Made by a program: the position numbers and the translations under genes. Under the pieces are notes generated by a model that did no database searches, was not told where the DNA came from, and was given only the letters and a program-made list of their open reading frames with translations. Below are positions 1 through 64,000 of a stretch of DNA of 64,000 nucleotides, one piece after another. Source of the DNA: a virus (taxonomy: Duplodnaviria; Caudoviricetes); the IMG/VR virus record IMGVR_UViG_3300033076_001145, positions 64,001-128,000 of that record; one strand, given 5' to 3'. Position 1 is the stretch's first letter; the number at the start of each line of letters is the position of its first letter.

Positions 1-563
1 TCCTGAGAATCTTCCAAATTTTGTTCTTTAGCCTGTTCAATACATTCATCAATAATTCTCATCCATTGGTTAGATTTTGTTTTAACCAATTCTTTATTGA
101 TTTGTTTAATTCCTTTCTTTGGTTTGCTGATAAACTCATCATTCATTAATGAATAAACTCCGTCACTATAAGCCTCTGAGTTCTCATCCTGTAAATAAAG
201 TTCAACATCATACCCTTTTATTTTAATGTCGTGTTTTAAATTAAAAAGGGTTTTCTTCAAATCAAAAAATTCAGTATATAATTCAATTTGTTCTTTAGGA
301 TATTGTTCGTAATCTGCAATAATATGTAAATCAAAGTCTGAAAAGTTCGACCAGTTATAATTTACCAAAGAACCCATTAATACTATGTCAGAAATGATTA
401 CATCAACCTCAACAAAATAAAGGAATTCTTTAGCCGCTAATAATAAATTTTCTCGAATACTTTCTTTTAACTTTGCTTTACTGATATCATCATAGTTATC
501 CCATACTTTGGGATTCAAAGTCTTTTGAATGTTAAAACTGTTTAGAATTTCACTGTGACTCAC
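1..563 (-). CDS. Pol-beta-superfamily nucleotidyltransferase-domain protein (runs off window start)
   Basis: Hand translation from GTG at 563: MSHSEILNSFNIQKTLNPKVWD...IVLMGSLVNYNWSNFSDFDLHII...KGYDVELYLQD. GS-x-SDxD motif plus a third acidic residue; TATTTAT just upstream. Confidence 0.7.
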   Translation of the reverse strand, partial: MSHSEILNSFNIQKTLNPKVWDNYDDISKAKLKESIRENLLLAAKEFLYFVEVDVIISDIVLMGSLVNYNWSNFSDFDLHIIADYEQYPKEQIELYTEFFDLKKTLFNLKHDIKIKGYDVELYLQDENSEAYSDGVYSLMNDEFISKPKKGIKQINKELVKTKSNQWMRIIDECIEQAKEQNLEDSQ

Positions 564-583
564 ATATATAAATACTAAAAAAA

Positions 584-826
584 TTATAACTTTCTAAACT
601 TATATTTTTTTGAAATATTTTTTCCAAAATACGACCCCTGTGATTCTGATTTTCTAAATCCTACATAGGTAGTTAATGGAACTTCATCATATTCGTATTG
701 TAATCCGTTGTTAAATTCCACAACCAATTTTCTTGTTTCAGTGTCGTAATCAGTTTTCTTAATATTACTCGACTTTACCTCACAAATTATATGAGTCCCT
801 TTGATTTCTTCTTTAGTAATTGCCAT
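584..826 (-). CDS. KTSC domain protein
   Basis: VKSSNI..YD....LVVEFNNG..YEY..VP...Y..F..SESQGSYF..NI is the KTSC pattern. Confidence 0.85.
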   Translation of the reverse strand: MAITKEEIKGTHIICEVKSSNIKKTDYDTETRKLVVEFNNGLQYEYDEVPLTTYVGFRKSESQGSYFGKNISKKYKFRKL

Positions 827-899
827 AATCTTTTTTTCATTAAGGTTAATAGTTGAATTTTTAAAATTAAATAGTTAGTTTTACTAAAAACACAAAAGT

Positions 900-2948
900 A
901 TGATAGAATCAATTGACGACGGAGGAAAAGGTAAAAAAGCAACCACAAGTTCTCAAACACCTGTTTTAGATAATTTTAGTCGTGACTTAATTAAACTTGC
1001 CGAAGAAGGTAAATTAGACCCTGTAGTTGGTAGGGAAAATGAGATTATTAGAATTGCTCAAATTTTGTCTCGTAGAAAGAAAAATAACCCAATTATTATT
1101 GGAGAACCTGGATGTGGAAAAACCGCAATCGTTGAGGGTCTTGCAATGAAAATTTTTGATGGGGATTGCCCAAGAAACTTATTAGAAAAAAGAATTTTGT
1201 CTTTGGATTTGAACTCAATAGTCGCTGGTACAAAATACAGAGGACAATTTGAGGAGAGGTTAAAGGTTATTTTGGAGGAATTACAGACAAATCCAAACAT
1301 CATTTTATTTATTGACGAAATTCACACCATTGTTGGGGCGGGTAATGCATCGGGTTCATTAGATGCTTCAAACATATTAAAACCAGCCCTTTCTCGTGGA
1401 GAAATTCAATGTATTGGAGCAACTACTTTAGACGAATACAAAAAACAAATTGAAAAAGATGGAGCTTTGGACCGAAGATTTCAAAAGGTTATTGTTTCTC
1501 CAGCATCCACAGATGAGACTTTAATTATTTTACAAAATGTAAAAGATAAGTATGAGAATTACCACAAGGTTAATTACTCTGATGAGGTATTGAAAACTTG
1601 TGTTGAACTTGCAGATAGATATATCACAGACCGAGAGTTCCCTGACAAGGCATTCGATATTTTGGATGAAGTAGGGGCAAGAGCTCAGGTCGATGTTAAA
1701 AATCCTGAGGTAATTGAGGAACTTAAAAAAGAATCTCAGGAAATTAAAGAACAAAAACTTTTAGTAGTTAAGAAACAAAACTATGAAATGGCCGCTGAAC
1801 TTAGAGACCGAGAAAAGAAAGTTTTGGGTAAGTTAGAGGTTGAGAAAAAGAAATTTGAAGAGGAATTAATTACCAAGAAAAAAGACATCGCAATTGAGTT
1901 AGTTTATGAAGTGGTTGCAAACATGACAAAGATTCCTGTAACCAAATTATCTTTAGATGATACAAAGAACTTAATCGATTTAGAGGATAGTCTTTCTGAT
2001 TCAGTAATTGGTCAAAAAGAGGCGGTTACCAAAATTGCAAAGGCGATTAGAAGAAATCGTTTGGGAATTAAAGACCCAAACAAACCAATCGGTTCATTTA
2101 TCTTCTTAGGTTCAACAGGGGTTGGTAAAACATTATTGGCAAAAGAACTTGCAAAACAAATATTTGGAAGTGAGGACAATTTAATTAGAGTGGATATGAG
2201 TGAGTTCCAAGAGAAACATTCTGTATCGAGATTAATTGGTTCTCCTCCCGGATATGTTGGGTATGATGAGGGAGGTCAATTGACTGAACAAGTTAAAAAC
2301 AAACCATATTCAGTAGTGTTATTCGATGAAGTTGAGAAAGCTCACAGAGATATTTTCTCATCATTACTACAAGTTTTGGATGAGGGTTATTTGACCGACA
2401 GTTTTGGAAGAAAAGTTAATTTTAAAAACTGTTTAATCATTATGACCTCAAACATCGGGGTTAGAAAATTACAGGAATTTGGTGCTGGCGTCGGATTTGG
2501 AACCTCAAACAATGTATATAAAAATGAAGAGGCGAAGAAATCGATTTTGATGAAAGAACTTAAATCTTATTTCGCACCTGAATTTGTAAATCGATTGGAT
2601 GAAATTATTGTATTCAACACATTAGGTGACGATGATGTTAAGAAAATTGTCAATGTTGAGATGAACAAGTTGGTGTCTCGTTTGACTAAGTTAAAGTATG
2701 ATATTACATTTGACCAAACTTGTATTGATTACATCTCCAAGGTTGGGTTTGATGAACAATACGGAGCCCGACCATTAAAGAGAGCAATACAAGAGAAATT
2801 TGAGGACTTTATCTCGGATGAAGTATTAAGAGAAAATATTTTAATTGAACAAAAATACACTATTTACATAGAAGATGAAACTGTTCAGATAAGACAAGAA
2901 CAACTCGAACAAAAAACAAAAAAACCAAGAAAAAAGAAGGGGGAATAA
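900..2948 (+). CDS. clpC: ClpC/ClpA-type Hsp100 AAA+ ATPase lacking the Clp N-domain
   Basis: Two Walker A motifs (GEPGCGKT, GSTGVGKT), Walker B motifs (LFIDEIH, LFDEVEK), GYVG pore loop, UVR-like middle coil (YEMAAELRD) and VGFG ClpP-docking loop. Only about 20 aa precede LDNFSRDL. Confidence 0.92.
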   Translation: MIESIDDGGKGKKATTSSQTPVLDNFSRDLIKLAEEGKLDPVVGRENEIIRIAQILSRRKKNNPIIIGEPGCGKTAIVEGLAMKIFDGDCPRNLLEKRILSLDLNSIVAGTKYRGQFEERLKVILEELQTNPNIILFIDEIHTIVGAGNASGSLDASNILKPALSRGEIQCIGATTLDEYKKQIEKDGALDRRFQKVIVSPASTDETLIILQNVKDKYENYHKVNYSDEVLKTCVELADRYITDREFPDKAFDILDEVGARAQVDVKNPEVIEELKKESQEIKEQKLLVVKKQNYEMAAELRDREKKVLGKLEVEKKKFEEELITKKKDIAIELVYEVVANMTKIPVTKLSLDDTKNLIDLEDSLSDSVIGQKEAVTKIAKAIRRNRLGIKDPNKPIGSFIFLGSTGVGKTLLAKELAKQIFGSEDNLIRVDMSEFQEKHSVSRLIGSPPGYVGYDEGGQLTEQVKNKPYSVVLFDEVEKAHRDIFSSLLQVLDEGYLTDSFGRKVNFKNCLIIMTSNIGVRKLQEFGAGVGFGTSNNVYKNEEAKKSILMKELKSYFAPEFVNRLDEIIVFNTLGDDDVKKIVNVEMNKLVSRLTKLKYDITFDQTCIDYISKVGFDEQYGARPLKRAIQEKFEDFISDEVLRENILIEQKYTIYIEDETVQIRQEQLEQKTKKPRKKKGE

Positions 2949-2963
2949 ATCCCCCTTTTTTTT
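2936..2963. terminator. Bidirectional intrinsic terminator between convergent genes
   Basis: AAGGGGGA-ATAAA-TCCCCCTT followed by a T run, with an A-rich 5' flank. Confidence 0.7.
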
Positions 2964-3777
2964 ATAAGTTATATTTTGAAACATGGTCAAATTTATATTT
3001 TTTATGACCTAGTTTTTCAATTAGTTTTTGACCAGTTCTTGTTCCCGCAAACACCTCATCAACCACCACATATTCATTTTTGGTGTGGTAGTTATGGTAA
3101 CCAACTGAAAAGTTAATACACGAAAAATCAAATTTCTTTTTTAACTGCCAAACATCTGTATATGGATGTTGCATGAATTTTGGTGAGGATAACATACCCT
3201 CAGTTAAAACTTCTCTTGCCGACTGATGAAATTCAGAATCAGTTTCAAATAGTTTCACACCAAAACAATACTCTGTAACCATATAGTCGTCAGGGGCGTC
3301 AAACTGAATTGCGTAACCAACATTTTCGAAGAACTTGGGGTCGGCTTCTTTTGACCCAATACAACCAACTTCTTCTGAAACAAAAAACGCAGCCTTTAAC
3401 ACATCAAATTCTTCGAGTAACTGAAGACATGCAAAGACACCACACTTGTCATCACCTCCAATCCCTGTTGGTTCCCCAAAGTCATTATATGCCTTTAAGG
3501 AATAACTTTTTTCTCCTTTTGAGTCGGGTAAAGATTCTTCTCTAATATTAATGGTGTCTAATGGATGAACAGTGTCGGTGTGAGCAACAACACAGGGGTA
3601 GAATTCTCCCTCACCAATAGTTCCTTTAGTAACATAAATGTTACCCAAATTATCAATATGGAAATCGTATTTTTTTTCCAACAAATAATCTGTTAGAAAT
3701 TCAATCATTTTGTCCTCATGAAATGAGTGGGTAGGAATAGATAAAACCTTCTTTAAAAAGTCAATATTTTCAATCAT
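2962..3777 (-). CDS. M20/M28-family zinc peptidase-like protein
   Basis: AHTDTV, GGDDKCG, SEEVGCIGS and late YHNYH motifs. Confidence 0.8.
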   Translation of the reverse strand: MIENIDFLKKVLSIPTHSFHEDKMIEFLTDYLLEKKYDFHIDNLGNIYVTKGTIGEGEFYPCVVAHTDTVHPLDTINIREESLPDSKGEKSYSLKAYNDFGEPTGIGGDDKCGVFACLQLLEEFDVLKAAFFVSEEVGCIGSKEADPKFFENVGYAIQFDAPDDYMVTEYCFGVKLFETDSEFHQSAREVLTEGMLSSPKFMQHPYTDVWQLKKKFDFSCINFSVGYHNYHTKNEYVVVDEVFAGTRTGQKLIEKLGHKKYKFDHVSKYNL

Positions 3778-3806
3778 AAAAACAAAGGTAATAAAAAAAT
3801 TAAATA

Positions 3807-4850
3807 TTAGAACAATTCAGGGTGAAATAAAAAATTTTTAAAATCTTCTAAATTCATTTTCATTTTTTGATTAGAAACCACAACAATAATTTTACCGTCT
3901 TCAACTTTACCTAACCTAAAAGTTTCACCAGTTTTAGTTCCGTAATTTTTTTCTTTAGGGAAATTATATGTCCGACCAAAATCATATCCCAATTTTCTAA
4001 CATAATTAATCAATTCAAAATTTTTCTGTAAGGAACCTTCTTCCAAATCATCAGTTAGTTTTTCATAAATTTTTTCTAACTCTCTTTCAACCTCTCTTTG
4101 GAAACCTTCATCATCAAAATTTTTGTCATCATAATACGCATAATAATCCTCATATAAATCATCATCAAAATATAAATCATTATCTTCGACATATTTTTTA
4201 AGACATTCTAGCATACTTTCGGAATCTTTATTAATATCATTTTCATCAAAGAAATCAATTAGTGCTTGAACGGTTGTAATATATGACTCGGCACATGTTT
4301 TTTCAAAAAAGTTAAGGTAGAAAAATTTATTACACAGTTTGGAAACCACATATTCTCTCATACCCCTAACTAATGCGATATCGTAATAAGACGCCCATTC
4401 ATAAGCAATTTGACTACAAGAATATTCATTAAGTTGTATTAATACCTTAGCAATTTCAGAATGGTCATCCGTTTTTTTAATATTTAAATCAGGTGATACC
4501 ATATCCAAAATCTTTTGGACAGTTTTATCATTTTCTTTATTAAAATATCTAAATATATATCCTTCTCTAAAATCATCGTCCGCATAACTAGAATCAATAA
4601 ATACATTATCACTATATCCATATCTTGAAAAGGCGACATTAATTAAGAATCTATTTTGGTCATATTCATTGTCAGGCATAAAAAGTCTAACATAATCCTC
4701 TTCATAAAAACTAAGTAATACAATACTTTTTCCGAGACTTTTTTCATTAACATGTGTGATTCGAACTACTCTGTCATCATCCGAATGTTTAACAGATATT
4801 TCATCGGCTTCACCTTTTATGAATAATTCTAATTCTTTATATATTGACAC
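3807..4850 (-). CDS. Acidic hypothetical phage protein
   Basis: 347-aa Y/D/E-rich ORF; TATTTAT upstream. Confidence 0.6.
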   Translation of the reverse strand: MSIYKELELFIKGEADEISVKHSDDDRVVRITHVNEKSLGKSIVLLSFYEEDYVRLFMPDNEYDQNRFLINVAFSRYGYSDNVFIDSSYADDDFREGYIFRYFNKENDKTVQKILDMVSPDLNIKKTDDHSEIAKVLIQLNEYSCSQIAYEWASYYDIALVRGMREYVVSKLCNKFFYLNFFEKTCAESYITTVQALIDFFDENDINKDSESMLECLKKYVEDNDLYFDDDLYEDYYAYYDDKNFDDEGFQREVERELEKIYEKLTDDLEEGSLQKNFELINYVRKLGYDFGRTYNFPKEKNYGTKTGETFRLGKVEDGKIIVVVSNQKMKMNLEDFKNFLFHPELF

Positions 4851-4906
4851 AATAAAAGTTTTTTAATAAATACTTGTGTATTAGAGAATATATTTATATA
4901 TTTGTA

Positions 4907-4914
4907 AAACAATA
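4907..4914 (+). promoter_or_regulatory. Bacteroidota-type -7 promoter element (TAnnTTTG) for tmRNA
   Basis: TATATTTG about 14 nt upstream of the tmRNA 5' end, with TTG further upstream. Confidence 0.6.
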
Positions 4915-4928
4915 GTTCTTTGATTTAT

Positions 4929-5551
4929 GGGGATGTTTTTGGCTTTGACAGGAATGGATTAGTCATAAAACGCACGTCGGGGCTAAGCTAACCCTGTTTA
5001 ACTGGCTTGAATTTTTAAACGGCAACGTAATCAACAAACTTTCTACAATCGGTTTAATCCGTACTGAAGAAGTATCTGTAGCTTAATCTAGGATTAACCT
5101 ACTAGGGGTCGGCAGACATATAACCTTGCAACAGAAGTCGTAGTTGTGGTGTGGTTTCTACCCAAAAAGAAACAAAGTGGAGGATTAGTTCTCAGTAAAC
5201 CGAACCACTATAAAATAAGGGAATTGTGAAGTTTCGGATTGTTTAGAAAAACAATGACCTAAGCGTGTAGTGTTTTATGTCAGACTTTTTTGGACCCGGG
5301 TTTAATGTTGGACCCATAACATAGTAATGTGTTATTAAAAATCGGAAGAATTCAGTGGACTCTTAACAGGTAATGCTGATGACAATACTGAGCCGAGCCT
5401 CGCAGGAAGAGGAAGGTGCAGAGACTAGTGGGATTTAGACGCTTCTAATGTAATACCACACAAGAATCCGACACCCTACATTTGAGGGTGATGATATAGT
5501 CCAGTTAGTAAGGAAACTTATTATGTTTAGCGACCCCCGGCATCTCCACCA
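4929..5551 (+). ncRNA. ssrA: tmRNA interrupted by a group I intron
   Basis: 5' GGGGATG pairs with 3' CATCTCC-ACCA including the G3.U alanine determinant. GGCTTTGAC D-loop-like region. Tag ORF 5021-5086 after TTAAAC encodes GNVINKLSTIGLIRTEEVSVA*. The T-arm CCGGG-TT^CGACC-CCCGG is restored when 5303-5530 is removed. Confidence 0.93.
5303..5530 (+). mobile_element. Group I self-splicing intron (228 nt, no ORF) in the tmRNA T-loop
   Basis: Exon GGGTT pairs with the intron guide GACCC ending in a U.G pair, and the intron ends in G. Core elements: AATTCAGTGGACTC (P), AATACTGAGCCGAG (Q), GCAGAGACTA (R), GATATAGTCC (S). Confidence 0.9.
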
Positions 5552-5554
5552 TTT

Positions 5555-5586
5555 AATAAAGGGACTTCGGTCCCTTTATTTTTTTT
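5555..5586 (+). terminator. Intrinsic terminator after tmRNA
   Basis: AATAAAGGGAC-TTCG-GTCCCTTTATT followed by a T run. Confidence 0.85.
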
Positions 5587-5613
5587 CATATATTTTAATA
5601 TTTAATATTATAT

Positions 5614-6447
5614 ATGGACGCAGACAAAGTATTTAAAATTGCAAAAAAGATGTCAGATGACGAATTTGAAGGTTACACACCAACTGAGGTATTTCGTTAT
5701 TTCGTATCAACAAGTGAGGAAACAATAGTTTATGATTTCCTAACACCAAAAGAATTTATTCTATTTTGTTTTTTAGTCCATAGAATTTCTAACAAACTAA
5801 GTGTTACTGATGTAAATAATAATTTTGATAGACTAATTGCATATTCTTATATTGAAATTACTGAATTAGACCCAGAAGTAGAGTGTGAGCATTGTGATGG
5901 TTCAGGTGAAGTGAGTTGTAGTGATTGTAGCGGCAGTGGAAATGAATATTGTGATGAATGTAATGGAAATGGAGGTGTGGATTGTGATGAATGTGATGGT
6001 ACTGGAGAAGATGAAGAAGGTAACACATGTCGAAACTGTGATGGTGATGGTTCCGTTGATTGTAAAGAATGTGGGGGTAGTGGTAGTTTTTCTTGTCAAG
6101 AATGTGGGGGTAGTGGCGAAGAGAAATGTTATAAATGTGACGATGGTTATATAACTAAGGACGGATATTACTCGGCTACTCAGTTTTTTGTAGTAACGAT
6201 AGACCCAAAAATTTTTTCAGATATTGTCTATTATGAAAAAATGGATGTTTTACCTGAATCATTGTTACCGTCAACAAACATTAATTCAATTTTGGTTAAA
6301 CAAGATAATCATTCACCATGTGATGATATTGAAGAAGAAATAGAAACAGGTGATTTATATTTTATAGGTTCAGATACTGATACTAACATATCAATGTATA
6401 AAACACGCAGAGGTATAGATATTGCAACTATAGAAGATATCTGTTAA
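5614..6447 (+). CDS. Protein with tandem DnaJ-type zinc-finger repeats
   Basis: About eight CxxCxGxG units in the middle; no J-domain. Confidence 0.75.
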   Translation: MDADKVFKIAKKMSDDEFEGYTPTEVFRYFVSTSEETIVYDFLTPKEFILFCFLVHRISNKLSVTDVNNNFDRLIAYSYIEITELDPEVECEHCDGSGEVSCSDCSGSGNEYCDECNGNGGVDCDECDGTGEDEEGNTCRNCDGDGSVDCKECGGSGSFSCQECGGSGEEKCYKCDDGYITKDGYYSATQFFVVTIDPKIFSDIVYYEKMDVLPESLLPSTNINSILVKQDNHSPCDDIEEEIETGDLYFIGSDTDTNISMYKTRRGIDIATIEDIC

Positions 6448-6456
6448 GAAAACTAG

Positions 6457-6530
6457 TACCCCCGACACGATTCGAACGTGTGACCCACAACTTAGAAGGT
6501 TGTTGCTCTATCCAGCTGAGCTACGAGGGC
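6457..6530 (-). tRNA. tRNA-Arg(UCU)
   Basis: Minus strand reads GCCCTCG TA GCTC AGCTGGATA GAGC A ACAAC CT-TCT-AA GTTGT GGGTC ACACG TTCGAAT CGTGT CGGGGGT A. CCA is not encoded (CTA follows). TATCTTTG promoter upstream. Confidence 0.95.
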
Positions 6531-6568
6531 ATTTTTGTTCTACAAAGATAATATAAATTTAGATATTA

Positions 6569-6742
6569 TCAAATTTTTTTGATAACATATCTATAACCTG
6601 AGTCAGAATTCATTTGAAGAATACTACACATTTCATTAGCTTGTTCTTCCTTTTCAAATTCCAAAACTTCATCTTGTGAGTTTAGAATGATTACAGGTAA
6701 TTCTTTTTTATCTATCTTGATATATTTTACAATACAGTACAT
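6569..6742 (-). CDS. Small hypothetical protein (57 aa, not in ORF track)
   Basis: Hand translation: MYCIVKYIKIDKKELPVIILNSQDEVLEFEKEEQANEMCSILQMNSDSGYRYVIKKI*. Confidence 0.55.
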   Translation of the reverse strand: MYCIVKYIKIDKKELPVIILNSQDEVLEFEKEEQANEMCSILQMNSDSGYRYVIKKI

Positions 6743-6980
6743 ATTTTATCCTATTGAATATTCACTATTAAAATTATCCCATTCGTCCTCAGTCCAATGT
6801 GGTCTGTTCTCAACCTGATTATTTATCATTTCTTGGTCTTTAACTTTCGGGTCCATAATAATACTTAAATATGTGAATTTTATTCTTTATTGTCAATGTA
6901 CTGATATAAATAATTATTGATAAATAAAAAAATAAAAAAAAATTTGTCAATTAATAAATTATTTTGTAATTTTACATATT

Positions 6981-7472
6981 ATGACACAAGGTGTATTGGT
7001 TTTAAATTCAGATTTCAGTCCTATTAATGTAACAACCCTACATAGAGGTTTCGCATTAGTTTATAAAGGAAAGGCGGAGATTCTCAAATCTTCCGATGAG
7101 CCAATAGTATGCGGAATTAAACAATATATAAGACCACTAATCATACGATTACTTTCTTATGTTAGTTTTAAGAGAAGAAAAATAAGAGTAAATCGACATA
7201 GAATTATGAGACGAGATGGATACTCTTGTGTTTATTGTGGTAGTAAAAAAGATTTAACAATTGACCATGTTATTCCAAAGTCAAAAGGTGGTGATAACAC
7301 TTGGAAGAATCTTGTAACATGTTGTAGTCCTTGTAATTTAAAAAAGGGTGATAAATTATTACATGAGACAAATATGAATATGATAAAAAAACCCACAGAA
7401 CCTAATATATTTTCGGACTCTGCGGGTCAATATTTACAGAAAGTTTGGAATGAATTCCAAAATAGTTTTTAA
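6981..7472 (+). CDS. HNH endonuclease (McrA/HNH_5-like)
   Basis: RRDGYSCVYCG...LTIDHVIPKSKGG...W.NLVTCC..CN..K, with N-terminal VLVLN. Confidence 0.9.
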   Translation: MTQGVLVLNSDFSPINVTTLHRGFALVYKGKAEILKSSDEPIVCGIKQYIRPLIIRLLSYVSFKRRKIRVNRHRIMRRDGYSCVYCGSKKDLTIDHVIPKSKGGDNTWKNLVTCCSPCNLKKGDKLLHETNMNMIKKPTEPNIFSDSAGQYLQKVWNEFQNSF

Positions 7473-8866
7473 ACTAAATCGTCTGAACCTAAGATTTGAG
7501 GAATAACACTATTTCTCATATCTTGGGACAGAGACGTTACATTATCCATTGTATTTGTTAAAATAGGACAAACAATTTGAGATATTTTAACCATTAATGT
7601 TTCTTTGGTGTTCTGTGATTGAATTTGTTGAGTTAAAACATTTTGAACAACACCCATTAAATCATCTCCAGTTGTTGTTGGAAATTCAGAAATGATTGTT
7701 GGAGCAATTGCTGAAACTATAACATTTGAAACGGCATTACAATCAAAGAAAACATCAACAACTTTATCATCTGGCGTTGACATTAATTCATCCTTAATTG
7801 TTTTACCAATATCAGATGTCGTTGAGACATTTAGTTTAGACAAAAGGTTATCAATGTACTTTTCTTTGAACCCTCCTTCCAATCCTGCATAAACTACTGA
7901 AAATGCATTTTTGAACGTGGAGTCAACACTCTCATTTAAAGATGAATTAACGACAAATTTTCCCATTGATTTGTAAAATTTATTATATCTTCTGCCTTCA
8001 AAATCCTCATTCATTTTAAAAAGAGTTCTGACCATTTTAACTTCATCAATCTTTTTATTATTTTTTATTTTTTTCAATTTTTCAACAATTGTGTTTTTCA
8101 TAACTTTTCCTTCTTTAATTGTTTTTAATTTCTTTGTTAAAGTTTCTTTGACAGTCTCTTTAATCTCATTTGGGAATTTTAATTTGTCTTCATTAAAGAA
8201 AACTTCACCTCTAGTTTGATTATTCATAACGTTTTTTTTGATTAGGAAATTGACCGCCGGCATCTCATGTAATCTCCAACCTTCAGGTGATTTTTGTAAT
8301 CCTCCCGTATACATAGCCCACAATGTTTTTTCATCACATTGCTCATCCATTATTCTACCAAAATCCCAAACATTGCCAAATCGTTTAATAAAATAATCCA
8401 AAAACCTTTTTGCGGCTTTATCCAAAAACTCATCTTTATAATGTGTTTTGAAAAAATTCTCGGGAGATGTGTCAGGATAACAAGTAATTGGAACTGTTTT
8501 ACTTTTATAATCAACTTTAACTGCGGGTTGTATTTCAGCCTTTGGTTTTTCAGGGGCGGTTTTTGGTGTTTCAGGTTGAGTCTTGCCATCAACCTTTTTT
8601 TTAGATTCATCTTTGGATTTATGAGTATCATTTAAAGTTTGTAATGTTTCCGGCTTCCATGTACTATTTCCAATTTTAAAATTATTACCTTCCCATTTCC
8701 AGCTACCTGTATTACCATCTTTTACCGCTCTTGTGTCATCAAATATTTTATATATTTTTGATTTATCACTTTTAGCAAAATGAAAGTCATATTGAGTATC
8801 ACTTTTTTTTTCAAAAGTACCAGGGTACTTTTTGAATTTTCTAATATCGTCAACTTTAAATGCCAT
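7469..8866 (-). CDS. Large hypothetical protein, possibly virion-associated
   Basis: 465-aa ORF in an operon-like run with 8873-12394; several I/L-x-E motifs. Confidence 0.5.
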   Translation of the reverse strand: MAFKVDDIRKFKKYPGTFEKKSDTQYDFHFAKSDKSKIYKIFDDTRAVKDGNTGSWKWEGNNFKIGNSTWKPETLQTLNDTHKSKDESKKKVDGKTQPETPKTAPEKPKAEIQPAVKVDYKSKTVPITCYPDTSPENFFKTHYKDEFLDKAAKRFLDYFIKRFGNVWDFGRIMDEQCDEKTLWAMYTGGLQKSPEGWRLHEMPAVNFLIKKNVMNNQTRGEVFFNEDKLKFPNEIKETVKETLTKKLKTIKEGKVMKNTIVEKLKKIKNNKKIDEVKMVRTLFKMNEDFEGRRYNKFYKSMGKFVVNSSLNESVDSTFKNAFSVVYAGLEGGFKEKYIDNLLSKLNVSTTSDIGKTIKDELMSTPDDKVVDVFFDCNAVSNVIVSAIAPTIISEFPTTTGDDLMGVVQNVLTQQIQSQNTKETLMVKISQIVCPILTNTMDNVTSLSQDMRNSVIPQILGSDDLV

Positions 8867-8872
8867 TTTTTA

Positions 8873-10456
8873 TTATTTTGTTTTAAGTGAATCAACTTTT
8901 TGTTTTATGTTTTCTTCCACACCATCGACCCATTGTTTGAATTTGTCATAACTACTTGACGCAATTTCAAATTCAATCGGGGGTTTATCTTTAACTCTAT
9001 ACCAATCTGATAAAGTTTCTGTTGGAGTTTCATTTCCCTCAGCATCCATAACCATCTCAGATTTAATAAATCTTACAACCATTGCTCCACCTAATTTTTC
9101 ATCTGAATAGAAAGAACTTTGAATTTGATTATTTATTGTGTAACCCGTTGGTGAGAATTGGAGACTTCTCCTCTTAGCAGCTTCTTCTATTTTTGACATT
9201 AATTCATTTCTATCATCTTCATCTTCAATATCATTATAATAAACAGAATTATCAAACCCATCAGCAATTGCTTCTCCTGCCGCTGACATTCCATCGTTAA
9301 CTACTTCTTTTGTAACTCCAAAAATTTCAAATATGTTAATTTTTCCATCAGATAAGTCATAAACTAATCCACCAATAACAGTAATACCCAAAACATAAGC
9401 TAAATAACATCCAAGTTTTTCTTTTTTTACAACGTCCCCGCTTTTTTGTGTTGCCAAACTAAAACCGGTCCAAGTTTTTACAGAGCTTTGTGTCACTTGT
9501 TCCCTAACAGTACAACCCAATTTAGTTGTTACCCTTTCCAAATTACTTAAATCAATACCATTTAATTTTGCAAATTTGTCAATCTCAGCTGGAAAGTCAA
9601 ATCCATATCCACCTTTCGATGTTTTAGAAGCACCCTCGAGCCAATTTTTTAATCTATCAAAATCTTCAATATTTTTACCATCTTTAAAATAATTATAAAT
9701 TTTAGGGTCACGATTGTATTTTATAAGTTGGTCTAAAATCCCCAATGGATTTTTTTTATTAATTTCTTCTTGTATTTTTAACCACATCTCCTCTAATAAT
9801 TTTTCTAAGTCCCCACCAACAACTATAGTTTCTCCGGTTTTAAAATGTTTGTTTAAATAATTGTTAGTATCTGTACTTGTAACTTTTTCCGCATATTCAT
9901 CAACTATAATGTCAGGTATTCCAAATTGAGTTTTTAAGTTATCTAAAAAATTAGTCCATTCAGTAATTTTGTCTACCGTTGAGATTTCTTTTGACATCTC
10001 TTTCTTTTGTAAGAATTCCCATTTTTTCGCAATAACGTCATACAATTTGAATTGTTTTCCTGAGAAATCGATGATGGTTTCCCCAATTTTTATTGCGGAT
10101 GATTCAAGAACTTCTCTAAATGCAGGGTTTTTTAACAAAAATGACAACATTTCTTCTAATTCTACCGAAGATTTACTTTCAACTTTTTCAAAAAATTCAA
10201 CTAAAACTTCGTTAGTTGTTCTCGGATTTGACTTTGACGAATTGGTCGCAATTTTATCAGCCAATGATTCTCCCTCCACAGTAAATTTTCCAGGGTTATC
10301 CCTAAAATATTTTTCAATTTCATCTTCACTTTTTTTATCAAATAATGCGTCTAAAATTTTTTCCCAAGTTTTATTCACTGCCGCCGCTTCGGTTATAACT
10401 TTAAGCCCCATTAATTCTCTGTACCTATTTATTTCTGTTAAAATTTTTTTATTCAT
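8873..10456 (-). CDS. Large hypothetical protein with EINRYRELMG leader and one hydrophobic segment
   Basis: 527 aa; leader shared with the 22125-24074 ORF; TATTTAT upstream. Confidence 0.5.
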   Translation of the reverse strand: MNKKILTEINRYRELMGLKVITEAAAVNKTWEKILDALFDKKSEDEIEKYFRDNPGKFTVEGESLADKIATNSSKSNPRTTNEVLVEFFEKVESKSSVELEEMLSFLLKNPAFREVLESSAIKIGETIIDFSGKQFKLYDVIAKKWEFLQKKEMSKEISTVDKITEWTNFLDNLKTQFGIPDIIVDEYAEKVTSTDTNNYLNKHFKTGETIVVGGDLEKLLEEMWLKIQEEINKKNPLGILDQLIKYNRDPKIYNYFKDGKNIEDFDRLKNWLEGASKTSKGGYGFDFPAEIDKFAKLNGIDLSNLERVTTKLGCTVREQVTQSSVKTWTGFSLATQKSGDVVKKEKLGCYLAYVLGITVIGGLVYDLSDGKINIFEIFGVTKEVVNDGMSAAGEAIADGFDNSVYYNDIEDEDDRNELMSKIEEAAKRRSLQFSPTGYTINNQIQSSFYSDEKLGGAMVVRFIKSEMVMDAEGNETPTETLSDWYRVKDKPPIEFEIASSSYDKFKQWVDGVEENIKQKVDSLKTK

Positions 10457-10476
10457 ACTGATAAATATTCTTAATT

Positions 10477-12138
10477 TTATTGTTTTACCTTTGTTGTGTC
10501 ACTCCCAACTAAATAATCTACAAAATCATCTCCAAAAATTGCAATTAATTCTTCTTTAGGTGTTGAATTAATTTTTTGTTGTACCAATTCAGATTGTCTG
10601 TTTATTAAATCTTGTGTAATTTTTACTGCGTTTTTATATTCTTCACTATTTTTATCTGAATTATAACCGTCTATTATAGATTTTGCAACAATTTCTCTTG
10701 ATTCTTCAGGAATCTCACTCAAAAATATATAAACAGTATATTCCTCAATCGGAGTTAATTCAGAACCCTTTATTTTAGTTAATACATCCCCTAACTGGTG
10801 TATTAAAGTGATGTCCATAGCTAAAGTAGAAGCGAATTTAGCTAATCTTTTACCTGATACTAAAGTTGCCTTGGGTAAATTCTTAATAGAACCGGATAAT
10901 AATGTACTAAATAATCCTCTTACAGTTTCAATCTTTATTCCATTTTTCTGTATTTCCTGAGAGGCCAATTTAACTATTGACTCATACATACTTTTTATTT
11001 CACTTGTTTTTAATTGTGAAACAGACGCCAAAATTTCTTTTAATTCAGGTTTTAAACTTTGATACAATTCACCCCACTCTGAACCTGTTTTTGGTGATTT
11101 TTGAATAATTAATTCGGAAAGTTCTTGACATAATTTTGTAAATTTATCTTTTCCAAATTTTTTTACAACCTCATCCAAAACCGGAGAATATATTTTTCCA
11201 TGTATTAACGGTAACATTGCAAAAAATACATTAAATGCGGTCGCCTTTGGGTCGTCCCATATTTTCCATTGTACCGCACCTACTGTTAAATTAAAAACCG
11301 CATTAGCGGCATATGCACACATTACAACGTATGGGCCGCACGCAATACTCGCAACGTCTAAAACTATTTGAACGACCATTTCAATATGTAATCCAAAGTC
11401 ATCCCAAAAAACTTTTGAGGGGGTTCTCTTATCTATAAATGTCTGGGGGTTATAACTTGTCCATTTGGATGGGTCTTGTTTATCCTGGGTAAATACACTT
11501 TTTTTAACTACCCATCCTCTAGAATTTTCTTTTGGATTAATTGACATATCTCTATTTTCTACAGGTAATTCAAATAATTTAACAAAGTCAACGTCTTCCG
11601 GTAACTCAGATAAAAAATGTTCATCTAAATTAAAATCAAACCATCCTGTTTTTTCTTCTCTTAAAACTTTTGTTCCTTTTGGTATTTTGAAACCGATGAA
11701 GTCAGTTAAACCTTGCCCATCTTCCCAGCTTGGGTCAGGGTAGTACAGTTTTGTATTTTCATCCACATTTGAAAAGATTCTATTATTACCAATCCTTTGT
11801 CTTATAGTTTTAACGTAATTATATCTTCCCTTATCGTCAATTCCATCATATTTTAACCCTTTAATAAATGATTCACTATTATTAGGAGCAATTCCTACCG
11901 CACTCTGAGGTACTTCGTATTTTTCATTACCAATAGTTATCGTTTTATATGGGGTAATAGGTCCTTCATTTTCTAATTGTTTAAAAAAGTTATCGGAAAC
12001 ATTTGGTTCTGTCGCCAAACTTGGATACATTTGACCATATTGTTCTAATAAAAATTCTAAATTTTCAGTAAGAGTGGTTTTATTATCGTATTTCATCAAT
12101 AACAAAACTCTTTCTAATATTTCTTTCTTATCACTCAT
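10477..12138 (-). CDS. Large hypothetical protein with hydrophobic central segments
   Basis: Likely start MSDKKEILERVLLLMKY; hydrophobic stretch VVQIVLDVASIACGPYVVMCAYAANAVFNLTVG. Confidence 0.5.
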   Translation of the reverse strand: MSDKKEILERVLLLMKYDNKTTLTENLEFLLEQYGQMYPSLATEPNVSDNFFKQLENEGPITPYKTITIGNEKYEVPQSAVGIAPNNSESFIKGLKYDGIDDKGRYNYVKTIRQRIGNNRIFSNVDENTKLYYPDPSWEDGQGLTDFIGFKIPKGTKVLREEKTGWFDFNLDEHFLSELPEDVDFVKLFELPVENRDMSINPKENSRGWVVKKSVFTQDKQDPSKWTSYNPQTFIDKRTPSKVFWDDFGLHIEMVVQIVLDVASIACGPYVVMCAYAANAVFNLTVGAVQWKIWDDPKATAFNVFFAMLPLIHGKIYSPVLDEVVKKFGKDKFTKLCQELSELIIQKSPKTGSEWGELYQSLKPELKEILASVSQLKTSEIKSMYESIVKLASQEIQKNGIKIETVRGLFSTLLSGSIKNLPKATLVSGKRLAKFASTLAMDITLIHQLGDVLTKIKGSELTPIEEYTVYIFLSEIPEESREIVAKSIIDGYNSDKNSEEYKNAVKITQDLINRQSELVQQKINSTPKEELIAIFGDDFVDYLVGSDTTKVKQ

Positions 12139-12139
12139 T

Positions 12140-12394
12140 TTACCAAATCTGATTTGCAATTCCTCTTGTTAATCCTGTTGACCATTTTTCACCGGCTTTA
12201 CCCAACATATTTGCCTTACCTCTTTTAGTTTGATAAAACTCTTCCCACTTTGGGACTTTTGGATACCCTTCAGTGGAACCTCCCCCACCTCCTGACGGAG
12301 CCGCTTCACCTTGTTCTGACAACTCACCATCAACAGAACTTGGGTTGGATAAACTTCTCAACAAGTTAATGTATAAATCAATATTATATTCCAT
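12140..12394 (-). CDS. Small hypothetical protein
   Basis: ORF with twice-repeated W...TKRGKAN / TRGIAN motif; TATTTAT upstream. Confidence 0.55.
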   Translation of the reverse strand: MEYNIDLYINLLRSLSNPSSVDGELSEQGEAAPSGGGGGSTEGYPKVPKWEEFYQTKRGKANMLGKAGEKWSTGLTRGIANQIW

Positions 12395-12769
12395 TATAAT
12401 ATAAATACTTGCTAAGAAATAATAATACTATTTTTTGATTTTAGAATAGTTGAGGTTCAGGTAATTCATTGTCACCTGAGGAGTAATATTCATTTAGAAA
12501 TAGTTTTAGTTCGGTCTCGTCGATGATATCCTCCTCGTCAGTTTCATCATCAAAAATAAATTCGTCAGTTTCTTCTTCGTAACTAAAGTTAAATTCATCT
12601 GAATCAAAATCACTATTATCTAAAAGTAAAAATCCGTAGTCTTCCGCTACGGATAATTCAAATTCAGTTTCACGAATATATTCGTCAGAATCCCCTTTTA
12701 CTCTAAATGATACTTTAACAGTTTCTATTTTACTGTTATAATAATAATCAACTATTTCTTTGATTAACA

Positions 12770-13195
12770 TTAGATTAGTCTTTTGAACCAATTCAATGAC
12801 TCATTAATTTCTTTAACTACTGAGTCTTTTTTGCTTTTTATTTTGATGCTTTCTTCAATTTGTTCTTCTGAATACATTCCAGTACCACATTCGTTACACT
12901 CATCTTCCATCATTTCTTTTTCTTCACCACACTCACACATGTCGCCTTCATATAAGTTACCACACTCATTACATCTTGATTTCATAGGTTGGTTAATTCC
13001 AGTGTTTTTGTATTCTGTAACATCACCTTTAGCACTAACAGTGATACCGCCAGAATCCTGAGCCAAGTTCTCAACTTGTAACGGAGTCATATTACCTTTT
13101 GGTTGCATAACCTGATAACCGTCATATTGTTCTCTATGTTTTTCTGTGATAGATTTTTTCTCTTCTTCAGATATGTTTAAAAAATAAGCTTTCAT
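12770..13195 (-). CDS. Hypothetical protein with CxECG motifs and ISEEEKKSI leader
   Basis: Three C(N/M)ECG motifs; start refined to MKAYFLNISEEEK. Confidence 0.55.
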   Translation of the reverse strand: MKAYFLNISEEEKKSITEKHREQYDGYQVMQPKGNMTPLQVENLAQDSGGITVSAKGDVTEYKNTGINQPMKSRCNECGNLYEGDMCECGEEKEMMEDECNECGTGMYSEEQIEESIKIKSKKDSVVKEINESLNWFKRLI

Positions 13196-13267
13196 AATTT
13201 GTTTTTGCAATAAATATATTGTCAATATCATTTGACAAAAAAAAGTATTATTATTAAATTTAATCTT

Positions 13268-13768
13268 ATGACACCTGAATTATCAAAACAACCAATATTT
13301 AAAGACCACAGAGGTTCTTTCACCCCAATTAAATTATCTGAAAAATGGGTCCAATCAAATGTTAGTATCAATGACGATATAATGGTCTTTAGAGGGTTAC
13401 ACCTACAGAAACACCCAAAGTCACAAGCAAAACAAGTAATGATTCTTCAGGGACGAGTTTTGGATTTTTGTGTTTGTGTTGATAAACTAAATCCTAACTT
13501 TGGTAAGACTTTTGAGTTTATGATGAGTGAAGGTGATAGTTTATATGTTCCTCATGGATATGCTCACGGATTTTTAACTTTGCAAAGTGGAACTATTGTT
13601 ACTTATTTGGTTGATGAGGAATATTCACCTGAACACGAAGTATCAATCAAATGGGAAAGTGTGGAGGATGTTAAAGAATCAATTACAAAAATTACATCAG
13701 GATTTATTTTCAAATTAAAAATGAGTGATAAGGACCGTGATGGTATTGAACTTTCTGAACTACTATGA
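13268..13768 (+). CDS. rmlC: dTDP-4-dehydrorhamnose 3,5-epimerase
   Basis: FKDHRGSF, RGLHLQ, QAK and LYVPHGYAHGFLTL motifs. Confidence 0.9.
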   Translation: MTPELSKQPIFKDHRGSFTPIKLSEKWVQSNVSINDDIMVFRGLHLQKHPKSQAKQVMILQGRVLDFCVCVDKLNPNFGKTFEFMMSEGDSLYVPHGYAHGFLTLQSGTIVTYLVDEEYSPEHEVSIKWESVEDVKESITKITSGFIFKLKMSDKDRDGIELSELL

Positions 13769-14025
13769 TTGACTATATAAATGAACACGCCGAAGGCGCG
13801 GTATTATTAACAGGATTCGACAACTGTATTGTTGGGGTCGTTGAAGAATTTGGTGGTAACCGAGTATTATATTCAAAAGAAAAAATAATTCAAAAACTCA
13901 TGGAAGACATGAGTGAAGAGGAGGCTTACGAGTATTTTGATTATAATATTATTGGTGGATACTTTGGGGACCAAAATCCTGTTTTTTTATCAAAACTCTT
14001 TCATTCGTTGTCTCATCCAAAATGA
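13765..14025 (+). CDS. Conserved small phage protein
   Basis: GFDNCIVG...MSEEEAYEYFDYNIIGGYFG..NPVF pattern recognisable from phage proteins. Confidence 0.6.
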   Translation: MIDYINEHAEGAVLLTGFDNCIVGVVEEFGGNRVLYSKEKIIQKLMEDMSEEEAYEYFDYNIIGGYFGDQNPVFLSKLFHSLSHPK

Positions 14026-14649
14026 GGTAATTACAGAGTCAAATCTTTTTAACCATCTATTGATATTTTCGGCGGAAACTTCTTTATCATTTTCCTCCAA
14101 ATAAGAAATAACTCCATTAACCATATATTGTTGTGATTTGTCGGACATTTCTAACATATGGTCATATTCATCATTATCCTCAACATATGCATGAAACTTA
14201 TTAATGTTATTTTTACCCATCCATAGATATGGCGCAGCTTGGAGCATATTAATTATTCCAGACCTTCTTAAAGCAGTCAAAAAATCATAGAAATAATCCA
14301 TTCCATCTTCACCGAAATAGTCATAAAGTTCTGTTATTTTTTCCATATCCTTCATGTCCATTGACTCGGTAATGACATTAAGTGAATCCTCACCAAATTC
14401 TTCAATAAAGTCTGATTCAAGCATCCACATATCTTTTTGGTCTTTTTTATTTGACTCGTCAATTAATGCTAAATCCGACCCATTATCCCATTTCACATTA
14501 ATTTGAGTCCAAGAACCACCAATATCTTCGACACGAGTTACAGTACCAGTGTCACCAAAAGTCACAGAGGTTTCACCTCCCATAATTAAACAAACCACCC
14601 TATCACCTTTTTTTAAATTCGTAGGGTTAGTATTAATATTGTTTCTCAT
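13990..14649 (-). CDS. Hypothetical protein: DUF4314-like SH3-fold N-terminus plus LRRSGIINM domain
   Basis: GDRV..L.M......GDTGTV..V......I.VKWDNGSDLALI. Confidence 0.55.
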   Translation of the reverse strand: MRNNINTNPTNLKKGDRVVCLIMGGETSVTFGDTGTVTRVEDIGGSWTQINVKWDNGSDLALIDESNKKDQKDMWMLESDFIEEFGEDSLNVITESMDMKDMEKITELYDYFGEDGMDYFYDFLTALRRSGIINMLQAAPYLWMGKNNINKFHAYVEDNDEYDHMLEMSDKSQQYMVNGVISYLEENDKEVSAENINRWLKRFDSVITSFWMRQRMKEF

Positions 14650-14664
14650 ATATTTATAAATACT

Positions 14665-15294
14665 ATGAAAATTTTAATTTCCGAATCCACAAATAAGATG
14701 ATTTTAACCGAATCAGTCTTAGATGATATTAAAACCACATTAAAGTCCGCAAAAGAAGTTGCAATTGAGACAATCAAAAACACCTCAAAACAATTAAATA
14801 TGGACTTAAAGTTCCTCTTAACTTGGGGAGCGTCAATCGGTGGGATTATGGGTCCTTTAATGGATTATATTAACGGAAATTATCCTGAATTAGACAAAGC
14901 ATCTGCATACTCTTTGGTTGTCGGGGCAGTTAGTATCGTTTTTTATAATAACGGAAAACAAATTGTAAGACTTATCGAAGAAATTAAAGAAAAAGGATTA
15001 AGTGATATTTTTAGTGATGTCTTAGAAAAGACAAAGGAATTAAAAAATTCATTATCAGATTTTGTTGAGTCTTTGGGGGTAACAGTAAATCAAGTTGGGA
15101 ATATTATCTCTTACGCATTTTTAATACCTGTAATACCAATGATAATTAGTTTAATTAACGATGTTAATCCTGACACATCAGTGATTGTTGGGAAAATAAC
15201 AAAAAGTCTATTGTCTTCAGGTGGAGTTGCTTTAAGTGCAAATCTTTTGAAGGTTTTACTTACGAAAATAGTTGATAGGATTAGACAAAATTAA
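14665..15294 (+). CDS. Membrane protein with MKILISES leader
   Basis: Three to four hydrophobic segments. Confidence 0.55.
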   Translation: MKILISESTNKMILTESVLDDIKTTLKSAKEVAIETIKNTSKQLNMDLKFLLTWGASIGGIMGPLMDYINGNYPELDKASAYSLVVGAVSIVFYNNGKQIVRLIEEIKEKGLSDIFSDVLEKTKELKNSLSDFVESLGVTVNQVGNIISYAFLIPVIPMIISLINDVNPDTSVIVGKITKSLLSSGGVALSANLLKVLLTKIVDRIRQN

Positions 15295-15547
15295 TCTTAA
15301 TTTTCAAATCCCCGTTTCCCTTAATTGTCCTGTGATAAATTCCTTCGGGTATAAAGTATTTTTCACCTACCTTCATTTCAACAGGTAACTCATTGTCCAA
15401 TTGTAACATCCATCCATTCCCTTCCAAAATTTCAACTTCTCTATCTTCTCTGTCTCTATGCCAATGAAGCTCTCCTGAATCAACATTTGATTCAAATATT
15501 CTGATTTTTGATTTTTCTGAAATTTGTGAGTCTAAGTATGGTTTCAT
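15281..15547 (-). CDS. Small cupin-fold protein
   Basis: WHRDREDR...IPEGIYHRTIKG. Confidence 0.7.
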   Translation of the reverse strand: MKPYLDSQISEKSKIRIFESNVDSGELHWHRDREDREVEILEGNGWMLQLDNELPVEMKVGEKYFIPEGIYHRTIKGNGDLKIKINFV

Positions 15548-15548
15548 A

Positions 15549-16151
15549 TTACCAAAAACCTGGATAAGTTCGTCCTCCCCAGAGGTGACCGAATCGATTG
15601 AGGCGACACGCCCAGTAACCGGCTTTCATTCTATCATTTTTCTTATCACATTGGTGTCTCGAAGCAAATGCTTTACGAGCCTTTGGGTTAGATACCTTAG
15701 CAGTAAGACCACCTTTAACATCTCCAAAAGAAATTTTCTTAACTCTTCCTGTTGATGGGTTTTTTACATATACCACATATTTTTTACCTCCACCAGTGTT
15801 TCTTCTTGGTTTTCCAAGTTCAACTTTTTTACCGTTATATTCTGCTTCGGCAATAAATTCCTCAGCAAGTGGGATATCTAAATAAACTTCCTTTCCGTTT
15901 TTAAGAGTAACTTTATTACCCAAATCACTTTCAACAAGTTCAATCTCCTCCTCGGATAGTTCCATATATCCTTCATTATATAACTCTCTAACCTCATTAA
16001 TTAAGTCAAAGAATTTTTGTGAATGTGGTCTAAACACATTTTCCATTAATGATAATTCATTATCCAAATGAAATCTTAAACTTTCCGAAACCAAAATTTC
16101 AGGTTCAGAATGTTCCAATAAAGTTTTTCTTAAAATTTTTTCAATGTTCAT
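15549..16151 (-). CDS. Conserved phage protein with basic C-terminal domain
   Basis: KKYVVYVKNP.TG.VKKISFGD...ARKAFASRHQC....AGYWAC; leader MNIEKILRKTLLE. Confidence 0.6.
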   Translation of the reverse strand: MNIEKILRKTLLEHSEPEILVSESLRFHLDNELSLMENVFRPHSQKFFDLINEVRELYNEGYMELSEEEIELVESDLGNKVTLKNGKEVYLDIPLAEEFIAEAEYNGKKVELGKPRRNTGGGKKYVVYVKNPSTGRVKKISFGDVKGGLTAKVSNPKARKAFASRHQCDKKNDRMKAGYWACRLNRFGHLWGGRTYPGFW

Positions 16152-16471
16152 TTTTTCTCACGAAATAAGAAATACAATCCAAAAAATGATAGTGCAATAC
16201 CATAGAAAATACCTGTGGTAGTCCAATAGGAATTCGTAGCATTTAATATCATTTTGAAAATGATGTCGAATCCTAAAGGGTTGAAAAACATTCCAGCCAT
16301 TAGACAGAAAGTTGCTATATTTTTGCGGAATATTTGTCTCCAAGTCATCACTATCCATTTATTTGGGTTTAAAGTTTATGAATCTGAATAAATCAAATTC
16401 TTTTTCATAAATATTTTGTGGGAATGAATATTTTATATATATTTGTAGAAATAATTAAAAAGTCAATAACT

Positions 16472-17032
16472 ATGAAAAACTTAATTTCAACTATTGTATT
16501 TGTTTTGGCGAGTTTGTTCTCTGTTGGTCAGTATGTAAAACCTAAATTAGTTAATACTACTTATGTTGAAGCAACTGAAATTGAAAAATTGGTGTTGGAT
16601 GAAGTAAATAAACAAAGAAAGTTACATGGGTTAGTTGCATGCATCTTTAGTCCTCAGGCCAAAGAAATGTCGAAATATCACGCAATTTATTTATCAGATT
16701 ATAATTCAGAGTTATCACATGATGAACCCAATGATGTTAAAAATTTTATTGAGTTGTCGTTTGAAGAAAGAGCCGATAAATTTTTAAAGGGTAAAGATGT
16801 TGGAGAATGCGCTCAGGATAACTCCCTAACTAATTTCAATAATGTTCCAAATTGGAACAATGTAATTAGTAAAGAAATTGTTACTCGATGGATGAACTCC
16901 CCAAGACATAAAGCAATAATGCTAAACCCAAACTATAGATATTTTGCAGTATCTGTTTTGGATGTTATTCATCACATGGATAACAATGATGATTATCACT
17001 ATTCATCCCCAGTTTTGGTTCTATACAAATAA
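16472..17032 (+). CDS. Secreted CAP/SCP-domain protein
   Basis: Signal peptide MKNLISTIVFVLASLFSVGQ; VNKQRK, LSH and WMNSPRHKAIML motifs. Confidence 0.8.
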   Translation: MKNLISTIVFVLASLFSVGQYVKPKLVNTTYVEATEIEKLVLDEVNKQRKLHGLVACIFSPQAKEMSKYHAIYLSDYNSELSHDEPNDVKNFIELSFEERADKFLKGKDVGECAQDNSLTNFNNVPNWNNVISKEIVTRWMNSPRHKAIMLNPNYRYFAVSVLDVIHHMDNNDDYHYSSPVLVLYK

Positions 17033-17057
17033 AAAAAGGGATTTAAAATCCCTTTTT

Positions 17058-17984
17058 TTATTGTTGTGGTTTAACTTGTTCTTTTCCAGGGGTAATCTGA
17101 TTATTATATATTTTCTCGGCCCTAGGTAAGAAAACATTTTTATAAACACTTGGTAATTTTTCCAAAGCCAATTTAAACTCGTCTAATGATAAATCGGTAA
17201 TTAATTTTTCATTACGATAATAAGGTCTTGGAGAATTGGTAACTTTACCCGTATTTGGGTTAATTAATTTAAATGCGGGATTTACTGGTGAAGGGGTAGG
17301 TAAATAATATTTTGTTGGAGGGTCGGTTCGGTTATCTATTAAATAACCTAAAACAACATTTCGAGTATCCGGAGTTGATTTCTCAAAAGCTCGATACTCA
17401 ACGGGGGTTAGTTCCCAATCCGCAGTAGTTAATTCTATCGTATACGGCTCCAATTTACTCTTTTGTTTAATTTCTACCGGAACATCTTTTTGTCGATATT
17501 CAGCATTTAATTTTATTCTAAAATACTGATACTTAACACCTTCACCTTGTTGTATTTTTTTATCCTCAGTAATTGTGATGTTTTTTAATATTTCAGGATT
17601 AATTTTTTGATTTAATAATCCCATGATATAATTTTTTGCCGATACTAATCTCTCGTTAGCTAATTCTGCATTTCTTTGTTTTGAACCGCTTGTTGATGTT
17701 GAAGCTTCAATGGTCATATTAATTTTTTTATTTTCCCATTTATTGTCTTCTAAAATTTTTGACATCTCATCAACCTTTTTATTCAACACATCCAATTGTT
17801 CTTTTGGTAAATCACTAATTTGACCTTTATTTGTTGGAAAATATGCTGGTATTACTCCACTATCCCAATTTTTTACCGTTTCAACTTCCTTTTGTTCATT
17901 CAAATAAAATTTCTTGGTCGCATCGATATGCATACCCAATATTCTTTGTTTCTCACTTTCATTTATCTCAAATAAATTTTTCAT
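17058..17984 (-). CDS. Hypothetical protein with OmpA-C-like motif and INESEKQRILGMH leader
   Basis: TIEASTSTSGSKQRNAELANERLVSAKNYI resembles the N..LS..RA peptidoglycan-binding motif. Confidence 0.5.
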   Translation of the reverse strand: MKNLFEINESEKQRILGMHIDATKKFYLNEQKEVETVKNWDSGVIPAYFPTNKGQISDLPKEQLDVLNKKVDEMSKILEDNKWENKKINMTIEASTSTSGSKQRNAELANERLVSAKNYIMGLLNQKINPEILKNITITEDKKIQQGEGVKYQYFRIKLNAEYRQKDVPVEIKQKSKLEPYTIELTTADWELTPVEYRAFEKSTPDTRNVVLGYLIDNRTDPPTKYYLPTPSPVNPAFKLINPNTGKVTNSPRPYYRNEKLITDLSLDEFKLALEKLPSVYKNVFLPRAEKIYNNQITPGKEQVKPQQ

Positions 17985-18051
17985 ATAAAATATTTTATTA
18001 ATAAATATTAACGGAAAATAAAAATGAAATACTTATTGCAAAATAAAAGAT

Positions 18052-18192
18052 ATGGCAGCAAAAGTAGCAAAAGGTTCAGGGTCAGCTAAAATTAGTTTTG
18101 GCTCAAAAAAAGTAGGTAAATTCTCTAAGAAACAATCACCAAACAAAAGGTCGAAAAACTACAAAAAACCTTATAGAGGACAGGGAAGATAA
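18052..18192 (+). CDS. Small highly basic protein (46 aa, not in ORF track)
   Basis: MAAKVAKGSGSAKISFGSKKVGKFSKKQSPNKRSKNYKKPYRGQGR*. Confidence 0.7.
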   Translation: MAAKVAKGSGSAKISFGSKKVGKFSKKQSPNKRSKNYKKPYRGQGR

Positions 18193-18725
18193 TTATCTTT
18201 TTTTAATAGGTTCTGGCTCACCATAAGTAACATCAGTAGTTTCTTGGTCACCGACGTGAGTATCAATATGTCTTCCTTCCCAAACAGAGACATCTCCCAT
18301 AGTTTCTCGATACTGGAATTTTGGTTTTACAGTATCTTCTGAATATGACGAAACCCTATGTCTATAAATCACCATTTGCCAAACCGTCTCATGAGCGTTG
18401 GTATCCAAATAATATTCCTCAGCTTCAGGTCTATTCAACGGACCATTAAAATCCTCATCTTCTAAATCTCTTTCATTTAACTTTATTACATTATAAAGAT
18501 AATCAATATCAATCGATTCAGACCCAATACCTAATACTTTAATATTTTCTTCGTAAGTGTCATAATCTGATTCACTTTCAAATGGGTTGTAGTCAGCACC
18601 ATTAAATTCCTCAAGTATTTGTTTACAGACATAAACTAAAACTTTATCATCAATATTTTCTAAATTGGATTTTTCCATTTTATTGGTATTTATATATTAT
18701 ATAAATATAAAAAATATTTTTTAAA

Positions 18726-19472
18726 ATGACAAAAGAACAAAAAGTCGAGAAGGTATTGAAAATGATAACTGAAGGTAAGGAAGAATTACTTACCGAAAAC
18801 CCTCTCATTGCCGGTTTATTAAGAATGGGATTAATGAAGTATCTTTTTGGAGATACTGTTGATAAGATAGTTGATAAAGTTAAAGGGTCCGATTCTGAGT
18901 CATCTGCTTCAGATATACTTAAAAAGGCAGGATTAGATGTTAAAGCAAAGGATGATGAAGAAATTGAAGATTATTTAAAAGATGATAAATTGTCCGACGA
19001 TGAATTGGAAGAATTGGGTGTTGATGTTGAGGATGTTTCAGACTTCACATCTGAGGAAGACTTTAATTTTTACACAAAAGTTTTAAGAGGCTTAGGAGTT
19101 CCTTTATCGAGAAGTAACTATTTTTTCTTATATGGAATTGCGCAAACTGAATCGACTAAGGCAAGATTTAATCCGTTTGCAACAACTATGAAAATGCCAA
19201 ATTCTAAGTTATTTGGTAATAATACCGCAGGTGTTCAATCATACTCAACCGAAAACGAAGGAGTTAAAGCGACTGTTGATACTATGAAATTAAAATACTA
19301 CAAAGGTATTGTAGATGCTATGAAAGATAATGATGGTAGTGACTTCGAAAATGAAATTGAGAATGTTGCTGAAATGTGGGTAGTCAGTCCATGGGGAACA
19401 AAAACTTTAATGCCAACTATCCATGGTTATATCTCAGGAAACGACCCCAAACCAAAACCAATTAGTCGATAA
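18726..19472 (+). CDS. Putative lysozyme-fold cell-wall hydrolase
   Basis: AQTES...FNPFATT...AGVQSY.T...GVKATV.T.....Y..I...SPWG pattern in the C-terminal half. Confidence 0.55.
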   Translation: MTKEQKVEKVLKMITEGKEELLTENPLIAGLLRMGLMKYLFGDTVDKIVDKVKGSDSESSASDILKKAGLDVKAKDDEEIEDYLKDDKLSDDELEELGVDVEDVSDFTSEEDFNFYTKVLRGLGVPLSRSNYFFLYGIAQTESTKARFNPFATTMKMPNSKLFGNNTAGVQSYSTENEGVKATVDTMKLKYYKGIVDAMKDNDGSDFENEIENVAEMWVVSPWGTKTLMPTIHGYISGNDPKPKPISR

Positions 19473-20675
19473 TTTTATATTTTTCAAATTTAAGGTTTAA
19501 CTGATTTTTTAAAAAATCATAAGTAAGAGACAAATCAACATCGTTTGTCTCTTCTTTATTTATATACTTCTCGTAAAATAATTCCAATAACTTCTCACAA
19601 CAAATAACGTGTTGGTAGTTCTTACAACTTTTGATAGTCTTCAAAACTTTTTCAAAGTCTTGGTCCATTATAAATAATTTAAATAGTTTTGATTTTTTTG
19701 TTTGAAAACTTCTAACATTATCCTTGGTTCCTCTCCATTAGTTTTTACTTTTCTTCTTTTAGAAAATAAATTAACCCAATGTGTTGATATCTGTTCTAAA
19801 ATTTGATTTAAACTTTGTTCAAATGTAAGGACTTTAATTTGAGTTAGTCCTTGCATGTTGTTAAATTTTTTAACATTCTTATTAAGTAAAATAACCTCAA
19901 TATTTGCATTTATTGGGTGAGATGAACTACAGAATCTTACAAACTCGTGTAATATTTTATTTGACATTTGGTCTAAACCTGAGCCGTTATCGATTAATCT
20001 TAGTTCCATACTGATAAATATTTGAATAATCAAACATAATTGATTATATTTGAATTGTAAAATTATGGATAGAGAAAGTTTTTTCAAAAATCTAATAACT
20101 GAGTTTTTAACTGAAAACTACCCATTCATTGTTGGTGTGGGAGATGTATCATTTAAGTTAGTCCGTGATGAAAAAATGTCAGTTAATATGGTTTTAAAAA
20201 TAGATTATCTTAAAACCAAAACATTAATAGGTGAAACATTATACGATACATTATTCTCAGAGTCCAAAGTAAAAGACATATTCTCAGTTAGATGGTTTTT
20301 AAAAGATTATATTGATTTAAACCTGATAAGAGATGAGATAAAAAATCATTATAAAATGCTGTTTTCTGAAAGGATAAATGACTTTACAATTAACTTGGAG
20401 GTTGTTAATGAGAACTGAATTAGAAAAATTAATCAACATTATGAATGATGAGGATATTCCTACTCTTTTTGGTGAAGGGAGTAAAATCGTTATTGACGGT
20501 TTTGATTTTTCAGATTATCAGGGAGTTTATTATATTTCAATAAGACTGACAAATTGTATCCCCGAAATTGCGGTAGATGTATTTCCAGATGCTTTGGAAA
20601 TTTTATTCCATGACATATGGGTTTGTCTCCCCGCAAAACATAACTATATATTAACCTGCGCAATGAATCATTAAT

Positions 20676-21029
20676 ATGGCACATCCAATCTTACACTCAA
20701 AATCATCGGCAAAACAATTTGGAGGAAAATGGGAAGATTATATTCATCTACACGAATGGTTAGATGAAACAAAGTCTTGGTATGGACATTCATTGCATAG
20801 ACTATGGAGACATCACTCTGAGGGAATCTTTGAGATGGAACAAAGGTTTGGGTCTCATTTTGAAAATAGTGACGGTAAAACCGTTTATACGAGGTATATT
20901 GGGGAACAACATGTAAGAGAAGATTGTAATAACTACATACCAACGGCAAAGGAATGGTTGGATGCCATTTCATCAAAAGAACGACCAATTTGGATGTTAA
21001 AAACTATGAAAATAGAAATAAACGACTAA
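20676..21029 (+). CDS. DUF6915-like protein
   Basis: MAHP..HSKSSAK.FGG..EDY...H.W.DE.K......HR..RHHSEGIF...IGEQHVRED. Confidence 0.7.
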   Translation: MAHPILHSKSSAKQFGGKWEDYIHLHEWLDETKSWYGHSLHRLWRHHSEGIFEMEQRFGSHFENSDGKTVYTRYIGEQHVREDCNNYIPTAKEWLDAISSKERPIWMLKTMKIEIND

Positions 21030-21040
21030 TATTTATTAAT

Positions 21041-21778
21041 ATGACAAATGTTTCAGAAGAAATTTTAAATTTTATAAATTCAGAGTATTCAAAAGAGGTT
21101 CTACCTGATATTGCAGTCATTACTGAAATGAGAGGTAGTGATAGTATAAGACAATCAATTGATGTTTATAACTACGGAGATGTCAATTATTATTATTCTC
21201 CATATTTTGACACGGGGTCAAACAAAGATTTAGATGTTGGTTATATAAAATCATATTTAGACTCCCTTTATAACACAATTATCAATAACGACCCATTTTT
21301 CAGAGACGAGTTATATAAAGAATATGGTGATGATGTCAAATACTTTTCAATTACTATAGTTTTGAATTTTGAAACAAAAAAATTGGAGCTTAGTGGTTAC
21401 GGTATTGAGGACTCAACAGATTATTCTCAAAGTGAGTTTGAATTTACCGAAAATGATGACAAAGAAATATACGATGTGTTAGAAAATTATCTCAATCAAG
21501 GATATGAATATATTACTGTCAATTTTTCAGGTGGAGGTGATTCAGGTCAATTAGATGGTTTTTATTCCGGAGGGTATCCGATTGAAGAGAATGGAGTATT
21601 GGAGGATGCTCTTTACACCCTATTAAATCAACATCAAGGAGGATGGGAAATTAACGAAGGTTCTCAAGGAGAATTCGATATTAATTGTAAGGATAAGACA
21701 ATAGTTCTAAACTTCGGAATGAACTACGAAAGAGAGATTGATTTTGATAATGATTGGGAAATAGATTTAGATTTTTAA
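21041..21778 (+). CDS. DUF6878-like protein
   Basis: FSGGGDSGQLD and GWEINEGSQGEF motifs. Confidence 0.6.
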   Translation: MTNVSEEILNFINSEYSKEVLPDIAVITEMRGSDSIRQSIDVYNYGDVNYYYSPYFDTGSNKDLDVGYIKSYLDSLYNTIINNDPFFRDELYKEYGDDVKYFSITIVLNFETKKLELSGYGIEDSTDYSQSEFEFTENDDKEIYDVLENYLNQGYEYITVNFSGGGDSGQLDGFYSGGYPIEENGVLEDALYTLLNQHQGGWEINEGSQGEFDINCKDKTIVLNFGMNYEREIDFDNDWEIDLDF

Positions 21779-22124
21779 AAAATCTGAATTGTTCTTTGTG
21801 GTCTGTCGTCACCAAAGTCAGGACAAAAATAAATATTCTTAGCATCGTGGTAGATTGTTCCACCAATTCCATTTGGAATTTTGTGTTTTTCCATGAACTT
21901 ATCATCAACATCAATTTGGTGATTGCCGTCATGAACTACAAAACATTTGTTCTCAAAAGAACAATGATATTGTTGTGATTTATTTTTTTCTCTGAAAAAC
22001 TCTTCAGGAGACATAACATATCTTGCAACATTTTCATTCATCAATTTCTTAACAACTTTCTCTAACTGACTCTCAGTTATATTGATAATTTTCTTTTTCA
22101 TATACTATAAATACTTTCAATTTT

Positions 22125-24074
22125 TTATTTCCAACCGTTTTTATAAATATTAAATTCTTTAATTCTTCTTTTTAGATTCGCCCAATTGGTTGTAAAATAC
22201 TTCTCAACCGAATTACTATTAGGATTTTTTTGAATTACTTTTGCCAAATTAGAGTTACGATATCCCCCAAGCCCTGCATTATAAACCAAAGAAAGTAATG
22301 CGTCTAATTGATTTTGTTTTAATTTATCATGGTTAGGAAGACTAAGTAATCTCGGTAATAAATTATCTAGTTTTTTTGTAACTAAATTATGAGCTTGTTG
22401 TTTATTTACCTTACATTCAATATCCTTTACTCCAATTTTTTTCTCTTCACCATATGTTCTACCACAAAACTGTGCCCCTTTTGGTATATATACAGTCCCA
22501 TATCCGATAGTTAAAGTTCCTTTAGGGTTTGTTCCAGGTTTATAACATTTAGGTGGGTAGTATCCATCATCATAAACACAAGGAACAAATTCCTCAACTG
22601 CCTTTAAATAATTCACAAGATTAGATGAGTATGTCTTTGCGTTTCCAACTGGTTTAGATGTTAATTTTAACATCTCATCTCTCGTATAAACTTTTCCTGT
22701 CTTATCGTTCCACAATCCTGCCTGTTTTAACCAATTAGTGTCAATATCATTCTTTGTCCCGACATTGGTCCCTTCTTCCACCGCCATCCAAAAACGAGTA
22801 AAGTTTTGTTTTGCCTTATCCCAACCATATTTTTTAACACTTGCATTAAACCAAGTTTTCCAATCGGCAAATTTCCACCAACTATCTGGACCCCAATCAT
22901 CTAAATCGGGATGTGAATCTGGGTTTTTAGGGTCGGCGCCTTCTGTTTCATTTAAATGGTTTATAGACTCAGTAGTTTCAGGTTTCAAAACCGTCATGGC
23001 TTCAGGAAAATCTTTATCCAAAACTTCTTTGTTTTTATTCTCATATGGTATGTTTTGTAAAACATATCTAATAGCATTTAACCCTGAAACTCTCTTATCA
23101 TTTGCATCCAAAATAACCCATGGATGATTTACAGTTGATGTTTTATCAAAAAGTTTTTGTTTAAATTCCGAGAATCTGTCCCACATATCTTGCATTTTCT
23201 CGTCATTAGGAGAGTATTTCCAATACTTTATGGGTGATTGTTGTCTCATTTGGAATCTCTTAGCCTGAGTCTCCTTATCAATAGAAAACCATAACTTAAA
23301 CAGATAATCTCCGTCTTTTACAAGGTCTTTTTCAAAATCTTCAACATTATTCATGAAATCCTCATATTCCTCAGGTGTTCCATAACCCATAACAGGTTCA
23401 ACAAGGCCTCTATTATACCAACTTCTATCAAAAAAGTTAATCATACCTTTTTGAATTTGGTTTCTATATCTATCCCACCAAGCCTTTCTCTCCTCAGGTG
23501 TTGGAATACCTAACGCAATGATATTATAGTATCTTGGATTAAGATTTTCTGTGAATTTTTTTATTGTGGACCCCTTTCCTGCTGAGTCTCTTCCTTCAAA
23601 AACAATAATAACAGTCTTACCTGTTTTCTTTATCCACTCTTGCATTTTTAACAACTCAACTTGTAAGTAGTATAATTCTTTATTATACACTTTTTTCTTA
23701 ATCATTGAGGGTTCCTGAGGTTCAAATGTAAATTCTTCAGGTTCTGGTTCCCCATCTTCAAAATCTTGTTTGTTTCTTTTTTTAAGAGTTTTTAAAATGG
23801 TTTGAAGATATTTTGTAATGTTCTTTTTTTTGTCACCTTTTTTCATTAAAATATTACGGACACCTCTTTCCAATAAATCAAAGTTGATTGGGTGTTCATA
23901 TCCTTGGTCTAGTATTTCATATAATAATACCTCGACATCCTTGGTGTATAATTTATTCTGTTTTAAAATATTTGATATTACAAATTCATAATCCTCTGCG
24001 GATTTAACATCTTCGTTTATTTTTACACCTAATAAACTTCTAAACCTATTAACTTCTGAAATTAATTTTTTCAT
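22125..24074 (-). CDS. ppk2: Polyphosphate kinase 2 fused to a GH24 phage-type lysozyme
   Basis: PPK2 motifs FEGRDSAGKGSTI, FDRSWYNR, KYWKYSPND. Lysozyme motifs E...YDD...TLTIGYGT, QNQLDALLSLVYNAG, RRIKE. Confidence 0.85.
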   Translation of the reverse strand: MKKLISEVNRFRSLLGVKINEDVKSAEDYEFVISNILKQNKLYTKDVEVLLYEILDQGYEHPINFDLLERGVRNILMKKGDKKKNITKYLQTILKTLKKRNKQDFEDGEPEPEEFTFEPQEPSMIKKKVYNKELYYLQVELLKMQEWIKKTGKTVIIVFEGRDSAGKGSTIKKFTENLNPRYYNIIALGIPTPEERKAWWDRYRNQIQKGMINFFDRSWYNRGLVEPVMGYGTPEEYEDFMNNVEDFEKDLVKDGDYLFKLWFSIDKETQAKRFQMRQQSPIKYWKYSPNDEKMQDMWDRFSEFKQKLFDKTSTVNHPWVILDANDKRVSGLNAIRYVLQNIPYENKNKEVLDKDFPEAMTVLKPETTESINHLNETEGADPKNPDSHPDLDDWGPDSWWKFADWKTWFNASVKKYGWDKAKQNFTRFWMAVEEGTNVGTKNDIDTNWLKQAGLWNDKTGKVYTRDEMLKLTSKPVGNAKTYSSNLVNYLKAVEEFVPCVYDDGYYPPKCYKPGTNPKGTLTIGYGTVYIPKGAQFCGRTYGEEKKIGVKDIECKVNKQQAHNLVTKKLDNLLPRLLSLPNHDKLKQNQLDALLSLVYNAGLGGYRNSNLAKVIQKNPNSNSVEKYFTTNWANLKRRIKEFNIYKNGWK

Positions 24075-24241
24075 ATATAATAAATATTACAAAAAATAAT
24101 TGATACTTTTTTAAATTACACTATATTTAATTAAAAATATGACCAATAAACTGCGAAACATAGAAATATTATTTAGGAAGTCCTGACAATTGTCAGGATT
24201 TTTTTTGCCCGTACATAAACAATAAAATAAAAATAAAAAAA

Positions 24242-25075
24242 ATGAAAGACACAAAAACTTACAACGAATTAGTTCAAAAAATGAGAACTTTTTTCCAATC
24301 AAAAGGATTTTTAGAAGTCCCAACTCAATCGAGATTATCAATCTTAGCCGCATGTGAGAATCCACATTCAATTACAACATTTAATTACAGTGGAGAAGTT
24401 TGGCCATTACCACAAACAGGTCAAATGTGGTTAGAATATGAACTATTAAAAAATCCTGAGTGGAATGGTGTGTATTGTATCTCAACTTCCTACAGACAAG
24501 AAAAAGAACCAATCCCTGGCAGACACTCATTAATTTTTCCAATGTTTGAGGTTGAGAGTAAGGGGACTATGTCCGACTTAATAAAATTAGAATCTGAACT
24601 TTTAGAATACTTAGGATTTGATTCTCCAATTAATTTAAAATACGATGATGTGTGTGAAGAGTATGGGAATGTTAGTATTTTAGAGCATGAACATGAGACC
24701 CGAATGTGGAAGGAAAAAGGTAATTCAGTATCTTTACAATTTTTCCCTTTAAGAACTAATCCGTTTTGGAATATGAAACGAAATGAAGATGGAACTTTCA
24801 ATAAAGTTGATGTTATTTTATATGGACAGGAAACAATAGGTTCAGCGGAAAGAAGTTGTGATGTTAATGAAATGAGAGAAATGTTTTATACTATTGAGGA
24901 TGGAAAATACTCAGAAAAACTTTTTGAATTATTTGGAAAAGAAAGAGTTGAGAGAGAACTTGAGGAATTCCTTTCAATGGATTTCTTCCCTCGTTTTGGG
25001 TGGGGATGTGGTCTAACTAGATTAGAAAGAGCGTATAAATTAATGTTAGAAGAAAAAGAAATTAATTTTGTTTAA
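24242..25075 (+). CDS. AsnRS-like class II aaRS catalytic-domain protein (putative asparagine synthetase)
   Basis: LPQTGQMWLE, SYRQE..RH (motif 2), ETIGSAER and GWGCGLTRL (motif 3); no anticodon-binding OB domain. Confidence 0.8.
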   Translation: MKDTKTYNELVQKMRTFFQSKGFLEVPTQSRLSILAACENPHSITTFNYSGEVWPLPQTGQMWLEYELLKNPEWNGVYCISTSYRQEKEPIPGRHSLIFPMFEVESKGTMSDLIKLESELLEYLGFDSPINLKYDDVCEEYGNVSILEHEHETRMWKEKGNSVSLQFFPLRTNPFWNMKRNEDGTFNKVDVILYGQETIGSAERSCDVNEMREMFYTIEDGKYSEKLFELFGKERVERELEEFLSMDFFPRFGWGCGLTRLERAYKLMLEEKEINFV

Positions 25076-25089
25076 GTAATTTAAGAAAA

Positions 25090-25833
25090 TCATTTTGAAT
25101 TGATTTTAATGGACTTCAAAAATTTTAATTGTTCAATATGGTTTTCTTTTATTTTTTTTATTAGGAACATAGCGTCTTTTTTTTTCTGATTAGAAATTAA
25201 ATTGTAGTATTCTAGTACATTTTTATAACCATCAATCTCAATATTTTTACCGTTAATAACATCGAATAAAAAATATCTCACAGCGTTAGAATTTTTAGAA
25301 CCTTTTGACTTTTCTTTTAACTTTTCTTTAATTTTCAATAAAGTTTCTTTGGTTGATATTGATTGTTTAATTTTAGATTCTTCTGTCCTGATTCTACCTT
25401 TCATAATTTGTCTCATTTGCTCTCCAAAATTTTGAGGTTTTGGTTTTGACTTCCCTTTATTACCTTCAGATATTTTCATTTTTTGTTCATTAGTCATTGT
25501 TTTTCCTTTATGGGATTCAGAAATTTTCTTTTTTGACTCCTCACTTAAAACCCTGCCGTATGAACCCTCACCCCCGTCTGTCATGTTACATAAAATACCC
25601 GTGTTATTATTTTTTCTACCATAAAACTTAATCCAATATTGCTCGCGAATCATTGCATCACTCCAACTAAGATTATCTTCAATTATTTCCCTCTTAATTC
25701 CATGTTTTTTGACAATATTTATCCAAAATTTATTTCTAGATTTATTACTATCAATTCTTTGTTCATCAGAACCAATACCAATATAAAATACTTGATTATT
25801 ATCGGGTCTAACATGTTTATATACATATGCCAT
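25090..25833 (-). mobile_element. Free-standing GIY-YIG-like homing endonuclease with NUMOD3 repeats
   Basis: YVYKH..FYIGIG, E..WI, NMTDGGEG, SEESKKKISESHKGK. Confidence 0.8.
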
Positions 25834-26153
25834 TATATATAAATATCTCTATGTTTGAATTTGATTTTATTTTAAATAAAAATCCCCCTTAATTGGGGGA
25901 TTTTTTTATTCCTTAATTTCAGACATCAATCGTCCCCACAAAAACATCTGTAAAATACCAAAGATAATACCGATGGTCAATACCGATTGATTAGGTGCGT
26001 TTAAGATTAATACTACGATTAATGCCAAGGCCATCATACAAGCGGTCATTTTAAGTTTCAAGTTTTTCATAGTTGTGTGGGGTTTTAATTGTTCTACAAA
26101 TATAAACAAAAAATCCCTCGAATGAGGGATTTTATAAAAAATATTTGTTAAAA

Positions 26154-26600
26154 TTATTTTCTCTTAGTCTTTCTTCTAACGATTGACTCTTCCATATAAT
26201 CTTTATAATGTCCATCAACATCACCGATTTTTTTACCATCTCTTCTTTTGTAATCGTCTTTGTTTCCTCCCCATTCTTCTTCCATCTCACCTTCCATTTC
26301 GTTACCACCTTTTGGTTGATTTTTCTCAACGAAATCTAAAATTTTCTGAGCTTTCTTTTCCTTACCTTGAGCCATTAATTCTTCGGCCATTGATTTTAAA
26401 TAATCATACCCTGCAATACCTAATAAACCAATCACTGTGCCAATGATAGTATAGATAGCGTCAGCTGTTTCCATTGCTTCAGGATTTACGAAATTTTCCA
26501 TTTCATTAATTCTTCCGCTTTTTGTATTTTTTGATTCTTTAACTACTTTTTTAATTATGTTAGTTAATTCACTTTCTGTTAATCTTACAACTTTTTTCAT
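26154..26600 (-). CDS. Hypothetical protein with MKKVVRLTESEL leader
   Basis: Leader shared with 33909-34157 and 21775-22101; one hydrophobic helix. Confidence 0.55.
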   Translation of the reverse strand: MKKVVRLTESELTNIIKKVVKESKNTKSGRINEMENFVNPEAMETADAIYTIIGTVIGLLGIAGYDYLKSMAEELMAQGKEKKAQKILDFVEKNQPKGGNEMEGEMEEEWGGNKDDYKRRDGKKIGDVDGHYKDYMEESIVRRKTKRK

Positions 26601-26688
26601 TTTGAATTCTTTTATTATAAATACAACATTAGTCTAAAAAAAATTGACATATTAATTACTTTTTTTTACATTTTAAAAAAATAAGAAT

Positions 26689-27114
26689 ATGAATACAATT
26701 AAGAACGGAGATACTGTGTCCGTTAATTACACAGGGAAATTGGAAGATGGTTCAATATTTGACACATCATTACAAGAAGGTCGTGAGCCATTGACCGCAA
26801 CCTTAGGTCAAAATCAATTAATTCCTGGTTTTGAAAACGGACTCATTGGTATGTCTGTTGGTGAAACTAAAACAGTTGAAATTGAGCCAGAAAACGCTTA
26901 TGGGCAACATAATCCAATGCTAACACAAGAAATTGGTAAAGAACAAGTTCCTGCAGATGTTAAAGTTGGTGATATGTTACAAGGTATGTCTCAAAATGGC
27001 CCTATTAACGTTAAAATTGCCGAGGTAAAAGAATCAACAGTAGTTATTGATATGAACCACCCACTTGCAGGTCAAAAACTTATTTTTGATTTGGAAGTCA
27101 TTTCAATTAACTAA
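26689..27114 (+). CDS. slyD: FKBP-type peptidyl-prolyl isomerase (SlyD/SlpA-like)
   Basis: VNYTGKLEDG.IFDTS, LIPGFE, PENAYG, DMNHPLAG; no His-rich tail. Confidence 0.9.
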   Translation: MNTIKNGDTVSVNYTGKLEDGSIFDTSLQEGREPLTATLGQNQLIPGFENGLIGMSVGETKTVEIEPENAYGQHNPMLTQEIGKEQVPADVKVGDMLQGMSQNGPINVKIAEVKESTVVIDMNHPLAGQKLIFDLEVISIN

Positions 27115-27152
27115 AATAAAAAACCCCTCAAATAGAGGGGTTTTTTTATGTC

Positions 27153-27704
27153 TTACTGAACCATGGTTTGATATTTCCTACCACATATGAATAAATTATT
27201 CTTAAACCATTTTGCAATATCATTTGAATAATACTCATCCCCAACATCGGTTTGTCTCATTTTTGAAACTTTTTCACTTCCTTTAACTGTTGTATTGGTT
27301 ACACTGTCTTCAATCCCTGCGTAATCAGGATTTATTTTTGGTTTGTTTAATAATTTAAAAGTATTTGCCTGACAATCAAATTCAAACATTATTTCTCCAA
27401 GATATTTTGGGTTATCAGTCCCTTCCTCTAATGTTCCTGAGATTCTTACAGTTTGTAATCCTTTAGATGTGATGACTTCAACTTTTTTTAAATGAACATC
27501 CAAATTTTGTTCTCTGTTAAACATTCTTTTCTTCTCAATGAAACCATATTTAGGGTTTGTTTTTAATAACGAATTAATTCTATCAGTTCTTAACGTAGTT
27601 AATTGGTCCGCTTGTTCAGAAACCAATGATTGTTTCACTGCCGTTCTATGCATTTCGAGGATTCTATTTTTCTCGTTCTCTTCAACTAAAAATATTTTTT
27701 TCAT
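27153..27704 (-). CDS. Hypothetical protein with EKNRILEMH leader
   Basis: Leader family member; TATTTAT upstream. Confidence 0.5.
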   Translation of the reverse strand: MKKIFLVEENEKNRILEMHRTAVKQSLVSEQADQLTTLRTDRINSLLKTNPKYGFIEKKRMFNREQNLDVHLKKVEVITSKGLQTVRISGTLEEGTDNPKYLGEIMFEFDCQANTFKLLNKPKINPDYAGIEDSVTNTTVKGSEKVSKMRQTDVGDEYYSNDIAKWFKNNLFICGRKYQTMVQ

Positions 27705-27725
27705 TTTTTCTTTTATTGATAAATA

Positions 27726-28925
27726 TTATTGAGTTTTATTTAAACCACACAATTTTAAATTTGTTTTTAATAGTTTGTAAAAATCAGTATTTGCATATTC
27801 CCCAAATCTTTTTCCTAATGGTAATGATTTTTGGTCAACCACACCCGCATCAGTAACTAATTCGTTAGGATAATCCAAAAGTTCAAAATACCCAAATTCA
27901 TCGCATTTTAAAATTATTGCAACTTTATCTTTGTAATTAGTAAAATCTCCAATAACAACGCAACTATCTAACCCTTCATCCTTAGTGATTATTATGTTTT
28001 CAATTTTAACCTGAATATATTTTTGGGTATTATTTTTTTTCCTAAATGTTAATAATCTTTCAGTTTTTAATAGGTCCTCAATAATCTTATCCCTCCATCC
28101 TTTTTCTTTAGGTTTAGGGGGTTCAGGTTTATCTAATAATATTTTCATGGAGTTTATTCCACTAATTTGAACAGTTTTAGGATTATATCCTTCCTTTTTG
28201 ATTGTTATTGTAATTGGAAATTTGAAGTCGTTATTTTTGAAGGTGTCATTATTAATTATAATTTCTTCTCCATTATAATCGGCAACCACATTATTTATTT
28301 GTTGGTCTGTTACTTTATCATAAACTAAAATATTCAACGGTTTTAAATTAAATGAATATTCGATTGGGTCCCCATTGAAATCTATAAATTCAATTTCATA
28401 ACCTCTCTTCAAAATTTTTATTTCAGAATTTTTTTTGATTCCTGATTTTTTAAATTTTCCGTTTTCATCTGTCTCACCTATAATCTCTTTACCGTCGTTA
28501 CCTGTGTATATAATTTTTACTTTTGGTAATGGAGAACCCTTTTCATCATTAACCACTAAATTAATATCGTTTTGTTCCTGTATATCTAATGTTTTTAATT
28601 CGTCAGAAGTTAAAGTAATATTGTAATTTGTTTCAGTTGGACTTAATTCTTGTTGGTAGTTTTTATATCCGACAAATCCAACTCCAAATTTTGAACTTTG
28701 TGGTGTTGTGGTAATTGTTGCTTGTCCTTCACTATTTGTTGATGTTCCGTCAATCGCCTTTCCTTCTGAATTATAAATTATAACACTTGCACCGGGTATA
28801 GTCTCTCCATTATCTGATTTAACAGTAAATGTTACACTTTTATTGGATTGTTCATTCAACAAATTCTGATACAAATTCAGAATCTCTTGTCTTTCATTCT
28901 CAGTTATTAAAAATTTTTTAGACAT
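27726..28925 (-). CDS. Protein with tandem carboxypeptidase-regulatory-like (CarboxypepD_reg) domains
   Basis: GETIPGASV...GTSTNSEG...FVGY repeated about three times (GSPLPKVKI..TDENGKF..KRGY; KEGY). Confidence 0.7.
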   Translation of the reverse strand: MSKKFLITENERQEILNLYQNLLNEQSNKSVTFTVKSDNGETIPGASVIIYNSEGKAIDGTSTNSEGQATITTTPQSSKFGVGFVGYKNYQQELSPTETNYNITLTSDELKTLDIQEQNDINLVVNDEKGSPLPKVKIIYTGNDGKEIIGETDENGKFKKSGIKKNSEIKILKRGYEIEFIDFNGDPIEYSFNLKPLNILVYDKVTDQQINNVVADYNGEEIIINNDTFKNNDFKFPITITIKKEGYNPKTVQISGINSMKILLDKPEPPKPKEKGWRDKIIEDLLKTERLLTFRKKNNTQKYIQVKIENIIITKDEGLDSCVVIGDFTNYKDKVAIILKCDEFGYFELLDYPNELVTDAGVVDQKSLPLGKRFGEYANTDFYKLLKTNLKLCGLNKTQ

Positions 28926-28963
28926 ATATCTTATAAATACATATTTTATTGTAAATTTGTAGT

Positions 28964-29470
28964 ATGAATATTTTCTTTTTGGATTGGGATACTGAAAAAT
29001 GTGCGAAATATCATTGTGATAAACACGTGGTTAAGATGATATTGGAAACCGCTCAATTGTTATGTGGTGTCCATCATATGACCCCCCAAGTTACCCACCA
29101 AGTAACCCCCCAAGCGCCCTACAAGTTATCCCACAAGAATCATCCTTGTGCGATTTGGACACGTGAGTCACTGTCTAACTATTTGTATTTATGTGACCTT
29201 GGGTTGGAGTTGTGTAAGGAATACACTTACAGATACGGAAAAAGACATAAATCACAAGATGTGATTGAATGGTGTTTAAGTAATCGACCAAATATTCATG
29301 ATGTTGATTTCACCACCCCACCATTGGCGATGGGAGATGAGTTCAAAATTGGTGATGATGTTATTGAGTCTTACCGAAATTATTATCGAGAAGCCAAATC
29401 AGGGTTTGCTGTGTGGAAAAATAGGGAGGTTCCAAATTGGTTTATAACATCCCCTGAATTTCATTCATAA
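28964..29470 (+). CDS. Pyrimidine-dimer DNA glycosylase / endonuclease V family
   Basis: MNIFFLD...HCDKHVVKMILETAQLL...H.NHPCAIW...EYTYRYGKRH...YRNYY. Confidence 0.8.
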   Translation: MNIFFLDWDTEKCAKYHCDKHVVKMILETAQLLCGVHHMTPQVTHQVTPQAPYKLSHKNHPCAIWTRESLSNYLYLCDLGLELCKEYTYRYGKRHKSQDVIEWCLSNRPNIHDVDFTTPPLAMGDEFKIGDDVIESYRNYYREAKSGFAVWKNREVPNWFITSPEFHS

Positions 29471-29808
29471 TCACCATTAGTTGAGTGTTTAGTTTTGAAA
29501 TTCTTTGTTGTTGAGTTTCGTTTAAATCAATACTCTCACCTTTAATCGATTGGATTTGATTTGAGATTTTTGTATGTTCCCCTAACAGATAGTTATACCT
29601 TTGAGCCTTTTGTTCATTATTCATGATACTATAATAATAAATTAATCTAAAAATTAAATTTCTTTTTTAATTTCTTTCAACACTTCAAAGTTTTTTTGAA
29701 TCTGTTTCATTCTCTTTGCGAAATTTGCTCTGTTTCTTGTTTTGTTTTTTGGTTTTCTTGCCTTTGACATAATTTTCTTTTTTCGATAAATAGTGTTATA
29801 TTTGTATT

Positions 29809-30336
29809 ATGAAAGATTTGACTTTTAAAAAGAAAGGTATTACTCACTCACCATTACAGTTTTGGGAGATTGATAAAAAATATAAAATTGCAATTTATCA
29901 GGGAGGTAGAGGTGCTCGTCCTGATTTAGATTTTATTGTAAAATATAAAGAAGAAGGTAAAAGACTAAGAACTCCATCACACACTCATTGGATTGTTGAT
30001 TTAATTGCAAAAGCCCAATACGACAAAGGTAGAGTAAAGTCATATGTTGAGGATATGATTAAAGTTTATGATGAGTGTGAGCCATTTAAAAATGAGGAAG
30101 ATAGAAATTCATATAAATTACAATGTCCTACAAAGATGTGGGCTAACCACATTATGCTAGAGGATGTAGGTTATTATCCATTACAGGTTCTAACTGCCTT
30201 TATTGAACTATTCTCCAAATGTGAAAAACAAACTCCTGGTGCGTTTATGTTCAGAAATTTACTTGTGTTGGTAAAAGAATACTGTGAGGGTAAGAAAGAT
30301 TTTTATCAAATTGTAGGATACTCTAAAAGAGTTTAA
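29809..30336 (+). CDS. Hypothetical protein
   Basis: 175-aa ORF with RTPSHTHWIVDL; TATATTTG just upstream. Confidence 0.55.
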   Translation: MKDLTFKKKGITHSPLQFWEIDKKYKIAIYQGGRGARPDLDFIVKYKEEGKRLRTPSHTHWIVDLIAKAQYDKGRVKSYVEDMIKVYDECEPFKNEEDRNSYKLQCPTKMWANHIMLEDVGYYPLQVLTAFIELFSKCEKQTPGAFMFRNLLVLVKEYCEGKKDFYQIVGYSKRV

Positions 30337-30730
30337 TTATCAAAATTTTTGCGTTCATCATACCATCCTCTTGTTTTCTCATAATGTTCGACTGTTGAGT
30401 GACTTGAGATAACTCTTCCTGAAAAATTAAATGTTCTATTTACAGTCCTAACAAGTTCTCTACCCCAAGAGTGTAGGTTGTCAGATTCATCTTTAGAGAA
30501 TGGTTTTTTAAATAATATAGTTATGCGACACATAATACCATATTGACTTTCATACACATCAACAGCAGCACCTGCGTAATTATCACTCAAAGGATAATCA
30601 TCAAGATAAACTTCCACGAAGTTTTTTATTACCAATTCTAATTCTGTGGGTTCCATTTAATATAAATACAAATATAAACAAAAAACCCCTCTTTATGTGT
30701 GAGGGGTTTTCAAAAATGAATTTAAACTTA

Positions 30731-30880
30731 TTATTCGTTCTCAGACAATGGTTTAGCGTCTCCAAGTTTGGTATTAACAAGTTTATTAAAATTTTCAATC
30801 ATTATTTTTTTTCCTCCAGTGTGTTGTTCACGGATTCTATTTTTTTCTTCCTCAGAAAGGTCGTTCAATAAGTGTTTCAT
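30731..30880 (-). CDS. 49-aa peptide made only of leader-type modules (not in ORF track)
   Basis: MKHLLNDLSEEEKNRIREQHTGGKKIMIENFNKLVNTKLGDAKPLSENE*. Confidence 0.55.
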   Translation of the reverse strand: MKHLLNDLSEEEKNRIREQHTGGKKIMIENFNKLVNTKLGDAKPLSENE

Positions 30881-32681
30881 AGTATTTTTACTTTCTATAT
30901 AAATATATAGAAAAACAGAAATTACTCCCCATCTTCATACTTATACTTTAGAAGAACAGGTGGAGTAAAACTCATATCATACTCCTCAAGTTGTTTTTTA
31001 TACTCATCAATTCTTTCACGAGAATAAATAGGGGCAAAAAGTGGTTGTCTATTAAACGGAACATTGTCTCGGTTTTCCCACTCCTCAAGTTCCTTTTCCA
31101 TTTCAGGAATACTATTTGTCAAATAATTCCATTCTTTCCAAGAATTATAATCATCTTCTGACTTGATGTAAAACACATTTCCATAGTTATACATATTCAA
31201 ATCAGGGTTGGTGGTATAAACATCCACAATTCCTTCTTCACCATCATAACGAATACATAATTCATTAACGGAATATGAATTTTCATGACGCTCAGTCCAA
31301 TTCCTACCATAAGAACGAACTTTACATATATACAAAAATCCATCAGGTGTGGAACGAAGGTAACTTTCAATCTCGTTTTTCAATTTTACGAGTTCGTCAA
31401 AGGTGTAGTCAGATAAATTCATAGGGCAAATATATAACAAAAATCCCCATCAATCAAATGACAGGGATTTTTTATTAGTTAATTCCTTCGTTGAATTTTT
31501 CTTCAATTTCTTTTAGTTCTTCTTCGGTAAAATCATCATCGTGTTCAATTTCTTCAACCCAAGTGTTATGTCCATCATAACGAGCAACAATAGTAAATTC
31601 TCTACCGTCTTCAGTTGTCCCGTCATAACTTTTAAGACAGAACATCAATATTTCATTTTCAAAATCAATATTCATAATTATTCAAAATTACATTCAAATT
31701 CATTGTTTGTAATTTTTTCTCGTATGATTTCAGCTTGATTACACTCTTCCCAAAGAGATTCATACCACTCTTCGTTGGTTGATTTCATATCACTCCAATT
31801 TTCTGAAATGTATTCTTGCATTTCTTCTTCGGTCATTCCGTTAAGTTCAGGATAATCTTCCACATTAATCTCAACGGGTTCTTTAACGAGCATTGTGTTG
31901 TAATACTCAACCATTCTCACGGAAATGGTTTTTGGTGTTTCTGTATTTTCTGGCATAATATTATTTTTTATAAGTGTAAAAAACGGAAATTAATATGTCA
32001 AATAAAAAACCCCTTTAAATAATAAAGGGGTTAATGTATTAGATTACTTATAATAAATTATTTTGAAGTCTGTTTTTGTCCTATTGCCGCAAGATTTTCT
32101 TTGTCTGTTAATTTGTTGTAAATGTCAATCAAATTATAATTTTTTCCAGTCTTTTGATTTATATAATCTTGAACTGTTTTAACAGGAATTTTACTATCTC
32201 TATTTTTTAACAAAGTCGCAAAAATAATCCTACCATCAAAATCACCTTTCACATTCATATAGGTCCCAATCATTGCATTATAAAATTTTGTTAACTCATC
32301 TCCTGTCAATTCCTGAGGATTAGTAATTGGACTTTTTCCAAGTTCAGAAGATTTGGTGTTGTGGGACATGTCATACATACTAATTAATTGACTAGCACGA
32401 CCATCTTTTAACATATTGCGATAATACTCAACAACCTGAGAATCTTCAGTTTCAGTAATTTCATTACCACTATCAATTGCGGTTTGATACATCTTTTTTG
32501 ACTCTTCTTTTTTCAATACATTTGAGATAGACCATTTTGATTTATATTCTTTCACTTTATCCTCAGTCAAAGTCTCAGTAATCAATGGTCTAACATCACC
32601 AATTGTTGATTCCATTAGATTAAAAAATCTTTTCTTATAATTTTCAATACTCTCCATAATACTATAAATATCTCAAAAAAT

Positions 32682-33146
32682 AAAAAAGGGGGTAGGGGGA
32701 ATTGGAGGAACGACGGAAAAAAATTTTTTTATATTTATATATAACCAAGATGAAATATCAAATAGACATAGAAAGACTTAACAGTATTATTTTAGAATAC
32801 ATCTCTGATGAATATGTTCCTGACTATGGATGGGGGAGCCCTTATAATTACAAAGAAGATATTAAAATATGGGGAGAGGTCGAGTTTTATGTTAATGACC
32901 GTTCATCCTACTCTTACCATGAGTCATTTAAGGGGTATAATAATATTCTTATAATTGACCGGCAAATTGTCGATAGACTAACAAGAATGTTTGGCGATAT
33001 GTGGATTTCCGTATTTGCAAATTGGTTTTCTGGAAATACATCTTTACCAATTCAATCAGTAGGGACTTACGAACCATACCATGTAAAAATACTTGCCTAA
33101 AAAAAAAGGGGGTAGGGGGGATTGGCAACAACGGAAAAAAAATTTT
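32682..33146 (+). repeat. Imperfect direct repeats (about 48 bp) flanking ORF 32750-33100
   Basis: AAAAAAAGGGGGTAGGGGG(A/G)ATTGG...ACGGAAAAAAA at about 32682 and about 33101. Confidence 0.75.
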
Positions 33147-34282
33147 ATTTAATTTTTTCCCCTCCATTTATAACATCAATAATTAATTGTCCTTTAAACT
33201 CATCTCTCCAATCATAATCCATGGGAATATAATCAGGGTGGCAGTGTTTATTAACAGGAACCCCAAGTTTATAAACAACCCAATTATGAATATCTTCGGT
33301 AATATCTTTTGCGGGGTATAATTTTGAAACAACTATCCAAAAGTCTCTATTGAAAAATGTATATCCACTATCTGCAACATTAACAATCCATTCTCTTGTT
33401 ACAGGATTAATAACCCAATACCATCCCCTATAATGATAAGTTGAAAAATCTTCCGTATATAAATCAATGAGTTTATTAATCATATTACAAAGATAGTCAA
33501 TTTACCCAAAATTTTCCAAAAATTTTTTTTCTCATATTGGGGTCCCGTTGGAGAAGGGGGTCGTGTTTTCAAAAATCAATATTATAATCTATCTTCTTAT
33601 ATATTCTTCTATAGTTTTCCAAATCTTCTTTCATACACTCAACAAATAACTTGAAGTTAATCTTTTCCTCAAATTTAAATCTTTCATTCTCATCATCTCT
33701 CTTTAACTGATTATCAATTGATTCACTTATCTCCCTTAATATTTCCTTATATATTAATTCCCTATCAGTAACCCTTTTTAACTTATCCTTTAATTCAAGA
33801 ATTTCTCCTTCAAGTCTTTGGATTTCATCATCATGTTCCATAATACAAATATAAACAAAAAACCCCTTGAAATCCAAGGGGGTCTATCGTATCAAATTAT
33901 ATTATTTTTTAAATTAAACCTTCGTCATCTCCCCAAATAAACCCAGGTCCAACTTCACCTAAACAAATAACACTATCACCTTTTCTTTGTAATTTTATTT
34001 TACCTTCTTTAGTTTCAACAATTCTAATACCTCCATCAGTTTTGATATAATCATCAATAAATATAATTTGGCGTCCTTCATTAATTAATTGGTTTTCATT
34101 AATAACCCTTTTAACAATATTTGTTAATTCTGTTTCTGTTAATCTTATCTTTTTCATATTATATTATTTTACTATAAATACTAAAAAATTCCAAAAATTT
34201 TTATTTTAATTTACCCACCTTTTATAATTAAGGGGGTCCCATTTCCATAAATTTTTTTCCAGAATTTTTTAGACGGGATTAT

Positions 34283-34400
34283 CCCCCCCTTTTGACTTAA
34301 AAACCCCCTATATAAGGGGGGATACGGAGGGAGGGAGGGGGTACCCCACACCTATGAGGGGGGTATAGGGGAGTATGACCCCCACTACCTACCCCCACCT
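34283..34400. other. G/C-homopolymer-rich non-coding island (hairpin plus G-quadruplex motif)
   Basis: CCCCCTATATAAGGGGG hairpin; GGGGGG-ATACGGA-GGG-A-GGG-A-GGGGG at 34316-34341. Confidence 0.6.
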
Positions 34401-34861
34401 ATAATGTTATACATATTGTTTCATTATACCTGACGATATGTTAAGTATAATTTCTAATACCTCATCTTTACTTCTGTGACCTATCACATCATCGTATGGG
34501 GAAAGTCTAACCCACTCTTTATCCCCATCACTCTTCCAACATGCCACCTCGAATGTATTAACTCCGTCACCATATAGAGATGGACCACCAACAATACTAA
34601 TGGTGAATCCGTTGTCAGTATAAACAATACACTGAACTCCGCCCATACCATTAGGATGGGGGACAAACTTTAGAGTATCAAATGTTGTAATCATACCACA
34701 AATATATAACAATTATTTTACCCCACCAAATAAATGTTTCCCTTATTAATGAGGGAAACAATTGTTGATAAGTTTATTTGGTTTGTATCATATTCTTTTA
34801 TATCTTTGTGTTGGTGCCTTATATTTTCCCCTTGTCTTGGGGGACAACTTTATATATAAAG

Positions 34862-35046
34862 GCAGGTTGGAGTATACTCGGTCCCGATGTTCTCGTTACA
34901 ATACCACAAAGGTATGGCGAACTTTTTTAATATCCTATTTTTTTGTTTCATATTTTTGCCATAACTTAGCCCCGTAACTTATAACGATAAGTGGATAAAG
35001 GGCTGGCATATATTACATTATGCTTGGAGCGTATACTCCAACCTGC
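34862..35046. repeat. 16-bp perfect inverted repeat
   Basis: GCAGGTTGGAGTATAC (34862-34877) and GTATACTCCAACCTGC (35031-35046). Confidence 0.85.
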
Positions 35047-35551
35047 TTTACTTTAAAAAAAATAAGATTTTTCTTGTGTGGGTGGAATAGTTTCACTATA
35101 TTTGTAGAACAATTAAAAACAACCCCAACCATATGAACAAAGTAAATACAAAAGTAACCAAGGAGATTAATAACATCTTAAAAGAGATGGGTGTGGATTT
35201 TACTTCAGGTGTATGTGAGGGAAACAAATATTCCTTACGCATTGTATCTCTTTGGGAAGAGGATTATTGGACCACCTATGGGGATAAGAAAAGATACTAC
35301 TTCAATATTGAGGTGTCATTATCAAAGGATGATAGATTTTCCCCAACCTCTCATAATGATATGTTAAAATATTCATGGAATAAAAGAAGTCGTTTGGTTA
35401 GACTTAACCGAATGAGAAAATACAGATATGAAACTGCCATTAATGACTTCTTCGAAAAAAACGAAGTTAAAGATTTATTAAAGTGTATTGGGTTTGAAGT
35501 TGCCAGATGGGACTTCATTAAACAAATCACATATAAGGAGGTTGAGAAATT

Positions 35552-35944
35552 ATGAAACTAAAAGACAAATGTGAATTATACTCCACCTCTGAACTTCGTC
35601 TCCTTGGGATGTATGTTATTGATGTATGTGGGGAACTTATTGGTGGTGGGAATAAACCAACCCCTTCCTTTCACATAAGAAATAATCTAAGTAACCTTTA
35701 TGGTCAGTATTGTTTCTCCCACAAAATATATGTGAACCCATCACAGTGTCAGACCATTTCATATTTCATTGGGGTTATCATTCATGAATATACCCACCAC
35801 ATTCAGGAAGGTCTTTTGGAGAACTACCAAGACTCCGTTAAAGAACATGGGTATGAAAACTGTCCATATGAAATTGAAGCTGTTAGTAATGCCAAGAAGT
35901 ATAAGAAAGAGGTGTGGAAGAAAGTCAAACGATTAATGTCTTAA
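35552..35944 (+). CDS. Zincin-like metalloprotease
   Basis: IIHEYTHHIQ with downstream PYEIEA. Confidence 0.7.
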   Translation: MKLKDKCELYSTSELRLLGMYVIDVCGELIGGGNKPTPSFHIRNNLSNLYGQYCFSHKIYVNPSQCQTISYFIGVIIHEYTHHIQEGLLENYQDSVKEHGYENCPYEIEAVSNAKKYKKEVWKKVKRLMS

Positions 35945-36961
35945 CATAATTCGACAAAACCTGAATTGGATTTTCCTCCCCGTTGAAAAGTTCCATATAC
36001 TCAGGAGTTAATTTATAACTTGTAAGTATATACTGAGTGTTTTGTAAGGGGGTCTTAACAATTCCATACTCCATTTTCCCCACCTTCTCACCACTAAAGT
36101 ATAATAAGACAACTTTAAAACCCTTTAAATCATCCACCATTATTTTGGTGTTCTGTAACACAACCTTGATTTGGGAGTTGTTAGAGGGGATTTTGTTCAT
36201 AACTTAATATGTTAAAAATGTTAATTTTCTTGATTTTGTCAAAATGTCAGGGGAGCGTCAGATGGGGGATAATCCCCTTGACCACTTTTAGTCATATTAA
36301 CTATAATAAATATACCCCATATTGTATAGTATTATGTATATTAATTATTACCACTTTTTCCCACTGGCACTATCGTAATGACCATATTTAGAAATGTTAA
36401 AAGTGAAAAAAGTGGTCCTGTAGATAGCGTCAGAAGGGTTTTTTTTACTATATATATTTTCCAGCTAAAAAAAGTTCTTATTAACAAATGAGCGTGGACA
36501 GACTTTAGTTGTTTTAATCTTCAACGGAAATATGTTGTTATAGTGTCCTTCAACGGGGTTTTTCATATTCCCCTTTCAAATATAGACACAATATATGGAC
36601 AATTATAATGGTGGGAGAAAGTGGGACATAACTTGTCATAAAAGGGATAAACCTGTAGGTTTTTGTTCCTTATAAGACGCATTGTCCCCTTCAGTATATC
36701 CACCACTATTATTATACCCTAACAGGTATATACTGTTGTCTTCTTATAGTTATTATACCCTTAAAGGGTTATAATTAATTAAGACATTACATTATACCTT
36801 TCACAGTAATATGTTATGTCCCTTAGTATTGTGTGTCTTTCGTTAGGGGGTTTTATATATAAGGGGAAATTAGGAAGTAAATAAACGAATGAACCCATTA
36901 AGTGTAATGACCCGTTAGGGGAATGGAACGACACGATAGTGGAATGGGGGAATGAGTTTGT

Positions 36962-37651
36962 TTAATTCGTAATTTCATTATAGAACTTACTTAACTTATC
37001 TATATTCATAGTGAATACTTGTCCTTCCTTTTGTGTTTGTGGTTTTACATGTGGGTTTCTCTTTAATGCATATTCATATAGTGTTTTACTATCAGTTCCC
37101 ACATTTATTATTCCTGTCTCCTCTGATAGAGTTAAGTCTTTAATCATCGGGGCAATTATATCCACATAGTCTTTTGAGACCTCTCTGTTATCATATGCAT
37201 ATTCATATGGGTATTCTGTTGACCCGAATGATGTTCGTATGATTAAAGAGTTCCTATAACCTCTTACAGAACATTCTCCACCTAACTTTGTCCATGCGTA
37301 GAAGTTAAACGGATAAATCGGGTCGTTTTCTTTATGGTTCCCACCTTTTGAATCATATACATAATCAGTGGAAATATATACTAACCTTATATTATTCTCT
37401 ATACAGTATTTCGTTACATTTGATACTCCTACTATATTTGTGTTAATTGCATCTATTGGATTATTATCTATATCCACCGAGTTTGTTTTTGCTGCCGCAA
37501 GTAATATAATATCAGGATTGATTATGTTTAACTTGGAGTATAATTCACTCTCCACAGTTATGTCTATCTCACTTCCCGCAAGAATAAAATCCGATATCTT
37601 TTTAAATTCAGAACCAAGTAACCCCGTTCCACCTAACATAAGAACTTTCAT
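36962..37651 (-). CDS. rmlD: dTDP-4-dehydrorhamnose reductase-like SDR
   Basis: GGTGLLG, YISTDYVYD, Y..TKLGGE, IIRTS. Confidence 0.85.
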   Translation of the reverse strand: MKVLMLGGTGLLGSEFKKISDFILAGSEIDITVESELYSKLNIINPDIILLAAAKTNSVDIDNNPIDAINTNIVGVSNVTKYCIENNIRLVYISTDYVYDSKGGNHKENDPIYPFNFYAWTKLGGECSVRGYRNSLIIRTSFGSTEYPYEYAYDNREVSKDYVDIIAPMIKDLTLSEETGIINVGTDSKTLYEYALKRNPHVKPQTQKEGQVFTMNIDKLSKFYNEITN

Positions 37652-38033
37652 ACCCCAATCATAATAATATGTTCTTTAAATAACAAGTTAATTTCGTTAT
37701 ATTTATTATCATATATGGACCCGAGAGTTATTGCTGTTGTTAAACTAATTGAAACATTATACGAACCAAAAGGTATTGAGGCAAATGAAATTAATGATAA
37801 TGGATTTCCTCAGACATTGATTAATGTATATTTTGGGGAGATTGATGACTCATATATTACTAATCCTCAGCACCGTGATTCTAAGTATCTTAAAGAACGA
37901 AATTTTGAATTTGATATAAGAAGGAGTATTCTCGGATACTTAGGTGTTCAAACATCGGGCCTTGACCCTAAAACAGGGTTTTCCCCATATAAAGAAGAAG
38001 ACATAACCATTAATGTAGTATCTGAATTATAAT

Positions 38034-38363
38034 ATGAAATACATAATCAAAGAATCACAAATAAATAATGTTGTATTTTGGTATTTGGATAATCAGGATT
38101 TTATTAAGATTGAAAGGAGTCGTAATATTTATTTTGTTAATTCAGAAGGGGATGAATATGCTCAAATAAGACTTGATAAAGATGATGGCTGGTGTTTTAT
38201 TAATATTAATTTAATTAGAGAAATTTCTTCTTTCTTTTCTTTACAACCTTATGATTCTAAAGAAGTTATCGGCAGATGGGTTGATAATACCCTCCGAATG
38301 AAGGTCACAAACACCCAATATTCAAGAGGTAAAGGCCAGAAAAGGTTGATAATACCCAAATAA
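38034..38363 (+). CDS. Small paralog-family protein ending in a CRISPR-like repeat and spacer
   Basis: MKYIIKESQ...WVDNTLRMKVTNT plus a spacer-derived tail; near-identical to 38379-38696 except the tail. Confidence 0.75.
   Translation: MKYIIKESQINNVVFWYLDNQDFIKIERSRNIYFVNSEGDEYAQIRLDKDDGWCFININLIREISSFFSLQPYDSKEVIGRWVDNTLRMKVTNTQYSRGKGQKRLIIPK
38280..38357. CRISPR. CRISPR-like mini-array (36-nt repeat, 29-nt spacer, truncated repeat)
   Basis: GTTGATAATACCCTCCGAATGAAGGTCACAAACACC, then CAATATTCAAGAGGTAAAGGCCAGAAAAG, then GTTGATAATACCC. Confidence 0.6.
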
Positions 38364-38378
38364 CATATTTATAATAAT

Positions 38379-38696
38379 ATGAAATATCTAATTAAAGAGT
38401 CACAAATAAATAATGTTGTATTTTGGTATTTGGATAATCAGGATTTTATTCAGATTAATAAAGGTAATAAGATATATTTTGTTAATTCGGAGGGTGACGA
38501 ATATGCTCAAATTAGATATGATAAATCAGATGGCTGGTGTTTTATTAATATTAATTTAATTAATGAAATTTCTTCTTTCTTTTCTTTGCAACGCTCTGAT
38601 TCTGAAAAAATTATTGGTAAGTGGGTTGAGAATACCCTCCAAATGAAGGTCACAAACACCGCTTTGTTTGAAAAGTTGTATGATGATTTTGGTTGA
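38379..38696 (+). CDS. Small paralog-family protein ending in a CRISPR-like repeat and spacer
   Basis: MKYLIKESQ...WVENTLQMKVTNT plus a different tail. Confidence 0.75.
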   Translation: MKYLIKESQINNVVFWYLDNQDFIQINKGNKIYFVNSEGDEYAQIRYDKSDGWCFININLINEISSFFSLQRSDSEKIIGKWVENTLQMKVTNTALFEKLYDDFG

Positions 38697-38704
38697 GAAT
38701 ACCC
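38625..38704. CRISPR. CRISPR-like mini-array (36-nt repeat, 31-nt spacer, truncated repeat)
   Basis: GTTGAGAATACCCTCCAAATGAAGGTCACAAACACC, then GCTTTGTTTGAAAAGTTGTATGATGATTTTG, then GTTGAGAATACCC. Confidence 0.6.
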
Positions 38705-38725
38705 AAATAACATATTTATAATAAT

Positions 38726-39390
38726 ATGAAATACATAATCAAAGAATCACAAATTAATTTACTATCTGAGATTGAAAGAAATTGGATGGAAAAAGAATAT
38801 GAAGAAGGGTATAATGACATTAAAGAAATTTTGACATCATTTATTACAGGATTGTTTGATTCGTATGGTGAAATAGGTAATGAGATTGTTATTTATGATG
38901 AAGATAAGGAAGTAATATTTAGTTATATGAAACCAAGTGGTGAGTTATATTACGATTATAGTTTGAATGATTTATACAGTAAGTTATTTCCCCACCCGTT
39001 TTGGTCCGTCCATTCTAAATATGCAATGTCTGATGCGTTTGAACAATCATTCCCATATAAAGTCAATCGAGTAAAAGGTGCTCATATTGTATATCAATGA
39101 ACGAAGAAATGAAAAATATGATATGGAGTTATTTGGATAGTCAGGACTTTCATACCATTGATTATAATGGTAATATCATATTCTTTGAATCGTATGAAAG
39201 TTATAATTCTCGTATTCAAAGTGTTTTAATTAGTATCCACCGCCAAAGTAATGAATGTTATGTTAAACCAAAACTACTTAAAGAAATTGAGTCTTATTTC
39301 AATATCGGATGGGATGAGTCATTACCCTATGTTGGAAGCTGGGTTGTAAATAAAGTCGGATTTAATATCAAAAAATTCTATTTTGATTAA
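38726..39390 (+). CDS. Two further small paralog-family proteins (38726-39100, 39097-39390) without arrays
   Basis: Same MKYIIKESQ leader in the first; the second has YLDSQDF...W(V)VNKVG like 38034. Confidence 0.55.
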
Positions 39391-39396
39391 TAACTT

Positions 39397-41369
39397 CTAT
39401 CTTATGTCGTAGAAGTGTTTTACATTTCTTTTTGAATAACGGTCATTTAAAAAATCCCATAGTTGATTAAATCTGTTTTCATCATCACCACATTCTAATT
39501 CAAAGTTTTCACATACATCTTCTATTAAGTTTGATGTGACAAGATGATTAAATTTATATGGTGTCATTGCATTTAATTGTTTTTTCTTATCTGTGTATCT
39601 TTTTGAAGCCACCTTTAAAACATATTGATATATCTGTTCAAGAGTTTCCATATCTATCCTTCTTTTGAAGTAAATAGGTAGTTCTTTTTCTTCCCTCAAT
39701 ACTGATTCATTAATTACATTTCCCAAATTATCATATTTTAAAAGTTCAGTTTCTATAAAAACATCAGCATTTTTTTTCCTCACATCCCATTCAGTCATCC
39801 AAGTAGGACAAACAACAATATTTCCTGAAGTCCATTTATCAATATCTCTTGATATTTTTGTATCAAACCACGACTCAATGTTTGCCGCAGTATCATCAGA
39901 ATCAAAATAAATTTTAAGTAAAGGTTTATTATTATAAGTTGATTGTTCTATAAATGAAACCTCATCATATAAAACATGAATAATTTGCTTAACAAATTTT
40001 AATTTGTGTCCCTCGGATTCTTCCCTTAATATTCTTCTTATGTTTTCTTGTAGGTTCATATTTCTTCTTCTTTGTATTAACAATCTCCTATACTAACATC
40101 TATAGTATGTCCCCTCACTAAATTATTTCCTAATCTGTGTATAAGGGTGCTTATGTTATATATCGCTTGTCTTGTTTTTTGTTTGTTCACAAAACTATCA
40201 TCAGATAAATTAGGATAATATTTTGGTATTTCCACATATAGTTTTAACGAATGTAGAGTTGGTTTAATTTTAAAATCACATATATTTTCCATATCAGGAA
40301 CATCGAGTCTCATTATTGTATCAACAATGAAAATCATTTCCTTTTGTGTTCCAGTAAAACCAAGAACCTTATATAAATTTTCAACCCCTCCAAACATTTT
40401 TGCGGTTTGGTAAATACCCATATCAGAAACCAAATCTTTAATACTTTCTTGGTCTGAGGTCTCTTCCCTTAATATTGACTCATTTAACGGTTCCTCGTCC
40501 AATTTTGAATTTATGTATTTAATTAATGGCGCATCAAATTTATATACATCTTGGGACATGTTGTAATCTTTTAACAGTTCTTTGTTTGACGAAATAAGAT
40601 TTTGAATTGCGTCATAAAAGGCTTCACTTCTATTCTTTCCCCAACTTAAAGAAATTTTAACATCCCTAACCAACCGCTCAAGTTCATTAGCGGTCACCCT
40701 TCTTCTAATGTAATAAGGTAGTTCAGTTCCTTCCCTTAATATTCTTCTTATGGATTCTTGTAGGTTCATATTATGTATTTGACACTAATTTTTTATATCT
40801 ACTTTTAATTCTATCTTTATAGTAATCTTTTAAACTTTCCATAACCTCACCATACCATTGTGAATCTTCTGGCATTGTACTATATAGTTCGTAATGAATC
40901 CCATCCATTAAAATTGAAATTGTTACATCTATAAACCTATTTAAACTCATAATACTCCCATCTTCTTTATTTGTATTGCGTAACATATTTGATGACATAT
41001 CTAAAGACTCGCTAAACTCCCTCTCTAAATCATTGTTAGGGACTCTACGTCTAATCATCAGGATAGGTTTGGACTCTTCCCTTAGTATTCTTCTTATGGA
41101 TTCTTGCAGGTTCATTTCTTTTTCTTCTTAACACAATTAGGATATTTCTTACCAAACATTGTCTTCATTCCTTTTTGGGTATATCCCGCCCAACACTTTT
41201 CTTGGAGTTCAGATTTATGATTTTCATTTCCACATTTATGACATGTGTATGGGTCGTGTCCGCCTTCAGATAAATTCCAAGACCATCCACACTCCTGACA
41301 AACAATTTTTTTATTTTTGTTATGTAATTCTTCCAATATTATTCTTCTTATGGTCTGTTGTAAATTCAT
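39397..41369 (-). CDS. Four tandem genes with MNLQESIRRILREE leader (39397-40059, 40077-40769, 40771-41115, 41112-41369)
   Basis: Near-identical first 14 codons followed by different bodies; internal NESVLREE / NESILREE repeats. Confidence 0.7.
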
Positions 41370-41430
41370 ATTATTATAAATATCAATTAAAATAAACTGA
41401 AAAAAGTTTTTCAATTTAAGTTTTCTTCCC

Positions 41431-41438
41431 TATATTTG
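41431..41438 (+). promoter_or_regulatory. Bacteroidota-type -7 promoter element immediately before the array-gene operon
   Basis: TATATTTG 4 nt before ATG 41443. Confidence 0.6.
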
Positions 41439-41442
41439 CCTT

Positions 41443-42228
41443 ATGGACAAAGTATTAAAAGATTTCATATTCCAACAACTATATGAAGAATTGAGTAATG
41501 TGGAGATTATTCCATATAACTACTCCATTTGGTTTATTGACCGAAAAAACGAATATTGGTATTTTGAATTTGAAAAGGATGGAATGTTGTGGTGGAGATA
41601 TGGATTCTTTCTCAGTTTTTTTAAAGTGTTCTCCCTTAGTGATACCGATTTTGAACCCATTCTATCCGCTTGGGTGGAAGAGGTCTTAAATCATAAGGTA
41701 TCTACAACAGGTCGGGAGAAACCAAGGCAACTTTTTCTGGTGGAAGAGGTCCTAAATCATAAGGTATCTACAACCCAAACTTGTTCATATGGTTTGCCTG
41801 AGTGGGTGGAAGAGGTCTTAAATCATAAGGTATCTACAACCCACAATTGCCACGATATTCTACCAGCAGTGGTGGAAGAGGTCCTAAATCATAAGGTATC
41901 TGCAACTCGGCATTTTGACAACCGTTCTCATCCGTTGGTGGAAGAGGTCTTAAATCATAAGGTATCTACAACTTCTCTGAATTCAGGCCAAATGATTGGT
42001 ATGGTGGAAGAGGTATTAAATCATAAGGTATCTACAACCCAAGTCAGGGAGAACAAAGAATCGGTCATGGTGGAAGAGGTCCTAAATTATAAGGTATCAA
42101 CAACTGAGGACCGCATTTCTCAAAACCCAAGGAAGGTGGAAGAGGTCTTAAATCATAAGGTATCCTCAACCTACTTCGATTGGGATAAAAAGGTAATTTT
42201 GGTGGAAGAGGTATTAAAACAAAAATAA
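41443..42228 (+). CDS. Array-containing protein 1: about 77-aa aromatic N-domain plus 8 x (VEEVLNHKVSTT + 10 variable aa)
   Basis: Open frame through the whole array; 22-aa period. Confidence 0.85.
   Translation: MDKVLKDFIFQQLYEELSNVEIIPYNYSIWFIDRKNEYWYFEFEKDGMLWWRYGFFLSFFKVFSLSDTDFEPILSAWVEEVLNHKVSTTGREKPRQLFLVEEVLNHKVSTTQTCSYGLPEWVEEVLNHKVSTTHNCHDILPAVVEEVLNHKVSATRHFDNRSHPLVEEVLNHKVSTTSLNSGQMIGMVEEVLNHKVSTTQVRENKESVMVEEVLNYKVSTTEDRISQNPRKVEEVLNHKVSSTYFDWDKKVILVEEVLKQK
41673..42218 (+). CRISPR. CRISPR-like array 1: 8 full repeats plus 1 truncated, 8 unique 30-nt spacers
   Basis: Repeat GGTGGAAGAGGTC(T/C)TAAATCATAAGGTATCTACAAC at 41673, 41739, 41805, 41871, 41937, 42003, 42069, 42135, truncated at 42201. 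Exact 66-nt period. Confidence 0.75.
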
Positions 42229-42229
42229 A

Positions 42230-43081
42230 ATGGATAAAATATTAAAAGATTTTATATATCAACAACTATACGAAGAATTGAGTAATGTGGAGATAATTCC
42301 ACATAAGGATTCCATTTGGTTTATTGACCGAGAAAATGAGTATTGGTATTTTGAATTTGATAAGTCAGGAACATTATGGTGGAGATATCATTTCTTTACC
42401 TCGTTTTTTGAGATGTTCTCTATGAAACGCAATGAGTTTACACCCATTCTGTCCGATTGGGTGGAAGAGGTCCTAAATTATAAGGTATCTACAACGACCT
42501 TGATTAGCAAAGGATGCACGGACGAGGTGGAAGAGGTCCTAAATCATAAGGTAACTACAACAAATTTACATACGACACCTGTCCCTGGTAAGGTGGAAGA
42601 GGTCTTAAATCATAAGGTATCCACAACTTTGTCAGCCAATCTCTTGGCACCTTTAATGGTGGAAGAGGTCCTAAATCATAAGGTATCTACAACACGCTGT
42701 ACGGTAATTTATACAACTTCGCTGGTGGAAGAGGTCTTAAATCATAAGGTATCCACATCCAACGCCAAAGAAATTTTACAAAAGCAAACGGTGGAGGATG
42801 TCCTAAATCATAAGGTATCTACAACAATGGCCATCCAATCTTGCAAAGAGAATTGGGTGGAAGAGGTCTTAAATCATAAGGTAATAGAAACCCAAACAGG
42901 GAACGCACCTCCATTGTCATTTGTGAAGGATGTTTTAGATTATAAAGTAACCAAAACTAAAAGAGATTCATCAGTTGATTGGGTTAATGTGGAAGAGATA
43001 TTAACTCATAAGGTATCCTCAACACAAGGATGGGGAGTTGAGGATTGTCACTTGGTTGGGAAGATATTAAATCAAAAATAA
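42230..43081 (+). CDS. Array-containing protein 2: same N-domain plus 9 repeat/variable units
   Basis: Open frame through the whole array; paralog of 41443-42228. Confidence 0.85.
   Translation: MDKILKDFIYQQLYEELSNVEIIPHKDSIWFIDRENEYWYFEFDKSGTLWWRYHFFTSFFEMFSMKRNEFTPILSDWVEEVLNYKVSTTTLISKGCTDEVEEVLNHKVTTTNLHTTPVPGKVEEVLNHKVSTTLSANLLAPLMVEEVLNHKVSTTRCTVIYTTSLVEEVLNHKVSTSNAKEILQKQTVEDVLNHKVSTTMAIQSCKENWVEEVLNHKVIETQTGNAPPLSFVKDVLDYKVTKTKRDSSVDWVNVEEILTHKVSSTQGWGVEDCHLVGKILNQK
42460..43073 (+). CRISPR. CRISPR-like array 2: 9 repeats plus 1 truncated, 9 unique 30-nt spacers, decaying toward the 3' end
   Basis: Repeats at 42460, 42526, 42592, 42658, 42724, 42790, 42856, 42922 (degenerate), 42988 (degenerate), 43054 (truncated and degenerate). 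Confidence 0.75.
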
Positions 43082-43082
43082 A

Positions 43083-43718
43083 ATGGATAAAATATTAAAA
43101 GATTTTATATATCAACAATTATACGAGGAGTTATCAAATGTGGAAATTATTCATCATGGTAAATCAATATGGTTTATTGATAGGGATAATAAATACTGGT
43201 ACTTTGAGCTTGACACATTTAGTAACACTTTATGGTGGAGGTATGATTTCTTTGTATCGTTTTTCAAGGTATTTTCAATGGATAATGAAAAATTCACTCC
43301 AATTATTGCAAATTGGGTTGCAAATATATTAAGTGGTGATTTTGAAGTGTCGAAAAAAGGTTCGGAATTAATTGATGAGGATGGTGTTATAAATAATATT
43401 CTAAATAATAATGGAGTTACTCTTATACCAGCAAATGATGGTATATTTAATAACAGTAGAGCGGAAATTGTAATCAAATCGGAACCTGCAAGTAGGGATT
43501 GGAAGATAGGTGAAGTATTAAAAACTATATCTAAAACCTCACCTCCTTGGGCCTCTCTTATGGTTAATCAAATATTAAAATCCTCATCATCAGTTACTGT
43601 AAATAAAGTATCCAGCTTAGGGAGTTTCCGACAACAATATCATGTGGATGAGGTATTAAAAACAAAATCGTTGTCATACTATCCTGATAGTGTAATAGAT
43701 TCGGTATTAAATAAATAA
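43083..43718 (+). CDS. Third paralog with the same N-domain and an eroded repeat region
   Basis: First about 75 aa match 42230. Remnants include WVANILS, IGEVLKT, MVNQILK..NKVSS, VDEVLKTK and IDSVLNK. Confidence 0.75.
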   Translation: MDKILKDFIYQQLYEELSNVEIIHHGKSIWFIDRDNKYWYFELDTFSNTLWWRYDFFVSFFKVFSMDNEKFTPIIANWVANILSGDFEVSKKGSELIDEDGVINNILNNNGVTLIPANDGIFNNSRAEIVIKSEPASRDWKIGEVLKTISKTSPPWASLMVNQILKSSSSVTVNKVSSLGSFRQQYHVDEVLKTKSLSYYPDSVIDSVLNK

Positions 43719-43723
43719 AGTAA

Positions 43724-45947
43724 TTAACGACATTCCCTCTGATAAGTATTCTTTAAGTGCTCGGTGAATTTTTTACTAGCATAATCCACCATTAACTTAT
43801 AAGACTCTCCCCACTCAACAGTATTTTCATCCATATCGGAGAAGAAGTCCCAATACATAGATGTTATGGCTTTTTCAATTACCGTTTCAACATATTGTTC
43901 CTTTGACAATCCACAAACATTATATTGAACTTTAACTTCTTTAATTGCAAAATCAATCTGCCAATCAATTGCGTGTAGTCTTCTTTTAACACTATTTGGG
44001 ACCTCTGTTGATTCTTTTAATACTCTCTTTATGGATTCTCTGAGTTTCATATTATTATAAATATATTTATATTTATTAAATTATGAAGGATGACAATCAA
44101 TTAGAGGAACTTGTATTTGCATATCTTAATGCTCAGGACTTTGAAATTATCCATAAAGAAGGTTATCATAAATACGCATACTTTGTTTATGACAAGGATG
44201 ACGCTCACGCTCAGATAATGTATCACAAAACCTTTGTTGTGATTTCTAAAGAGTTGTCGGATGAAATTAATTCTTATTTCAATGTTCCTTCAGGTGATAA
44301 CGCATCAGTTGAAATTAAAAATTGGATTGAGTCAAAGTTAAACACTAAAATTGATATTTGGGATGTTAAAATATATGGTGGAATGATGGGCGATGCCTGG
44401 TTATCTGTTAATGAGGATTAAAATATCATATCTTCATCCATTTTATCCTGAATATCTTGTTGAGCAATAGGTAATAGTTCATTCATAATGATGTCATATA
44501 CACCTGGTAAATAAACTTCATCATACCAACTAAACAACTCTTCAACACTATCAAATCTTGTTTTGTCTTGTAACACTTTGAAATAGTCTCCTTCCCCAGC
44601 GATTTCAACAACTACCTGTTTACCAATTTTTCTACTTCTATCCTCCAAAGAAAACCAATCAATTTCAACAGGTGTATAATCAAGTCCATCCCAAAATGGT
44701 GTGGCCATTGCCGTAATAAGTTCAGTATAATTAGGGAGAAATTCTCCCGTTTTAATCTCACCATCCCAATAAAAAATACCATCCAAATTTGTTTGTATAT
44801 TAAATTCATTGTAGGTATCTTTCAATTTACCTTTTTCTAAATTTTCAATTAATAATTCGTTCGCAATTTTTGAATTGATTTCAATTTTTGAAAGTTTGAC
44901 TAATTGTGTCGTACTAACACCAAGGTATTTTTTTGCTTCATATATACCAACCTCGTCAATTAGTTCAAGAATAGAATTTTGAAATTTATCTTCAGAATCT
45001 TCTCTTAATATTTTTCTTATGTTATCCCTTAGATTCATATCATTATAAATACCACTTAAAATGAAAACCCCACTGAGTAGCGAATTCAATGGGGTTAATG
45101 TAGCCTAAACTACAGCGGTCCTAAGCCCACTTTCTTTAATCATAATCTTTTAAATTATACTTATCAATTATCTGTTGGAATATTTGATTTCTATATGTTT
45201 TTGCTAATGTTTCTCTTTTTGGTATAAAAGAATATCCAAATCCCGAACTTCCACTCATTCCTACGACTCTCCAAACAACTCTTCCGTCTACGTAATTAAC
45301 TTTTCGTAATCTAGCATCAAAAGAATATTGCATGTCATTTTTCCTACCAAATTTAAACTTACCTAATTTTTTTTCATCTTTACCAAAATCCTCCAAATTT
45401 AAGTGTTGGACAAGATTGTCATCAAAATACATATTAACCTCATTACCTTCTCTAATATAATAAGGTCCAACATTTTCATTTTTGTAAAATTCCTTTAGGT
45501 TTCCACCATAAACCATTTTTATGTAGTTTGAGACACTACCAAACATTCTTTCAATCTGATACCAACCTATTTCATTATAAAGACCTTTTAAGTCGTTATC
45601 TGACGGCTCTTCAGTTTCTTCTTTTAATATTTTCTTAATTAAATCTTTCATTAAAAAAATATAAAAATTTTATTTGGTAATATACTATGTTTCTTTTGAA
45701 AGTATTTTTTCAAATATACCTCGTTATCGTCGTTGGTCATTTTTCTTATTTGTCTCAAAAACTCGTATTCAACCCATGTATTGTAGTTTATTTCACTAAC
45801 TTCAAACACAGTATTACCATTACTATCCTGAAACTTAATTTTGTCAGGAAACAATACTTGTTTTAACTCACCGTATTCATCTTCAACAAACATGTCAATT
45901 AAATTGACCATAGCTTCTTCAATATGTTTCTCTTTTGACTCACTCAT
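43724..45947. CDS. Cluster of hypothetical paralog-family genes (43724-44050 -, 44083-44421 +, 44418-45038 -, 45136-45651 -, 45651-45947 -)
   Basis: IKRVLKE / IRKILRE / IKKILKEE leaders; 44083 resembles 38034 (YLNAQDF..YFV...AQI...WIESKL). Confidence 0.55.
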
Positions 45948-46334
45948 ATCTAAATAAATATTACCTCAACCATTTGACACTACAATTAATATTTCATATC
46001 TTTGAAAAAACAACTAATAATAAAAAATACTATGGGAAAAGGTTCAATTAAAGGTCGCTACGTATGTAAGGTAGGGTTTTATGATGTTTATGCTAAAGAC
46101 AATCTAAAGCCAGCAAAAGAGAGTAAAAATAAATGGGCAATCGGTGAGGTTATCTCAACTGATTACATCATCTATCACTCTAAGAAAATGGTAGAAAAAG
46201 GACTCCACACCAAAGAATTGGCAGTTAATAAAGCCAAAGAACTTTTGGGAGTCAAATACCGACAACAATACGGCCTGTGAGAATAAGAAACCCTTCGTAA
46301 TGAAGGGTTTTTAATTTATTAAGTATTTATAATT

Positions 46335-47048
46335 ATGTCAAAATATACCCAAGAGGAAATGTCAGTAATATCATCAATGATGATTACATTATTAGATGAT
46401 TATGATTATCACGGTATAACAATTCGTTTTTCAGGTGATTATAGTAAAAAGAGGATTTATGGTGTTGATTATCAACTTCCTGTATTTAAAATTGACAATC
46501 CAAATGATTTACCGTATTCAATGCCGACTATTATATTGGAATGGGCAGATGAAGAATTAGGTAATATAGGAAAACTTATTAATATACCTGATTTAAGATG
46601 GGAAAGGGAATTTTTGAAATTCTTTAATAAAACTGATAGGGATTACTACATTCCACCCAAAATGAAACAAGGAATTAAAAAGTGCTTAAACACTCCTGAG
46701 GTTGATGTTAAATTTAGAAAAGGTAATACTATATACACTGTTACTGGGTCATTTTCTACAGATGCAGGTTTTGAGATGTATTGGGACAGCTCCGAGGATT
46801 TCAGAATTTTTGTTGATTTTAATATAAGTAAAGTATGGATAGAGGACCTAAATTATAAAGACAAATATGGATTTTTGGAACTTGGTCCATATATTATAGA
46901 TTTACTTTACGATTTTCACTATGACGATAGTAGTATTTTTGAAGGTTTAGTTTGGCATTGTTTTGAAGATTTAATGGGATACCGTAGTTTTATTGACAGG
47001 GATTGGCAATTTATTGCAGTAACTCCAAATTTTGGTTTTCAGAAATAA
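46335..47048 (+). CDS. Hypothetical protein, paralog of 55338-56054
   Basis: Shared I(D/N)NPNDL(P/S)YS and YI(P/S)PK motifs. Confidence 0.55.
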   Translation: MSKYTQEEMSVISSMMITLLDDYDYHGITIRFSGDYSKKRIYGVDYQLPVFKIDNPNDLPYSMPTIILEWADEELGNIGKLINIPDLRWEREFLKFFNKTDRDYYIPPKMKQGIKKCLNTPEVDVKFRKGNTIYTVTGSFSTDAGFEMYWDSSEDFRIFVDFNISKVWIEDLNYKDKYGFLELGPYIIDLLYDFHYDDSSIFEGLVWHCFEDLMGYRSFIDRDWQFIAVTPNFGFQK

Positions 47049-47404
47049 TAGTTAAAAATCTTACAATCAGGATTTAAGTCTTTTAAATCAGGAAACATTA
47101 TATCACCAATACTATCGTTATTAATATGTGAAATATGTAATTCTGTAAAGTATTTGGCATACTTCTCATAAGTTTTCTTTCCTCCAATACACCAATCAAC
47201 ATCCAATATTAACTCGTCTCTTTCATCGATAATCACTTCTCTATTCTTTAGTTTTGGTAAATTAATTGATGTATTATACCCAACAAGTAATCTTTTATTT
47301 AATGTCTGTTTAATAAAATGTGACATATCTTGTTGAGAGTTCCATAACAACTTGTTATCTAAACCAATGTAAGAGAGATTGTTTTTGGCGATTATCGCTT
47401 TCAT
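47039..47404 (-). CDS. folA: Short dihydrofolate reductase
   Basis: AIIA....IGLDNKLLW...DM.HF..T....VG.NT...L.NR...IGG..Y...GD..FP. Confidence 0.8.
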   Translation of the reverse strand: MKAIIAKNNLSYIGLDNKLLWNSQQDMSHFIKQTLNKRLLVGYNTSINLPKLKNREVIIDERDELILDVDWCIGGKKTYEKYAKYFTELHISHINNDSIGDIMFPDLKDLNPDCKIFNYYF

Positions 47405-47433
47405 TTTTTTAATGTTAATTTATTATTAATTGG

Positions 47434-47835
47434 ATGATAGATGAAATTGTTAAACAGTCAATATTTAATTTATTATTTGATGACATGGATGGTGCTGAGG
47501 TCATTGACTTAGGTAAATCCATTTGGGTAATTAATAAAGAAACAAGGTATTGGTATTTCGAATATCAAACCGACACCAAAAATCTTTGGTGGAGATATGA
47601 CTTTTTCTTATCATATTTAACACCATTTGGTATGAATGAGGTTTGGTATCACATTATATTCTCCGAGTTCTTTAATTACTTCCTAAATCAAAAACAATTT
47701 AATTCGGCTGAGGTTAAAAAACTATGTGAAGGTGACTTTGTTTCGATATTGGAGATGGACCAAGTGTTATCTGATGATAGAGAACTACAAATCAAAATGA
47801 AACAAATTATAGATGAAAAAAGGTCAGATGTCTGA
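47434..47835 (+). CDS. Array-free paralog of the 41443 N-domain
   Basis: SIWVINKETRYWYFEY...LWWRYDFFLS matches SIWFIDR.NEYWYFEF...LWWRY.FF.S. Confidence 0.7.
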   Translation: MIDEIVKQSIFNLLFDDMDGAEVIDLGKSIWVINKETRYWYFEYQTDTKNLWWRYDFFLSYLTPFGMNEVWYHIIFSEFFNYFLNQKQFNSAEVKKLCEGDFVSILEMDQVLSDDRELQIKMKQIIDEKRSDV

Positions 47836-47839
47836 CCTT

Positions 47840-48844
47840 TTATATTGTATCCATACTCTCTGAGAATATAACTTCTCGAATCAATCCACAAGACTTTTTA
47901 ATTATGTTTTCAAAATAAATCTTAAAGAATTCTTTATCAACAAAAAGTCTTTCACTTCCATTATGTATTAATTTAAAAGTTCCAACTTGTTCTAAAACAT
48001 CCACTTTATTAACCACAAGATGTGTCACTCCATTAATATTACACGCTTTGATTAAATCATCTAAGTTCGTCCATCCAATTTGTCTTGGTCTTCCTGTTGT
48101 TGAGCCGTATTCATTTCCAACACCTCTAATCATTTCAAATATTTCATTTGGTTCCTCAAATTGTTTGGCCCCAACATATGTATTATAAGCTTTACAAATA
48201 CCATAAACCTTTCGTATCGATTGAGGTGGAACTCCATTCATAATCGCACTTCCAACCGTGCAGTGTGAGGATGTTACATAAGGATAATCACCCCAATCAA
48301 TATCGAGTTCAAACCCTTGTGCTCCTTCAAACAATATTTTGGTTTCTGTCTTATGTAACTCATCATAAATGTCAATCATAAATGACTCTAATATTTCAGC
48401 ATGTTCCGCTCTATTACCAACACGAGAATACTTGTCACTATAACATGGACCATTACCTGTTTTGGTTGTTCCAATCTTTGTGTCTGTTGAGTCTTTATCA
48501 ATATGTTCAGGAGTTATAATATGAACTCTCTTGTCTATAAACAAATTACCGATTACCTCGACACCCGAACTTTCGAGTTGTTGTATTTCTTGTAATAGTT
48601 TAATTGGATTGACCACACATCCAGGTCCAATGATTGATTTTACACCATTTACAATTCCTGATGGAATAAAATGTGTGACAATCTTCTTTCCGTTTTTATA
48701 GATGGTATGTCCAGCATTTCCTCCACCATTATATCTTACCACATGAGTATATTCATTTGGTATTTGACTCAATGTATTACATACTTTTCCTTTTCCAGTG
48801 TCGCCTGATTGCAAATCGACAATTACATCCGCATAATTAATCAT
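47840..48844 (-). CDS. purA: Adenylosuccinate synthetase (short form)
   Basis: GDTGKGK, GGGNAGHT, IGTT..GNGP.Y.DK, EGAQG..LDIDWG.YPYVTSS, EYG.TTGRPR. Confidence 0.92.
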   Translation of the reverse strand: MINYADVIVDLQSGDTGKGKVCNTLSQIPNEYTHVVRYNGGGNAGHTIYKNGKKIVTHFIPSGIVNGVKSIIGPGCVVNPIKLLQEIQQLESSGVEVIGNLFIDKRVHIITPEHIDKDSTDTKIGTTKTGNGPCYSDKYSRVGNRAEHAEILESFMIDIYDELHKTETKILFEGAQGFELDIDWGDYPYVTSSHCTVGSAIMNGVPPQSIRKVYGICKAYNTYVGAKQFEEPNEIFEMIRGVGNEYGSTTGRPRQIGWTNLDDLIKACNINGVTHLVVNKVDVLEQVGTFKLIHNGSERLFVDKEFFKIYFENIIKKSCGLIREVIFSESMDTI

Positions 48845-49466
48845 TTTTTTCCCATATTGTAGATTTACCTAATTCTACGATTAGTCCATCCTCGTTTATT
48901 TTTATTTTATAATTTTCTAACAAATTCTTTAATGTTTTCATATGTTTCCCTTTGATTAACCAATCGGCAAACAAATAATCTTTATTCACTTTCTTTGAAC
49001 CTGTTACCGTCTCATAGACATATCTATTATCAGTCTCCCTACTCTCATATATCTCATCGTATTTCTTCGATGGTTCTGACCATATTGTCCATCCCTCTTT
49101 AACCATTTTATCACCGTAAATTTCAGTGAATAAATCAATCTTATCTCTAAGTTCTAAATAAGGATAATGTTTTTTCATATTTGGAGTAATAAATTCTTTT
49201 TAGGATTACTGTAATCAACAAAGACTTTCATCTCATGTAATGGTCTTGCGTTTAATGATTTTAATATCATTTTACACTCTTGGGTAAATTCTTCTAGTAT
49301 TTCATATCGATTGAAATATACCTCAAACGGAACTTCCTTCATTACATAATAGAGCATAAACTTCTCATCTTTCTCAACTATTGATACACAATCGACAGGT
49401 AATTTATATTCAGGTAAAAGTTCTTCTTTTACCATCTTTAGAAAATAAATGTCTATTTCATTTAGA

Positions 49467-49910
49467 TTATTCACTAACTTGTTTTTCGTCCATTGATAGG
49501 AGTCCTTTCCCGTATTTTTCTAATCTTTCGTAATACCTATCTTTCACATAGTCATGAATTGGAATTGCTCTTCCATCACTATCAATCCTAACAAATGTGA
49601 TATATGTTTGAGTAACCGCTTCTTGGTTTCCAGTATGGACATTATGTTTTCTAACTTCAACATAGAGTTTAATTGATGTTGTTCCAAACTTATCCACCCT
49701 ACCATAAATCTTTAATAGACTACCAACCTTAACAGGACTTTTAAATATTAACTCATCAATCTTAATTGTTACCATTCTTGTGGTGTCACAGATTTGAAAT
49801 GCGTATGATGCCCCAGCTTCGTCAATAAGTCCCATCATACTTCCTCCGAACATGTTCCCACCAATTCCGAGTTCGTTACCTTTACATATGTAAGTTGTGA
49901 TTAATTCCAT
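49467..49910 (-). CDS. Hotdog-fold acyl-CoA thioesterase
   Basis: GNMFGG.MM..IDEAG, F.SPVKVG, GTTSI, TFVRID. Confidence 0.85.
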   Translation of the reverse strand: MELITTYICKGNELGIGGNMFGGSMMGLIDEAGASYAFQICDTTRMVTIKIDELIFKSPVKVGSLLKIYGRVDKFGTTSIKLYVEVRKHNVHTGNQEAVTQTYITFVRIDSDGRAIPIHDYVKDRYYERLEKYGKGLLSMDEKQVSE

Positions 49911-50614
49911 TTTTTTCTTTTTTTATCTAACCATTCTTGTTTTTTTATATCGGCAATTTCTTTACCATATTTTTCAACCCACACATCGTAAAAAGTTTTA
50001 CCATACATTGGGTTTTTGTCACCAGATATCAAATGACCTTTACCGTAAAAAGGATTTTTTTCACCGTTATAGTCTCTCCCCTCAAATGATTTTTTCAAAT
50101 TAGTTAAATGCTCTTTTGTAAATTCTTTACCCTTGTTAGATTCACTAATTTTTCTCTTAGTTTCATCATCTCTTTTTTTACCTTGTAACGGAGCAACTCC
50201 ACCATTTTTATAGTATTTTTTGAGCCCTTCACTTATCCCTTTTTTATTTTTATCAGTCAATGGGACCCCTTTAGTTTTACCTTTCTTACCAATACTAATA
50301 TTTTTTTTCCAATCAGATATTTCATCTTCACTCATATATTGTGTAATATCCCCACCAATACCACCTTCATGAACATTGTAAAAATCTTTTGACTGAACAG
50401 CATCATATTCCAAAATCCATTTCTTTTCAGATATTAATAATTCTTCTCTATTATTACAAATTTCCAAAATTTGTTTTGTAAAATTATTTTTACCGTATTT
50501 TTTTATAGCTCTTTTTATATGAACACCTGAACCAAAATAATTATCATCATTATTCATATCCAGACCAATATATTTTTTACCATTAACTAAATTTGTCGTT
50601 AAATAAATTACCAT
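49901..50614 (-). mobile_element. Free-standing GIY-YIG homing endonuclease with NUMOD3 repeats
   Basis: IYLTTNLVNGKKYIG, YFGSG, FYN..GG, ETKRKISESNKG, GEKNPFYGK. Confidence 0.85.
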
Positions 50615-50664
50615 AATATTGTTTATTTATAAATATACCACCAAACAAATTATAGTAAATATTT

Positions 50665-51684
50665 TTACACATTCACCATCTTAAAGTTCATATCAACAAG
50701 ATTAACAGTCTCTGAAATTGATTTCATAATCAAATATGGATTACCATTTGATGCTGGTCGTCTGTCTTCAACATAACCTTTCCAATTATTCTGTTCAGTT
50801 GTTTGTGGAACTCTGATTGATGCACCTCTGTCTGAAACTCCCCAACTAAATGTATCAATTGATTGTGTCTCGTGTTTCCCTGTAAGTCTCATCTTATTCT
50901 GTGACCCGTAGTTTTCAATATGTTTGTGATGGTTTTTCTTTAACGCCGAGAATAACATTTCAAAGTAATCTTTTCCACCAACTTCTCTCATATGTTTGGT
51001 TGAGAAGTTTGTATGTAATCCTGAACCATTCCAATCACCATCTAAAGGTTTTGGGTGGTATTCAACTCTTACATTATAAGTTTCGCAAAGTCTTTGTAAT
51101 AGAAAGCGAGACAAAATTAATTGGTCACATGCTTCATATGTTCCCTTACCCATTACTTGGTATTCCCACTGACCTAAAGCAACTTCAGCATTAATACCTG
51201 TTAAGTTAAGACCCGCAGCTAAACAAACATCCAAGTGGTGTTCAACAATATTTCTTCCTGACACATTCCCTTCACCAATACCACAATAGTATTCACCTTG
51301 TGGTTTCATCCAACCTTTTTTGTGACCAATAGGTAACTCACCTTCACAAATGAAATACTCCTGTTCAAATCCAACCCACATATTTGAATCATCTTTGAGT
51401 TGTGACCTGTGATTTGATGGATGAGGAGTTAGGTCAGGATTTAATACCTCACATAAAACAAGGTATGCAGATTTTCTTTGGGGGTCTTTAATCATCTTAA
51501 CAGGTTTCAACATACAGTCAGAATAATTTCCTTCCGCCTGTTTTGTTGATGAGCCGTCAAAACTCCAAATTGGCAAATCATCCAATGTTGGTTCTTGTTC
51601 AGATTGATAGATTTTTGTCTTACTTCTAATGTTTGGTTCAGGTGTATAACCATCTAACCAAATGTATTCTAATTTAGTTATCAT
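50665..51684 (-). CDS. glnII: Glutamine synthetase type II
   Basis: EYIWLDG, RSKT, WSFDGSST.QA, GINAEV..GQWEYQ, DWNGSG.HTNFST, RLTGKHET, DRGASIRVP, EDRRPASN. Confidence 0.93.
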   Translation of the reverse strand: MITKLEYIWLDGYTPEPNIRSKTKIYQSEQEPTLDDLPIWSFDGSSTKQAEGNYSDCMLKPVKMIKDPQRKSAYLVLCEVLNPDLTPHPSNHRSQLKDDSNMWVGFEQEYFICEGELPIGHKKGWMKPQGEYYCGIGEGNVSGRNIVEHHLDVCLAAGLNLTGINAEVALGQWEYQVMGKGTYEACDQLILSRFLLQRLCETYNVRVEYHPKPLDGDWNGSGLHTNFSTKHMREVGGKDYFEMLFSALKKNHHKHIENYGSQNKMRLTGKHETQSIDTFSWGVSDRGASIRVPQTTEQNNWKGYVEDRRPASNGNPYLIMKSISETVNLVDMNFKMVNV

Positions 51685-52179
51685 ATATTTGTTTTGCAAT
51701 TATCACAGTATTGTGCGGGAATAGTTATCTCTCGAACTAACGCTCTTCTTTCTTCATTATCCATTTTCCAATATTCTTTAATCGGAACTTCACATTTAGA
51801 ACAGACCAAGTCTTTACCCCCGTTTTTATTCTTTTTAAATTTGGCAATTTTTATTTGCTTAATTCCAAGTTGAATATACGCTCTTTGGAAAGCGTCAACC
51901 CTCTCCATCTTTTCTCTACTTTGGATGTCTCCAGCCAAATCAATTAACTGTGGTCCCATACCTTTTTCATGGGCGTCCCACATCAATTCTTCAATTAACT
52001 CTTCATTAGAATAACTCATCGGTAAAAAAATAAATCTATCTTGTTAGTTTGTCAATAAGTAATCTCAAAATCTAATTAGGTTATTTCTATGAATTTTAAT
52101 TTGGATTTCTCGATTAAATATTTGTATTTTTGTATTCAAATTAATTGTAAGATATATTTATAAAAAAAACTATTATAAA

Positions 52180-53748
52180 ATGAGATTTACTAATTTATTA
52201 AAGTCTTTGATTATCGAGTCCTCTCGTTTCAAAACATTGTTTGATGCAAATGTTGAGGCACCAGGTCAAAAAAATTACTATGAAATGATTGGTATGAAAA
52301 AAGGAGCGTCTCAGGAAGCACTTGATTCAAAAATAGAAGCAATCAAACAAAAATTGGAATCAAACCCTGACAAAGATTCTCCAAAATTTGCGGAGTTAAA
52401 AAAGGCTTTGGATACTTTGGGTAATGAACAAAAAAGAAAGAAATACGATTCAACATCAGGTAAGAAAATTCCTTTCGAAATTTTCAAAGCAATGATTTTT
52501 GCTGACCCTGATACTAAAGTTCCGCAAGGTTTTGACAAAGAAAATGCAACACCTGAAGATATGGAAAAAGTAAAGGTTGGAGCATACACACAATGGATGT
52601 TGAAGAACTATCAGGAACCTAAGTTAGATTTACCTGATTATGTTAAAGAAGACCCAAAACAATATCAAAACGCAATTAAAGAATTCCGTAGATTGTTTAT
52701 CGAGGATATCGAAAGATTGAAAATTGATTTGTTGAAATTCCATAGATTTAAATCTAAATTAGAACAAAAGGATATTAACAAATACACTCCTGAGAGTTTG
52801 TCAGTCGCTGTTGAGGATTTCCGTTTAACAAAGGATGCCAAAACAAGTAAGGAAGAAAAACTAACAAAGGAAAATCCTTATCAATTCCCAGGTTCAGTTA
52901 TCGATTATGTTGGCCCTAATTGGACTGTCGTTCGTATCGATAACCATAAAGAAGCTGAGGACTATTCTAAAGCAAAGGCTGCGGCTTGTTACTTCGGAGG
53001 TTATTACGATACATCAAACGAATATGATGAAACCAATTGGTGCACCTCTAAGGTTGATGGTAGTTACTACGACACATACATCAAATCAGGTTCTTTATAT
53101 GTAATTTTACCAAACAGCGCTACTGAATTCGGTAAAAAGACAGGATTACCAAAAGAAAGATATCAATTCCACTTCGACCCAAGACATCCACAGTATATGG
53201 ATAGAAGAGACAGACCTGTTAAATTATATGACATGTTAAAAGATGGTGGTAGATTAGCTGAATTAAGAGAATACTTTAAACCTGAAATCGCTAAAGGTGT
53301 TTCATCACCTACAGGTTCTAAAGTTCAAATCCAATTCCCACAAGGACCTGCTGGATTATACGCATCTTTATACGGAGCAGATGACTTGTTAAATCAATTA
53401 GACCCAAATACAACTAATTTAATCTTAGAAAACACTGATAAGAGTTCTCCAATTAAATTAACTATCCCTAAGAGTATTGGTAACTTACAGAAGTTAAAGT
53501 CTATTCTTTGGGACGGAGTTATCGGTGAGGTTCCTGAGGAAATCTGTAACTGTAAGTCTTTAAGTATTATGGCACTTCCAAACAATCCTGACATGAAACC
53601 ACTTCCTGAGTGTGTTGCAAACATGGAGAAATTAACTTTCATTAATTTGATTGGTTGTGGTGAAGAAAATGGTAAATATAAATTACCTAAAAGTCTCCAA
53701 GAGACCGCAGTCGAAAGACAAATGCCAGGTCTATGGTATGTAGGTTAA
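52180..53748 (+). CDS. Multidomain protein: degenerate J-domain, central WC-motif domain, C-terminal leucine-rich repeats
   Basis: NYYEMIG...ASQE...NPDK...F..LKKALDTL....KRKKYD; ETNWCTS; IPKSIGNLQKLK, VPEEICNCKSL, LPECVANMEKL. Confidence 0.7.
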   Translation: MRFTNLLKSLIIESSRFKTLFDANVEAPGQKNYYEMIGMKKGASQEALDSKIEAIKQKLESNPDKDSPKFAELKKALDTLGNEQKRKKYDSTSGKKIPFEIFKAMIFADPDTKVPQGFDKENATPEDMEKVKVGAYTQWMLKNYQEPKLDLPDYVKEDPKQYQNAIKEFRRLFIEDIERLKIDLLKFHRFKSKLEQKDINKYTPESLSVAVEDFRLTKDAKTSKEEKLTKENPYQFPGSVIDYVGPNWTVVRIDNHKEAEDYSKAKAAACYFGGYYDTSNEYDETNWCTSKVDGSYYDTYIKSGSLYVILPNSATEFGKKTGLPKERYQFHFDPRHPQYMDRRDRPVKLYDMLKDGGRLAELREYFKPEIAKGVSSPTGSKVQIQFPQGPAGLYASLYGADDLLNQLDPNTTNLILENTDKSSPIKLTIPKSIGNLQKLKSILWDGVIGEVPEEICNCKSLSIMALPNNPDMKPLPECVANMEKLTFINLIGCGEENGKYKLPKSLQETAVERQMPGLWYVG

Positions 53749-53932
53749 AAGAATAAGAAAAGGGTCTGAAAAGACCCTTTTTTATTTTCTATTATATTTG
53801 AAATACTCTTGTCTGTCCTTATGTATTATCACTGAAAAGAAAGTGACATAGGATAAAATAAAAATTGAACTTACCATACTAACATATAGTCATAAGTCCT
53901 TTAAAGTGTGTTAAGACAAAGTTATGAAATTA

Positions 53933-56900
53933 TTAAAAGTAGTCACCTATATTTTCATTGACGCACTTATTAACTTTACGGTAATCGGCATAGTCATCCA
54001 ATGAAACTCGTAATTCATCTACCATACCTTCTTTCATTGCTTGTATCATTAAGTTATAATAACTACCGAAATATTTTATGGTATCATCATCCCATGTGCT
54101 GTCTTTTTTCTCAATGACCCATTCTTTAACTAAATTATATATACACTTTGTTGCGGGATATCTTCTAGCATACATAGTTCTTGTTTCATGTTTGCCAATA
54201 CTAGTATATACATTTTTTTTGTAACTATATTCTTCAAAAGTTGTATTATCAATTATTTCACCAACTAGTTCTGACATTATACTATCATACCAATTGTCAA
54301 TCAATTCACTATCATAACAACCTGAATAAAGACTATATAAGTCGCGTGTCACATCGTCTAACTCTCTGTTAATAACATATTTCATGGTTTCATCATCTTC
54401 TAAAATACGAGTGATAATATTATCATCTAATGTAACATACCCTCTACCTTGCTCTAAACCAATTTTTTCTAATAACTTTGAATTTATGTCTAACGCTCCT
54501 TTTTGGGTAAGTTCCTCACGAATTTTATCGTCAACCAATTTTTGGTTTTCCATAGTTAATACTTTATACACATCGTTATATTCGTCATTGGTTTTATCCC
54601 AATAACCCATATCATAATTACCTTCAATAATTTCTTCAATCGTTTCTCGGCTAACATCATTTCTACTTTTGCTAAAAAATTTAGAAAGCTCTTCTCCACT
54701 TGTATCAAAATAATATTCATCACCAATTTTTGTAACATCAGATAAAGTATCAACTATTTTCCATATATAGGAAGGGTCATTTTGATAAAAGATATAATTT
54801 AAATGATTTTCATAGTCATCCCAAACAACATTTCTTGGGTCTATATAACTAATAAGTCCTTCTTCTTTAATTAATTCTAAAAAATTACTAATCCCCCCAA
54901 ATGCCCCATCAACTATTTCAGTATCACCATCTTCAAAATCCTGAATAAATTCAATTAATGTTTTTTGAATTTTTGTCATTTCTTTTTCTTCAGACTCTTT
55001 TAAATCGTCTTTTTTCAAAAAATCAACCGTGAATTTTTTATTTCCTTCATCTTTCAAAACATCACCTAATAGTTTGATTAAATGACCTTGGTTTTGTTTC
55101 AATTCTCTGTGATATCCTAAATCAATATTTTCCATAACTTCATAATCTACACATTCAGGATTAAATGGAACCGCATCCAATACTGGATGAGTTACATATA
55201 TCACCCCATTTCTAATTAATAATACTTTTGTTGGTAACCCAATAAGGTCTTTCAAATGTTTCCAACAAAAAAACTCAGGTTTATCTTCTTTAAATCCTTT
55301 GATGTAAATTACATCACCCATTTTGAAGTCTTCCATATTAATATACTCTATCTCCTTTAAACTTTATTCTAGGTCTAATTTCTACCCACATATATTCATT
55401 ATTACACAATGTCTTTAAATTCCACAAATATGTTGTTATGGGGTCAAAAGTTAATATTACTTTTTCACTAAAATAGTCATCATCTCTTGAATCAAAAATA
55501 ATATTAGAATACTGTTCAAACATTGTTGAGACATCTACATATTCTTTCATATCTAAGGAAATTTCTAACTCACTACAGTCAGCTTCAACAGTGACTTCAA
55601 CACCTTCACCATAACTATCAATTTCAATATCTTTAATATTAACATTACACTTACCTCTAATTGCAATATAGTTATCACTATCCGTAGCCTTTATTTCTTT
55701 TATATCGTTAGCAATTTTTAATAATTCAGTCTTGTCTTTTGGACTAATATATGCTTCATACTTTGAAATGTCAGTATAGTAATTCACCAATTTGGTCATG
55801 TAGAAATATGCTGAAGGTCCTCCTGGTTTTTCTTTTGGTAAAAATTTTGTAAATTCATCAATTAATTCGTCAAAATATCCAGTTACCGCAACTCTACTAT
55901 ATGACAAGTCGTTTGGGTTATTAATATAAACATTCAAACTACCATCAGGTGCCAATTCACACAAATATTCCATCCCTTCGATTTCAAATTTTGGAGATTC
56001 CAAATAAGTATTGTAGAAAATTTCTATGGCTTCTTTATATTTTCCCATTATCAATAAATACTATATTTATAATAAATGGAAACAGAATTATTAAATACCG
56101 TAGTTGCAGTTTGGTCGGCTCATTTTGAAAATGAATTACAAGTATATGAAACTAAATATTATGATTGGGATGATGGTTCTCATGATGTTAAAATAGAGTA
56201 TTATGTTGAAAAACCAAAATCAGTATCGTTATTAAAAACAGTTAAGTTTTATAAAGTCGAGTATGATTTAGTAGTTGTTGGTGTGTATATTGACGGTGAA
56301 ATCACTTATCACCAAGATGACCTCCCTGAATCTTTGTGGGAGGATTTCGAGGCCAGTGTTCATGAAGAATATAATAAAATATTACCTTCAGGTTCATTAG
56401 TATTTTACGGAAATCTTATTTTTGATTACTCAAGAGGAAATATCAATGAAAACGAAGAAAAATTGTCCCAAGATAAGTTACTCATTTACATGATGAAAAT
56501 GTTAAATCCTGATGAGGAACTTTACATAGATTTTTATTTAAGCCCTGATAAGAAAAAGATTTATGTTGTTGGTGATGAAGATGTGTTGAATAAAAAATAT
56601 AGGGGTGATAGTTGGCTTGCTCCGAATCTCCTTGAACTTGTTCATCAAGCAAAAAGCCATATTAATTATCAAAGTCCTGAAGGATTAACAAGTGTAGTTT
56701 TTGTCAAAAAGAAAAATGATAAAAAATCAAACCTACAAGAAAGTAAGTTATATAACAATGATTTGAATAAGTTTATTCCTAATGTTAATTACATTGTAAA
56801 TAGAATATTGTCTGAGGAATTTGATTGGTTCAAAGAATTAAACATAACTTCTATTGAAACTTGTCGTTCAATGACAATTGGTAACTGCGTTATACTATAC

Positions 56901-57122
56901 GGAACAATAACAGTTGATGGGGATTGGGGATTTGCTCAATGGAGAAAATATCATTATGAATATCCATTCCATGACGATGTTGAAATACGCGATATAATGG
57001 GAAGTAACTTATTTTCAGAAGTAAAGGATTTATTAATACTCGGTTTGCAAGGTATTATCGGAGCTTCAATTAAAACATTATCCACGGAACTTAAAGTTAA
57101 GTTAGATAGTTCAGAAGATTAA
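53933..57122. CDS. Three acidic hypothetical proteins (53933-55336 -, 55338-56054 -, 56076-57122 +)
   Basis: Long intact ORFs; divergent TATTTAT motifs between 56054 and 56076. Confidence 0.55.
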
Positions 57123-57153
57123 TTTCCACATTCTTGTTTTTTAATTAATTTTA

Positions 57154-60100
57154 TTGTATTTTTGTGTTGTGAAGTATATTCATGTCAATCAACACAAGAT
57201 TAGGTCTAATAAGAAAAATAACTCATTAGAGCCCGTTATTACCATCAAAGAGGGTAGAAAGAATACCTATTGCTCAGAAGTTGAAATCTTGGGTCCCAGT
57301 CGTGTTATATACGGTGGAAATGATAAGACACTCTTATCCTGTGGAGCAAGAGTAATAATTCAAACTGAATCTGAAATTAATATAATACGATGAATAGCAA
57401 AAATACCCAAACAGATTTGACAGGACTTACAATAATGATTATTGTTTTTACAATTGTATTTTTAACAACTTTATTTGCAGTTTAATATGGCATCACTTGA
57501 AACACAATATTGGAATTTCTTAGAGTCAAACCCTGGCTCAACTCTTACCTTTGAGGAATGGAAAACAAAGTTGGGTAATGAATTAAAAGAATCAATTGAT
57601 AAACTTCAGTAAGATAATTATTCCCCATATTGTCCTGTGTGTTCAGGTTGTGGTGAAGATGGTTGTTGTAAAGCGACTATGTGTCAGATGAGTCCTGATG
57701 GAAGTTACTGTGGGTCATACCTTAGAGATTTGAAGATTGGTTATATAATGGATGAGTGGGTGATGGGGAACTTATATGAACAATTCACAGATGAAATGAA
57801 AGATGCTTACGATAAACAATACGATAAAACACTTGATAAGTTATGTCAACAGAAATAGAAAAATTAGAAAATCAATTAGAGGACTTTGAAATGGTTCGTT
57901 ACAGAATGGACTCAGAAGGTTTCCACTATTGTTTCAAACATTATTCATCTTTTATAGATGTTGATGATGATGAATTCCACAGATTAAGAAAAATGTATTT
58001 GGATGCATCTGAAGATTTGGAACAATATGTTTTGAAAAAGATTGAGAGTTTAAATGACAGGATATTGGCAACGGATATTAATACGGAAGAAGAAATAAAA
58101 ACATCAACCTTTGACCTTTATCTAAAATATAAAGATGAGTTTGCAGGTTATGAAGATGTTCCAAGTTATGATTGGTTTCTACACGAATTAAGGTTTAACG
58201 ATAAATTTAGAGAAAAATATGGGAAAAATAATTCTTGAGTTTGACAGTTTTGAAGAAAAAACTGAAGCACAAAACGCATTAGATGGTGGTAGCTGGAAAG
58301 CTTTGGTTAATGAATTTGACCAAGAACTACGCTCGGTCACAAAATATGGTGCAAGTTTGCTTGACCCAAAAAATGAAGCATCAGAAATTGAAATTGATGT
58401 TTGTGATAAATTACGAGAAATACTTCGTGATAAGTTAAATGAGTGGAATTTGAATTTGGATTAATATGGAAAGAGAGCGAACTATTGACGAGGTTTATGA
58501 GAGATATGCGATAATTGCGGGAATGACTGGACAGGTGGAGAGTTTGACAAAAGAACAATTCATTAATAAAGTTAATACCGATGATGAGTTTGCAAGGAAG
58601 TGGGAAATAAAAAAATGAAATAATATGACAACAGTAAAAATTAAAAGTGGTGATTGGGAAGTCGAAGTTTCAACAAAATACGATTACAATTACGCTTATG
58701 ACATAGTTAATTTCTTAACCTCATCAATTGAATCGGCGGTTAAAAACTATGTTGAACCAAAATCAGCAATTAAACAATCTGACTTGGATATTAGAGACAA
58801 TCAGATTGAGTTACTGAAGGAAGATTTGGAGGTAGTTCATATGTATTTGGATGACCTGTTATTACCAAGAAAAGATGATAATGGTGAAACCTACTCAATC
58901 GTTGGGAGAATCAAACAATTTGAAAAGAATATGGTTGAACAAGTGTCAAACTTGGAATCAATGTATCTTGAAGAACAAGAGCAAATGTATTCTGAGAAGG
59001 AAGTTGAAAAAATACTTGAATCTCAAAGAGGGAATAGTTATGTTGCGGTATTGAATAAAACAAGGGACGAGGAACTTTCCGTTGTTGCGGGAAGTGCTCC
59101 TGAACCAGGACATTGGAGAAAAACCAAAATAGACCCTGAAAAGGTAATTAAAGTTGAGCCAAAATTACAAAAAGATTATACAATATGAATCAAATGAATA
59201 ATTTAGAAATAACACCAGTATCCGAAATGGAAGCTGACACCACAAGAGTATGTGAAATCAGATTTGATTGTTTGGTTACAATGCACGATGTGGGATTTAA
59301 GAAAATTAAGACATACCCATTTGGTTTTGAAATGGTAAAACAATCTAAAACACCTCAATGGTTTAGAGCAAACCATGTAATAACATTGGAAGGTGTTAAA
59401 CACGATGACCCATATGAACTTGGAATGAGAATTAAACAAATGTTCCATCAATTAGAATATACAATCAATAAGTATGAAAACGGAACAATATAAAAAATAT
59501 TTAGATTATGAAAGTTAAAATAGGGAACCAAATATATGATTCATCTAAAACGCCAGTACTATTAATATTGGATGACTTGGATAAAAAGAATATAACCGCA
59601 ATGCTCCCCACAGCTACCAAGTATTGTGCTTTCCCAGGTAAAGGATGGGATACTGAAGAAATTAGGGAGTTTATGAAGGTAAATGAATAAAAATATTTAG
59701 TCTATGAGTAACGAAAAATACAATCAGATTATTGATGATGTGTATAAAAATTATTTGAAAGTGGAAGGAAAAAAGTTCCACGAAAGAACCGAAGAACTTC
59801 GCAAATGGGCTACAGTAGAAGGTCCGTTTGGACCTGGTGGTCTTCTTAAAAAAGAAGAGTTCATCAACAAAATCAAAACAGATGATGAGTTTGCTAAGAA
59901 GTGGGGTTTGAAGATAGAGGAAAGAATAGTATTAGAACAAGTAGACCAAAACAACCCAATATTAAAAGGGAGTGCCGCATTATACTCGCGTAAACTAATC
60001 ACAATAACATATAACAACGAAACAATAGAAGTTTATGAATAACCTAGATAAACAATACACAGACCTATCATTACCAGACCAACCTCTTTATGAATTGGAA

Positions 60101-60235
60101 AATTTAGAATATCTCTATACAATGTATAAACGAACTGTTGAAAAGGGTAAACCAAATCAAAGAATGGCTGAACAACTTAAAACATATATTGATATAATAC
60201 AAGTAAAAACTTTAATGAATGAACAATCTAGATAA
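57154..60235 (+). CDS. Run of short co-oriented hypothetical genes
   Basis: Tightly packed + strand ORFs (57154, 57637, 57843, 58219, 58466, 58625, 59185, 59508, 59704, 60035). Confidence 0.55.
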
Positions 60236-61376
60236 ACAATACACAGACCTACTCCAAACAATTTTGGATTATGGTGTTGAAAAGAAAGACAGAACAGGAA
60301 CTGGTACCAAATCAATCTTTGGTTATACCATCCGTCATAATATGAAACACGGCTTTCCACTTCTTACAACAAAGAAGATGGCTTTTAAGACAATGGTAAC
60401 TGAATTACTATGGTTTTTAAGAGGTGATACCAACATCAAATACCTTGTTGATAATGATTGTCATATTTGGGATGGTGATGCGTATAAGAATTATGAACGG
60501 AGATGGGAAACCGAAGGTAAATTTCTATCACCACCTGTTAATAAATTTACAAAGGAGGAGTTCATTAACGAAATAAAAACAAACCCAATGGTTGCTAAAG
60601 AATTAGGGGAATTAGGACCTGTGTATGGTAAGCAATGGAGAAGTTGGGATACTTATGAATTTATTGATGATGAAGTCCATACAATTAAAATAGACCAAAT
60701 ACAAAACCTAATCAACGACCTTAAAACAAATCCTGATTCACGCCGACTAATGGTTTCGGCTTGGAATCCAGGTGAATTAGACCAAATGGTTCTTCCACCT
60801 TGTCATTATGGATTTCAAGTTTATACAAGAGAGTTGAGTCGAAAAGAAAGAGTTGATTTGTATATTAAAAAGTATGGAGATACTGGAATGGATTATGAAA
60901 AATATAAAGATACAATCCCAACCAGAGCAATCTCTCTAATGTGGAATCAACGAAGTGTAGATACACTATTGGGGCTTCCATTTAATATTGCATCTTACGG
61001 ATTACTATTAACAATGATTGCGGATGAAGTTAATATGGTTCCTGATGAATTGATTGGCAACTTGGGTGACACCCATCTTTACCTAAACCATATTGAACAA
61101 GCCAAAGAACAGATTGGTAGAGATTTGACTGATGAGGAAAGATATAACATTTGGTTTGATAACAATTATGAAACAGGAATGGAAAGATACTTTGACCCAA
61201 ACAAACTTCCAAACTTTGATGACCCATATTACGAACCAACCCCAAAGAGAACAAGAGAACCTTATCCACTACCAAAAGTATCAGTTAGAGATGGTATTCA
61301 TTGTTCATCGGTTAATGATGTTATCTTGGAGAACTACAAATCACACCCAGCAATTAAAGCACCTTTATCAAATTAA
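60219..61376 (+). CDS. thyA: Thymidylate synthase with insertions
   Basis: DRTGTGT, FPLLTTKK, ELLWF, GPVYGKQWR, SRR, LPPCH, QRSVD..LGLPFNIASY, HLYLNH. Confidence 0.95.
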   Translation: MNNLDKQYTDLLQTILDYGVEKKDRTGTGTKSIFGYTIRHNMKHGFPLLTTKKMAFKTMVTELLWFLRGDTNIKYLVDNDCHIWDGDAYKNYERRWETEGKFLSPPVNKFTKEEFINEIKTNPMVAKELGELGPVYGKQWRSWDTYEFIDDEVHTIKIDQIQNLINDLKTNPDSRRLMVSAWNPGELDQMVLPPCHYGFQVYTRELSRKERVDLYIKKYGDTGMDYEKYKDTIPTRAISLMWNQRSVDTLLGLPFNIASYGLLLTMIADEVNMVPDELIGNLGDTHLYLNHIEQAKEQIGRDLTDEERYNIWFDNNYETGMERYFDPNKLPNFDDPYYEPTPKRTREPYPLPKVSVRDGIHCSSVNDVILENYKSHPAIKAPLSN

Positions 61377-62384
61377 CATATGTCAAAAGATATAAGAACC
61401 TGGGTTAAACAGGAAAAAAGAATTGTCCGACTTTTATATAGGAAAGGTTTTATCACCGACGCTCATTTCAAATGTAAAGATTTGTATTGGGCGGAGTATA
61501 GAACTGGTAAAAAACGAAGACAAAGAAAAGGAGAACCAAAGTATAAGTTTTCAATCTATTATCCCGAAGTTCATTATTGTTCTACGGATTATTGGGGTGA
61601 GAGTGATGAACATAGTATTGTCCAACATTTCTTGGATACATTTTATTGGACAAACATTGATGAAAGAAATTGGAATCCAAACAACGGAGAGTTTCCAAAA
61701 ACTTTATTCAAAAACTTTGACAGAAAGAAATTTATCAAGTATCTTTCTTCATTACCAACAAAGATTGGTGACAATAAAATAAACAAAGTATTAGCTAAAA
61801 GAATAATTTATTAAATGGAAAAATATTACGTAAATGTTAAAATTGAAGGTGGTAAGTCAGAAATAAATGAGATTTTATCGCTGTTTGCTAAAATCCAATA
61901 CTTAGGTAGTGTTGGTTCAACAGTTACCATACCAGTTGTTGTTGATGGTGATGGTTCAGGACAATTAAAATTCACAACAACAGATACTGAAAATAATTTA
62001 ATCAATGATTTTAAAATTGAATCATTTAAGAAAGAAGTTAATGACGGAGTTGAGAAAATAGAATCACACTGGATAGGGGAATAATATATGATACACTTTT
62101 TAAGAAACAAACAAAACAGAACCATCATTGAATGTGAGGTTTATAATGGTGATTTACATACCGCAACGAATATTGAGGAATATTCAAAAATGTTAATTGA
62201 TTTACACGACAAAGATTTACATTACCCTTTTATCCTGTCAATTTCAGATTTGGATGAGATTCGTGGATGGTGGTGGGAACAGGCTGAAGATAGTGGTGAA
62301 TACAAATCAATAGATGATTTTGTAAAAGAAAAATTTTTGGAAGTTGCAGAAAAACATAATCTTAATTATGTAACTGATTAAAAT

Positions 62385-62807
62385 ATGAAAACAAAAGTAT
62401 ATTCCGCCTTTCCTGGCGTTGGTAAAACAACCTATTTCAACACAACGGAAAAGAATGTGTTGGATAGTGATAGTTCAAAGTTTGACAAGAAAAACTTTCC
62501 GGCAAACTACATTGAACATATTGAAAAGAATATTGAAGACCCAAATGTGGATAAGATTTTAGTATCATCACATAAGGATGTTAGAGATGCTCTTGTTAAA
62601 AAAGGAATACCATTTGTTTTGGTATATCCAAACAAAGACATCAAAGATGAATATATCCAAAGATATAAAGACAGAGGTAATAACGATGCGTTTGTTGAGT
62701 TGTTGGATAAGAATTGGGATAATTGGATGGATGAGATGGATAACCAAAAAGGTTGTTATAGAGTTAAGTTAAATTCAGGTCAGTATCTTACTGATGTAAT
62801 TGATTAA
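62385..62807 (+). CDS. P-loop kinase-like protein
   Basis: SAFPGVGKTT Walker A; LDSDSS. Confidence 0.7.
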   Translation: MKTKVYSAFPGVGKTTYFNTTEKNVLDSDSSKFDKKNFPANYIEHIEKNIEDPNVDKILVSSHKDVRDALVKKGIPFVLVYPNKDIKDEYIQRYKDRGNNDAFVELLDKNWDNWMDEMDNQKGCYRVKLNSGQYLTDVID

Positions 62808-63276
62808 TGATGACAATAAAAAATAAATTTAATATAGGAGATGTGGTTTATATCAATTCAGATATTAATCAAACACCGCAGACCATAATTGCGATTACGG
62901 TTTATAGTGATGAGTATTATACCTATAAATTGAACTCAAAAGACGATTGCTCGGACTATCGTGATTATGAAATATCCTATGATAAAAATGTGTTGTTAAA
63001 AATTGAAAATTATTAAGTTATGATAAAATTTAGAATAGTTGAAGTTATTGAAAATTCAGGGAGTGATGACAGGAAAGGTTATTGGATTATTGAGCAAAAG
63101 AATTTGTTTAGCTGGAAAGAAATTGGTCAGGATGAAGGACCTAAATATAAAAGTATAATCCACAAATCTTATGAAGAGGCCGAACTTTACCTGTTAAACA
63201 ATTACACAGGACACGGAGTTTGTAGAAAGTATGGAAATGTTTATACTTATAACCCTTACACTTATTATATGTAATT

Positions 63277-63822
63277 ATGAAAGATTTAATAAAGAAAATT
63301 TTAAAAGAAGAAACCAAAGAAAAGTTTGACTATGGTTGCGTAATGTTATATTACGATTTCCCAAAGATGGGAGAAATACACGAGTTAATTGACGATAACG
63401 ATGTTTATTACGAGGAAGGTGATAGAAGTTTCGGATTGGAAGATGAACCTCATACAACACTCCTATTTGGATTACACGATGATGTAACAGATGATGATGT
63501 AAGAAATGTTTTGAATAGATTTACCTATGGTAATTGTAAATTACAAAACGCATCACTATTTCAAAACCCTGACTATGATGTATTAAAGTTTGATGTATCA
63601 GGAGACAACTTACATAAGACAAATGATTTGCTTCGTAAGTATCCACACACCAATAATTTCCCTGATTACCATCCTCATACAACAATTGGTTACCTTAAAC
63701 CAAATATGGGTAAGAAGTATGTTGAGAAGTTAAAAGGTTTGAGTTATAATCTAACACCACAATATGCGGTATATTCAAAACCAAATGGGGATAAGGTTAA
63801 AATGGAGATTAATGTCAAATAA
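63277..63822 (+). CDS. 2H phosphoesterase (T4 57B/Acb1-like)
   Basis: Two HxT motifs (PHTTLLFG, PHTTIGY); MKDLIKKILKEE leader. Confidence 0.75.
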   Translation: MKDLIKKILKEETKEKFDYGCVMLYYDFPKMGEIHELIDDNDVYYEEGDRSFGLEDEPHTTLLFGLHDDVTDDDVRNVLNRFTYGNCKLQNASLFQNPDYDVLKFDVSGDNLHKTNDLLRKYPHTNNFPDYHPHTTIGYLKPNMGKKYVEKLKGLSYNLTPQYAVYSKPNGDKVKMEINVK

Positions 63823-64000
63823 TGACAAAGAAAAAGTATCCTGATAATGTTGTATGGAGTGAGGAGAAGGGTTATTACGCCCATCTTCTCCCATATGCAA
63901 CAAATGTCGGAGCACCAGTAATCATCCCTGAGAATGTATCAACTTGGAAGAATGAGAAGATACTCAAAACCAATCATTACTTTCAAAAAAGATATGATGA
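63822..64000 (+). CDS. DUF2452-like protein (runs off window end)
   Basis: MTKKKYPDNVVW...LLPYATNVGAPVIIP. Confidence 0.55.
   Translation, partial: MTKKKYPDNVVWSEEKGYYAHLLPYATNVGAPVIIPENVSTWKNEKILKTNHYFQKRYD

Follow-up and report, generated by a model that had tools for sequence, protein, structure and literature searches.

Results

Two tandem phage genes end in a repeat, a spacer and a truncated repeat

The window, by which we mean the whole stretch of 64,000 nucleotides analysed here, corresponds to positions 64001-128000 of the 208,634-bp linear IMG/VR record IMGVR_UViG_3300033076_001145 (Duplodnaviria; Caudoviricetes). The record belongs to an uncultured giant lake phage and has 32% GC and a CheckV completeness of 71%. 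At 38 kb the window carries two tandem paralogous genes with 86% nucleotide identity over 290 nt and 81% amino acid identity. Both end in a 36-nt repeat, a unique spacer of 29 or 31 nt and a truncated repeat, as the original prediction had described; the coordinates were confirmed (Table 1) and the number of matches to the 36-nt repeat expected in shuffled sequences is 0.00. The truncated copies consist of the first 13 nt of the repeat, and beyond them a conserved AT-rich stretch runs up to the next gene. As the truncated copy is out of frame in both genes, it is not kept for its peptide. Within these 13 nt a single base varies, the sixth of the repeat. It is T in both copies of gene 1 and G in both copies of gene 2, full and truncated, a covariation that fits a putative history of copying and recombination inside each array.

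Table 1. Features of the 38-kb genes and of the sister family, in positions of the window
Feature	Coordinates	Strand	Remarks
Gene 1 (P0001, 109 aa)	38034..38363	+	ORF and translation; last helix of a predicted small alpha/beta domain runs into the repeat, then spacer-encoded tail
Gene 1, full 36-nt repeat	38280..38315	+	12 codons; 2 mismatches to the gene 2 copy
Spacer B1, 29 nt	38316..38344	+	copy of a glmS segment, sense strand; frame differs from the glmS frame
Gene 1, truncated terminal repeat of 13 nt (38345-38357), out of frame, then stop codon	38345..38363	+	tail translation
Gene 2 (P0002, 105 aa), paralogue of gene 1	38379..38696	+	ORF and translation; AlphaFold2 model
Gene 2, full 36-nt repeat, exactly the family consensus	38625..38660	+	
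Spacer B2, 31 nt	38661..38691	+	sense-strand copy from a 968-aa bacterial ORF
Gene 2, truncated terminal repeat, 13 nt	38692..38704	+	31-nt spacer shifts the frame onto TGA at 38694-38696
Sister family, two genes with terminal arrays of 8 and 10 repeats	41443..43081	+	period 66; in-frame open throughout

The AlphaFold2 model of the gene 2 product (mean pLDDT 81.7) consists of a small alpha/beta domain and a tail, residues 95-105, that scores below 50. According to this model, the first five repeat codons complete the last helix of the domain and the spacer-encoded tail of gene 2 is disordered. The family of genes 1 and 2 has no match in Pfam or PHROGs, and a Foldseek comparison of the gene 2 model with the PDB returned nothing at an E-value of 0.001 or better. 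The best hit of an exhaustive VIA search with the same model (Z 4.6) was non-specific and was discarded. In the INPHARED phage database the sole match was a 90-nt cyanophage-like stretch elsewhere in the region.

The two genes belong to a second gene family that shares the architecture of the genes at 41-43 kb, and the same layout was indeed found there. Our recount of the positions shared by the reverse complement of the 38-kb repeat and the 41-kb repeat again gave 21/36, and the translations agree with the predicted parallel between the repeat peptides of both families, whose N-terminal domains are homologous as well. The two families differ in the number and regularity of their units. The sister genes carry 8-10 repeats and all of the spacers in that family (158/158) are exactly 30 nt long, whereas in the 38-kb family spacers of 29, 30 or 31 nt occur in arrays of 1-4 units and most insertions terminate the protein.

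Units of the 38-kb type recur in this phage and its relatives

Six more units lie on the minus strand of the same phage genome at 152-159 kb, outside the window. The 36-mer of gene 2 is present in two further identical copies in this genome and in four IMG/VR contigs, and contigs of related jumbo phages in IMG/VR contain the repeat in exact or nearly exact form. The number of spacers per array ranges from one to four, with up to five repeats in relatives, so the expectation of one spacer per array holds in the window but not in the family: the array at 155564-155714 of the genome has two spacers (31 and 29 nt), and that of a related, complete phage of 293,850 bp (L032) has four (31+30+30+30). 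In the array at 155564-155714 the two full repeats are identical although the second is out of frame, and the repeat is therefore kept as DNA and not as peptide. Among 27 distinct spacers from this phage and its relatives, 11 are 29 nt, seven are 30 nt and nine are 31 nt long. A truncated or degenerate repeat is always found at the gene-distal end of the arrays.

A protein search extended the family to 1675 clusters of homologues in metagenomes. Among the best 120 of these 1675 clusters, 106 carry the repeat peptide, 98 of the 106 tails are different and 21 homologues have two or three in-frame units; variable tails and multi-spacer versions, which the original prediction had suggested looking for in homologous genes, are thus both present. 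The repeat peptide motif also occurs in array-less paralogues at 39097-39390 and 44083-44421. Synonymous-site conservation of the repeat between genes is 0.74, compared with 0.63-0.80 in the upstream coding sequence, and this comparison revealed no additional DNA-level constraint on the repeat between family members. Taken as arrays, the units show the direct repeats and the unique spacers of near-constant length of CRISPR arrays in general. They do not form a non-coding locus beside cas genes, given that the repeat consists of codons within an ORF and that no Cas1 was detected in five phage genomes.

Spacer length determines how the protein ends

The claim that the reading frame matters was borne out. 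After a 30-nt spacer the frame continues into the next unit, whereas the other two lengths end translation at stops in the next repeat: a 31-nt spacer leads onto TGA at its start (gene 2), and a 29-nt spacer is followed by five or six fixed residues and a stop (gene 1). Stops in all three frames are supplied by the truncated repeat together with the bases behind it. Within the spacers themselves, in-frame stops are rare. They occur in 2 of the 23 distinct first spacers, in both cases within the last two codons, as against 5-12/23 in the other five frames, and 34% of random 30-mers of host DNA contain a stop in a given frame. This amounts to a roughly three-fold depletion that is not absolute, whereas in the 68 distinct spacers of the sister family stops are absent from the reading frame and number 62 and 23 in the other two frames.

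Tails of 9 residues or fewer were found in 13 of the 106 homologues with the repeat peptide (best 120 of 1675 clusters). The composition of the tails approximates a random translation of host DNA except that cysteine is depleted four-fold and tyrosine is in two-fold excess (chi-square 61.5, 19 df). Stop depletion, the small number of short tails and the cysteine and tyrosine bias together argue that the spacer tail is read and weakly filtered as protein. The depletion of stops could also stem from a need of ribosomes to reach the end of the gene and not from a function of the tail. In the four-spacer array of L032, three in-frame 30-nt units are silent behind a first spacer of 31 nt, which looks like a once-translated array that was cut off by its newest insertion.

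The spacers are copies of Flavobacteriales DNA

The spacers of both 38-kb genes could be traced to bacterial chromosomes. Spacer B1 is found exactly (29/29) in a metagenome contig of 34.7 kb and 44.6% GC (L055) that has no repeat beside the match. There it lies in an ORF with GATase (glutamine-amidotransferase) and SIS domains, which identify it as glmS, and the segment occurs with one or two mismatches in five genomes of one Flavobacteriales family. Spacer B2 matches 30/31 positions in genome G056 (L072). A sister-phage contig (L110) carries a gene identical to gene 2 at 316/318 nt whose spacer is the exact host version (31/31); B2 has therefore drifted by one base after its capture.

Units outside the window led to the same bacteria. 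Two spacers are exact (31/31) in the Flavobacteriales metagenome-assembled genome G006 (2.7 Mb, about 42% GC at the sampled loci), and one is exact (29/29) in both G040 and G033. Overall, 5/8 spacers of this phage match a single family of Flavobacteriales, the family of G006, which is represented by 236 species genomes in our collection and is called the host family below. Two spacers of L032 match a further genome of this family (G068). When two candidates per genome were scored, the other 3/8 spacers of this phage were unmatched, and three spacers of another phage (L010) had no match in a sample of 111 genomes. The host loci hit are functionally unrelated: glmS, an alpha-L-fucosidase, an M28 peptidase, an FG-GAP protein, a HepT-like RNase and an intergenic site near recO. 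These protospacers sit in ordinary, conserved genes of the chromosome, and the DNA has therefore moved from host to phage. The units hence resemble CRISPR arrays also in that their spacers are copied from other DNA.

The sister family draws on the same host family for its spacers and shares with the 38-kb family a weak motif beside the protospacers and the apparent polarity of its arrays. Phage DNA, which is expected to be abundant in an infected cell, was not found among the sources of either. No spacer has a protospacer in the phage's own 208-kb record and those of the sister arrays have none in five related phage genomes, so that in total 0/25 spacers of this phage are phage-derived in these comparisons. 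Such a bias requires either that phage DNA is excluded as a substrate or that self-matching spacers are selected against, and the second possibility would hint at a guide function.

The repeat resembles type VI-B repeats in sequence but not in fold

The repeats of Flavobacterium columnare and F. branchiophilum, which we take to be of type VI-B and which are also assigned so in the literature (PMC8092290), were used for comparison. They are 36 nt long with spacers of 29-30 nt (PMC5395568). In ungapped alignments the phage repeat matches them at 22 and 22/36 positions on the plus strand and at 23 and 25/36 as the reverse complement, compared with 9-15 positions for type II-C and V-A repeats. Judged by the 36-mers of this phage itself, a score of at least 22/36 has a probability of no more than 4e-4. 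Conserved tails and a repeat unlike that of any cas-linked array would both have spoken against the original prediction; the tails vary, and the repeat appears related to a cas-linked class through its likeness to these Bacteroidota repeats.

The RNA fold gave a different picture. Read from the coding strand, the repeat RNA has a folding energy of -2.5 kcal/mol (z +0.6) and folds no better than shuffled sequences. Its reverse complement reaches -6.9 kcal/mol and forms a 6-bp hairpin at the position seen in type VI-B repeats, with the terminal stem absent, whereas the true VI-B repeats reach -10.9 and -12.2 kcal/mol (z -2.5 and -3.7). Paired GUUG/CAAC ends combined with a stable internal hairpin, the fold expected of VI-B repeats, were not found. 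Relative to host genes, three spacers of the 38-kb family are sense, three are antisense and one is intergenic, so there is no strand bias, and neither strand would consistently give the transcript-complementary guides expected of type VI-B. As judged from sequence, the repeat would belong to the VI-B class by length and sequence and not by fold or strand bias. The description of the repeat as Cas13b-like is hence borne out for its sequence and not for its coding-strand fold or the orientation of the spacers.

A search of the 236 host-family genomes for the VI-B pattern of arrays returned chance-like matches only, and the repeat had no match in Rfam, CRISPR-DR families included. It was also absent from the representative bacterial genomes of 185,579 species, which rules out that the phage simply carries a host array. 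The alternative offered by the original prediction, mini-arrays that guide or decoy a host Cas effector, finds little support for Cas13b: the spacers copy ordinary host genes without strand bias, the coding-strand fold is weak and no VI-B-style array was found in the 236 genomes.

A candidate integrase in the host family

No Cas1 was detected in five phage genomes of the group, two of which are complete. Cas1 is encoded in 16 of the 236 host-family genomes. In G006, the genome with two exact protospacers, cas9 (RuvC and HNH, 1182 aa), cas1 and cas2 lie at a contig end. Host repeats linked to cas1 are 36-47 nt long and resemble the phage repeats mainly at their termini, being otherwise unlike them, and none of the 236 genomes contains an array with a repeat like that of the phage. 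Metagenome-assembled genomes often lose arrays.

The dinucleotide AA directly follows the 3' end of 9/22 protospacers against a background of 10% (p = 1.6e-4), and the two families contribute to this weak motif in similar proportion. Position -2 is a T in 12/22. The PAM of F. columnare is absent from the protospacer flanks. Two protein pairs were informative (P0013/P0033 and P0099/P0121); in both of this small sample the extra unit is gene-proximal (2/2). This suggests that insertion occurs at the gene side and, for these two pairs, fits a gene body that acts as the leader.

Discussion

We describe a family of jumbo-phage genes that end in CRISPR-like units with spacers copied from the chromosomes of Flavobacteriales. 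Short inserts that are each accompanied by a duplicated repeat are an established hallmark of integration by Cas1-Cas2. In the phage genes, inserts of 29-31 bp that each come with a second copy of the 36-bp repeat, a degenerate repeat at the distal end and a weak motif beside the protospacers point to such an integration as well. We consider it probable that the units are genuine CRISPR-type integration products of host DNA that are translated as variable protein tails. Precedents for the integration step exist in F. columnare, where a VI-B array without cas1 is filled in trans by the Cas1-Cas2 of a type II-C system and takes up many spacers from the cell's own chromosome (PMC8092290).

According to the mechanism that we propose, the upstream gene body would serve as the leader and the 12 repeat codons of each gene as the CRISPR-type repeat. 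During infection of a Flavobacteriales cell, a CRISPR integrase would insert 29-31-bp pieces of host DNA at the gene-proximal repeat and thereby duplicate the repeat. Because the phages searched have no Cas1, the likeliest integrase would be the cas9-linked Cas1-Cas2 of a host type II system acting in trans. Translation of the new spacer would then give the protein a different C-terminal tail, 9-10 residues long and essentially random in sequence, and the spacer length of 29, 30 or 31 nt would decide how the protein ends. Units behind a frame-breaking spacer would be silent and would be lost by recombination between repeats, so that the arrays stay short. A further step is more tentative, and we regard it as somewhat less probable than its opposite: the variable tail made of host DNA could itself be the selected product, with the CRISPR integrase serving as a generator of protein diversity and spacer length picking among three endings. 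Selection could, for example, favour escape from recognition by host defence or a changed binding partner. As part of the same tentative reading, the 38-kb family would represent a version with one slot of the multi-slot arrays at 41-43 kb.

The VI-B arrays of Flavobacterium are the closest known system. They share with the phage units the 36-nt repeat, spacers of about 30 nt, a sequence likeness of 22-25/36 and the lack of cas1 and cas2 of their own (PMC8092290, PMC5395568), as well as the uptake of spacers from the host's own chromosome and a degenerate distal repeat (PMC8092290). Unlike them, the phage units lie inside a protein gene and are translated, hold only 1-4 spacers and have no apparent cas13b nearby. 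The coding-strand RNA of the phage repeat also forms no strong terminal stem or hairpin, the phage spacers show no bias towards mRNA complementarity, and the flanking motif is unlike the F. columnare PAM.

Huge phages have been reported to carry compact orphan arrays without Cas1, Cas2 and Cas4 and often without an effector, with repeats like those of the host lineage and some spacers that match the host chromosome (PMC7162821). The arrays studied here are likewise compact and carried by a large phage, apparently without adaptation genes, and have repeats like those of the host lineage and host-matching spacers. The huge-phage arrays were described as non-coding guides (PMC7162821), whereas here the repeat ends an ORF, the spacer forms the protein tail, the frame is kept free of stops and the units are spread over many paralogous genes. 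Viral mini-arrays and solitary repeat units also consist of one or two host-like repeats on a virus without cas genes, and mini-arrays carry spacers against rival viruses (PMC7099407, PMC10651486); spacers of the 38-kb family match bacteria, and the sister arrays gave no match in five related phage genomes. Racrs are spacer-less, non-coding and unreported for type VI (PMC10651486), whereas here the repeat is part of an ORF and has a spacer and a second repeat behind it.

Diversity-generating retroelements of phages offer a purely functional analogy, as they too use a dedicated process at the DNA level to change a short stretch at the C-terminus of a protein. These elements mutate adenines by means of a reverse transcriptase and a template repeat. 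In the 38-kb family, by contrast, whole foreign pieces of 29-31 bp are inserted between repeats.

Other explanations of the units have to be weighed. The arrays could be working guides: their transcripts would be processed into crRNAs that enter an effector of the host, either Cas13b or a different Cas protein, and direct it to host genes, with translation being incidental. Spacers that match the host chromosome and never phage DNA are the pattern expected if self-matching spacers are lethal, and this reading would account for the VI-B likeness of the repeat, for the hairpin of its reverse complement and for the lean of the sister-family spacers towards the antisense strand (12 antisense and 3 sense, a small sample). 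The cas1-less arrays of huge phages with their host-like repeats and host-targeting spacers (PMC7162821) would be a precedent. Yet the spacers of the 38-kb family are evenly split between the strands whichever strand is read, their targets have no common theme, the coding-strand repeat folds far more weakly than true VI-B repeats, and neither a VI-B-type array in the host-family genomes nor an Rfam CRISPR-DR match was detected. A guide function would also leave the depletion of in-frame stops unexplained, and the drifted spacer B2 has been retained. Cas13 has collateral activity, and if host mRNA activated Cas13b, the very cell that the phage needs would probably stall. Overall, we consider working guides unlikely. 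A role as RNA decoy, in which repeats in the phage mRNA soak up a host Cas protein in the manner of Racrs and the spacers are irrelevant filler, appears highly improbable. The repeat does resemble a CRISPR repeat class of the host lineage, each genome has at least eight copies in addition to the 18 repeats of the sister arrays, and Racrs are known for most CRISPR types (PMC10651486). But a decoy does not need spacers, least of all a turnover of host-derived ones, the structure of the repeat RNA is weak, and the depletion of stops and cysteine in the tails points to the protein level. Moreover, Racrs are solitary, do not code for protein and have promoters of their own, and type VI systems yielded none (PMC10651486).

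It could also be that no CRISPR enzyme is involved, and that we are looking at a family with variable tails around a conserved 3' recombination point, or at a phage enzyme other than Cas1 that pastes short host fragments. Such an origin would agree with the lack of Cas1 in the phages and in most host-family genomes, with the repeat peptide motif that is native to the family and occurs even in array-less paralogues, and with a repeat that evolves like coding sequence. We nevertheless regard it as quite unlikely, because the form of the inserts and repeats together with the flanking motif is a Cas1-Cas2 signature, and because repeat length, spacer length and sequence all correspond to the VI-B class known from the order of the host. 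In addition, inserts that have no sequence in common with the phage cannot arise by homologous recombination.

Several elements of the preferred reading, translated products of CRISPR-type integration, are already known separately, namely phage arrays without cas1 whose spacers match the host (PMC7162821), the filling of arrays in trans (PMC8092290), and mini-arrays and repeat mimics (PMC7099407, PMC10651486). Our literature search returned no description of a repeat that forms the end of a protein-coding gene and of spacers that are translated into the tail of its product. The 38-kb family contributes a one-slot form, spacers of 29 and 31 nt that break the frame and lead to built-in stops, distal units that are silent, a case of drift following capture and the scale of a family of 1675 clusters.

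If the integration of spacers indeed writes protein tails, CRISPR adaptation would gain a second output besides immunity. It would then act as a natural form of insertional mutagenesis that the phage tolerates or exploits to vary its proteins, which would be of interest for the conflict between phages and their hosts and as a tool for recording or diversification. With one repeat and one spacer the family is simple as well as abundant. As the tails can be traced to exact host loci, they provide links at the level of single bases between uncultured jumbo phages and their Flavobacteriales hosts. Should the integrase be that of the host, as we propose, integrases would be able to use repeats far from the host's own, and this would bear on the question of how new CRISPR arrays originate.

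Spacer origin and orientation

Genomes of the Flavobacteriales family that is the presumed host are matched by at least 12 spacers, against none found to match phage DNA: 0 of the 25 spacers of the phage match its own 208-kb record, and for the sister arrays, the longer arrays of the other repeat-bearing family in the window, no match was found in five related phages (G001-G005). Spacers of the sister arrays in the window (41674-43054) are antisense to host genes in 6 of 6 cases and those of a sister-type array in another phage (locus L020) in 6 of 9, yielding a pooled ratio of 12 antisense to 3 sense. A stop-free filter was considered as a cause of this lean and rejected because such a filter should enrich sense, in-frame captures. 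Unlike the sister arrays, the repeat-spacer family of the tandem genes 1 and 2 exhibits a spacer strand distribution of 3 to 3 relative to host genes.

In the presumed host family, the repeats of Cas1-linked arrays (loci L102, L103, L105, L106 and L109) are 36-47 nt long and end in CACAAC, and the spacers between them measure 29-30 nt. The repeat of one host genome (G086) is identical in its last 9 nt to the sister-family repeat of the related phages.

Spacer-encoded tails

Among 86 distinct homologues of P0002, the protein encoded by gene 2, the spacer-encoded tails contain four-fold less cysteine and two-fold more tyrosine than would be expected if host DNA were translated at random in stop-free stretches. 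A lack of cysteine was not seen in the tails of the sister family, as judged by eye.

Other similarities to bacteria and cultured phages

Outside the window, a 743-nt stretch of the phage (genome positions 153098-153843, locus L060) shares 93% identity with contig C52 from the bacterial genome G051, and a piece of about 35 nt within it (query 5933-5965) has copies of 87-94% identity in many genomes of the same bacterial family; the stretch may represent a shared mobile or RNA gene. Within window positions 37000-44000, the only similarity to cultured phages is a match of about 90 nt on the minus strand (~41118-41211), with 78-86% identity to hypothetical genes of T4-like cyanophages such as S-CAM22, S-SRM01, P-TIM68 and others.

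Paralogues and origin of the repeat

On a contig of a sister phage (L110, ENA ERZ27257036) compared with window positions 37715-38726, gene 1 is absent and the orthologue of 37715-38032 is directly followed by that of gene 2. Further paralogues lie downstream in the window.

Paralogues of genes 1 and 2 in the window
Position	Domain	Terminal helix motif	Repeat-spacer unit
39097-39390	same	looser	absent
44083-44421	same	looser	absent

The tandem paralogues are gained or lost as whole genes. A coding motif already native to the protein family appears to be the source of the repeat itself.

Follow-up and report, generated by a model that had tools for sequence, protein, structure and literature searches.

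Host DNA captured into a coding CRISPR-type array of a lake jumbo phage

Arrays and diversity generators described so far

CRISPR spacers are known as RNA guides, and in diversity-generating retroelements, shufflons and lamprey VLR cassettes a constant scaffold carries hypervariable patches which are renewed by a dedicated DNA process. The locus described here lies in a viral contig of 208.6 kb (32% GC, estimated 71% complete) from a jumbo phage of roughly 300 kb found in a lake. Positions below refer to the window, that is the whole 64-kb stretch of DNA that was analysed, unless marked as genome or by an L-number. The system works like CRISPR adaptation, does not belong to type VI-B and does not fit the type II-C signature of the host. 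With diversity-generating retroelements it shares a constant scaffold with renewed hypervariable patches, but the patches are whole 30-bp host inserts with repeat duplication, and neither a template repeat nor adenine-specific mutagenesis is seen. A template/variable repeat pair was not found, the spacers being mutually unrelated and without a second copy in the contig, and none of the ~50 phage ORFs scanned with Pfam was a reverse transcriptase.

The type VI-B (Cas13b) array of Flavobacterium columnare, whose spacers are supplied in trans by a type II-C Cas1-Cas2 (Hoikkala et al. 2021, PMC8092290), resembles the phage array in its 36-nt repeat, its ~30-nt spacers, a leader at the same end with a T-tract in it, the lack of cas1 at the locus and the acquisition of host-chromosome spacers as well. 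It differs in that its repeat has a stop in the corresponding frame and 9 of its 23 spacers are off-size, whereas the array here is phage-borne and coding, with no Cas13b, hairpin or acquisition motif, in a host whose own II-C repeat is 47 nt long. In the F. covae record the cas13b gene is split over several frames (L027:877-4606).

Cas-less phage arrays, some of them against host chromosomes, are already known from huge phages (Al-Shayeb et al. 2020, PMC7162821); similar to ours, they are compact, lack Cas1/Cas2/Cas4 or an effector and target host genes. The passages on these arrays treat them as guide-RNA sources and describe none as translated, unlike the array here, where the frame is strictly selected and the repeat appears to complete a protein domain. 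Campylobacter II-C arrays, stimulated by phage, capture host DNA as spacers during infection of a II-C host (Hooton and Connerton 2015, PMC4283603), as would be the case here. In Campylobacter, however, it is a non-coding array of the host that is filled, and a Cas4-like gene is carried by the phage; such a gene was not found in five phage records here. The non-CRISPR hypervariable interspaced repeat arrays (Altae-Tran et al. 2023, PMC10910872) likewise alternate regular repeats with spacers that are hypervariable, and they too lack cas genes; these are RNA-producing and lie beside enzyme genes, while our array is inside an ORF and the sources of its spacers in the host are identified. Literature searches on translated or coding arrays returned no description, with subscription papers mostly outside their coverage.

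The locus and its protein family

Two tandem genes with 17 in-frame units, each made up of a repeat of 36 nt and a spacer of 30 nt, as proposed in the initial annotation, are confirmed by the ORFs and by the spacing of the units, which is exactly 66 nt both from 41673 (8 units) and from 42460 (9 units). A third gene and the candidate regulatory elements complete the locus:

41431..41438, plus strand: Bacteroidota -7 promoter element (TAnnTTTG), predicted +1 at the A of the start codon
41443..42228, plus strand: gene A1, 261 aa, a 77-aa N-domain, 8 translated repeat-spacer units and a truncated end repeat
41443..41673, plus strand: N-domain coding region of A1, which also sits where a CRISPR leader would be
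41616..41622, plus strand: T-tract, 51-57 nt before repeat 1, inside conserved Phe codons
41673..42200, plus strand: array 1, 8 units of 36-nt repeat and 30-nt spacer, youngest end at 41673
42230..43081, plus strand: gene A2, 283 aa, N-domain, 9 translated units and a truncated end repeat
42460..43053, plus strand: array 2, 9 units, repeat decay increasing toward the 3' end
43083..43718, plus strand: gene A3, a 211-aa paralog, N-domain with a tail decayed beyond recognition

No further copy of the repeat was found in the contig when up to 10 mismatches were allowed. The position of the -7 element, whose consensus, together with a G at -5, was taken from PMC6847099, suggests that the A1 mRNA would be leaderless with +1 at the ATG. 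Such an element is present no more than 30 nt from the start, mostly 4-5 nt before the ATG, at 29 of 48 family starts, and these comprise nearly all operon-first genes. The T-tract may act as a leader element: its distance to repeat 1 is about that of the T-tracts in the leaders of the host II-C and the F. columnare VI-B arrays, and leader-distal poly(A)/poly(T) has been described (PMC8092290).

The related proteins number at least 1,159. Our family set, drawn from loci in IMG/VR and metagenomes, contains 96 arrays with 476 units in total and 208 different spacers; some of the loci were obtained by protein search and others (L010-L025) by a DNA pattern. In distant members the 22-residue period is kept and the repeat centres are altered, and arrayless paralogs bear the same end motif. 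One unit at L011:2103 and its relatives is 72 nt long by an in-frame 6-nt insertion within the repeat, which is inherited across many phages.

An AF2 model of residues 1-101 (N-domain and first repeat) is a single alpha/beta unit with pLDDT 92, and its last helix, residues 67-82, takes in the start of repeat 1; the model thus suggests that the first repeat completes the last helix of the N-domain. Structure prediction of the 22-aa repeat region, which the initial annotation had proposed, gave no confident model (pLDDT ~50; 58 for the full-length protein), and Foldseek with the full-length model returned no match. The best solved-structure match of the N-domain model is uninformative (Z 4.3), other matches being uncharacterised phage proteins only, and the family has no match in Pfam, PHROGs, Rfam, PDB sequences or Atlas features.

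Other features of the phage may be recorded here. Many small proteins, at window 37715-47835 and genome-wide, start with motifs such as MNLQESIRRILREE or MKYIIKESQ, which we take to resemble capsid-targeting and prohead-protease signals, and the V-E-E of the repeat could also be a putative protease site. The contig starts with an 18-nt tandem repeat within a long minus-strand ORF (genome 1-80; L358:1-80). A candidate anti-defence gene, Tad6 (Pfam E 5e-16), is located at L361:16569-17327, and a weak Acb1-like match, below the cut-off, at window 63277-63822.

Host origin of the spacers and selection for read-through

The idea that the spacers are captured foreign DNA has gained support, and their source is the host chromosome. 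Spacer 1 was first matched at 29/30 in a bacterial MAG, and other matches were found in relatives of this MAG; 8 of the 17 window spacers match host chromosomal genes in exact register with 0-4 mismatches:

41709..41738, plus strand: spacer 1 of array 1, 29/30 to host miaB (named from motifs), antisense
42039..42068, plus strand: spacer 6 of array 1, 27/30 to a host secA-like gene, antisense
42105..42134, plus strand: spacer 7 of array 1, 29/30 to a 457-aa host membrane-protein gene, antisense
42171..42200, plus strand: spacer 8 of array 1, 26/30 to a 612-aa host gene, sense, same frame as the host gene
42628..42657, plus strand: array 2 spacer, 28/30 to a host aroA-like gene, antisense
42694..42723, plus strand: array 2 spacer, 26/30 to a 409-aa host gene, sense, out of the host frame
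42760..42789, plus strand: array 2 spacer, 26/30 to a 562-aa host gene, sense, in the host frame
42826..42855, plus strand: array 2 spacer, 30/30 to a host radC-like gene in three genomes, antisense

The sole mismatch of spacer 7 is synonymous in the phage frame, and a sister phage retains the host base; the mismatches of the spacer at 42694..42723 are synonymous for the host. The hosts are uncultured freshwater Flavobacteriales, with record labels that disagree at genus level, and these chromosomal matches uphold the Bacteroidota host group suggested at first. Independently of the spacers, the phage gene at L362:4860-5873 (genome 152860-153873) is 93% identical over 746 bp to the host MAG G006, which probably reflects a recent gene transfer between host and phage.

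Family-wide, 28 spacer clusters match host genes in exact register, 15 of them antisense and 13 sense, with all six frames represented. Since the matches span both strands and six frames, the substrate looks like double-stranded DNA and most of the peptides are new. The host's own frame accounts for 7 of the 28 protospacers, as expected (25%) after removal of stops. A codon model had estimated 59% of spacers to be in-frame host-sense, which is not matched by the real protospacers, and for this reason we make no claim of host-protein mimicry. Capture by recombination through microhomology was likewise rejected: protospacer flanks agree with the repeat at 2.8-3.0 of 12 bases, where ~3 are expected by chance. 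A shared flanking motif of the PAM or PFS kind, which the initial annotation had proposed to look for, did not emerge, a weak pyrimidine bias at -3/-2 being the only signal. Cultured phages gave chance matches only, two unmatched window spacers had no match in IMG/VR, and no credible match was found between the spacers and the phage's own contig and flanks or between host array spacers and the studied phage.

The arrays grow from one end, and polar gain of units in relatives, suggested beforehand as a check, was found: spacers missing from the closest array make up 49% in the leader third versus 22% in the trailer third (p 9e-4), and repeat mismatches rise from 1.3 to 3.5 from leader to distal end (p 2e-6). 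Array 2 has 5 spacers in common with relatives L028-L032. The gene of a sister phage (L406) is identical to that of array 1 at 226 of 231 N-domain bases and yet has only one trailer spacer in common with it; spacer turnover is faster than point mutation. Units are lost whole, and cassettes transfer between paralogs with N-domains only 53-70% identical. In repeat 1, codons rare in the genome (GTG, GAG and AAG, with 10%, 26% and 23% of genome use) are kept in 19/19, 18/18 and 18/18 cases, while third positions of the neighbouring N-domain vary, which indicates a DNA- or RNA-level constraint on this repeat; the 19 sequences behind these counts are related and not 19 independent tests. Constant-length repeats, unique spacers of similar length, copied DNA, polar gain and trailer decay are generic features of a CRISPR array, and this architecture and growth support the view that a gene end doubles as a CRISPR-type repeat. 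One leader-side in-frame spacer (L010:6884 unit, minus strand, compared with L019 and L021) occurs as three alleles that differ synonymously between near-invariant neighbours, which may point to repeated capture or refresh from different host alleles.

It is the reading frame which sets this array apart. All 17 window spacers, each of 30 nt and unique, are free of in-frame stops, as had been noticed at the outset; the chance of this, put by hand at 1e-4, is ~6e-4 on recalculation, because 65% of random host 30-mers are stop-free. Across family A, to which A1 and A2 belong, there are 0 stops in 1872 spacer codons in frame versus 74-159 in the other five frames, and 462 of 476 spacers are 30 nt long, 13 others being a multiple of 3 and one 29 nt. 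Open arrays number 94 of 96, single-gene loci included, and stops and frameshifts are absent even from distal units. Family A is under selection for read-through translation, and the protein-coding half of the original proposal stands, with frequent stops or frameshifts not seen in homologous arrays.

Selection on the peptide sequence itself is moderately supported. Shared spacer alleles differ by 38 synonymous versus 27 non-synonymous changes, with pN/pS 0.21 versus 1.2 and 2.1 in control frames, though many of the synonymous ones are found in spacers that have their third codon positions in phase with those of the host gene, and these could stem from host alleles. Among changes in spacers predicted to be in offset frames, 9 of 18 are synonymous, a weaker excess (p 0.01-0.06), and phage-versus-host mismatches in these frames (7 versus 5) carry no signal. 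Compared with simulated stop-free host 30-mers, D, E and G are enriched and L, M, I and C depleted.

A natural control is provided by family B, which has a homologous domain and a homologous 36-nt repeat that differs in sequence from that of family A, with one or two host-derived spacers. In the studied genome it comprises two genes in the window and five outside of it (genome 152395-159355; L362:4395-11355):

38034..38363, plus strand: family B paralog, repeat 38280-38315, 29-nt host-derived spacer 38316-38344 and truncated repeat; protein terminated by a frameshift
38379..38696, plus strand: family B paralog, repeat 38625-38660 and 31-nt host-derived spacer 38661-38691; the stop falls in the next repeat

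Family B spacers are mostly 29 or 31 nt (7 of 8 in the studied genome, 21 of 24 in relatives), and the 30-nt spacers of the relatives bear stops. As family B keeps such inserts, capture can yield 29-31 nt, and early termination is tolerated in this family of domains. Inserts that terminate the protein are retained in family B, whereas family A purges termination along the whole array.

The capture enzyme and the role of the peptides

We suggest that a Cas1-Cas2-type enzyme integrates the spacers. That no cas gene is in the window, as first noted, holds, and cas1, cas4 and cas13b were not found in the 71%-complete contig either: phmmer with host Cas1/2/4/9/13b gave no match in it, cas1 was found in none of 21 phage records (one complete), and a Pfam scan of 40 further phage ORFs revealed no integrase. 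The most likely candidate, which we favour slightly, is the host type II-C complex, which would take up fragments of the chromosome with no selection for a PAM. Type II-C cas9-cas1-cas2 with 30-nt spacers is present in 2 of 14 host-genus genomes, one of which shares the 93%-identical gene stretch with the phage. In that genome (G006) the locus (L142:6987-14560) encodes a short 1,184-aa Cas9 and has a 47-nt repeat, and an NAAAC-type PAM was inferred from spacer matches to a 29-kb complete phage (G235). Host II-C spacers are 30 nt long in 30 of 33 cases, and those of phage families A and B 29-31 nt. The repeats, 47 nt in the host versus 36 nt in the phage, are alike only in their terminal motifs GTTG...ACAAC, the phage repeat itself beginning with GGTG, and GTTTN precedes 6 of 9 host II-C protospacers versus 0 of 27 phage ones, a motif drawn from one host genome. 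The filling of a cas1-less VI-B array by a II-C system is documented, cross-filling being doubtful where repeat lengths differ (PMC8092290). An unrecognised phage enzyme is a less probable but serious candidate. One genome of the host family (L136, G049) also has a second locus with cas1-cas2-cas4, which is type V-like; its repeat measures 36 nt and its spacers 25-30 nt. Looking for host arrays with a loose pattern gave no useful information.

The data show that a coding array captures host DNA in a polar manner and is selected for read-through. During infection, host double-stranded DNA pieces of ~30 bp, from either strand, are inserted at the junction of the N-domain and the first repeat, and the 36-bp repeat is duplicated; older units move 3'-ward, decay, are deleted whole or shift from one paralog to another. 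The inserts that survive in family A are 30 nt long and free of stops, and therefore each capture lengthens the chain of 22-residue modules behind the folded domain by a peptide of 10 residues, mostly one never translated before. The genes may be transcribed early by host RNA polymerase, and the product could be a renewable peptide display that binds or decoys host proteins, with useful or harmless peptides retained. As a whole, a peptide-diversifying system built on CRISPR-type spacer capture, with an integrase of the Cas1-Cas2 type, genes expressed early and peptides displayed for host takeover or counter-defence, is the explanation we hold to be somewhat more probable than its opposite. The earlier proposal of spacer integration as a protein diversifier is borne out for capture and read-through selection, and for peptide function it is a plausible extension. 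A more specific form, a phage-run peptide library in which a capture reaction, possibly by an unrecognised PAM-free phage integrase, makes de novo peptides from random 30-bp host pieces, selected for binding or blocking host proteins, we put forward tentatively, with a little less than even confidence.

Another reading, rather unlikely in our judgement, takes the array for a decoy or passive record: the leader-repeat junction would be a sink for host Cas1-Cas2 (an anti-adaptation sponge), or be filled accidentally, with the peptides as filler and the open frame protecting merely the N-domain protein, mRNA stability or downstream genes. The nucleotide-level conservation of repeat 1, the many paralogous sites per genome, the near-random peptide composition, hardly altered by spacer age, and the weak peptide-selection signal in offset frames agree with a sink, and host-DNA decoying of II-C adaptation has a precedent (PMC4283603). 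However, a sink needs no translation, and neither stops nor frameshifts occur even in units far from the leader or at loci of a single gene, for which polarity can play no part. Family B, moreover, shows that early termination is tolerated, and cas1 was found in only 2 of 14 host-genus genomes.

The dual mRNA/crRNA locus of the initial annotation is not supported, and a guide-RNA locus in general, whose repeat-spacer RNAs would direct a host or phage effector (Cas13b-like or other) at host genes while translation shields the transcript from termination, seems improbable to us. The likeness to type VI-B stands as far as the repeat goes: it is identical to the F. columnare repeat, which lies beside cas13b, at 25 of 36 positions and over the last 12 nt, in the same leader orientation, and combines the VI-B-type 36 nt with 30-nt spacers. 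The spacers, moreover, target the host and none matches the phage's own contig, as in the arrays of huge phages reported against host chromosomes (PMC7162821). The likeness fails for Cas13b, found in 0 of 236 host-family genomes (incomplete MAGs) and 0 of 3 phage records by a search whose positive control worked, and a stable stem-loop and a bias to mRNA-complementary spacers are lacking as well. The repeat, supposed earlier to fold as RNA, forms a hairpin no better than shuffles (z -0.42 to -0.12 in the window and -0.15 to +0.61 in relatives versus -2.5 for F. columnare VI-B). Matches with up to 3 mismatches lean to antisense, 14 versus 8, not significantly, and the balance is 15 to 13 overall. 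There is no PAM or flanking motif, and bases in the repeat centre change freely, with the pattern of amino acids being preserved.

An ordinary repeat protein, grown by gradual divergence or recombination shuffling and like CRISPR by chance, is hardly credible: cassettes do move between the diverged paralogs, and arrayless ones carry the end motif, but exact-register copies of host genes in six frames, without flanking homology and gained at one end, refute ordinary repeat divergence as the source of new units.

Returning to the peptide-diversifying reading, the capture of spacers seems to supply phage proteins with new peptides of 10 residues and would be a source of new protein sequence, in which peptides are expressed from strands and frames of host genes that were non-coding, each capture being a dated step. 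It may be looked at as a natural experiment on the de novo origin of proteins and as a possible counter-defence strategy, perhaps with a PAM-free, fixed-length integrase. CRISPR finders and gene callers each detect half of such a system, and the arrays identify the hosts of uncultured jumbo phages. If the phage-run peptide library is true, it would add a class to the diversity generators and give CRISPR adaptation a new kind of output.

Follow-up and report, generated by a model that had tools for sequence, protein, structure and literature searches.

CRISPR-like arrays within phage open reading frames carry 30-nt inserts of host origin that are kept in frame

Two tandem genes of a phage of freshwater Bacteroidota appear to be lengthened in frame by 30-nt pieces of host chromosomal DNA, which are held between CRISPR-type repeats and filtered as peptides. 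The genes lie in a 64,000-nt window (positions 64,001 to 128,000 of IMG/VR record IMGVR_UViG_3300033076_001145), part of a viral contig of 208,634 bp that is about 71% complete. The contig carries T4-like portal and capsid genes, and some of its proteins bear a Bacteroidota secretion tail. Each of the two ORFs encodes an N-terminal domain of about 78 residues followed by 66-nt units, in which a 36-nt repeat and a 30-nt spacer specify 12 constant and 10 variable residues. The small phage domain ends in 12 codons that double as a CRISPR-type repeat, and the leader of array 1 is the coding DNA of that domain. The genes, arrays and repeats are as follows.

41443..42228, + strand: gene 1, 261 aa, a domain of about 78 aa followed in frame by array 1
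41673..42200, + strand: array 1, eight 36-nt repeats (0-3 mismatches) and eight 30-nt spacers
41673-41708, + strand: first repeat copy of array 1
from 42201, + strand: truncated ninth repeat of array 1
42230..43081, + strand: gene 2, 283 aa, a paralogous N-terminal domain (76% identical) and array 2 in frame
42460..43053, + strand: array 2, nine repeats and nine 30-nt spacers
42922-42957, + strand: decayed repeat of array 2
43083..43718, + strand: gene 3, which carries the N-terminal domain a third time as a paralogue (61% identical) and in which no array can be recognised
47434..47835, + strand: further paralogue of the N-terminal domain (36% identical), without the repeat

The repeats of array 2 decay toward its 3′ end (2, 2, 1, 1, 2, 3, 5, 11 and 6 mismatches), and the decayed copy at 42922-42957 corrects the eight spacers originally counted there to nine, giving 17 in the window. 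The tail of gene 3 (43083-43718) retains only irregular remnants of the repeat peptide and is possibly a fully decayed array. Spacers all open with the third base of a Thr codon and close just short of the third base of the next codon, so the fixed mid-codon boundaries of the original prediction were borne out. Rfam gave no match, and Pfam no family for the proteins. The N-terminal domain was predicted with pLDDT above 90 as a helix, four strands and two helices; a fold search of the PDB returned nothing at E 0.001 (best Z 5.0, rmsd 2.6 over 55 residues), and searches of BFVD and Atlas returned only uncharacterised phage proteins. Two prediction runs gave no confident model of the repeat tail (pLDDT about 40).

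Base composition sets the spacers apart from the phage genes. The G+C counts reported earlier were reproduced (103/240 in array 1; 15, 12, 12 and 12 of 30 in the first four spacers of array 2), and the 16 spacers tested have 42.7% G+C against 32.0% for the phage genome, a value that none of 20,000 draws of 16 random phage coding 30-mers reached (mean 32.0%, sd 2.2). With amino acids fixed and phage codon usage applied, spacer GC3 is 41% against 23% expected (z 5.4), and the excess has z 9.3 when 76 spacers from 18 loci plus the genome are used. The claim that the spacers are not diverged phage codons thus survives control for amino-acid composition. No second copy of a spacer with fewer than 8 mismatches was found in the phage genome, and the candidate explanation by self-derived spacers or diverged phage codons was rejected on composition and on this lack of a second copy.

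The search for a source began with an exact scan of GTDB genomes using 26 nt of the first spacer, and was then continued in the matched genus and family. Its single match was in miaB of a Bacteroidota MAG, where 29/30 positions of the entire spacer agree. A host match was called confident at 0-3 mismatches, and matches at 26/30 were left out. By this rule, core chromosomal genes from a freshwater Bacteroidota family account for 6 of the 17 spacers in the window, with identity at 27-30 of 30 nt; the matched spacers, including the weak ones, are listed here.

41709..41738, + strand: spacer A1-1, 29/30 to host miaB, opposite strand
41973..42002, + strand: spacer A1-5, 28/30 to the undecaprenyl diphosphate synthase gene (uppS) of a sister-genus MAG, opposite strand
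42039..42068, + strand: spacer A1-6, 27/30 to secA, opposite strand, with 3/3 differences synonymous in the host frame
42105..42134, + strand: spacer A1-7, 29/30 to a CitMHS / sodium:sulfate symporter gene, opposite strand
42171..42200, + strand: spacer A1-8, weak (26/30), same strand as the host gene, outside the confident set
42628..42657, + strand: spacer A2-3, 28/30 to an EPSP synthase (aroA-family) gene, opposite strand
42694..42789, + strand: spacers A2-4 and A2-5, weak (26/30), A2-5 with two rival matches, outside the confident set
42826..42855, + strand: spacer A2-6, 30/30 to radC in three host-genus MAGs, opposite strand

Each of the six confident spacers in the window runs antisense to its host gene; eight of the 17 have no match, and three further spacers match at 26/30. 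Including 25 clusters from sister phages in addition to the six in the window, 31 spacer clusters match host-family MAGs with 0-3 mismatches, and the arrays of related phages point to the same host genus or to its sister genus. By chance about 3e-4 matches per spacer would be expected at 3 mismatches over 236 genomes. The host matches stop at the spacer edges and their flanks do not run on into the repeat, and the pieces were taken from either strand and in any frame. Among the mismatches, 21/28 are synonymous in the host frame, which points to allelic differences, as if the donor were an unsampled strain. Spacer G+C (41.8%) is close to that of host coding DNA (42.4%). The spacers almost certainly derive from the host chromosome. 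The original prediction had named the host chromosome or other mobile elements as the source: the former is upheld by the 6/17 window spacers and the 31 clusters, and the latter gained no support, as nothing significant was found among GenBank phages or plasmids. In IMG/VR, no exact match was obtained for two leader-side spacers that lack a host match.

The link between phage and host is independently supported by a 746-bp stretch of another phage gene that is 93% identical to DNA of a host-genus MAG. This gene (L214 561-1574, that is, G000:C1:152,860-153,873, and L222) encodes a product with a probable Bacteroidota secretion tail, and a paralogue of it lies at G000:C1:160,768-161,799. The copy in the MAG (G013:C52) adjoins a paralogue and lies in an island of 28-36% G+C within DNA of 46-49% G+C, which suggests a recent exchange of genes. 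The host is assigned only as a freshwater Bacteroidota genus (14 genomes, 1.5-2.8 Mb, about 42% G+C), which we take not to fit Chryseobacterium despite the submitter's title 'uncultured Chryseobacterium sp.' on one MAG.

Scans of viral and metagenome contigs yielded 154 arrays in 111 loci, with 259 spacer clusters, and these arrays behave like CRISPR arrays in several respects. Singleton spacers make up 43% of first (5′) positions against 8% of last (3′) positions, repeat mismatches climb from 2.7 to 6.5 toward the 3′ end, and spacer order conflicts in only 3/266 pairs. These patterns show that new spacers enter mostly next to the N-terminal domain, and that older ones degenerate or are lost by deletion. 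Certain spacers stand behind more than one leader, and cassettes therefore also move between paralogues. The arrays are short (2-11 units). The gap between repeats is exactly 30 nt in 743/767 cases and the remainder all keep frame; none of the 767 gaps is 29 or 31 nt long, whereas 6/48 spacers of host arrays are 29-mers. In five distant lineages the 36+30 geometry is preserved and the repeat termini have hardly changed, although the interior of the repeat has diverged: the ends follow G(G/T)TG..CAAC, with GGTG..CAAC here and GTTG..CAAC in one distant lineage. The first Val codon of the repeat is GTG in 381/413 copies, compared with 10% in phage genes. The repeat hairpin, which in type VI-B is a stem of GUUG and CAAC ends with a U-rich loop, is weak here, no better than that of shuffled sequences (z -0.4), and synonymous change in it is tolerated.

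Because host matches end at the spacer edges, gaps are so uniform in length and five lineages retain both geometry and termini, the data support boundaries that are set at the DNA level, in line with this part of the original prediction, which had proposed an integrase-like ruler. Capture by a repeat-duplicating, ruler-type integrase is very probable. One hallmark of CRISPR is missing, since leader and array are coding here rather than non-coding. In the arrays of L003, L005, L012 and L014 one repeat copy has a 6-nt in-frame insertion that gives a 72-nt step; this insertion travels with its spacer across phages, and all observed length changes are multiples of three.

The arrays also appear to be read and filtered as protein. 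None of 235 spacer clusters contains an in-frame stop, compared with 28-50% in the other five frames; host 30-mers placed in the same frame contain a stop in 34% of cases, so that 0/235 has P of about 1e-43. Outside the window, an unbroken ORF contains the array in 152/152 cases. Where variants of one spacer were compared, 48/91 changes are synonymous against 24.6 expected (pN/pS 0.26), and bootstrapping over clusters gives a synonymous share of 0.41-0.65 against 0.27 under neutrality; host and phage wobble positions coincide in about 41% of spacers, and tracking of host alleles could inflate this excess. For spacers known to lie in other frames, six changes are available, five non-synonymous and one synonymous. 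The hydrophobicity bias and the residue preferences are independent of this wobble-position caveat: spacer peptides are less hydrophobic than the stop-filtered host pool (p 2e-7), Gly is enriched at loop position 5 (33 vs 11), Pro is enriched at position 6 and Asp/Glu at positions 1 and 4, and 151 loops of distant homologues show the same residue peaks. Old spacers are common to up to about 29 sampled arrays and change mostly synonymously. These data show that persistence is restricted to in-frame, stop-free inserts that give a soluble peptide, and selection on the spacers at the protein level is highly likely. It had been stated that the spacers share no evident peptide pattern, which is true by eye for 16 spacers and fails for 235, where a weak but replicated pattern emerges. 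The description of the spacers as foreign DNA rather than phage codons stands as to foreign origin and is incomplete in that the inserts are also filtered as peptides; both descriptions are true.

As for the enzyme that writes the arrays, Cas1, Cas2, Cas4 and Cas13b were not found among the matches listed for up to six related phage records that are 37-82% complete. In the host genus, cas9-cas1-cas2 of type II-C occurs in 2/14 MAGs, and similar II-C arrays are also present in the sister genus. The host II-C arrays have spacers of 30 nt (42) or 29 nt (6) and 47-nt repeats that share only their ends with the 36-nt phage repeat. Their leader ends in TTTG and their repeat reads G(T/G)TG..CAAC; 44/58 phage junctions read TTG and then GGTG, of which the TG at the leader-repeat junction is also forced by a conserved Trp codon. 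A pyrimidine stands at position -3 of the protospacer in 26/31 cases (held-out 9/11). A YTN flank motif was rejected, as it fitted 12/20 of the first protospacers and then 2/11 held-out ones; a looser YYN motif, defined after both sets had been seen, fits 20/31. Host II-C spacers had no match to these phages, and no protospacer was found for them that would give the host PAM. The II-C Cas1 of F. columnare supplies a 36-nt VI-B array with spacers in trans, the host genome being among the sources; where a species has II-C repeats about 11 bp longer, how VI-B arrays are filled in trans was left open (PMC8092290). Both repeats are 36 nt long in F. columnare (PMC8092290), whereas the II-C repeat of the present host is 47 nt; we infer that this 11-bp difference amounts to about one helical turn. 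Overall, the host type II-C Cas1-Cas2 is moderately likely to be the writer, and the main alternative, a phage integrase encoded in the unsequenced part of the genome, appears rather unlikely.

Several features of the host II-C loci were noted besides. The repeat of one array (L249, G039:C13) starts with GGTG, as the phage repeat does, instead of GTTG, and MAG G039 belongs to the genus matched by spacers of the sister phages. The neighbourhood of the host cas9 (L078 7739-8800, L077 5193-6280) contains 97-98-nt tandem repeats with short palindromes, and a small gene beside cas9 resembles, by eye, a REP-associated tyrosine transposase and may encode one.

A second repeat family, family B, is found in distant paralogues, two of which lie in the window.

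38034..38363, + strand: family B gene, distant paralogue (25% identical) with a different 36-nt repeat at its end; repeat 38280-38315, 29-nt spacer 38316-38344 (27/29 to host glmS), truncated repeat
38379..38696, + strand: family B gene; repeat 38625-38660, 31-nt spacer 38661-38691 (30/31 to a large uncharacterised host ORF)

In total the family comprises seven genes with eight repeat-spacer units, five of the genes being located outside the window (G000:C1:152,400-159,360, L214), and its proteins are paralogues of 22-30% identity. Four of the eight spacers match the same host genus, two of them at 31/31. The spacers are 29-31 nt long, 7/8 differ from 30 nt in length, and one is located downstream of a stop codon. 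These lengths and the unit past the stop are not explained by a protein model, and translation is not the sole constraint there. The first seven bases of the reverse complement of the family B repeat are common to the II-C repeat of MAG G039.

The reading that we favour, to which we give an even chance overall, is a protein-diversifying system written by a host integrase. The repeat-like end of the phage domain would serve as the insertion site for 30-nt host fragments. The host II-C Cas1-Cas2 would act during infection of strains that carry it and would recognise a leader junction and repeat ends resembling its own. The product would consist of the conserved domain followed by a tail of modules of 22 residues, ten of which in each module form a new host-derived peptide, and this tail would act as a variable binding surface under selection. 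That what matters is the protein, as such a surface, is slightly favoured given the rest. A more specific version is tentative: a natural peptide library in which random host 30-mers become new 10-residue loops, useful binders are kept and the array is a dated record. Benefit to the phage as a peptide library we place between tentative and evenly balanced. Stops, hydrophobic runs and amino-acid changes would also be selected against in a tail that is merely tolerated, and such selection does not prove a benefit.

We rank the protein-diversifying reading ahead of a tolerated by-product and, after that, of guide RNAs as the primary function. As a by-product, the arrays would mark an off-target site of a CRISPR integrase at which harmless inserts survive, with neither peptides nor guides being beneficial. 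The targets are indeed unrelated housekeeping genes on both strands (19/31 antisense, not significant), paralogues without arrays exist, the tail is not predicted to fold and the arrays remain small. However, a costly accident should vanish by synonymous change, and the conservation of geometry and termini at the DNA level, rare codons included, across lineages with diverged repeats therefore fits a by-product poorly; nor are the long persistence of old spacers under mostly synonymous change and the replicated Gly, Pro and Asp/Glu preferences expected from it, and we regard it as unlikely. Guide RNAs would require that the mRNA, or else an antisense RNA, is processed into guides that a Cas13b-like or Cas9 effector can use, and this effector would silence or cut host genes or titrate host CRISPR immunity, with the frame kept for message stability. 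Type VI-B arrays have the same 36+30 geometry and G(G/T)TG..CAAC ends (10.1101/092577), all six confident window spacers are antisense, the old spacers A1-7 and A2-6 still match the host at 29-30/30, and Cas-less arrays with host-targeting spacers are described for huge phages (PMC7162821). Family B also keeps this explanation alive, because its units are 29-31 nt long, need not remain in frame and in one case lie beyond a stop. Against it, the antisense bias of 14/20 fell to 5/11 in held-out spacers (pooled 19/31, p 0.2; 49% expected), so that the retention of transcript-complementary spacers known from type VI-B is not seen here. Strand counts of this kind bear on an RNA-targeting effector, and a DNA-targeting role is compatible with the spacer strands. 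Cas13b was not found in 236 host-family MAGs or four phage records, in a search for which no positive control scored, and a 36-nt array with these ends was absent from the 236 MAGs. The repeat hairpin does not exceed shuffles, and residue-level selection on the spacers would be left unexplained. A primary role as guides is accordingly doubtful. A coding tandem repeat with mutated hypervariable loops, that is, a false CRISPR, or a diversity-generating retroelement (DGR) would agree with a repeat unit that is a whole number of codons and which begins with residues of the conserved domain that characterises a large protein family (674 clusters at 50% identity for the N-terminal domain/repeat proteins, many with 22-residue periodicity). 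Yet the spacers copy host genes almost exactly, in frames that bear no relation to the phage frame, and have the composition of the host, no template copy is present in the genome, and no reverse transcriptase (RVT_1) was found in five incomplete records in which the controls scored. Origin of the loops by mutation of a coding tandem repeat is refuted by 30/30 host gene matches with non-matching flanks, and this whole class is highly improbable.

DGRs and other diversifying cassettes combine a constant scaffold with hypervariable segments, which arise by adenine mutagenesis of a template or by shuffling of the element's own cassettes. The present genes resemble DGRs in being phage protein genes with such a scaffold and such segments, and differ in that variation consists of captured foreign DNA added as whole modules, with no reverse transcriptase or template found. 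The mature crRNA of type VI-B consists of a 30-nt spacer and a 36-nt repeat (10.1101/092577). The F. columnare VI-B arrays share with those described here the 36-nt repeat, the 30-nt spacer and the GTTG-like/CAAC ends (PMC8092290; 10.1101/092577), the lack of adjacent cas1/cas2, and spacers taken also from the host genome on both strands. Unlike them, the arrays here are in a phage and inside an ORF, the leader is coding, the repeat encodes part of a domain, and cas13b was not found in the records searched. Cas-less arrays of huge phages are likewise compact, occur in large phages, lack adaptation genes and in some cases have host-targeting spacers; they have a median of six repeats and are presumed to use host Cas proteins (PMC7162821). 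Their described roles are those of guide RNAs with host-like repeats, and the passages on them make no mention of in-frame translation or peptide selection (PMC7162821). Phage CRISPR-like regulatory RNAs and mini-arrays are similar as repeat-spacer units that borrow the host CRISPR machinery, but they are non-coding and aimed at the regulation of cas or toxin genes, whereas the targets here are scattered housekeeping genes; Cas13, VI-B and terms in Bacteroid- go unmentioned in that paper (10.1101/2024.10.29.618823). False CRISPRs also have a repeat-spacer appearance inside a coding gene without nearby cas genes, yet they lack diverse spacers, while those here are diverse, polarised and have protospacers (PMC5294841). 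Our literature search, in which the full text of most subscription papers was outside reach, turned up no account of arrays that undergo in-frame translation and selection as peptides. Given this and the layout shown above, we consider gene extension by in-frame, CRISPR-style capture of host DNA to be new, no published description having been found.

CRISPR adaptation is familiar as the means by which guides are stored; in these phages, a process bearing its hallmarks seems to make a protein longer and more variable. If true, new coding sequence would arise by a path not described before, and diversity-generating systems would gain a new type. With these arrays one can also test whether a 36-nt repeat is usable by an integrase whose native repeats are 47 nt long, which is the question that remained open for VI-B (PMC8092290). 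They further provide 235 natural, age-ordered examples of selection on random peptides in a fixed scaffold. Finally, the spacers name the host genus of uncultured lake phages and can thus serve for host assignment.

Two further observations concern the surroundings of the arrays. The minus-strand genes at 39397-41414 and 43724-45651 have a common start of about 50 nt (repeat family D4), which encodes a shared N-terminal motif on otherwise unrelated minus-strand-encoded proteins. The region G000:C1:1-64,000 (L255-L258) contains many sugar-nucleotide and glycosyltransferase genes together with polyphosphate kinase 2, PhoH and one WYL-domain match.

Follow-up and report, generated by a model that had tools for sequence, protein, structure and literature searches.

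The window analysed here, a stretch of 64,000 nucleotides, comprises positions 64,001 to 128,000 of the virus record IMGVR_UViG_3300033076_001145 (Caudoviricetes). It contained three neighbouring genes encoding the same type of N-terminal domain (N-domain) and two paralogues without an array of repeats:

41443..42228, + strand: gene 1, with a fresh array behind its 77-aa N-domain (41443-41673)
42230..43081, + strand: gene 2, with an ageing array behind its 77-aa N-domain (42230-42460)
43083..43718, + strand: gene 3, with a 78-aa N-domain (43083-43316) and a tail of 133 aa (43317-43715) that is a candidate fossil array
44083..44421, + strand: an array-less paralogue of 112 aa
47434..47835, + strand: a distant N-domain paralogue that lacks an array and has a C-terminal extension of 45 unrelated residues

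The coordinates and sequences given in the original prediction for genes 2 and 3 and for 47434-47835 were all correct. The array of gene 1 consisted of eight full 36-nt repeats (at 41673+66i) with 0–3 mismatches to the consensus and eight 30-nt spacers (at 41709+66i), and the gene ended in a truncated terminal repeat (VEEVLKQK and the stop). Gene 2 had nine 36-nt repeats (at 42460+66i), separated by spacers of exactly 30 nt (at 42496+66i), and likewise ended in a truncated terminal repeat (VGKILNQK and the stop). The predicted drift from near-consensus repeats at the 5' end of gene 2 to divergent ones at its 3' end was confirmed. Units 1–6 differed from the consensus at 0–3 of 35 sites, and the drifted units were 7–9: unit 7 (6 mismatches; 3' end GTAATAGAAAC), unit 8 (TGTGAAGGATGTTTTAGATTATAAAGTAACCAAAAC, encoding the peptide VKDVLDYKVTKT; more than 9 mismatches) and unit 9 (peptide VEEILTHKVSST; 6 mismatches).

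Annotation by similarity gave little. In the 64-kb window, no CRISPR repeat family of Rfam reached its gathering threshold, and Pfam and PHROGs returned nothing for the four genes. A model of the N-domain had no match among PDB folds (best E = 0.5), and its matches in BFVD were exclusively uncharacterised lake-phage paralogues. In the paralogue at 44083-44421, the helix equivalent to the repeat (WIESKLNTKID) continued into further folded protein. This alignment suggests that the repeat may have originated as ordinary coding sequence.

Related arrays were collected from approximately 120 lake-phage contigs with a pattern of the repeat itself, which misses arrays of the VEEVLNCKV type. The sample comprised 174 arrays for the anatomy counts and, after removal of duplicates, 102 unique arrays. 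All 174 arrays lay inside an open reading frame, behind an N-domain of 77–79 aa. Of 816 repeat intervals, 784 measured 66 bp, a regularity well beyond chance, and the spacer length was 30 nt in 549 of 563 cases. Near-identical direct repeats (36 nt) thus alternated with unique spacers of constant length (30 nt), as in CRISPR arrays. The arrays held 2–17 spacers each, belonging to 299 unrelated spacer families. Since 36 + 30 = 66 bp correspond to 22 codons, the reading frame is kept by every insertion of one unit. The arrangement was maintained across at least 24 N-domain groups and 441 representative clusters, and three such genes often stood in tandem. The exact repeat pattern was absent from 185,579 species genomes, a search for distant DNA similarity in 50,697 records of cultured phages yielded noise only, and a full-text literature search found no paper on translated CRISPR arrays.

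The spacers were copied from another genome, as in CRISPR arrays. The traced protospacers, 16 distinct ones, lay within chromosomal genes of a single Flavobacteriales family. The spacers were 30-nt copies of these genes, and the matches to the bacterial genomes ended exactly at the 30-nt spacer borders, which strengthened the predicted analogy to CRISPR. Five spacers of the window matched a single genus, represented by 14 genomes, with 0–4 mismatches:

41709..41738, + strand: gene 1 spacer 1, adjoining the N-domain, 29/30 to miaB of a freshwater Flavobacteriales metagenome-assembled genome (MAG)
42105..42134, + strand: gene 1 spacer 7, 29/30 to a transporter-like gene of the same genus
42628..42657, + strand: gene 2 spacer 3, 28/30 to a chromosomal ORF of 423 codons in the source genus, aroA-like by eye
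42760..42789, + strand: gene 2 spacer 5, 26/30 to the source genus
42826..42855, + strand: gene 2 spacer 6, 30/30 to a chromosomal gene carried by three source-genus genomes

Spacer 1 of gene 1 was antisense to miaB, on a contig with a GC content of 42%. The counterpart of spacer 7 in the related phage L191 matched the transporter-like gene at 30/30 positions. The three genomes matched by spacer 6 of gene 2 were MAGs titled Crocinitomicaceae bacterium, Flavobacteriales bacterium and 'Chryseobacterium gleum'. Private spacers of the close relatives L188 and L191 also had matches in the 14-genome genus. Long queries from phages L018 and L065 had no match in this genus; shorter queries against the whole bacterial family then did, and phages L018 and L022 together had at least 12 spacers that matched the same family.

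The targets were ordinary chromosomal genes (e.g. miaB, which adjoins topA) on contigs of 41–47% GC. The GC content of the spacers (43%) agreed with that of the source contigs and differed from that of the phage (31%). The dinucleotide bias of the spacers also resembled that of a genome, with a TA rho of 0.61 (z = −13.7 relative to random sequence filtered for stops). This bias and the matches to bacterial genomes excluded non-templated or random spacers. No protospacers were detected in the phage's own 208 kb, in 770 kb of flanks from its relatives or in a related 240-kb phage genome. Two spacers searched against IMG/VR had no exact match, and the array spacers of the window had no match in 3 Flavobacterium and 401 Flavobacteriaceae genomes. 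Conversely, neither the phage nor its relatives contained a match to the spacers of seven CRISPR arrays found in source-family genomes. The source bacteria, a freshwater Flavobacteriales genus and family labelled Crocinitomicaceae, are likely the host of the phage. In this small set of 16 protospacers, the neighbouring bases were pyrimidines at position −3 in 13 cases and at position −2 in 14, at most a hint of a protospacer-adjacent motif (PAM).

Diversity-generating retroelements (DGRs) use reverse transcription with adenine mutagenesis to overwrite a single variable region with sequence from a template repeat. As in DGRs, a dedicated DNA-level process appears to vary a defined part of a phage protein. 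Unlike in DGRs, whole unrelated foreign 30-mers were inserted, and no template repeat was apparent among the unrelated spacers. The arrays did not show the template-derived variable region of a DGR target: spacer families shared no more k-mers than expected, to within a factor of two, and their sources were external and bacterial.

The arrays had an age gradient from 5' to 3'. Repeat divergence increased from 1.3 to approximately 5 mismatches, with a positive trend in 90 of 93 arrays. Of the 23 N-domain groups, 22 showed the increase (p = 6e-6), so divergence was related to position, as predicted. Protein constraint on repeat 1, which is part of the folded domain, could account for part of this gradient, but the gradient persisted beyond it through units 2–8. 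Over the same course, the GC content of the spacers decreased from 0.43 to 0.365. Singleton spacers made up 43% at position 1 and 13% at the last position. When arrays were compared with their nearest relatives, 94 of 181 unshared units were located at the 5' end, 74 were internal and 13 were at the 3' end, so that private units at the 5' end outnumbered those at the 3' end by 7:1. Spacer order was preserved in 374 of 376 pairs in these comparisons, and the spacers at the trailer end were conserved between relatives.

Two of the genes in the window exemplified this pattern. Gene 1 and its counterpart in L191 differed at 5 of 231 nt in the N-domain, whereas their proximal spacers (six and four, respectively) were all different and the distal spacer 7 of gene 1 was the only one in common. 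Gene 2 and its counterpart in L188 differed at 2 of 231 nt in the N-domain and in their four and three proximal spacers, while the distal spacers were shared. Neighbouring repeats carried the same variants, which is expected from repeat duplication. Together with the age gradient, the 5' excess of private spacers and the conserved trailer-end spacers, these comparisons supported the predicted growth at the N-domain side. Like CRISPR arrays, the arrays thus combined polar addition at the leader end with degenerate repeats at the trailer end, although internal differences were present as well.

Turnover was not purely polar, since 74 of the 181 unshared units were internal, and at least some of the internal differences were repeat-to-repeat deletions. 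A hybrid repeat in L188, for example, marked a deletion of three units. The arrays were also mosaic, with units common to different N-domain groups. These observations would fit a hypervariable protein shuffled as cassettes, in which no integrase takes part and units are exchanged by homologous recombination within the constant repeat. Yet recombination cannot make new units, and it accounts neither for 299 unrelated spacer families, in which the 16 spacers traced were exact 30-nt copies of bacterial chromosomal genes, nor for the 7:1 excess at the 5' end. We consider this explanation barely credible as the sole mechanism, which the bacterial origin of the spacers contradicts, and retain recombination as a secondary process. 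Slippage or unequal crossing-over of a tandem-repeat protein was rejected as well. It would duplicate whole units, and no spacer was duplicated within any of the 102 unique arrays. Duplicated spacers, which had been named beforehand as a mark of slippage, were thus absent. The N-domain coding sequence may act as a leader, as proposed. It lies next to the growing end, as a leader would, but no extended conserved leader-like DNA was found upstream of repeat 1 beyond an invariant TGG codon.

The spacers contained no in-frame stop in 2990 codons, compared with 106–193 stops in each of the other five frames. Substitutions between shared spacers fell on codon positions 1, 2 and 3 in 32, 35 and 81 cases, respectively, corresponding to an omega of about 0.22–0.33. 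The array locus is therefore at least also coding. Independent captures of host alleles were rejected as the source of the third-position excess, because the commonest capture phase places the host wobble base on codon position 2 of the phage. The route to new peptides that had been proposed was supported by the reading frames of the spacers: 15 of the 16 traced spacers were read antisense or out of frame relative to their source gene. In amino acid composition the tail was like random DNA put through translation, S, L, R and G being the commonest residues, and it was predicted to be disordered (pLDDT ~30).

Such a composition and predicted disorder might indicate functionless tails. They would be neutral scars of a host Cas1-Cas2 that mistakes a phage sequence for a CRISPR repeat, with the frame kept merely by the chance length of 66 bp. 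The lack of detectable cas genes in the phages would be in line with this explanation. As a precedent, Nivala et al. in 2018 reportedly found that off-target integration by Cas1-Cas2 at pseudo-repeats creates new 'neo-CRISPR' arrays in E. coli, said to be rare events in a strain over-expressing Cas1-Cas2. As there, a non-CRISPR sequence would serve as the integration site, be duplicated as a new repeat and be able to seed an array. Here, in contrast, the process would be persistent, family-wide and frame-preserving, and would take place in phage genes. The low omega of the spacers and the low pN/pS of the gene 3 tail (0.2) indicate that amino acid changes were selected against. Stops were absent even though the N-domain would survive a stop intact, and the arrangement persisted across the N-domain groups and clusters, often in three tandem genes. 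We regard neutral scars as quite improbable.

The enzyme that inserts the spacers may be supplied by the host. No cas1-cas2 accompanied the arrays in the same genome: Cas1, Cas2 and Cas13b were not found in this phage record, which is 71% complete, and Cas1 was not found in five related phage records. In the source family, cas1 was present in 16 of 236 genomes (7%), most of them MAGs. The CRISPR arrays beside cas1 in this family had 30-nt spacers and repeats ending in CACAAC. Two of them had 35–36-nt repeats, with approximately 50% identity to the phage repeat as counted by eye. The cas1-positive genomes richest in protospacer matches (G413 and G474) did not have 36-nt arrays but 47-nt repeats, or showed no array within the section inspected. 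Like the low frequency of cas1, this speaks against the proposed source of the enzyme. Our best guess, because the phages carry no cas1, is that a host type II-C Cas1-Cas2 acts in trans as the integrase.

This arrangement has a counterpart in Flavobacterium columnare, in which type VI-B arrays lacking their own Cas1 acquire spacers in trans from type II-C Cas1-Cas2, and acquisition from the host genome also occurs (Hoikkala et al. 2021, PMC8092290). The phage arrays resemble these type VI-B arrays in the 36-nt repeat, the 30-nt spacers and the orientation, in the addition of new units on the side where transcription of the array starts, in the absence of adjoining adaptation genes and in that the host chromosome can supply spacers. 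The last 14 nt of the repeat (AAGGTATCTACAAC) are identical to those of Flavobacterium type VI-B repeats. Unlike type VI-B arrays, the phage arrays lie within a protein-coding gene and are under selection at the protein level. The 5' two-thirds of the repeat also differ (24 of 36 positions identical overall, by eye). The repeat begins with GGTG, whereas type VI-B repeats of 36 nt have GTTG and CAAC ends and a Cas13b hairpin. Neither the repeat (z = −0.12) nor its reverse complement folded better than shuffled sequences.

We also weighed whether the arrays act mainly as RNA. They could encode guide RNAs for a host Cas13b or Cas9, or multi-target antisense RNAs against host messages, with the reading frame kept open only so that ribosomes shield the long transcript, e.g. 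from Rho-dependent termination. The repeat's 14-nt 3' end, length and orientation, shared with Flavobacterium type VI-B repeats beside cas13b, agree with this. So does the excess of antisense spacers (12 of 16 traced, compared with 48.6% predicted from the stop filter alone; one-sided p = 0.03). Synonymous sites within the repeat were almost invariant (T18 and T21 unchanged in 611–612 of 613 repeats), although this conservation is partly due to ascertainment, as the repeat was used as the search pattern. However, no cas13b was detected in the 236 genomes of the source family or in the phage genome, while the same search was positive in 3 of 3 Flavobacterium controls. The repeat's lack of better-than-shuffle folding and its low identity to the source family's own repeats also argue against a guide function. 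The phage had no anti-repeat or tracrRNA-like match, the best one (22 of 36 bases) being at noise level. The three-periodic substitutions in the spacers further point to selection on the peptide and not on base pairing. A main role as RNA, including an open frame kept for shielding, thus appears improbable.

Arrays without Cas proteins are known from other viruses. Huge phages carry compact Cas-less arrays, and some of these arrays have spacers that target the chromosome of the host (Al-Shayeb et al. 2020, PMC7162821), a precedent that favours an RNA role. The arrays described here are similar in being short arrays in jumbo phages (reported median of six repeats in the huge phages) without phage Cas1 or Cas2, and in having spacers that match presumed host genes. 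In contrast, those arrays were described as non-coding guide-RNA loci with host-like repeats, whereas the present ones form the in-frame, stop-free tail of a conserved gene family, are under purifying selection and appear to decay into a protein tail. Virus-borne repeats are also found in viral mini-arrays and solitary repeat units (RNA anti-CRISPRs), which rely on Cas proteins of the host (PMC11656645; Camara-Wilpert et al. 2023, PMC10651486). Mini-arrays have one or two spacers against related viruses and repeats identical to those of the host (PMC11656645, PMC10651486), unlike the translated arrays studied here, which have 2–17 spacers from bacterial chromosomes and repeats identical to no host repeat found.

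Gene 3 was predicted to combine the same N-domain with irregular remnants of an array, and this description was accurate. Its N-domain had 61% identity with that of gene 1. The tail contained six copies of the motif [VIM]xx[IV]L[NKS], compared with a mean of 0.13 in residue shuffles (P < 5e-5), at spacings of 24, 39, 19, 27 and 17 aa. The mean spacing of approximately 25 aa was close to the 22 aa of a unit. At the DNA level, four windows of the tail matched at least 13 of 20 bases of the 5' half of the repeat (0.21 expected). In a phylogeny of the N-domain, gene 3 was nested in array-bearing clades (support 89/90). The relative L188 had an array gene at the place that gene 3 holds here, and this third gene contained an in-frame deletion of 12 nt within a repeat. 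Orthologues of gene 3 were 93–98% identical. The low pN/pS of the tail, the absence of in-frame stops and the omega of the spacers supported the idea that old arrays are domesticated into protein.

Decay intermediates exist. Representatives of the family ranged from regular arrays through half-decayed arrays to irregular remnants, and in P0051, P0091 and P0096 the proximal units were regular and the distal units broken by indels. It is therefore plausible that the gene 3 tail is a fossil array, descended from an array like those of genes 1 and 2. Alternatively, it may never have been an array but be an independent extension that reuses the helix motif of the family, in which case the series from fresh to ageing to fossil would be a coincidence of neighbouring paralogues. 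A hidden Markov model of the 12-residue repeat scored the gene 3 tail no higher than shuffles, and alignment to the tails of genes 1 and 2 gave z-scores of only 1.3–2.8, without traceable spacer homology. Moreover, the remnants comprised only the first half of the repeat and were irregularly spaced, and the GC content of the tail (0.32) was phage-like. These four observations are on the side of an independent extension. The number and near-unit spacing of the motifs, the position of the N-domain within array-bearing clades, the array gene in L188 and the intermediates speak against it, and we judge both the independent extension and the coincidence that it implies to be possible but rather doubtful. 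The paralogue at 47434-47835, whose N-domain had 35% identity with that of gene 1, was proposed as the final stage of the decay series. It does have an N-domain without an array, but it was placed as a long-branch outgroup in the phylogeny, and its role as an end stage was not upheld.

We assign genes 1–3 to a family of lake-phage genes that encode a small folded domain of ~78 aa and, behind it, a translated CRISPR-type array. We hypothesize that new units enter where the coding sequence of the N-domain meets repeat 1. At each addition, a 30-bp fragment of a bacterial chromosome, probably that of the host, would be inserted and the 36-bp repeat, which encodes the end of the domain's last helix (VEEVLNHKVSTT), duplicated. 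Insertion combined with repeat duplication would be the signature of Cas1-Cas2-type integration. Insertions with an in-frame stop would be purged. The product would be a predicted-disordered tail of new peptides, mostly from host DNA in antisense or out of frame, that subsequently comes under purifying selection. With age, units would shift away from the growing end while their repeats drift and the GC content of their spacers sinks towards the phage level. Recombination between repeats would remove whole units, and in-frame indels would blur the period. A copy that no longer acquires units may finally resemble gene 3, with a head and an ordinary-looking tail.

We consider it probable that this explanation is correct as a whole, i.e. 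that a CRISPR-type array is read as protein, grows at the N-domain and decays into a tail. We lean slightly towards the more specific interpretation that CRISPR adaptation, by a host Cas1-Cas2 or another, phage enzyme, regularly writes 30-bp fragments of host DNA in frame into a selected protein, so that a polar 'recorder' of host DNA and de novo protein birth, from fresh to fossil stages, occur together in one gene cluster.

A spacer-capture reaction thus seems to be writing new protein sequence in three neighbouring genes of a lake jumbo phage. If this is true, spacer integration is not just a means of immune memory but also extends protein genes by 22-codon modules of foreign DNA in a new frame, and it would provide a concrete and datable path by which non-coding or antisense DNA turns into protein sequence under selection. 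With polar growth, the relative age of the units follows from their order, and the steps of de novo formation (fresh insert, composition drift, indels, loss of periodicity) can be read along a gene and across paralogues. The spacers also name a probable host for these uncultured jumbo phages, i.e. freshwater Flavobacteriales labelled Crocinitomicaceae. Automatic finders will call such arrays phage CRISPR arrays, and surveys of viral CRISPR may therefore include them.

The window covers bases 64001–128000 of an IMG/VR record of 208,634 bp (GC 31%, estimated 71% complete). It encoded the following proteins with a common N-terminal domain (N-domain):

41443–42228, + strand: gene 1, in tandem with genes 2 and 3; the N-domain of approximately 78 aa is common to all three
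42230–43081, + strand: gene 2, N-domain (approximately 78 aa), then array
43083–43718, + strand: gene 3, N-domain (approximately 78 aa), then a 133-aa tail
47434–47835: N-domain paralogue without repeats, N-domain identity 35%

The features that the original prediction quoted for gene 2, gene 3 and 47434–47835 were all present in the sequence, and its interpretation was partly supported. In genes 1 and 2, exact 66-bp units directly followed the N-domain, each consisting of a 36-nt repeat (GGTGGAAGAGGTCYTAAATCATAAGGTATCTACAAC) and a 30-nt spacer, with borders set by matches to bacterial genomes. The unit was out of register with codon boundaries; 89% of units had a G before GTGG, and the position 3' of ACAAC was random. 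Neither these genes nor the repeat were recognized by Pfam, PHROGs or Rfam. AlphaFold2 modelled the N-domain confidently (pLDDT 91.7), placed the first repeat at the end of its last helix and left the array tail disordered (pLDDT about 30). The N-domain fold had no structural match in the PDB.

A repeat scan of IMG/VR and public metagenomes yielded 174 arrays at 127 loci; judged by record name, almost all came from lake-metagenome contigs, with one from a TARA contig. Of the complete genes at these loci, 102 were unique, and they formed 24 N-domain groups. All 174 arrays lay within an open reading frame behind an N-domain of 77–79 aa, with zero repeats past a stop codon. An N-domain profile search of 1.8 billion proteins retrieved 441 representative clusters; the best 149 comprised 55 with regular arrays, 17 with two motifs 22 aa apart, 8 with irregular remnants only and 69 with none. 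Further repeat dialects occurred in the family, e.g. VEEVLNCKV.TT. One representative, P0037 (233 aa), had two tandem N-domains, with one or two repeat units of a different dialect (VGDILNRKV) behind each, and is either a fusion of two array genes or the result of losing the stop codon between them. Among known systems, huge phages have compact arrays lacking Cas genes, in some cases with host-directed spacers (PMC7162821), and mini-arrays and solitary repeats occur in viruses (PMC11656645). A literature search found no account of arrays forming an in-frame, selected protein tail.

The spacers were of bacterial chromosomal origin. Their mean GC was 43%, versus 31% in the phage, and their dinucleotide bias was genome-like (TA rho 0.61, z = −13.7) and absent from stop-filtered random sequence. 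Neither the phage genome itself nor a related genome of 240 kb gave a match to any spacer. In gene 1, the leader-proximal spacer agreed at 29 of 30 bases with miaB, adjoining topA, in a Flavobacteriales MAG (42% GC). Five window spacers matched the source genus (14 genomes, titled as Crocinitomicaceae and Flavobacteriales MAGs) with 0–4 mismatches, and gene 2 spacer 6 was identical over 30/30 bases in three of its genomes. Private spacers of the close phage relatives L188 and L191 matched the same genus, and the more distant phages L018 and L022 had at least 12 spacers that matched genomes of the same bacterial family. Twelve of 16 distinct protospacers were antisense to the bacterial gene, against 48.6% expected from the stop filter by itself (p = 0.03). 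A single protospacer (1/16) was read in the bacterial gene's own frame, though the in-frame sense class passes the stop filter best; the tail peptides are therefore new sequence rather than copies of bacterial proteins. Pyrimidines at −3 (13/16) and −2 (14/16) of the protospacers are a possible PAM. Six of the 12 antisense protospacers (of the 16, at loci L161–L227) shared one codon phase.

Growth of the arrays was polar, as predicted from the behaviour of CRISPR arrays. Repeats had a mean of 1.3 mismatches in unit 1 and about 5 in units 7–8; 90 of 93 arrays showed a positive trend, as did 22 of 23 N-domain groups (p = 6e-6). Because the gradient persisted across units 2–8, protein constraint on the first repeat does not by itself account for it. 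In gene 2, the predicted drift was found in detail: units 1–6 had at most 3 mismatches to the consensus, units 7, 8 and 9 had 6, >9 and 6, and the terminus was a truncated repeat. Spacer GC fell toward the 3' end (0.43 to 0.365), in keeping with a drift of old inserts to phage composition. Singleton spacers made up 43% of position 1 versus 13% of the last position, and spacer order was kept in 374 of 376 array pairs with at least two common spacers. Relative to the nearest relative, unshared units numbered 94 at the 5' end, 74 internally and 13 at the 3' end. Slippage would add units at random internal positions with duplicated spacers. No spacer was duplicated within any array examined, which speaks against it; internal differences did occur, and these are at least partly deletions, such as the three-unit deletion marked by a hybrid repeat in L188.

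Recent turnover was visible in close relatives. Gene 1 and its counterpart in L191 differed at 5/231 nt of the N-domain, and their 6 and 4 proximal spacers were all different, with the distal spacer EDRISQNPRK in common. Gene 2 and the second gene of L188 differed at 2/231 nt and carried 4 and 3 different proximal spacers, with distal ones in common. Units are thus gained quickly compared with the pace of point mutation. When L188 was compared with window positions 42230–44050, the adjacent 108-aa minus-strand gene differed at 31/327 nt and the gene 2 N-domain at 2/231, which suggests that the array genes underwent recombination or gene conversion recently.

A fixed 30-bp insert from a foreign genome, a fixed 36-bp repeat duplication and addition at one end are the signature of Cas1–Cas2 integration, and we infer that the N-domain DNA acts as the leader. 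Cas1, Cas2 and Cas13b were not found in this phage record, nor Cas1 in five related ones. Among 185,579 species genomes, the 3' end of the repeat occurred at the same period only in Flavobacterium type VI-B arrays beside cas13b, which have a 36-nt repeat, its last 14 nt identical to the phage repeat, and 29–31-nt spacers. In F. columnare, type VI-B arrays are filled in trans by the type II-C Cas1–Cas2, with the host genome among the sources (PMC8092290). Of 236 genomes of the source bacterial family, none had Cas13b and 16 had cas1; in the arrays adjoining cas1, spacers were 30 nt long and repeats ended in CACAAC, most repeats being of 47 nt and two of 35–36 nt. On this evidence, we infer host type II-C Cas1–Cas2, acting in trans, as the putative integrase; it is the best candidate, at slightly better than even odds.

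Two Flavobacterium loci showed further features. In F. covae AL-02-36 (C1:3184982–3188564), the cas13b next to an array of 10 intact repeats was split by many stop codons and is thus probably a pseudogene. In Flavobacterium sp. J27 (reverse strand, 1790–3270), the type VI-B locus was fragmented; its several short arrays were all delimited by one degenerate repeat (AGTTCATGAATCT..TTTGAAAGGTATCTACAAC) that retained only the 3' 19 nt of the repeat.

The proposal that old arrays are domesticated into protein tails was supported. No in-frame stop occurred in 2990 codons (299 spacer families), and the other five frames had 106–193 each. In variants of shared spacers, substitutions numbered 32 at the first, 35 at the second and 81 at the third codon position (78 synonymous, 70 non-synonymous), giving an omega of ~0.22 by site counting and ~0.33 by position ratio. 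Since mutation is blind to frame and the commonest capture phase aligns the wobble base of the bacterial codon with codon position 2 in the phage, the selection is on the phage peptide.

Gene 3 had been proposed as a fossil array. Its tail contained six [VIM]xx[IV]L[NKS] copies (0.13 in shuffles) and, in the DNA, four windows like the first 20 nt of the repeat (0.21 expected). The maximum-likelihood tree placed the gene 3 N-domain and that of an orthologue within a clade of genes bearing arrays (support 89/90). Orthologues were 93–98% identical and kept the tail, with 8 synonymous and 6 non-synonymous differences and one 3-codon indel (pN/pS 0.2). In L188, the position of gene 3 was occupied by an array gene, one repeat of which had lost 12 nt in frame, and half-decayed array forms occurred among the family representatives. 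Against this, a 12-residue repeat HMM was not significant on the tail, and the gene 1 and gene 2 tails gave no convincing alignment to it. Gene 3 is probably a decayed array. The gene at 47434–47835, the last member of the proposed decay series, does not belong to it: it was a long-branch outgroup in the N-domain tree, and we read it as an old paralogue, uninformative on decay.

Other features of the window, the last four predicted from translation by eye, were:

39397–41414, 43724–44050 and 44418–45089, − strand: paralogous genes with MNLQESIRRILRE-like N-termini
4938–5300: full-length tmRNA (Rfam, 66 bits)
5293–5523: group I intron (Rfam, 71 bits), abutting the tmRNA
6456–6530, − strand: tRNA-Arg(TCT), near the tmRNA and intron
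47039–47404, − strand: DHFR-like protein
47840–48844, − strand: adenylosuccinate synthetase (PurA)-like protein
49467–49910, − strand: acyl-CoA thioesterase-like protein
49901–50614, − strand: GIY-YIG endonuclease-like protein

The N-domain family member P0028 carried a MKKLIRKILKEE extension similar to the MNLQESIRRILRE-like N-termini, and on this basis some family members may be packaged. The contact between a phage tmRNA and an intron is unusual.
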